Source of the DNA: Vezdaea acicularis
Taxonomy: Eukaryota
Length of the DNA: 29,319 nt
Assembly (NCBI GenBank): GCA_026025075.1
Contig: JAPEUI010000071.1
Span: forward strand, 62,001-91,319
Direction: 5' to 3'
Numbering within the stretch: position 1 is the stretch's first letter; each line of letters opens with the position of its first letter. This document shows, piece after piece, positions 1 to 29,319 of the stretch. The notes beneath the pieces are model-generated. The model did no database searches, had not been told where the DNA came from, and saw only the letters and a program-made list of their open reading frames with translations. The translations under genes and the position numbers were made by a program.

Positions 1-296
1 ATTTAGGACCTGGCTTGACCGACAGCTCTGCGGAACCGAGCGATGAGTTGGATATCAAATCTGGGTTTCTCAGATTGACTTAATACCCACTTGCGTAGCT
101 CCATAGGCACCACTGACGGGAATAGACTTTATACTAAGATACCGCTATCGTTGTATCTCTAAGAAAAGGATTCAAGCTCGTATAGCGAAAGCTATTCTCA
201 TCAGGTCATGCAAACCTCATCCACAACCAGCCATCCTTCCCTTACAATATGTTCGGATCACGATAATCAATATGATCATCAAATAAGGTATTTAAG

Positions 297-1475
297 CTAA
301 GCCCATTTACCTAGGAGGGCCATCAAACCAGCACCCAAGCACATAATACCGAAAGCTGTCAAAACATGCTGCAAACTCGCCTTCCGCATCGATTGGCTAA
401 ACATAAATTCATGCGCCAAGAGCTCGACTAGCCCTGTATAAATCAAGATTCCTGCGCTGATCGAGTCAAAGATGCCGTTCACAATCAAAGCAGTCGCCGA
501 TCCGGGCAAGTAGGACTGTCGAAGGCCAAGCCCTATAGCGATAGAGATCGGTGTCGAAAGACCATAGGATACAGCCATGATATAGGGCGTCCATCGCTTT
601 CTTTGAGGCCAGGGAACGACAGCGAGACGCGAGCCCAGACCGAGGCCTTCAAATGTCTGGTGGAAAACTAGAACCACGTAGAGAGTGGTGAACTCGGCTC
701 CCGACACTGCAAGTGTTAGGCCGACAAAGATGGAATGGAATATCACGCCAAATTCAAGGATGAAGATGGCCGTGAGCTGAGCACTGTAGGTCTCCACACC
801 AATATGGTCATCATGCGGTCCTTGAAATTCAGCGTCGACATGCTCTCGTGCATGGCCAAGGTGATTATCGCCAGGAACGTTCGAGGTATCCCGTGGAGTA
901 ATGTGTTTGGCTTGTTTATCTTGAGCTTCCACTTCTCGAACAGAGTCATCATCTGGATGTGCAAAGATAGCGAAACGCATGGCCATGAGTTCGACAAAGA
1001 ACAAGGCGAATATGGCCATAAGACATATCCCGTTCACCCAGTCATACTCAGTTATGGGCCCAGTAAGACACGGATTGCGGAGGGCATCGTTGGCTGGTGA
1101 CAGTAGCTTTGAGTAAAACGTCAGCAAGGTTTGCTACAAATATTTCCCGAACTCATACTAACATGGATGAATGCAGTTGCGATGATAACGCCGGATCCGA
1201 AGTACTTGGCGACGAAGAACGCCCATTCTGGTACACCGACTCTCTTGTGTCTGTATGCAAAGACAGGGAATACAGCCCCTATTTTTGTGAGCATCGGACC
1301 TGTTTCTTTGAGAGGGGCACCTGAACTTACCAATCGTGGACCCTAGCAGGATCACAAAGAGTGCCGAAACTCTTAAACCAATCCTTCCGTCAAAGTCATT
1401 TCCAGTTTGACACACAGGCACTTGGTCCGTTGCATCTCGAGTAAAGACAGTGACAGTCTGCAGGAGCTGCAACAT
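297..1475 (-). CDS. zrt2: ZIP-family plasma-membrane zinc transporter (Zrt2/ZrfB-like), ~356 aa; exons 1475-1331, 1278-1163, 1106-297
   Basis: Motifs KYFGSGVIIATAFIH, His-containing loop (HLGHAREH), LEFGVIFHSIFVGL, FHQTFEGLGLGSRL and C-terminal LGKWA. Two GT-AG introns (52 and 56 nt) join three ORF pieces in frame. Confidence 0.93.
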
Positions 1476-1933
1476 TATACCTTTTGAACCAAGTCTTAGC
1501 TGAGTGAAAGAGCGGATATTCTCGAGCCGGGAGCTGGTCTATGGGAACTCCGAGAGATCTTGGACGGGCCTCTGGGGAGGATGGAGATGTGATATAGTCC
1601 ACCGCTTAAACGGACGTCCAATGTATCAATGCTATCATAGCCCGTCGTTGATAGTGACCTCCACTTGCGTTTCACCGCATACGAACGAGGTAACGCAATG
1701 CACTGGCCGGCGAAAACTCAAGCAAGATATTCTAAGACGGAAATGGAACGCGGAAAAAGAACACAACCGGAACGCTTCCCGCACGCTTACATGGCCCAGT
1801 AATCTGATCAGCTAACACTTGTGGCTCGTGCGTCGGTCGTTCGTTGCCGACGTTCCGCCGTTTGGCGTTGAGTCCCTTGTTGGATACTTTTTCTGCCGCA
1901 AGAGAGTACGTCACCGTCACCGGCTGCACCGGT

Positions 1934-1969
1934 CAAGGTATGCATGTAACCCTACTTGGATTCACCCTG
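1934..1969. promoter_or_regulatory. Two candidate ZafA/Zap1-type zinc-response cores (CARGGT), in inverted orientation, upstream of the ZIP gene
   Basis: CAAGGT at 1934-1939 (+) and CAGGGT at 1969-1964 (-), 460-490 bp upstream of the ZIP ATG. The 6-bp core matches the Aspergillus ZafA element; the flanks match only partly. Confidence 0.35.
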
Positions 1970-2100
1970 AAGACGAAGGGAAATTGGCATTTGTAATTCC
2001 GCTTTGGAACAAATCTCATAAGTTGAGTCCAATCGAGTCGATATAGTGTGGGGTAGCACAAAATTGTGCTTCAGATCGGCTCGTGCTTGCTATTGGTGGG

Positions 2101-2353
2101 CACGCGAGTAGCAAAAAAGTTGTCACACCAAAATTGAATATGCCGGCGCCAGCGCTCAAACTTCGTGAGATTGAGTGTAAAATCGCACAACTGATACGGT
2201 AAACGTACAACCCCTATGTTCACAAGATACTCGATAATTGTCACAGGTATGCAGGCTTTTTGACCAGCTGTATTAGCATCTACATTTTCATGGATTGGGC
2301 ACAAATCACACCAGGGAAAATTTTGGTGTGACAACTTTTTTGCTACTCGCGTG
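2101..2353. mobile_element. 253-bp non-autonomous DNA transposon (MITE) with perfect 35-bp TIRs and 5-bp TSD GTGGG
   Basis: Left TIR CACGCGAGTAGCAAAAAAGTTGTCACACCAAAATT (2101-2135) is the exact reverse complement of 2319-2353. GTGGG lies directly on both sides (2096-2100 and 2354-2358). No transposase ORF inside. Confidence 0.88.
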
Positions 2354-3085
2354 GTGGGGTAGGCTTCGGATCCGTCAATTGTAGCGAGGAACCCAGGTCA
2401 ACAACCTACAGTATCTGTGCGACACGGCGCCTAACCAAGTAGAATGGTTCAAGCCTCAATTTGACGATTCGTTCTTCTTCAGATGATAGCATACTAAGTT
2501 CACGCAAGATTTGAGAACGTAGATATCAGTTAAACGACGTGACGGCAAGAACGACTCCATCTTGCTACAGTAGCAGGTCAAGAGACCGAGTGACAAGGGA
2601 GACGGTAACACTTACTCGGGTGTCTATGAGCTGCAACCCAGGTGGCACAGACACATCTCAGAAGGTCAGAAGGTTTGCCGGGAAATCTTCACATAACCGA
2701 TGCAAGTAATAAGCAAATCCGTCTCCAAGAGGTCCTTGAGTCTCATCTATCTGGTGCAGATTATGATTCATTGCATCTAAGGGGGATAATTCACCACAAA
2801 TTTCGGATGAGGCAAGCGCCACCACGTTCGTTGTTATCCGGCTTCGTTACGGAACTCATCCCATAGATATACTACAAATAACCTTATCTCATAGTAATGA
2901 CTAACTTGAAATTCTGCACCATGTCTGTGGAGGCTGGCTCGAAGGCTCCTCAAGCCAAAGCTAAAGCGGCCCGTACTGCGCTGCATAATAGTCAAGACGT
3001 TGATGACAATCTTTATAGAATGCAATATAACTGCCCGTAATATTGAACAGCTTTGCCAGCCCAGAAGGTATAGTACTGGGAACTA

Positions 3086-3773
3086 TCACCAACGTTGCTG
3101 TATATGTATGTCTCCAGTAGCTGCTCTGACTTTTTGCTTCGCCGACTCAATGTCAGACTCCGCTATTATCCGCTCGTGAATTGCGATGCGTCCTTCTAGT
3201 GCCCCTCGTCGTGCAGCGGGGTCACTAACATGATTGTTAGATTCTTCCTCTTTGTCCGGAGCTCGTCTATTTTCAACTGCCCTCCAGACCATACGTTCGC
3301 CATTCGGCAAGATCACTTTGTAATGGGTACTCTATCCACCTTCCTTTCCCCCGCCTTTGAACTTCTCTATCCGCACTTCGTTTTCTGCTGCGTGAATGCT
3401 GGCTTGGACCGTTGGCGAGGTCACGTTCTGACTCGTAAACGTGGCCTGCGTTTCCCCCAAAGCAGCCGCGACCCTTTGGTGATTTATGTAATCATATACG
3501 AAGCTGTCCAGGACGCCTTTTGCGTTAGTGGTTATATATACTATTAGGCCGATATTCGCATATGACTCCAGAGAGCTTGCCCCTTTGAATTAACTTTCTT
3601 GGACACCTCACTATATGAAAAGAATCGCTTGTATCTATGGGCGATGAAGGATCACCTATAATTGTTGTTATTCTCAATGAGTAGCCTTATTTACTGGTTG
3701 TACCAGTTTGAGTGCGAGCTGTTGCTATTGCAACTAGTAGGTATCCTACCAATGAAAGTAAGGACCACTGCAT
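3086..3773 (-). pseudogene. Probable decayed gene for a secreted protein; exons 3773-3704, 3655-3581, 3516-3086, with in-frame TAG at 3334-3332
   Basis: Signal-peptide-like start MQWSLLSLVGYLLVAIATA. A 48-nt GT-AG intron and a 64-nt GC-AG intron (GCAAGC...ACTAAC...AAG) keep the frame. The frame continues through one TAG into the 76-aa ORF 3316-3086. More splice-like signals down to ~2.5 kb suggest it may extend further. Confidence 0.35.
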
Positions 3774-4143
3774 ATACGTGCTCCAGTTTGAGAACTGGCT
3801 TCCCCTAGAAGGAGAGCTATTCAGGTGAAAAGAGGGCATAGTAGGGCATCTTATGACTTGATACATAACGCAAGGTGAATGCTTCTTTGTCTTTTGGTGG
3901 CGACCAAAGGGCAACAATTGCCAGCAAGGTGAATCGAGACAAGAAAATTGCCATATTCTGAACCAGGCATGCGAACGAGGCCATATTTCATTTCTCTAAC
4001 CATTAATGTACACCCTAGCTATTTAATATTGCAGTACTGTGGAAGGTGAGAAGAACATCGCCAGGCCATTTTCTCTGCTTGCGGCCAGATGTCTGACTCG
4101 CCACGAATGGGAGTTTGCAATGAGCTGTGACATTGTCTTTCTT

Positions 4144-5605
4144 CTAGACGCCTCGAGTGACCCTTTCAATCCGCAATTTATCTAGCAATTCTTGTAGGCT
4201 GTGACCTTCAATCTTAAGTGCTAGATCTTGCAGCCTAAAAAAAGTTGGTCCTGCCTCATATGTACGGATCTCCGGCATCGTCAAAATCGTTGCTTCGATG
4301 CGCGCCAACACTCTCTCATACGTTCGCGATTCCTTGCTCTCGAATTTGCAGATTTCGAGATGGTCCCCTGGAAGACCAATGACGCGCTCGCGGCGCTGAC
4401 CGAGGATAGCTGAACCTTCGTCAACGACCTAGAAGCATGGATAGTTAATTTGAGAGCTTACGGTCTGAGAGACGATAGTAATAAGCCATGATGCATTTTC
4501 TATGGGAATAGATACCCACAAGAAGATAGACGATAAGTACTATCACTTGCCTGGTAGAAGACCTGAGATATGAGGAGTGGAAGTAATGGGAGAAGTGAAG
4601 CATCACTTTTCCTAGCACATGGCGCATTGGGTGGGCCGCTACGACAACAAGGAGGGGTAGCGCCGGATACAAGAAAATAGTGCGTTTCTAGGAAACGTGA
4701 CGGACCTTTACGCCATAGAGGGCCTTTTCTTCGTAAAATGTGGTAATTTCAAAGTCTGGTGCGATCTCTGAGAAGATTCTAGTCAGGTCTTTGAGAGGAT
4801 TTGACCATCTCTGAAGCTCATCCGTGGAGGTAGAGGCGGTCATGCCTAACACGCGCGACAATTTACTAAGATGGCCGCCCCAAACAGCCGTGTCGGAGCC
4901 TTGGTGAGGAGTACCAAAAAATATGATTGCACGCGTGGAGTCCAAGATGCTTCCATATAATGCACGACGGGCTCCTGCATGACAAAGGGCACTCTTAATG
5001 ACAATACCGCCCATCGAGTGCCCAATGAAAAGAATCGGGCGAGCAGTTTCTGAAGATCGGATCCTACTATCCGAAAGATCACTCAAAAGGCTCTCGGCAA
5101 AGGTGAATGTTCTGCCTGAAGTTGATCTAGATACCGGATTCAAGAACGCTTTCGCATCGTATCCGAATGTCATAACACGTGCCTTCGCACAAACATCGGA
5201 GTCGCATAGGAAGTCTCGAAGCCAGAGGGGCCCGTTTTTACCATTGTACTGCCATGCTGTTATGCGTCAGGAAGCATACAAAGACGTTAAGATATCAACA
5301 AAGTACATGAGAAAGAGTCTTAGATGGGAATTAGCCTCAATAATGATTTTACGGATAGGTACAAGGTTACCTCCTCCAAGTCCATGTACTGCGACGATGC
5401 TACTGACTATCAATATGGACTTAAGATATAGAGATATCTATGTAACATACTCGATGTTTGGATCTTTGGGATCATGAAGTTTATGGAGGCCTAGTGTGTC
5501 TGCCTAAATTCATCACCGCACTATGTCAGCTATGAGATCTTCGGGCTCGTTCTGATCGCCAGTCCTTTTATCTTGATTTGAGTTGGCCTTCGACTAACCA
5601 GGCAT
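4144..5605 (-). CDS. Stand-alone SesB/DUF676/SERAC1-like alpha/beta-hydrolase (putative lipase), ~307 aa; exons 5605-5599 (start uncertain), 5490-5451, 5399-5371, 5318-5307, 5256-4706, 4428-4144
   Basis: Spliced product reads DIVAVHGLGGDSFSSW...WLRDFL...RVMTFGYD...LFIGHSMGGIVIKSAL...IIFFGTPHQGS...FYEE...VVDEGSA...DHLEICKF. These are the typical motifs of the fungal NLR-associated SesB-like hydrolase. All introns are GT-AG and in phase. Confidence 0.85.
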
Positions 5606-6536
5606 GAGTTGGTCGCGATATTTTTGTCGAGTGCGAAGTGGAAGAACATAAGACGTTCACATGTTCATCTATGGCTAGAAAAGGTCCACTCCACCAACAT
5701 CCACACTAAGATGCGAGTCAATTGGAATCCCTCGCCATGAAGATAACTAGGTCAGATATCTGGGTTGGTCCTTCGCAGTGCTGCGCGTGTTCACCAGGGG
5801 GGTTATTCAGCGAAACGAAGAATTTTGGTCCAGTCCAATCAATACCCTTCAGATTGGCTTCGTCTTTGTGAATTGGCATATCAGTGCTTCGAGGAAGAAA
5901 ACTCGATCTAAGTTCTTGGCTTATACTCATGAATGATGCCCAGCATCATTAATCAATCGAGTCCAATTCTTCAAGCAAAGTGTGCGTACTCCGACAAGCT
6001 CCTTGACTGCGGCTCGTATGGTACAAAGTACATGGTAATCGTATCATCGTCGAGCAATAGTCTGAACAAGATAGGGAGATCCAGGGAAGCACTGCTTGAA
6101 TGTACACATCGAAGGCCATCAAGACAAAGCCTAGGTAAATTGATACACTTACTGGTATGTCAAGTGAGGACGATTCTGTCATTTTCAAGGAAAGCGACCT
6201 CCGTGTCAGACGAATGATAGACAACAATCACGAGTAAACTGCGGTTTTCTCCTCACAAAAGGAGCGTAAGAGAGGCAGATCTCGTTGGAGTTTCGTTCTT
6301 TTGTTGTATGAGGTTGCCCTGATATCCCTGCAGCCTCGTCTTAACAGACCTTCTCGCTCATTGGCTGGATATCCGCCCGATCCTTGCTCCATCAGGATAC
6401 AGTCGCGGCGGCACCCTCAATATGCGACAGCTGTATTTGATGTCCAGCCCCGAATGGCTAAGTCTCTCAAATAGAGAGATGCAATCGTTGATAGACCACT
6501 GTCTCGTCACGGTGGCGCGTCCCGCGACAATGAGAG

Positions 6537-9500
6537 ATGCAGGATTCCGAGAGCTTGACCACATCTTGTTCCTTTCCTCTCCAAACAGCGACCCCGATTG
6601 ACCTTAAGATAGGCTTTGAGTAAGGACTAGTGGCTAAAACGGAAAATCGTGGAGGGTTGCTGACAATTCTTAGTTCTGCCAGTGGAGACTCTCTCGCATT
6701 GACTCGAATCCCGCGGTGTCAAGATGGTCGCGGAGAGCCTGATCTCTTGCTGTTCGCAGTCCACGGATTTGCGGGAGGATCCATGTCCACTTGGAGGACG
6801 GATCATGGAGTCTCTCTTCTCACTGATCTACTGCCTAAGGACTTCCCCAGTCTATCCATACTCACGTTTGGTTACGATCTCAACGCTGCATACGACGATA
6901 CCTTACTGATGAACTCTCATGACACACGTCGACCTAAAACATTCGCTGAGCAGTTGTGCAGCGATCTTTCAGATGCCAATTTAAAGGGGCTACCTATTGT
7001 GTTTCTATGCCATGGCATAGGGGGTATTATCGTGAAGAGTGCTTTGACCTACTCCCGACTTAGGCACAAGGCATATGGGGAGATTCTCGACAGAACGGTT
7101 CACGTCATCTTCATGGACACTCCCCATCAAGGCTTTGATGGTGAGTGTTGGGAGGCACTTTCTGGGAATAAGCTGAAGGCAACATGGCTGGCAGACTTTT
7201 CGGCGACCTCTAACTATCTCTCGGAACTCAACCGGTCATTTGCAGAGATTGGTAGATCGTTGCAGTGCACCTCTTTTTATGCGAGCGACCCTGTGATTAC
7301 CGAAAGGGGGAGATTTCGAGTTGTTGAGTCATCCAGCAACCTGGGCATTACGTATGAGAGATCTGTCATGCTCGATAACACGGATCACATCTCAATCTCC
7401 AAGTTCCCAAATGCAACAGATTCAGGATACGTAAGACTTAAGAGTCGCCTTGACTGGATCCGGACGCAGACACAACAAGTCTTGTCTAATAGATCATACC
7501 AAACGCTCGCTCTGGGCCCGCTTGAAGAGAATTCTCAGACAATTATTAAGAAGAACACAAAATTTGACAAGCACGAGTACTCAACTGCTATTGAGATTTT
7601 ATCTACCGAAGAGAGACGTTGGGCTATCAAAGACTGGATATCCACTCATCGCGAGCGACAAACTCGATCCTACTACAATGCGATGAGACAGGAAAACACG
7701 GCTACATGGATTATGAACAAACCTTTGTTCAAACAATGGGTACACGGTGGTAATCCTTCAGCACTTCTATGCGTCGGCAATGTTGGGACTGGCAAAAGCG
7801 TTCTCACTTCGCATGTTATTGATTGGATCGAGCAGCAAACACGCTCAGCCAGTGCTATGGCTGGCGCAGCGGTCCTGTATTTCTTCTGTAACCATTTCGA
7901 AAAGGCTTCCTTGAAATCGCTCACTCTCATCGCCTGTCTGGTTAAACAGATGCTTCTCTATTATGATGCCATTTCGAGACCCTATCCGCCAGATATACTT
8001 GAGGGATTCAAGCGACGCCCTTCTCGAATCAGCGACGGAATCGACGAATCGCAAGCTGTGTATTATTTACACTCCATACTCGCCAACAACCAACAGACCC
8101 TGTGCATAATTGACGGTCTAGATGAATGCGATCCTTTGCATCGAAAGAGAATCCTTAAATGTTTGCAAGGCGCATTAGAAAACGCCACAGACACAAATAG
8201 TTTCAAACTCTACATGAGCAGCCGCGAAGAGCATGACATTCTACAGTCCATAGACAGCTGTCAAACAATTCAGTGCTCTTTCAGCGATGTTGTTCATGAT
8301 ATTAGAAACTACGTGGAACGAGCTGTGCAGGATATAATTGTGAAAAAGAGACGCACAGAGGATGCGAAACTTGTACAGCAGATTAAAAGTACGCTTGTTG
8401 AAAAGTCACAGGGGATGTAAGTGTCCCGCTTCAGCTTTGTTTTGATTCAACTAAGATTTTAGGTTTCTCTGGGCAAGCCTTCAAGTAGAAGCGATTAGCG
8501 AGGAGTGCAACAACGATAGGGAGATTCTTTACGCGCTGGAACATCTACCTAAAGATCTCGATGAGACTTATGAGCGTTGTTTGCAACGCATTGCGCGACG
8601 AAAGGCCGATCCAAAGCTTGCTCTAAAGATACTGAAATGGGTTTGTTGTGCGAAGCGTCCGCTTCATATAGACGAATTGAAAGAAGCTGTTGCTTTTGAC
8701 CTCAACGATGTTCGGTGGGACATTAAGAAAGTACCCCGTAGTACTGACTTACTTCTAGGCTCTTGCGGTAGTCTTATCGTCTTGGATGCTCTGGATGAAA
8801 CAGTCCGTTTTGCTCATCATAGCGTTGAGCAGTTTCTGAGCAATAAAGAGCACTTCCATTCCGGGGGCGCAAATAGGATGTTCTTCATTGACCTAGACGC
8901 AGCAGAGGTGGAGATTGGTGAAATATGTGTTACATACCTGTCGTTTCAGGAGATCGAGCGTCACCTTTCTAAGCCACCTCAGACAAGCGTCTCCCTTGCT
9001 GTACCGCCTCTTATGAAATTTCTCGACCCATTGGCAGCGTCGCTTGAATACCGTTATCCGTTAGGCGCCATCGCCTCTTTAAGCCGCCGTAATTTCACGA
9101 GTCCTAAGATCTTCCTGCCTCGCCCGGTCAATGTCAACATCATATCGGGCACGTACCGGCTTCTTGACTATACGGCTAAGTCCTTGCATTGGCTATCCCA
9201 CACAAGGAGATTGGATACGCGCTCATTGGCTTGGTCCAAATTCGCACATGTGGCTACCAACGAGATTGTGTTTCATGCCATCCACCCCTGGAAATCGGAT
9301 AAAAGCTCAAAGCTACCCTTCTGGAAAGGAATGCTTCGGTGGGCTCTCGAAAATCGACATCTACCTCTTTTCCACTTGCTTCTTGAAACGGGACAACAAA
9401 CCCTCAAATTTATTCCAGACCTTCTGCAAACGGCATTTGGAGACGAACATCTGCCGCTTCAAATCGCAGCAAAATCTGGATTTGAGGACGCCGTCGAGGC

Positions 9501-11634
9501 TATTCTACGATTAGATCGAAGTTTGGCATTGAAATGCTCAACTGCTGATAAAAGATCAGCTCTTCATTGGGCGGCTGCTCATGGTCACGCGAAAGTCGCT
9601 GAATATATTATATCCTCAGGCAGGGATAAAGAACGCAAGCTACTGAACGCTCGAGATAAATCGGACAAAACCGCCTTCTGGCTAGCCGCTCGTTACGGTC
9701 ATGCTTTCACGTTCCGCTTTCTGTTTGAACAAGGGACTGCTATTTACCCAAAGCTGAAGGAGCTATTGAACTCGGCTTTCTACGTTGCTTCAGAGTATGG
9801 CCATGAAATGGTAATTCAAGTCTTGCTTGAGCGGGAGAAGCTTGCCTATTACAACGTCGGAGCAGCGATGGAAATTGCGGCGACGAATGGGCATTGGAGT
9901 ATCTTCCGCCAGATATTTAGACACGAGGATAAAATCAATATGATTCCGTATATGGACATTTTCAACATTCAGATATTAGCCATCAAACATGACCGTCTTA
10001 AGGTTATCTGTGAATTGGCTGAATGGTATAATCAATTGGACCACGGAACCCATTGGTCTCGCTCTTTCTACGGTCGGCATGGATATTTTACGTATCAACC
10101 ATTATCCTTGGCAGTGGAGCTGCGCAGGACGGAGATTCTACGGTGTCTCCTGCTCTACTCTCAAACAAGAAGCGTCATCGATGTCGAAACCGTGATGACA
10201 GCATCTTCTCTCCTATTTCAAGCTGCATTTGCTGGGTTCTCTGACGTTGTAGGAGTGCTTCTCACTTTTCCTTTTGAAGCAGTTGAAATCGACAAGGAAT
10301 GTGGCTCCGATCTAATGGCGGCCCTTCGCACTGCCTGCATTAAAAATTACGCCGAAGTTGTTAGTACTCTTCTAAGTTCAGATATAATTGATGTCAACCA
10401 CCTCGATGACCGTGGTCTTACACCATTGATTAACGCGGCCGAGCTTGGACATTTAGGGATCGTCAAACTCTTATTAGACTCCGGTCGAGTTGATCTTCGT
10501 CAAACCGACAGCAACGGGGACAGTCCGCTGCTATGGGCCGTTAAAAGTGTGCACAGAGAGATGGTTCGATTAATATTGGGTAGGGAAGGATTAGATGAAG
10601 CACAGAGAGGAAGGGACGGCAATCCAGCCTTTGTGGAAGCTGTACTCTCTGGCGATACCACTCTTATTAGATTGTTTCTCGAAGGCGCAAAAGATCTCGA
10701 GGTCCGAAACGCTGAAGGTTTAACAGCATTCCTAGCTTTCTTTTGGTCATCGGTGACCGATGGTCTCTATAATTCCGCCTTGTCTGCACTCCTGGCCTCA
10801 CAAAAACTGTCCTTTGGGGCAAGGGATGATACAGGGCAAACAGCACTTCACATCGCCGTAGACTGCATGCGCCCTTCGGCGGTTGAAATGCTCCTGGTTT
10901 CTAATCGAGTTTCCGAAAGTGTACATCCCAGTATTGACGAATCTACGGGATGCTTAAACATCAACACCAGAGACAATAATCAGCGTACGGCTTTGATGGT
11001 CGCTGTAATTAATGGGAACACTCCTGCAGTAAGACTTTTGATACAACATCGGGGGTGCCTCATAAATGCAAGAGACAGCTTAGAGCAAACTGCATTTATG
11101 ATGTCAGCTGGCTTATCTCTGCGTGGTTCAACTGATAAAAATTCTAGTCTTAAGCTGCTTCTTGAAGATCCCAGGACTGATGTCAATGCGAGGGATGTTT
11201 CCGGCGAAACGGCACTTATGTCAGCTGTATCTAAAGATCGACTCCACAATGTCGAGACTCTTCTAAACTCCACTCGCATCGATCCCAATACCAAGGACAG
11301 ATCAGGAAATACAGCATTGATGCGTGCGGTGCTCAAGGGAGATTACCAAATGCTTAGGCTCCTTTTGGAATGCGAGCGCATTGACACCAATATAAAGGAT
11401 AAAACCGGAGCAACAGCCTTTATATTAGCTGCGTCTCATGTCGGACCAAAGTGTCTCCAACTCTTTTTGGACCATGAACCCACCGATGTTAACGCCAGAA
11501 CAATGAAAGGTGAGACAGCTCCTATGGTTGCAGCCCTAAATGGGAATTGGGACTGCTACAAAGTCTTGTTGGAGTGCGAGCGAATCGACTCCACCGCTGT
11601 CGAATCGACTCCACTACAATCGAAGCGATTGTAA
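6537..11634 (+). CDS. Fungal NLR-like STAND protein: degenerate SesB-like hydrolase - NACHT - winged helix - ankyrin repeats, ~1665 aa; exons 6537-6619, 6674-8416, 8463-11634
   Basis: N-terminal AVHGFAGG...LTFGYD...CHGIGG...DTPHQG domain. Walker A GNVGTGKS (7776-7799), Walker B CIIDGLDEC (~8103-8129). A 46-nt intron restores the NACHT motif GMFLWASLQ. RFAHHSVEQFL motif, then many ANK repeats (D-x-N-x-x-D-x-x-G-x-T-A-L-M-x-A). The first exon is inferred from GTAAGG...GCTGAC...TAG. Confidence 0.9.
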
Positions 11635-12253
11635 GAAATGGGTACCTTGAGCACTTTCTAGAAATCGAGCGTATCCGTTGACGCCAAGAACAAAGTCAGA
11701 GGAACGATTTTCTAGCCGTCACACCACAGCAGAGGAGTTGCCCGCCTCCACCCGTTTTTAGAACCTCGGCGCTTCGAACTTCACAGCGAGGATGAAAGTT
11801 TTGTCGCAGATTTGATGCTTTCAATACAAATTGAGAATTTGTTCGCCTCACATTCCGCGTGAATTGTGAGCGCGGCGACGTTATTGCAAGAATGAACATG
11901 GGGCAAACGTCACTGATGTACGCTGCGGGTTATGAGAAGCATAAGTGCCTCCTGGCCTTACCGCAATCTTAGTGCGTCGATGTCAACGCAAAAGATATTT
12001 CAGGGCGAAGAGCTTGGATACGCGCTGCAATTCATGGCAAGCTAAAGTATATTTAAGACCTGCTGGATTACCAGCATGTTGGTGTGAAAGCCCAAATCGG
12101 TCCTGCTGTGACAGCCTAATAAAGGCCACGCGTACAACTGATGCGAGGTTCCTCGAAGTCATGCTGGAATCGAAACGGGTGAATCTTCAACTCGCAATTG
12201 ACAAAGGAGATACTGCACTAGACTATCACACAGCTAACACCGAGCAAGATTAA
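11635..12253 (+). pseudogene. Decayed ankyrin repeats continuing past the NLR stop codon
   Basis: The frame at 11877 reads DVIARMNMGQTSLMYAA...PQS*CVDVNAKDISGRRAWIRAAIHG...YI*DLLD, with stops at 11970 and 12054. Another frame ends LEVMLESKRVNLQLAIDKGDTALDY. Both match the ANK consensus of the upstream gene. Confidence 0.75.
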
Positions 12254-12770
12254 AGAGAAAGGGCAGGGCATGATAATCTCTGCCTTCAGCTGCTCTCACA
12301 GGTAGATCCAGCATTAACCCACTGAAAAGATCGGCCATGGCGAAAAGAGCGGCTAAAGATAGAGCTCGACGATGTGTTCTCTTATTATGGGCGTAGGCAC
12401 TCTTATCATAAGGAGCTGAGGTTTTTGGATAGAAACAGCCTTGCTTCAAGGAGTATCAGAGGTGGTGTTGTGACAAGATCATATTTCTAGGGAGAAGATC
12501 ATCTCTTATCTCCACAATGTATTGTCATTTCTCATGGAGCATTCAAAGAAGGGAGGGATCGCGCTGGCACCTGTTCACGAAGTATGAGAGTTTTGTTTTG
12601 TTTCTAGTCCATATATCTACATTATAACAACCAGATAAATCTATAACGCTTCCTTTCCTAGTCATTTAAACAATATAATTGGCCTTGTCGAAACCAAGCC
12701 TGGCTATCGCCCCTCAATGGTCTAACAACAACGAAAATACCTTTGAATGAATAAAGTTGCGTGGACACTT

Positions 12771-14998
12771 TCAGGGCAGGAAGGGCTCTAAGACCTGGAC
12801 AAGTCGAGCAATTAGTTTGGATGCGACTTCCCAAAATCGATGCATATTGGCCAGGGAAATATTTCTCTGGGCTCCTGATGCAACTCTTATGGATGATATC
12901 TCGTCCAAGACCTTAGAGAAATGACCTTCCGTCGGCGTCGGTACGCTACCCCTTTTACCCAAATAGGGTTGGCCCAGAGTACTTGGAAAGGAGCGAGGAA
13001 TGTCAGGGGTGAATGCTGGCCACAACACAAACGTGCTGGGTGATGTAGTTGAGATGGAAACTTTACTCTGATTGGCAGAGGTAAGAATACTGGAAGCGAC
13101 TGTTTTGTTTGAAGACCAGCTATGGTTGGTGGATCCATCAGAATTTAGCATAGCCCGGGAGATCGAGCTACAATTATTGTGGACAATTCCCACACTTGGC
13201 GCAGAGCATCTAGCCTCATCTTCCATTAGGGAAGGTCTTGCAGTTCTCGTAGTCCCTAAGCTTGGCGACCAAGTGCTTTTATTTATGACATTGATGATAT
13301 GGGTGGAGAGAGGGGCTCTACTGTCCTGAGTAATACTCGCTAGAACGCTCACAGGTCTGGTTCCATGTAAAGGAATTGATTGATAAGTCGTCAGTGCAAT
13401 GCTCGTTTCAGGGCAGAAACAAGCTTTTCGGCAGTCTGTGCATGCCCATCCAGAGCCGCAAGGACACTCAGAAGGTGATTCTTCGACCGGGGGATAAAAG
13501 CAGCCACCGATACATTCACCACAAATATAACCTATATCTGTGCAGGGGCTCGCCGCAGTGGAGCTCGATATATTCGCCGTTTCTAAGATACCAATTAGCC
13601 ATGAAGGGCTGAAGTATTCCTGGGAGCAGGCTTCGCATTCCCACCCAGATGCACTTATGTGACTGAAAGGCTATGACCCCTGTGGCGGACAAAACCTACC
13701 TCCAAAATATCCCGAGTGTTGATAAGTAGCGTTTGACCTTAGAGACACGCTTTCCTCCACAAACCGAATAGCTGATATTAAAGGCGTACTATTTGCAAAT
13801 TCTGAGTCTGAATTCACCGGTATTATAGTTTGGGCAACTGAATGTGTGGATTCCGTATGGCAGTATGCACAAGAACTTGAAGATACTATTGATCCGGATG
13901 TAATTTCAGGGGAAAGTCCTGTCAAGGTGAGATGGTGAATATTACTGGTGATAGATATAGGTAATTGCGGCATTGTGTTCGTTTCAAGGCTGGCTGTAAT
14001 AGACCAACTGGCATCCACAGACAGCAACTCAGTCGCGCTAAACCATGTGGGCTCTAGCAAGCAGTAGGAAGGTGTCGCTATAGTTGTCACTGTAACCATC
14101 ACCGTGACAGTTGTGAAGGCTGTCCGGGTTGTAACAGATTCCTCTAGGGCTATGGAGTAGATTGGGGTGGCTATCTCGCCACCGGTAAGTGGGTCAGAAG
14201 GACTTGGAGAAGGAAGAGATAGGCATGTGGTTGGGTATATAATGACCGTACTTGGGAGACACCCATCTGACGTTTCTTCACATTCAGGGCAAAATACGGT
14301 CGATGCAGCAAGCGAAGAAGCCGCAGCTTTAGTGACAGTAGCATTACCAGAAGTGAGAAGGCTTGTTGGACTCAATGTGTAGGTAGAGAACATAGCTGCA
14401 GATACTGTGGTCGAATTCCAGAACCCGAGAAGTGAGAGTTCGGAAGTTGAAGTAAGAGACACAGCATCCAGTGTAGGCCTCATAGCAACATTCGACAATT
14501 TTGGAGATGCCGTAAACAGATCCGATTGTGTATGGGTAGTAGGGTTTGTGTCTAGTAATTGAAAAGCGACAGAACTGCTGCTGCGTCAAGTATCAGTCAG
14601 ATGAGGGTGACTTGAAGTAGCTATGAATGACTCAAACCTTGGAATTGTAAGTTTCTCTTCACACCCATGGCATGTGCTCGAAGCTGTATTTCTTATCGTT
14701 GATGGTGACAAACTGGGGCCGTCGCTCTGATAACTGTTGCATGCGAATTAGAAAGCTTTTAAAGTTGCCTAGACAACCAACTGGAATGGTTCTAGACTTA
14801 CTCCCAAATCAGATTGAAGCTTAAGTAATTACTCTCGTCCCGTTTCTCTTTAGTAGCTTTAGTTGTTTTCTCAATCTTCACGTCGGCGGAGTCGCGGGCC
14901 AAAATGGGTTCATAGTGAGGGGATACCACCAGGAAGAAAAAGGCAAGGCCTAATACCGCAGATGAAGACATCAGAAGGTGCCGAAAGCGAGTATACAT
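12771..14998 (-). pseudogene. Ser/Thr-rich secreted or cell-surface mucin-like gene with a Cys-rich module; 720 codons with two in-frame stops; exons 14998-14802, 14733-12771
   Basis: Hydrophobic N-terminus (SAVLGLAFFFLVV) and a KR site. A 68-nt GT-AG intron is in phase. ORFs 13671-14498 and 12771-13352 are one frame, broken only by TGA 14588-14586 and TAG 13673-13671. Cys module reads CGECIGGCFYPP...CPCGSGWACTDCRKACFCP. Confidence 0.7.
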
Positions 14999-15485
14999 TG
15001 TATGTAGGCCTGTCTCTTTTAGTATCCAATCGCCTATCACGATCACGAAACAGAAAAGAGTCAGATCAATACGTCCCGACGAATGTTAGACGTGAGTACA
15101 ATTCAGTAGTCCTGTAGCATGGTAAATGAGGAGTGTAAGTTCATCGATCCTTCTAAAACAAGAACAAGCAGTGGGTTCTGTCAAGGATATTTGGGCTACT
15201 CCTGCCCTATAGAGAACACTGACCCAAGAGCGTCAGGTGGATGGGCCGTTTAGATCTCGGCATCTAGAACTGAGGCTCTCGTAGTGTCGCTCGCGAAGAG
15301 CAACCCATTCTGGACGACGGTCAAAAGTCACTTCAAGCAAATATTGTGTAACAAACAAAGCCTAATTGGATTGTCAGCCCTTGCGGTAATTACGAACGTC
15401 CGACAAGCGGTTTATGATCTGTATACTTCGATCAGTGCAAGTGAAGATTCCGGCAGACCCAATCGCTGATTCGCCTGAAATTTCC

Positions 15486-16414
15486 CTAATACTTCTTCCC
15501 TTCCCGAAGCGTATCTCCGAATTCCTCCAAAGGACTCCGAATCAGCTTAGTCTCCTTCCAAAGGTTGGGTGTGAGAAAGCCATAAGTATTGCCTACAGCG
15601 ACAAAGGTTGCCTTAAGTGTATTTTCGAGGGTCTTGGTCGAGCCAGAGGAAGAGGTGTATATGTCAGAAACTCCAGCCAACTGCAACAGCCGCTTGACGG
15701 CAGGGGAAGCAACCAAACCCGTGCCACGAGGAGCAGGAATAAGCTATGCCCAATTAGCACTCGATATACATCAGCTGTATTTCTTCATTTGAGAACGCTT
15801 ACTCGGACTGTCACACTTCCACACTTCCCACTTTCCTTACAGGGTAGCGAATGAGGCTCACCAAGTGATGAACCCCAATATCCTCTTCGAATTGGTAAGA
15901 CACTAAGCTTAGCGATGATGATTGCAGCGCGGATAGCGGTTGCGACTTCTTTAGATGTTTTAATACCAAGACCGACATGACCTTCTGAATCCCCTATCAC
16001 TACGATAGCCTTGAATCGGGTTCGTTGGCCGGCGCGGGTTTGCTTTTGAACTGGCTTAATCTGCAGTACAATAACAAAGTCAGCACATAAGACAGTTGGA
16101 GAAGCTTAATCAAGGTGCCTTACCTTCATCACTTCATCCTTGAGCTTAGGAAGGAACCAATCAACAATCTGATATTCTTTGATGGGCAAAGAATGTAGAT
16201 AGATCTCCTCCATGCTCTTGATTTTTCCGGCCTTCACCAGTCTACCGAGCTTTGTCACTGGCTGCCACTCCTTCTCTTCAGTCTTGGCTCCGCGGCGAGG
16301 CCCACGACGTCCACGGCCCCGACCTCGATCTCCGCCTCGATCACCACGAGCCCCGAACCCACCACGACCTGCACCAGCCGCACCAGCCGAGCCACCTCTT
16401 GGGGCGTCAGCCAT
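15486..16414 (-). CDS. RPS2: 40S ribosomal protein S2 (uS5), 268 aa; exons 16414-16124, 16060-15803, 15743-15486
   Basis: RGG-rich N-terminus, [66 protein letters not shown]. Two phase-0 GT-AG introns. Confidence 0.98.
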
Positions 16415-16547
16415 TGGAACAAACGAATAGAGGAATTCTAGCTGGTTTGGAATGTACGAGACTGAGGCTTTCGAGGTTGTGCTGGACTACCGGAGGTGTA
16501 CAGCTGTAGGAGTGTTGAAGTTCGGTTGTGCGGCACAAGGATTACGA

Positions 16548-16557
16548 ATTAGGGTTT
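16548..16557 (-). promoter_or_regulatory. Telobox/Tbf1-like element (AAACCCTAAT) upstream of RPS2
   Basis: ATTAGGGTTT on the + strand, ~135 bp upstream of the RPS2 ATG. TTAGGG-type sites are known in fungal ribosomal-protein promoters. A similar ACCCTAA lies at 26931-26937, upstream of eIF4E. Confidence 0.4.
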
Positions 16558-17313
16558 AAGCGAGAAGGGGCAAGAGATGGCAATAATGCACTGCATACCC
16601 CCATCTGGATTACTACAGCATGTTCGCGAGGGCTTACACATGGCGTGTCAGGTATCTTGAATCAGCAAGTGGTCTAGAACTTCATGATCAACATCAGAGT
16701 GTTTAAATTTTTTTAGGGCGGGGTGATCAGTCTTATTCTATCACTGCTCACTGACTCCAAGTCTGATTGTTCATGAATATTTCTGGAACTGTTTTACGCG
16801 TTTCCGTGTCTGACAGACCATTCTTAGCAGCTACAGATACTATTCATACACTGGGCTACGGGTATATTTGGATTGAACTTGAGTAAACAATATAGAGGGA
16901 ACCTGCAGGGATCCAATACCTACTTACAGTCGACCAATTTCCACTCTCCAAGCCCGGGACATATCGGAGTTGGTGGTAATACTTCATCCGTGATTTAAGC
17001 ATCTTCGGTAGAGTAGTTTAGTGCAATTAAAGGTGTAATTCGTGGCGCCAACCCCACGTCACCACGTTGCATCTCTCAGCGCTACAATCTCTGCAGCTCA
17101 TATTCAGTAGGCAGAGATCTTTGACAGCAGAATCGACGTGTACTATTCCAGTTTTGAGCACTTTGCTCGAACCAGGAGATATTGCTATACTTTGAAGGTG
17201 AGCATAGGTTACCCTTTGAATCTTTTCATCTAGGAGAATATAGCCACAGGCGTGAGATAGCTAGAACACTCAATCAAGCCATTAATCCTGGTACGATGGC
17301 CTCTCAGCCTCGC

Positions 17314-17844
17314 TCAACGTCTGAAATATTCTCCTTTTTCTTCCCTGTCTCTTTGCAGTTGGGTTTGTTCCTCCTCTGGAGTCCTTGTTCTAAGCTGCAA
17401 GGCGTGAATGCCTCCAGGCCGATCTATCTCATCCTTAAGTAGTGTATAAACCATGCGATGTCTAGTTGGCTGAAGTTTAGACTTGAAAGCATCAGATGTG
17501 ACGTACACCCTGGAATACAGCGGGTTGTCAGCTCCAAGTCCTGGTGGGTAAGGTTTTCCGATCAAACCTGAAATGTGTTTCCTTAGAGACTGTCCCTTGC
17601 ATAGCTTTGTGATGCGCATGTAAATGCGAGTCATTGTGTATTTCGAGTGTTGTAGGCTTCAAAGCTTCCATTATCTTTTATAGTCAGGGTCGGGTACTTC
17701 TGAGAGCAGGTAGAGGGAGACAACACAAGAGAGAGACCGAGTGGAACGACGTACCTTTAATCGCACAACATCTTCTACAGGGGTTAGAGGTGACATTGAG
17801 ACAAATGGCCGGCGCAGTTCACGCGCATAGGACAGTCGAAACAT
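17314..17844 (-). CDS. bol1: BolA-family protein (Bol1/Uvi31-like), probably mitochondrial, ~130 aa; exons 17844-17755, 17674-17568, 17509-17314
   Basis: Spliced: MFRLSYARELRRPFVSM...TPVEDVVRLKIMEALKPTTLEIHNDSHLHAHHKAM...ETHFRVYVTSDAF...RHRMVYTLLKDEI...GGIHALQLRTRTPEE. Arg-rich presequence-like N-terminus. Confidence 0.9.
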
Positions 17845-18045
17845 TGATTTCTTCGTATCCACGAGGTGCAGGCTGCTCAAGCATACGAAGTCTGACAAGA
17901 TTTGCCTTTAGCTGGGGGTGATTTCTTGGTCCAAAAAACTTGATTCCGTGTCTCGGAATTATTCCGCTTTTCCTATTCAAGAGCCACATGCATGCGCTTC
18001 AAGTGCGTTTGAACGGTGCATATGTTCCGATCATAATTCACAATC

Positions 18046-20075
18046 ATGGCTATTCTACTGGGGAGCAATCTCTGGCGTTCTAGAGTTATTTTAAAAAGAG
18101 CTCAATGGCGTAAAGCCCATCAGCCTCGCTCACGCCTGGTGTCTACCCTGCCAAGGCTTTCCATTATAGAAGCGCTCGTGCGTCATGAGCCCAGAACGAT
18201 CGCGGTGAAACATTCAATATCACAAGATCAATTTGAGTATGGACGTCTCCTACACGATGTCACAAAAGGTATAGATTATTTGTCCGGAGCTGTCGGAAGT
18301 GAAAGTATTCAGGGAGCGCGCATTGGGCTTTTGGTAGAAAATGGATATAATTTTGTAGGTTCGTTCTACGGCTTCCACCTTTGTGAGATCTGTTATCTAA
18401 TAATCCAGTCTAGTTGCACTTCTCTCGATCCTAGGCGCTCAAGCCATAGCATTACCCCTTTCATCAAACTTTCCGGTTGAGGAGTTACGATACATCCTCA
18501 ATGATAGCGAGGCACAGGCGCTCCTGGCGTCACACAGCCTTCAAACAAAAGCTCACAAAGTTCTCCAAGAAGGCGTGGACAAGCAACTACATGTCATACC
18601 TTTCGATCATGCAGGAGACAAACCTGCAACCCATTTAGAACCTAAATATGCCAAGACCAAGCCCTCAGAACTTGGGGGTGTTTTGCTATACACCTCAGGG
18701 ACAACTAGCAAGCCAGTAAGGCAATCTTCCTATAAGCGTGAAGACATGTTGCTGATATCAAATGTTCAAGAAAGGCGTCCTTCTTCCTCATTCAGTACTA
18801 TCGGCTCAGTGCCAATCACTAGCCGAAGCCTGGAAATATTCTTCGAGTGATAGAATTCTACATTGTCTTCCCTTGCATCATATCCACGGCATTATCAATG
18901 CCTTGTTAACACCTCTCTATGCTGGCTCATCGGTTGAGTTTCTGTTCCCGTTCGACCCAGGCGCCGTCTGGGAGCGCTTTGGAGCGCCTTTCCTTAACGA
19001 AAATGAGCCGAGTAGCAAGGCTTCCGAACCAATTACTTTCTTCACGGCTGTGCCAACAATCTATAATCGCCTTCTTTCGCATCATCAAGACCTCCCACGA
19101 GACCTCCGAGAAGCTTCAAAAATTGCAATCTCTCCTCAAAACCTTCGACTGAATATCTCAGGCTCGGCCGCTCTGCCTACACCAATCAAGTCCGCTTGGA
19201 CGGATCTCAGTAATGGCAATATTCTCTTGGAACGTTATGGCATGACTGAAGTAGGTATGGCATTAAGCTGTGGGCTCGATTATAAAGATCGGATCGACGG
19301 AAGCGTTGGCTGGCCGCTTCCTCGTGTGGAAGCTAGACTAGTCTCCATAGATAAAGGAACCGTCATCGAGCCCGGTGATGAAGTGGACTTGGAGGGGAAG
19401 GAAAGAGAAGGCGAGATTCAGCTACGTGGGCCCACAGTGTTCAAAGGATATTGGCGAAATCCGAAGGCTACGAGCCAAGAATTTGTCGATGATCAGGACT
19501 CGGGGGCAAGGTGGTTTAAGACGGGCGACATTGCCACGCGAAGAAGGATTCCGCATACTGGAGAAAATGAGCATGGTTGGGCCAAAGGCCCTATGTACTT
19601 TATCAAAGGACGCAAAAGCGTGGATATTATAAAGACTGGCGGCGAAAAGGTTAGCGCTTTAGAAGTCGAGCGTGAGCTATTACTATTGTACGCCAATCCA
19701 ATCATTCATTCAAATCTAAGTGATGCTAATAGAAGCACCCCTCAGGCCCCAGATAACCGAAGCAGCCGTAGTTGGCCTTCCATCAGAGCGCTGGGGCCAG
19801 AAAGTCGCCGCTATTGTTGTTCTTAATCCTCAACAAGGCCATACCGGTAGTGGAGGAAAGCCTTGGGGGGCAATGGACATGCGAAGGGCGCTGAAAGACA
19901 AACTCGCCAGTTACAAAATTCCTCAGGAGCTCAAGATAATGGCCGATGGGCTCCCGAGGAATGCCATGGGGAAAGGTGAGTACTTCCCATCTAAATGCAT
20001 ACCTCGTTGACTGACTCCTTTCGCATAGTAAACAAAAAGAAGTTGGCGGAAGATATATTCGGGAGTAAGGGTTAA
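18046..20075 (+). CDS. AMP-binding acyl-CoA synthetase, ACSF3/MatB (malonyl-CoA synthetase)-like; exons 18046-18358, 18414-18715, 18771-19687, 19746-19975, 20029-20075
   Basis: YTSGTTSKPKGV, LPLHHIHG, FTAVPTIY, ISGSAALP, LLERYGMTEVGMALS, WFKTGD, GRKSVDIIKTGGEKVSALEVE, LPRNAMGKVNKK. Four in-phase GT-AG introns. Basic presequence-like N-terminus. Confidence 0.88.
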
Positions 20076-20426
20076 TGCAAAGGATGCAATGGTACGGGAG
20101 GTGGATAAAGCATTGTATATTATCGGACTGTGTAAATATATATTAAATCTGTATACTACGAAGGTCGACTAGAGTTTCCATCGTCTTCACAGTACTTTGT
20201 TACGCAGTCGATGCCTCCAGTCTGCAGGTTGCCATCTTCAACCAATTGATTTACCTGGCGGTAAGCGAATATATCTACGAACAGGCGTCATACTATTTGA
20301 TGAGCTCATTCATCATGTAAGTGATGTAAGTTTGGGACAGGGTGATGCCAAAGATGAGAAATAGCCCCACTAAGAATCATCTTCCAACTCATTTCACATT
20401 CCCTAGTCCCCATTACTCAATCTACC

Positions 20427-22090
20427 ATGGCCTCAGAAGACAGAGTTCCGTCCTTGCTAGACACCGATCTTTACAAGCTAACCATGCAAAGCGCGATCCT
20501 GAAATACTTCTCAGACGTAGAGGTTGCTTACGAGTTTACGAATCGCACTCCAGACTTGAGACTCAATCGAGCCGGCTTCAATTGGCTGCAGAGACGAGTA
20601 TCTAACTTTAGCGAGGTATCCATCACGTCGGCGGAACTTGCGTATCTCAAGACTACTTGTCCATACCTAAGCCAGCCATATTTGGACTTTCTCCGTGACT
20701 TTCGCCTCGACCATCGTCGACAGCTCAAGCTTGAATGGAGTCCCATCAACGAGGGCGGCTCGCCAAATGAGCATCAGTTAGGAGACTTGAGGATACATAT
20801 ACAGGGACGTTGGCTAGATACCATTTTGTGGGAGATACCGCTCTTATCTCTTACGAGTGAGGCGTATTTCAAGTTTTCCGACAAAGATTGGAGCCATGAT
20901 GGACAGAAAGGTACAGCACCATTCCGGGGTTTTCTGATACTACTAAGGTTGCTCATGTTTGTTCTCTTCCCCAGGCAGAGCGCAGGGGAAAGGGATATCT
21001 CTACTTTCTCAAGGGGCCTCTTTTTCTGAATTTGGCACACGCCGCCGTCGAGACTATGTCACTCAAGATTTAGTCCTTCAGGGGCTTCGCGAGGCCAAGG
21101 ATGAAGCGGCGAAGAAGGGTTGGGAGGGTAAGTTGACCGGCACTAGCAACGTCCATTTTGCTATGAAATACGGGATAACTCCGGTTGGGACCATGGCTCA
21201 CGAGTGGTTCATGGCGGTCGCTGCAATTACCGGGAATTACAAGAACGCTAACGAAATGGCCCTGCGATATTGGATAGGAACATTTGGGGAAGGAGTAAAA
21301 ATTCTCTTTGGCACGTTGTCTGATCTACGCTAATACGTGTTTAGGTATTGGATATTGCTCTTACAGATACTTTTGGTACTGATGTTTTTCTAAGGGACTT
21401 CAAGAAGGCAATTCCCGCCTCGACTTCTGCTGTGCCTGGACGAGCTGTAACTTTACCTTCAACTGGAAGTTCCTTGATAAGCAATGCTAATGCAAGCTTG
21501 GCTCGTACTGAGCTACCTCTAGACGCATCAGAACAATATGGTTCGGGTATAAAGGAGACAGCGCAGAGCAAGACATATGCCCAAGTTTTCGGAGGGTTAA
21601 GACAAGACTCTGGAGATCCCTCAGCCTTTATAACGGAAGTGCGAAAGTTCTATGATAGTCAAGGCATTCAAGACCGGAAAGCTATCGTGTTCTCAGACTC
21701 TTTGAACGTAGAACGCTGTTTAAGATACAAGAAGGAAGCAGAGGAGGCCGGTTTTAAACCCTCGTTCGGCGTGGGAACATTCTTGACAAGTATTCTATCC
21801 TTGTCCCTTTACCTGAGTTGGGCTCATGATCTTTAGATGATTTCACCAGGAAGTCAGATGGGAAGAAATCAGTCCCAATGAACATCGTCATCAAGCTTTC
21901 GATGGCGAACGGCCATAACGCTATCAAGATTAGTGACAACGTGGGCAAAAATACGGGTGATCATGACACCGTTGAAGCTGTCAAGCGGACTTTGGGGTAC
22001 GAGGAAAAGTCTTGGGCCGAGGGGGACGAGAAAACCCGATGGGGCGTTAGAGACGACAAGCCACCGGCAAAGCCTGGGACTGCTACCTGA
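20427..22090 (+). CDS. NPT1: Nicotinate phosphoribosyltransferase; exons 20427-20910, 20975-21294, 21345-21789, 21837-22090
   Basis: SLLDTDLYKLTMQ, EFGTRRR, GTSNVHFA, GTMAHEWFM, ALTDTFG, RQDSGDP, FSDSL, FGVGTFLTNDF, NIVIKL, KISDNVGKNTGD. Three in-phase introns. Confidence 0.96.
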
Positions 22091-22955
22091 AGGTATACGT
22101 GACGATGTCAGTACATATAATCACAACACCAACATTCAATTACTCCCACGTGTTTCCGAGGATGGTGCAAGGTATTTAGAGCCTTAAAGGCTATGTGATC
22201 GGCGGGCGTATTGATACGCTTCAATTCTTGTCATCTTGCAGCGCTTTACCACCATAGAGGCTCTATCTGATACTTCACACAATGCAAGAACACGTGAACA
22301 GATATCTACCATCCTTGAAGGCCAGCAGAATCAGAATCATGTCTTTATACGTAAGGTGTGATACGATGTTATGTGCAATATTTTGTGGAAGCGACCTGGT
22401 GAAGCTGGGCGCAGCCGTTGCTAAGAATAAGTTGCCGGTAGATCGTACGCGTAGCCTTCCGCGTATGGAAAAGCCTGGAAGACGAATCATTGTCAATGTG
22501 GCTCATTCTTGCGGTGAGCGCCGCTTGGGCAGATCGCAGCCTTGCCACAAGGCGACACTGACGATAGTGCATATTCGGTCCTCTGGCGCATGTTATAGTA
22601 GAGTGCACGAGAGGCTGAGGCGTTCACTGGAAATCCAAACCCAAAAAAGGCTGGAGATGACAAGTGACGGTCAAGCGAATCAAGCGGACAATTTCATCCG
22701 CAATCTCACGCAACTAACGCCGCTCGCTCTTACACTAGCTTCCAGCCTTTTCTAGCCAGCACCACCCCATTTTCTAATTCACTGCTGCTCGCTCCTCACC
22801 TCGAGCAATCGTTCTTCCTTTCCTCTTGGGTTCTTTCATCATCTCCATCCATCAATCCTTCTCTTAATTCTTCATTCCTCAACTTGTCCAACTGTATTCT
22901 GCGCGTCGCGGTCGTGTCAAACCACTAGCGAAAGGGGCCTCGTCACCAGTTCAAG

Positions 22956-24750
22956 ATGAGTGTAAGTACTTCCCTCCTTCAGTTGGCATGTAACATGCAT
23001 TAGCGATGAGCTCAGCTTCTTTATATTGGCGGCTCTCATCCAATATGGAAGCAGGAGCGGTCCAGAACAATACCTAGTGAAAATTTGCAATGCAGGTGCT
23101 GACTATCTTACGAACAGTACGGGTTAGTTTCCTTGAACCTCTTCAACCATTCTCTTCCAAAAAATACCCATCCAACGTCCAATTACTGTTCTACAATGAC
23201 AAATATTTGTGTCTCTGCATTGCCTTGATCATAGGGATGCTGATTGTGCTGCTTATGTCGCTATGATCTAAATCCGGGATTCCCGCCACGTGAAATTGGT
23301 GTCTTGTACTGACACTCTACTCCAAACAGGGGCTACAACAACCAAGGTTATGGCGGCCAAGGTGGCTATGGCCAGCAAGGGAACCGCTACGATAATTCAT
23401 ACGAAACCGATAACCCATATGGGTCCGAAGGCCAAACGCAGGGTGGATACGGGGGCCGTCAGCAGCAGCAGCAAGGTGGATACCCTGCCCCAAGGCCAGC
23501 TCAAAATACTGCTGGATACGGTGGATATGATGCTGTGCCTGCGTCTGGAAATGGAGCTCCTGGTAAGCATTTGCAGTCATTAGCTAGACCCGATATATCG
23601 ATGCTAAAAACCCCCTTGTAGGTGGTGGGAACGATATGGAGATGAGCCCAATGAATGGTTCAGGGCGCCCAGCTCGAAGCGATCCCAATGCTATTCGCAA
23701 CGAATGTCGAGATATCGATCGCGGCATTGAACAGATTGGAGGGAACCTTACCCGGCTTCGGGAGCTTCAGAGGAGATCTCTAGAGGATCCGAACTCTAGC
23801 CCAGATACGAGTGTAAACAGAGATATTGATAAGATTGGCTACGATACTATGACACTCTACCGAAACTTTGCGGCCCGCATCAAGAAGATTAAATCTCAAC
23901 CAGAGTCTGGCAGCCCAACTAATGCGCCACATGTCACCAAAACCGATGGGAAGCTGAAAACTGCGATAAATGAGTATCAGAACGTAGAACGGGATTTCAG
24001 GAGAAGGCTACAAGCTCAAATGGAGCGCCAGTACCGCATAGTTCGTCCTGACGCGTCTGATGCAGAGGTTCGAGAAGCCGTTGAAGACACAAGCAACAAT
24101 CAGGTTTTCAGCCAAGCCGTATGTGAAACAAAGTTCTGAATATAATTGCATTATTGCTTATAGAAAATACAGCTACTACAGAGCGATCGGCGTGGCCAGG
24201 CGCAATCTGCCCTGCGCGCTGTAACTGATCGGCACACAGCCATTCAAAAGATCGAGCGACAAATGGAGGAACTCGCCGCTCTGTTCCAGGATATGGAAGC
24301 ATTAGTCGTACAACAAGAGCCAATGGTTGACGTTATCGACCAGAAAGGAGAAGAGACCAAACAACATGTCGAGAAAGGCAACGAAGAGCTATCGCAAGGT
24401 GTTGTGAAGGCTCGAGCAGCAAGACGGAAGAAGTGGTGGTGTCTCCTCATCTGCAGTAAGCCTTCATTTTCATTTCTATTAGATCACGTTCCTAGGAATC
24501 TTGATCTAATTGATGTCCAGTCATCATTGCAGCTATCATCGCTATCGTCCTGGGCATCATCTTCGGAGTTGTCAGGAAATGAGCACCGGACTTCGATGAT
24601 AATAGATTAGCTAAGAGACTTACTAATCCACTTACAGTCCTTATTCTCATCATCATAGCCGTTGTCGTCGCAGTTGTCGTCATAATCAAAAGGAATCAGA
24701 ACAACAACAACAACAACAACAACCCTCCAAAGCCCGCAACAACGCCCTGA
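22956..24750 (+). CDS. sso1: Plasma-membrane syntaxin (Sso1/2-like Qa-SNARE); exons 22956-22961, 23118-23122, 23330-23562, 23622-24118, 24173-24455, then terminal exon 24521-24582 or 24638-24750
   Basis: Habc region, RQYRIVRPDASDAEVREAVED, QVFSQALLQSDRRGQA, SNARE motif (RHTAIQKIERQMEELAALFQDM), ARAARRKKWWC, then a TMD. G/Y/Q-rich N-terminus. Confidence 0.92.
24700..24723 (+). repeat. (AAC)8 microsatellite encoding poly-Asn in the distal syntaxin terminal exon
   Basis: Eight perfect AAC units read directly from the sequence. Confidence 0.9.
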
Positions 24751-25571
24751 TCGAGGCTACTCGATATTCAGAAGTCTTCCGGCAACTAGGAATTCACATT
24801 TTCTCGTTTCAATCACTGTTTTCATCTCCTTGCAGATCATTCTTCCCAGCACTGCACACTACTTTCCTGCGTCAATCTTCTAGTACTCGCCCGAGGACGC
24901 CGTCATCTAAGCAAAAGCATGCTTTGGCGGTGATGTGCCAACCACATTTGGCTGTTGTATCAGAGAGGGCCCCATTGGTACAGGTCAGGTTTTTGGGGGG
25001 GCATGGTTCTCGATCTTTAAGCTTCATCAACTATACATAAGACCACCACTCGCTGCACCAACTTTCCTCTAAACAAAATGAGCGTGCTTATATTGATGGG
25101 CGCCTCATAGTCATAAGCTTGCTAGCTCTTCTGAGACTTTCCTTCGAACTCTTTTGAGTTGAGATTCTGTGAGGGTATGGTTATACAATATAGATTGTTT
25201 TAATGAATCAACCATTGGAAAAGTTATCATGTTCTGCGCTAGAAGACCGTACAAAGTGACTCTATGTAAATCTCTGCTTTTGAAAGCACTCAACTACGTC
25301 CTGAAACAGCTCTAGATTGCTCCCTGTCCCGTCTCACCTGTCCAGCCTCCCCCACATTCGTCCTGGCTGCACTTTCGCTACGGATTAGATGGCGCAGGGC
25401 CAGCGTCGCGTCGAGAACCTTCAATTCTGCCGTCTCTCACCGCCTGCACCACGACAAAAATGACGTCTGTGCAGGATACCTTGCTGTGTGCTGCAGGGGA
25501 GCACTTCGGAAATCCACTTGTGGTATCGTCCCCTACGGCGCACCAACAACATCATCCCAAGGACCGCCAAG

Positions 25572-26415
25572 ATGTTTCGCTGGTAGGATCAATCTTACCT
25601 AGATCTGCCTCAAACAGAACTAATTATATACGTCTTTGCAGGTACCAGGCAAAGTTGGCAAAGCGCCCGATCCTCACTCAGAGTGTCACTACTGCTGTAA
25701 GTTATATTCCGTTGAAACTGGGCATATCCTATTCACGATACTGCAATGAGTTTGGCTTTGGCTTTGGCTTTGGTATTGGATCTAGTATACAACCGATTGT
25801 CGTGATTGGAGCTTTATTGGATATTCGTTCACTCTTAGACCTACTGACCCTACTGACGATTTGCTGCTAGGTGCTTTTTGCAACTGGCGACACCTTGGCC
25901 CAACATGCTGTCGAACGCATTCCCGCGAGAAATCACAACTACCAGCGTACCGGTCGAATGGCTCTTTATGGTGGCGGTACCTAACCTCTTCCAATTTCCA
26001 TCCCAATCCGTCACTGACAACTCTCAGCGGTCTTTGGCCCAGCAGCGACTCTCTGGTTCCGCTTCCTCCAGAACAAGATCCGCCTGCCGAATAAAAATGC
26101 TGAAATCGCAGCTCGTGTTGCGGTGGATCAGTGCGTGTTTGCTTCAACCAACATGTTCGTCTTCCTGAGCTCGATGGCGATTATGGAGGGGACGGATCCG
26201 AAGGAGAAGCTGGACAAGACATATTTTGCAGCGCTCAAAAAGAATTGGATGGTTTGGCCAATCGTTCAGTCGGTCAATTTTAAGCTGGTACCGCTGGAGC
26301 ATAGGGTCCTGCTTGTAAACGTTGTGTCTATAGGTAAGTCATGGCAAATGGTTGGAAAAGAAGTGTCTAATACTAGTTAGGTTGGAATTGCTACTTAAGC
26401 TACATCAGCCAGTAA
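25572..26415 (+). CDS. SYM1: Mpv17/PMP22-family mitochondrial inner-membrane protein Sym1; exons 25572-25582, 25642-25696, 25871-25976, 26028-26333, 26381-26415
   Basis: Spliced: [33 protein letters not shown]...[21 protein letters not shown]...[10 protein letters not shown]...[37 protein letters not shown]. Four in-phase GT-AG introns. Confidence 0.94.
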
Positions 26416-27293
26416 ATACATAAAATCAACTCAAACGTAAACGCCTCTATTTTCTGGTTTCTTTACGCAACGGCATCGACTTTCTATTTTGCACCGGCAT
26501 CCAGTCAGTCAAAGGGAGAAGGTGGATACATAACATGCTTGTGATACCCTCCATAGCGGCGAACAGGGAGGGGACTTCTTTGCTAGGGACTTTGCTTGAA
26601 ATGGGTTTCCTTCTGCATTACTGTATTCTAGATGGCATGAATAGACCTCAGTTGACCAAGGGAGTTGGGTTATGTTCAAAAATGGCCCTGCTGAGCTACC
26701 TGTTATGAAGTCTTTGGCTCAAAGGGAACCGGCGCTTCTTTAGGAAGGCGTCGGCCGCGTACTTACATTCCTAGTCTAACTTACAGGCTTCCATCGGGTT
26801 TTACTGCTGATGCCAGCCGTCATCACCTTGGAGTTGTCCAAACATGTCAAGCCAATCAGCGGAAGGCCTACCGCGGCTAAGAAGCGATATGTAACCCAAC
26901 GCAAAAGCTTGGCGCCGTAAATCTACCTTGACCCTAAAACCTTCACCTCCTCAAAGACAGTCGTATTCAAATCATACCTCAAAAACTCCTCGTGGTAAAT
27001 CCTTGCCTGGTGCAAAGATCTCCGTTTCGTCTCTTCTCCAAATTTCGCTCCACCGCCCTTGCGTTCATTGCAGATACTGCCACCCCCCCCCCCCACAACT
27101 GTGTTGTGCCTCCCTTATCGACTGTAACTTCCACAAACAGCACGCAGCACGTCATACTCTCCTTCTGCAACGCCATTCTCTCATCTGCACACTTCGGGTT
27201 TGAATCACCAAGTCAACCTTTCAACTGCTCATAAACACGAACGCTCACCTTACTACTCAACGAGCATCACTACCACCTTCAAGCATCGCAACA

Positions 27294-28207
27294 ATGTCTA
27301 CACTCGCTCCATCAGCATCGCCGGTACCACTTGACACTCTTCCCATAACGCCCACATCTCCCGTCGAGCCTGACAATGAGAACGCCGATAAGCCCAAGAA
27401 CGATGTCACCGTCTTCCATGATCCCGAAAACTTCACCGTCAAACACCCTTTGATGCATAAATGGACACTGTGGTTCACTAAACCCCCAAGCGGTAAGGGC
27501 GACAATTGGCAAGATCTTCTCAAGGATGTGATTACATTTGACTCAGTGGAGGAGTTCTGGGGCATCCACGTTAGTTTATCTCGCTTCTCTCTCACTTCAC
27601 GTTTGACAGCGCCGCTCTCTTGCCTACAACCATCATTTCCGTCGCAACGTTGTCCCACCCTTCCTCCCCAATCGCTCCCTCACTAACCACCTTCGGCCTA
27701 CAGAACAATATCTCGCCTCCTTCTATTCTCCCTCAGAAATCAGACTACCATCTCTTCCACTACCCGATCCGCCCCGAATGGGAAGACACGGCCAACAAGC
27801 ACGGCGGCAAATGGGCGTACCAATTCCGCAACAAAGCTGCCGTCCCCATCGATGAGCTGTGGCTACACGTCATGCTCGCAGCTATCGGTGAAACACTCGA
27901 AGTCCCCTCCGACGCCCCAGAGGGCACCGAATCAAAACCAGACGGCAAGGGCGAGGTTCTAGGCGTCGTGGTCAATATCCGCAAGGGCTTCTACCGTATC
28001 GGCGTCTGGACGCGCACGATTGGCGACAGTGGGAAGGGTGGCAAGGGCGCGAAAAAGGATGGGGGTGATCAGGAACAGCTCAAGAACGTGGGACGGCGCT
28101 TCAAGGAGGTGTTGCAGCTTGGGGCGGGCGAGGTGGTCGAATTCAGCGGGCATGCAGACAGTGCGCATTCTGGGAGTTCACGGGCTAAGGCCAGGATCTC
28201 GGTTTGA
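27294..28207 (+). CDS. tif45: Translation initiation factor eIF4E, ~259 aa; exons 27294-27569, 27704-28207
   Basis: KHPLMHKWTLWF, TFDSVEEFWG, KSDYHLF, IRPEWED, NKHGGKW, LAAIGETLE, VVNIRKGFYRIGVWT. One 134-nt GT-AG intron with an ACTAAC branch site. Confidence 0.96.
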
Positions 28208-28812
28208 TGATGCTGTGTTGGATGCAGATGTTGTTGGTTGCTGGAGGTGTGGTGGGGAATGGGAGATGGAAGGGACTTGGTGATCAATTAGGGCCGATTT
28301 GCTGCATCTGCCAATGGAGGCTTTAGCTGGACATATCCTTATCTGTCCCCTTTTTCCCTTCCCCCTTGGCTCCCTTTACGCACGTGGCGATAACCGGACT
28401 TAGGTACTTTATGAGATATGCCAGCTTGTTCACGGCCCTGTTTTGCTTTGGAACCGTGGGTCGACGCGTTATGTCTTGTCGGACTACTTGATCCGTATAC
28501 ATAGCCCAGATATATCTGCCCCTCCGCCACCTTTACTTACTCGCGCTATGGGCTTTTTGGGTCTTGAAACGGCTTCGTACTTGCTATGGCCTGTCGCTTT
28601 CTCCTGCGACGCGGGATCATGCGCCCCCCCGCCCTCATCCGTCCCTTTGACCACCGAATGCAAGCTCGAAGCGAAACCAATCCTCCCACCTCTTTCTTCC
28701 CGTGCAGTATAGTGATGGGGGGTGCGGAGAAGGGTCGTGGGTGTACTCATCAATCCCAACCCCCCCTTTTTTTTGGGTTGATACCTCATGCTACATCCTC
28801 ACTAACGGACTC

Positions 28813-29283
28813 GGGAGTAGGGGAAGTGGGGAAGTGAGGGCAGGGGAGGGGTTGGGAGTAGGGAGGGGGGGTGGGTCTTCTCTCCTCTTTCCTTTCATCA
28901 CCCCTCTAAATAGCCCACTTCATCCATTCACATACTAGATATCCCCTTTCCCCCCTCGTCCTCGGGCTAGCTAGCTAGGTTGTTCCGTATACACACACCG
29001 CTTATAGACCCCTTACTTGTCGAAACGGCGCTACAGAGAGTGAAGGATTGTTGGTGGGGACGGCAAATAGGGGATAGAGGGATTAGGGAGGGAGGGTTAG
29101 CACGGTAGGGCGTCAATTTTGGATAAGTGGGGTGTACGAGTGGGAATGTTGTGATGGATGTGGGGGATGATAGAAGGGGGGACGGGGGGGAGGGAGGAGC
29201 GGGAGTAAGTCGGATAACTGTGCTAGATGTGTGAGGTAGAGCAGAGAGAATGGGCTGCGCTGTGAGGGTTAGGGGTTAGGGGC
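28813..29283 (+). repeat. G-rich low-complexity tracts (C/T-rich on the - strand)
   Basis: Many G3-G8 runs at 28813-28875 and 29053-29283. The - strand has CTAAC branch motifs and YAG acceptors, consistent with intron or UTR sequence of a - strand gene extending beyond the window. Confidence 0.55.
29013..29030 (-). other. Candidate short exon of a - strand gene that starts outside the window (RRFDK-stop, or a 14-nt microexon)
   Basis: The - strand reads GCTAAC...CTAAT...pyrimidine tract...CTGTAG|CGC CGT TTC GAC AAG TAA. GTAAGG overlaps the stop and could instead be a donor. The parent gene cannot be identified. Confidence 0.3.
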
Positions 29284-29319
29284 TGGACGCTTAGCGTCAA
29301 GGAGTCTTGCGCAGGGGAG

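Follow-up and report, generated by a model that had tools for sequence, protein, structure and literature searches.

Two output routes of fungal NLRs are, to our knowledge, the only ones established, namely a fused active effector domain and amyloid templating of a neighbouring effector. The window analysed here, a stretch of 29,319 nucleotides of Vezdaea acicularis DNA (contig JAPEUI010000071.1), carries an NLR gene with a SesB-like N-terminal domain and, head-to-head with it, a gene for a stand-alone SesB-like hydrolase. This locus raises the question of whether the two genes form a signalling unit and, if so, how a receptor whose lipase-like head lacks catalytic residues might be coupled to an intact enzyme encoded next door.

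Results

The stand-alone hydrolase

The hydrolase gene lies on the minus strand (4144..5605) and, on the basis of the gene model, Pfam and relatives, encodes a DUF676/SesB-like alpha/beta hydrolase of 303 amino acids in five exons (5605-5599, 5490-5451, 5399-5371, 5256-4706 and 4428-4144), with the ATG at 5605-5603 and the stop codon at 4146-4144. The 7-nt first exon (5605-5599) is a predicted one, and all introns of this and of the NLR gene model are GT..AG. In Pfam, exon 4 matched DUF676 at 23.7 bits (cut-off 20.3) and PGAP1 at 24.3 bits, and the predicted model of an orthologue (P0009) matched lipases, PGAP1 and other proteins with Z of about 17. The motifs listed in the initial annotation, GHSMGG (Ser codon 5017-5015), FFGTPHQG, FYEE and DH..ICKF, were all recovered at their coordinates. 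The nucleophile Ser106 (codon TCG, 5015..5017, minus strand) stands in GHSMGG, and this column holds Ser in 17/17 rows of the stand-alone clade described below and in 15/15 outgroup rows. Glu201 of FYEE (4730..4732, minus strand), after strand beta-7, is the putative catalytic acid, an assignment made from position and conservation rather than from a solved structure; Glu is found here in all 17 stand-alone and all 15 outgroup rows and in 0/10 rows of the Ser-less clade. The catalytic His232 is located in GDHLEICKF (4360..4362, minus strand). With these three residues and its fold and profile matches, the product is classified as a predicted SesB-like/DUF676 serine hydrolase.

Comparison with relatives at approximately 95% revealed that all 11 of the differences listed for codons 1-231 are synonymous, and purifying selection on the hydrolase core is evident at this level of coding-sequence comparison. 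The C-terminal tail (4144..4338, minus strand), which comprises 65 helical amino acids of no amyloid-like composition and ends in a weak copy of the C-terminal motif of the family, showed three non-synonymous changes out of the three listed, including a stop at codon 288, as well as small insertions at 4236-4249 in the relative from run X2.

The NLR and its pseudo-hydrolase head

The NLR gene, on the plus strand (6537..11634, ATG at 6537), encodes 1665 amino acids in exons 6537-6619, 6674-8416 and 8463-11634, with the domain order pseudo-hydrolase, NACHT, winged helix and ankyrin repeats. Pfam scores were 95.6 bits for NPHP3_N, 31.4 for NACHT, 44.4 for GPIID_WHD and 253.9 for Ank_2 in 8 stretches. 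The NACHT core, delimited by motif reading (7776..8129, plus strand), contains a Walker A motif, GNVGTGKS (7776-7799), and a Walker B motif, LCIIDGLDEC (8100-8129), both intact as originally proposed. With these motifs, an N-terminal domain and C-terminal repeats, the protein is a fungal NLR of the STAND, NACHT type.

The head domain (approximately amino acids 50-300; 6738..7490, plus strand) was identified as SesB-like by phmmer, AlphaFold2 and fold matches; Pfam returned no hydrolase family, DUF676 included, for it at E <= 0.01. A phmmer search retrieved 681 proteins at E <= 1e-10, among them proteins named DUF676 by their source, and the Atlas neighbours of the domain were DUF676 clusters. 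AlphaFold2 predicted its structure with a pLDDT of 92.3 and a pTM of 0.91, and the matches to this structure were alpha/beta hydrolase folds, including hydrolase receptors of the KAI2 type. The domain thus has the fold and homology of the family and lacks both the Ser of GxSxG and the acid after beta-7: Gly142 (codon GGC, 7014..7016, plus strand) occupies the nucleophile position in CHGIGG, and Ala231 of FYAS (7281..7283, plus strand) that of the invariant Glu of the family. The catalytic His position is retained as His266 in TDHISISKF (7386..7388, plus strand). In addition, Asp176 of FMDTPHQG (7116..7118, plus strand) replaces, in a clade-specific manner, the Gly of the family motif GTPH. The changes in CHGIGG, FMDTPHQG and FYAS had been taken as three independent losses; all three are real and together make up a coupled, clade-wide signature. 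A 3355-nt contig of an approximately 95% relative aligned to 6353-9706 without a single gap, differing by 160 substitutions. Contigs of such relatives from three runs carry 7017 A>G (Ile143Val, giving CHGVGG), and 7014-7016 was unchanged among the differences listed, which is suggestive only as a check on the Gly142 codon.

Clade signature and phylogeny

The six closest representatives of the NLR domain (P0059-P0064) all lack the Ser, five having Gly and one Asp. Across the 10 rows of the Ser-less clade, the nucleophile column held 8 Gly, 1 Asp and 1 gap. The DTPH site held 9 Asp and 1 Glu, and the His column His in 9/10 rows with a gap in the tenth. As read from this alignment, Ser and Glu were lost in the NLR-side clade and His was retained, and the adjacent strand acquired an invariant Asp. 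None of the 155 Ser-bearing rows has Asp or Glu in place of the Gly of GTPH, and the pairs of residues at the two sites in Ser-less rows were Gly/Asp (13), Asp/Glu (1), Asn/Asp (1) and gap/Asp (1). Nine rows of other Ser-less lineages retain GTPH, so loss of Ser does not need the Asp. The nucleophile was neither Ser nor Cys in 29/150 cluster representatives, a sample drawn near the NLR-domain query, and many NLR domains labelled as SesB-like lipases therefore cannot be lipases.

An IQ-TREE tree of 64 rows (Ser-less clade 17, stand-alone clade 32, outgroups 15) supported the Ser-less clade at 100/99, the stand-alone clade at 99/94 and the two together against the outgroups at 100/99. At the level of aligned domains, the Ser-less NLR domains are thus sister to a clade of active stand-alone hydrolases. 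Together with the shared substitutions and the predicted fold, this support characterizes the NLR head as a well-folded, conserved and catalytically dead paralogue, in agreement with the initial annotation. Five positions that distinguish the two clades passed the conservation filter; three of these and the Glu position lie just after beta-3, beta-5, beta-6 and beta-7, on the active-site face according to the fold topology.

The two domains of the window themselves are 38% identical by BLASTP (58/154, E 4e-28), far above chance and ordinary for the SesB-like family; they are not the closely similar pair that had been described, and the blocks regarded as distinctive to them turned out to be family-wide motifs. 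A recent local duplication is likewise contradicted. The AU test rejected the window's domains as sisters (p 0.00026), and the hydrolase is 54-60% identical to stand-alone proteins of approximately 300 amino acids in other fungi versus 38% to its neighbour. The sister relationship expected in the initial annotation therefore holds for the clades and not for the window's own two domains.

Recurrence of the pairing

In several fungal classes, a gene of one clade directly adjoins a gene of the other. Consecutive accessions were found in Cadophora (PVH84639.1 / PVH84640.1), Acephala (KAF8859461.1 / KAF8859462.1) and Clonostachys (VUC28700.1 / VUC28701.1), and consecutive locus tags in Fusarium nematophilum (ACJ41O_001558 / 001559), in which ACJZ2D_004780 / 004779 of a second assembly also adjoin. 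For these NCBI pairs, the two members of which lie on contigs of equal length, adjacency means gene order as given by accessions or locus tags, irrespective of orientation, and it covers 4/7 named species with a clade NLR, the other three being Pleopsidium, Podospora appendiculata and Hirsutella. In Ophidiomyces, a stand-alone hydrolase (for example LOZ12_000410) adjoins an NLR that keeps the Ser and has Glu replaced by Gly and His by Asp; here the domain on the NLR side was inactivated by another route. The partner hydrolases retain Ser, Glu and His throughout. The pairing spans Leotiomycetes and Sordariomycetes, and Eurotiomycetes in the His/Glu-loss form.

In metagenomes, an intact hydrolase neighbour was present at 5/6 tree-placed loci with usable flank. 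Because the scan used Ser-less motifs, the Gly state of these loci is given by construction, and only the identity of the neighbour is independent evidence. A divergent intact hydrolase lies 730-1160 nt upstream at loci L001, L003/L004, L005=L006 and L007=L008. At L002 the hydrolase is convergent and the dead domain is devoid of any NACHT, and the pair may therefore work without an NLR. At locus L009, also a clade member, no hydrolase occurs in the 6 kb flanking each side. Recurrence of Ser-less NLRs beside stand-alone hydrolases, which the initial annotation had put forward for testing, is thus observed both across fungal classes and in metagenomes. The distance matrices of the partner trees agree (Mantel r 0.746, 9 pairs, 0/5000 permutations as high), as would also be expected under shared species history alone.

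Intergenic region and protein ends

The ATGs of the two divergent genes are 932 apart by coordinate, close to the earlier figure of approximately 930 bp, and enclose 931 nt (5606..6536) that may serve as a shared promoter. The spacing is similar, about 730-1160 nt, at L001, L004, L005 and L007, and a k-mer search of the divergent intergenic regions found no shared motif above shuffles.

A candidate effector gene adjoining the NLR gene, as in amyloid-coupled units, is present at 931 nt in divergent orientation and recurs in other fungi. No G/N/Q-rich stretch was found in the first 52 amino acids of the NLR or in the 65-amino acid hydrolase tail, as the initial annotation had noted; the G+N+Q fraction was 0.135 and 0.077, respectively, versus 0.12 for the whole proteins. 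Nor was there a motif common to the two ends, the local score being 22 versus 19 +/- 3.2 for shuffles, 101/500 of which scored as high. This check covered composition and local scores against shuffles.

Discussion

The clade and adjacency data strengthen the idea of an NLR/hydrolase pairing overall, and its recurrence suggests a two-gene signalling unit of a kind not yet described; our literature search found no description of a dead-lipase NLR paired with a live hydrolase. We favour, as a serious possibility still short of a probable one, an old and conserved two-gene module of filamentous ascomycetes, in which an intact SesB-like hydrolase would act as executor for an NLR bearing its dead paralogue. 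The neighbour would take this role because the NLR would be unable to execute by itself. The ankyrin repeats would sense a trigger, and NACHT oligomerisation would then cluster the pseudo-hydrolase domains; these would bind the paralogous hydrolase, paralogue to paralogue, an association that would bring in its lipase or esterase activity or switch it on, with no amyloid motif taking part in the coupling. More tentatively, such capture and activation of a live paralogue by a dead copy may constitute a third wiring of NLR to executor, one that would be older than the divergence of Leotiomycetes from Sordariomycetes, might reach back to Eurotiomycetes as well and would include at least two routes of inactivation.

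The pair might instead be a linked relic of ancient tandem duplication, adjacent through a bidirectional promoter or inertia, with the products acting independently and the NLR signalling via something else or using its N-domain as a mere scaffold. Such a history would suit the sister clades, the divergent genes about 0.7-1.2 kb apart and the clade locus L009 with no neighbour. However, fungal gene order erodes fast over such distances, and the adjacency has lasted in Leotiomycetes and Sordariomycetes and, where His and Glu are lost, in Eurotiomycetes, with the NLR copy inactivated by two routes and the free copy always bearing the triad; we consider this account unlikely. That the NLR is simply a decaying pseudogene damaged at random is hardly credible: two triad residues are gone, but the reading is already contradicted by an intact frame of 1665 amino acids with canonical introns, intact Walker motifs, the gap-free 3355-nt alignment, identical substitutions fixed throughout the clade and a confidently predicted fold.

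Two further readings assign a function to the head itself. As a sensor or decoy, the dead domain would bind the substrate or product of the enzyme or, in the manner of a guard or integrated decoy, imitate the enzyme to bait a foreign inhibitor, and regulate NLR activation rather than output. KAI2-type hydrolases act as receptors and are among the fold matches; the His is retained, and three of the conserved positions that differ between the clades, along with the Glu position, sit on the active-site face, at the ends of beta-3, -5, -6 and -7. We nevertheless give this reading little weight, given that the fungal NLR N-terminus is normally an output domain in the available portions of the reports (PMC4986451, PMC3321046), that sensing is usually ascribed to the repeats and that no ligand or effector is known. 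Alternatively, the head could be a rewired enzyme, catalytic via the invariant Asp of DTPH and the His, making the NLR an all-in-one receptor with an incidental or redundant neighbour. Strict coupling of Ser to Gly with Gly to Asp at adjacent strand ends, seen in none of 155 Ser-bearing rows, together with His in 9/10 clade rows and the invariance of the new Asp, would accord with this, yet the invariant family Glu is gone in 10/10 rows and the nine rows of other Ser-less lineages keep GTPH, so that such catalysis appears improbable.

The dead-paralogue module can be compared with several known systems. In het-eN/sesA/sesB of Nectria (sigma motif) and the three-gene PP-motif cluster of Chaetomium globosum, a SesB-like lipase is the presumed NLR effector, according to the accessible parts of the reports (PMC3321046, PMC12881547). 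There, as here, the NLR gene adjoins a separate SesB-like lipase gene, but a short amyloid motif, borne N-terminally by the NLR and C-terminally by the effector, provides the link, whereas the window's NLR begins with a full-length dead copy of the effector fold. Few N-terminal domains are commoner than SesB-like ones in ascomycete NLRs, and the available portions of the same sources make no mention of their catalytic residues or of such neighbours (PMC4986451, PMC9815663, PMC12258605). Domain order and families are the same as in the all-in-one SesB-like/NACHT/ankyrin NLRs, from which the window's NLR differs in that its head lacks nucleophile and acid and a live paralogue lies next door.

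Plant EDS1 forms lipase-like heterodimers with PAD4 or SAG101 in TIR-NLR immunity, as far as described in the accessible text (10.1101/2021.12.15.472806). These are likewise lipase-like alpha/beta hydrolase paralogues in NLR immunity, with a heterodimer only proposed in our case, but they are separate proteins rather than NLR fusions, and nothing indicates that they and the fungal module share an ancestor. Enzymatic activity is not known to be what matters in the EDS1 complexes. In animals, cFLIP is a dead paralogue encoded beside caspase-8 that regulates by heterodimerisation on an oligomeric platform; that pair differs from the fungal one in being of the protease type and in having its dead copy outside the receptor. 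Plant sensor/helper NLR pairs are divergent head-to-head genes that have a promoter region in common and split the work between them, and head-to-head NLR-NLR pairs are rare in Sordariales (13/225 two-NLR clusters), both according to the portions available of one source (PMC12258605). The window's gene pair resembles the plant pairs in its divergent genes and putative shared promoter; both plant partners are NLRs, whereas the partner here is a single-domain hydrolase of 303 amino acids.

Our results call for caution with the label SesB-like lipase on NLR domains that lack the nucleophile. Conserved pairing of a dead-enzyme NLR with its live paralogue would offer a concrete, testable third output route and, for the abundant fungal NLRs of the SesB-like class, a first experimental handle, and would parallel the pseudoenzyme/enzyme pairs of plant and animal immunity.

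Organization of the gene pair

The stand-alone hydrolase gene lies on the minus strand (4144..5605), and a homolog-guided reading divides it into five exons (5605-5599, 5490-5451, 5399-5371, 5256-4706, and 4428-4144) that encode 303 amino acids. The four introns (108, 51, 114, and 277 nt) all have GT..AG boundaries, and the first exon probably comprises 7 nt. The main exon matched the Pfam families DUF676 (23.7 bits, cut-off of 20.3) and PGAP1 (24.3 bits). The fourth intron (4429-4705) is 277 nt long, compared with ~48-60 nt at the same place in the metagenome loci L001 and L007. At the junction of exons 3 and 4 (5371-5399 / 5256), about four residues are missing after VHGLGG, corresponding to the D-S-x-S-T stretch of the family and including its nearly invariant Asp.

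The NLR gene, on the plus strand (6537..11634), starts at 6537 and is interrupted by two introns (6620-6673 and 8417-8462). Its product of 1665 amino acids shows NPHP3_N/NACHT, GPIID winged-helix, and many ankyrin-repeat matches in Pfam, which yielded no match to a hydrolase family (E ≤ 0.01) within the NH2-terminal 300 residues. The two genes are divergent, in filamentous ascomycete DNA, with ordinary flanking genes (ZIP transporter, AMP-binding enzyme, NAPRTase, syntaxin, and eIF4E), and their initiation codons are 932 nt apart, in agreement with the initial estimate of ~930 bp. The motifs described in the initial annotation were all found. The sequence contains GHSMGG (Ser106, 5017-5015), FFGTPHQG, FYEE, and GDHLEICKF in the hydrolase; CHGIGG (Gly142, GGC at 7014-7016), FMDTPHQG, FYAS, and TDHISISKF in the SesB-like NH2-terminal domain of the NLR; and intact Walker A (GNVGTGKS) and Walker B (LCIIDGLDEC) motifs.

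At its extreme 3' end (11581-11628), the NLR coding sequence contains 2.4 tandem copies of a 20-nt unit. A tandem-array scan of 8400-12400 reported no other array, and near-identical ankyrin repeat units were therefore not found by that scan. An open reading frame just past the NLR stop codon (11945-12253, plus strand) resembles a degenerate ankyrin repeat by eye; this candidate was rejected on comparison with the NLR repeats (BLASTP E value of 0.48). Farther downstream, two adjoining long open reading frames of 299 and 304 amino acids (12771-14585, minus strand) are rich in Ser/Thr and Cys and have no Pfam match.

Loss of the active site in the NLR domain

An exhaustive phmmer search with the NLR NH2-terminal domain detected 3861 proteins at E ≤ 0.001, three of them at E ≤ 1e-30. 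A word-indexed search for longer proteins containing this domain returned one unrelated-looking match (28% identity) and missed known relatives. Loss of the nucleophile Ser extends beyond the window NLR, with all six best representatives lacking it (CHGVGG, GHGVGG, GHGVGG, GHGIGG, GHGTGG, and CYDIGG). Among the 150 representatives listed, a sample biased toward relatives of the Ser-less query, the nucleophile column held Ser in 117, Gly in 20, Asn in 5, Asp in 3, Cys in 3, Ala in 1, and a gap in 1.

We then compared 49 aligned rows consisting of 10 from the Ser-less clade of NLR domains, 17 from the clade of stand-alone hydrolases, 7 basal to the stand-alone clade, and 15 from the outgroup. 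Five positions differed between the clades and passed the conservation filter. Ser at the nucleophile is replaced in the Ser-less clade (8 Gly, 1 Asp, and 1 gap in 10 rows), as is the Gly of GTPH (9 Asp and 1 Glu in 10 rows); the remaining three are Leu replaced by Cys in AExLC, Asp by Gly following the HG loop, and, further along, Glu by Gln. At the end of strand beta-7 (F-Y/F-E), a Glu that we scored separately is present in all 17 stand-alone and all 15 outgroup rows and in none of the 10 Ser-less rows (7 Ala, 2 Ser, and 1 Ile). Its position and conservation suggest that it is the catalytic acid.

GTPH was retained in nine other rows with Gly at the nucleophile, indicating independent losses of Ser elsewhere in the family, and the Ser state requires at least 11 changes on the FastTree phylogeny. 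Other SesB-like lineages show Gly, Asn, Asp, or Ala in place of Ser with GTPH kept (for example, the database proteins P0079, P0136, P0191, P0195, P0078, P0086, P0068, P0091, and P0140). In several genes of the Ser-less clade (L001, L003, L005, L007, and L009), an intron lies near the nucleophile elbow, and the Clonostachys gene model P0143 skips the elbow segment altogether, so that its residue there is unreadable.

Phylogeny of the two domains

The hydrolase and the NLR domain are homologous beyond doubt (E value of 4e-28). They had been described as closely similar, but their identity is just 38% over 154 amino acids, and the blocks regarded as distinctive of the pair are family-wide motifs. 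A FastTree phylogeny of 155 rows with at least 200 amino acids of the domain, from which 46 of 201 rows were omitted as fragments or as the window's own fragment, placed the Ser-less group beside the stand-alone group. The IQ-TREE analysis (LG+C20 PMSF) comprised 64 rows. Of these, 17 were Ser-less (10 proteins plus 7 chained domains from metagenomes), 32 belonged to the stand-alone clade, and 15 were outgroups; L004, L006, and L008 were omitted as duplicates, L011 and L012 as weak, and P0203 and P0206 as near-copies. Support was 100/99 for the Ser-less clade, 99/94 for the stand-alone clade, and 100/99 for both together against the outgroups. Constraining the window domains to be sisters, as a recent local duplication would imply, gave a tree 95.3 log-likelihood units worse (p-AU of 0.00026). 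The hydrolase has relatives of 273-321 amino acids with 54-60% identity in Alternaria, Nemania, Colletotrichum, Cadophora, Phyllosticta, Penicillium, and others. Given these relatives and the AU rejection, the neighbors are members of sister clades that were split by one old duplication, and the local duplication suggested in the initial annotation is rejected.

Recurrence of the pairing

The adjacency of hydrolase and NLR recurs. Consecutive accessions or locus tags and equal-length contigs placed the two together in four of the seven named species with an NLR of the Ser-less clade among the matches, as a matter of gene order only: Cadophora sp. DSE1049 (PVH84639.1 and PVH84640.1, the NLR having FLAHGIGG), Acephala macrosclerotiorum (KAF8859461.1 and KAF8859462.1), Clonostachys rosea (VUC28700.1 and VUC28701.1), and two assemblies of Fusarium nematophilum (ACJ41O_001558 and 001559; ACJZ2D_004780 and 004779). 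The matches included no hydrolase from the other three (Pleopsidium flavum, Podospora appendiculata, and Hirsutella rhossiliensis).

A metagenome scan with the Ser-less domain alignment identified 12 loci, 9 of them distinct. Given that the scan patterns were Ser-less motifs, the Gly state of these loci arises by construction, and the neighboring gene is the independent evidence. Six distinct, clade-placed loci with usable flanks were counted, the flanks of L003 and L010 being too short and that of L003/L004 coming from the L004 fragment. In four of the six (L001, L003/L004, L005=L006, and L007=L008), an intact hydrolase lies 730-1160 nt upstream and is encoded on the opposite strand. In L002, an intact hydrolase (4486-5397, minus strand) is instead convergent, tail-to-tail with a Ser-less clade domain (2589-3511, plus strand; FLCHGIGG and DTPH), and the whole 9.6-kb locus contains no NACHT or ankyrin part; this dead/live pair is either one that lacks an NLR or one that has been broken. 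No hydrolase was found within 6 kb in L009 or adjoining L011 and L012, two loci whose clade membership is not shown.

The partner hydrolases retain Ser, Glu, and His. The carriers span Leotiomycetes and Sordariomycetes, and the closest NLR comes from a Lecanoromycete. Both genes are also present on contigs of relatives with ~95% identity, which do not count as independent evidence.

In Ophidiomyces ophidiicola (Eurotiomycetes), an NLR likewise adjoins a stand-alone hydrolase (LOZ12_000410 and 000411/000412; KAI2149596.1 and KAI2149595.1). Its domain keeps Ser but has Gly in place of Glu and Asp in place of His, so that the NLR-side copy is again the dead one, by a second route; the Walker A motif of this NLR is degenerate and lacks Lys (GQLGCNTT). 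The domain takes a basal position in the stand-alone clade and may have an independent origin, but constraining it into the Ser-less clade was not rejected (p-AU of 0.256). Depending on the assembly, this NLR (P0083 and P0284-P0293) is modeled as one gene of 1088-1362 amino acids or split into 557 and 730 amino acids.

Terminal regions and variation among relatives

In keeping with the initial annotation, neither end is rich in G/N/Q (0.135 for the first 52 residues of the NLR and 0.077 for the 65-residue hydrolase tail, compared with 0.12 overall). The best segment shared by these two regions scored 22, compared with 19 ± 3.2 for shuffled sequences, 101 of 500 of which scored as high. The COOH-termini of the stand-alone clade share a conserved helical motif, [D/E]-L-x-x-R-[L/M]-x-x-L-[R/K] (alignment A4; helices in the P0009 model), of which the window hydrolase tail (4144-4338) has only a weak copy.

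Among the differences listed for the hydrolase gene region in relatives, 28 in all, 14 are intronic or untranslated, 11 lie in codons 1-231 and are all synonymous, and 3 lie in the tail and are all nonsynonymous, one being a stop at codon 288 in the ~95% identical relatives. One sequencing run of such relatives, X2, has insertions in the tail at 4236-4249.

Discussion

At the level of sequence and gene order, our analysis shows a conserved module that pairs a live hydrolase with an NLR carrying its dead paralog, with no amyloid-type link seen in the composition or shared segments of the two termini. Given that the NLR appears to lack an active output domain, the neighboring hydrolase would be the executor. 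Oligomerization through NACHT would cluster the pseudo-hydrolase domains, and the clustered domains may bind their paralog and thereby recruit or activate it. We hold this reading tentatively, as a serious possibility, and the underlying idea of a sensor and executor appears to have substantial comparative support.

The losses at conserved positions noted for the window NLR are real, but they are a clade-wide character and not local decay, and pseudogene decay is accordingly a very improbable explanation; over its 5' half, the NLR differs from a relative's 3355-nt contig by 160 substitutions and no gaps. The relatives' contigs from four runs leave some stretches uncovered (for example, 9942-10195 in all four). 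Mere linkage or co-regulation of the two genes is an unlikely explanation. Partner distances are correlated (Mantel r of 0.746 for 9 pairs; 0 of 5000 permutations as high), with path lengths roughly doubled on the NLR side (1.46-3.46 vs 0.72-1.88), a correlation that shared species history alone could explain. No promoter motif common to the loci stood out from shuffled sequences: in five intergenic regions, seven 7-mers occurred in at least four, compared with a shuffle mean of 3.3 (maximum of 11), and no 8- or 9-mers did so.

A remodeled pocket with a binding, sensor, or decoy role is similarly unlikely, and a rewired Asp-His active site seems less probable still. The window pseudo-hydrolase is predicted with high confidence to be an alpha/beta hydrolase (pLDDT of 92.3, pTM of 0.91), and fold searches matched generic alpha/beta hydrolases only (Foldseek TM of 0.40-0.55; VIA Z of about 17), with no specific solved relative found by Foldseek or VIA. 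His is kept in 9 of 10 Ser-less clade rows, the tenth being a gap. An acidic residue (Asp or Glu) takes the place of Gly in GTPH only in rows whose nucleophile is not Ser or could not be read (Gly in 13, Asp in 1, Asn in 1, and a gap in 1), and in none of 155 Ser-bearing rows.

According to the parts of the reports considered, fungal NLRs are either all-in-one proteins or gene pairs coupled by amyloid motifs, and SesB-type lipases are found in both forms (PMC3321046; PMC4986451; PMC9815663; PMC12881547); a 2025 survey describes head-to-head NLR-NLR pairs in Sordariales as rare (PMC12258605). Those parts of the five papers do not mention catalytic residues of SesB-like NLR domains or adjoining stand-alone paralogs. 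Full-text literature searches found no paper on a SesB-like pseudoenzyme, and those for SesB-like catalysis gave only unrelated work; the matches listed for DUF676 with NACHT in fungi were PMC9815663 and titles on other topics.

The lipase-like heterodimers of plant EDS1-PAD4/SAG101 are among the nearest functional parallels to a module of live hydrolase and dead paralog. The other nearest parallel is cFLIP/caspase-8. An NLR with an adjoining effector is a known kind of system, and the pairing of a dead with a live hydrolase would, on comparative grounds, represent a new variant of it.
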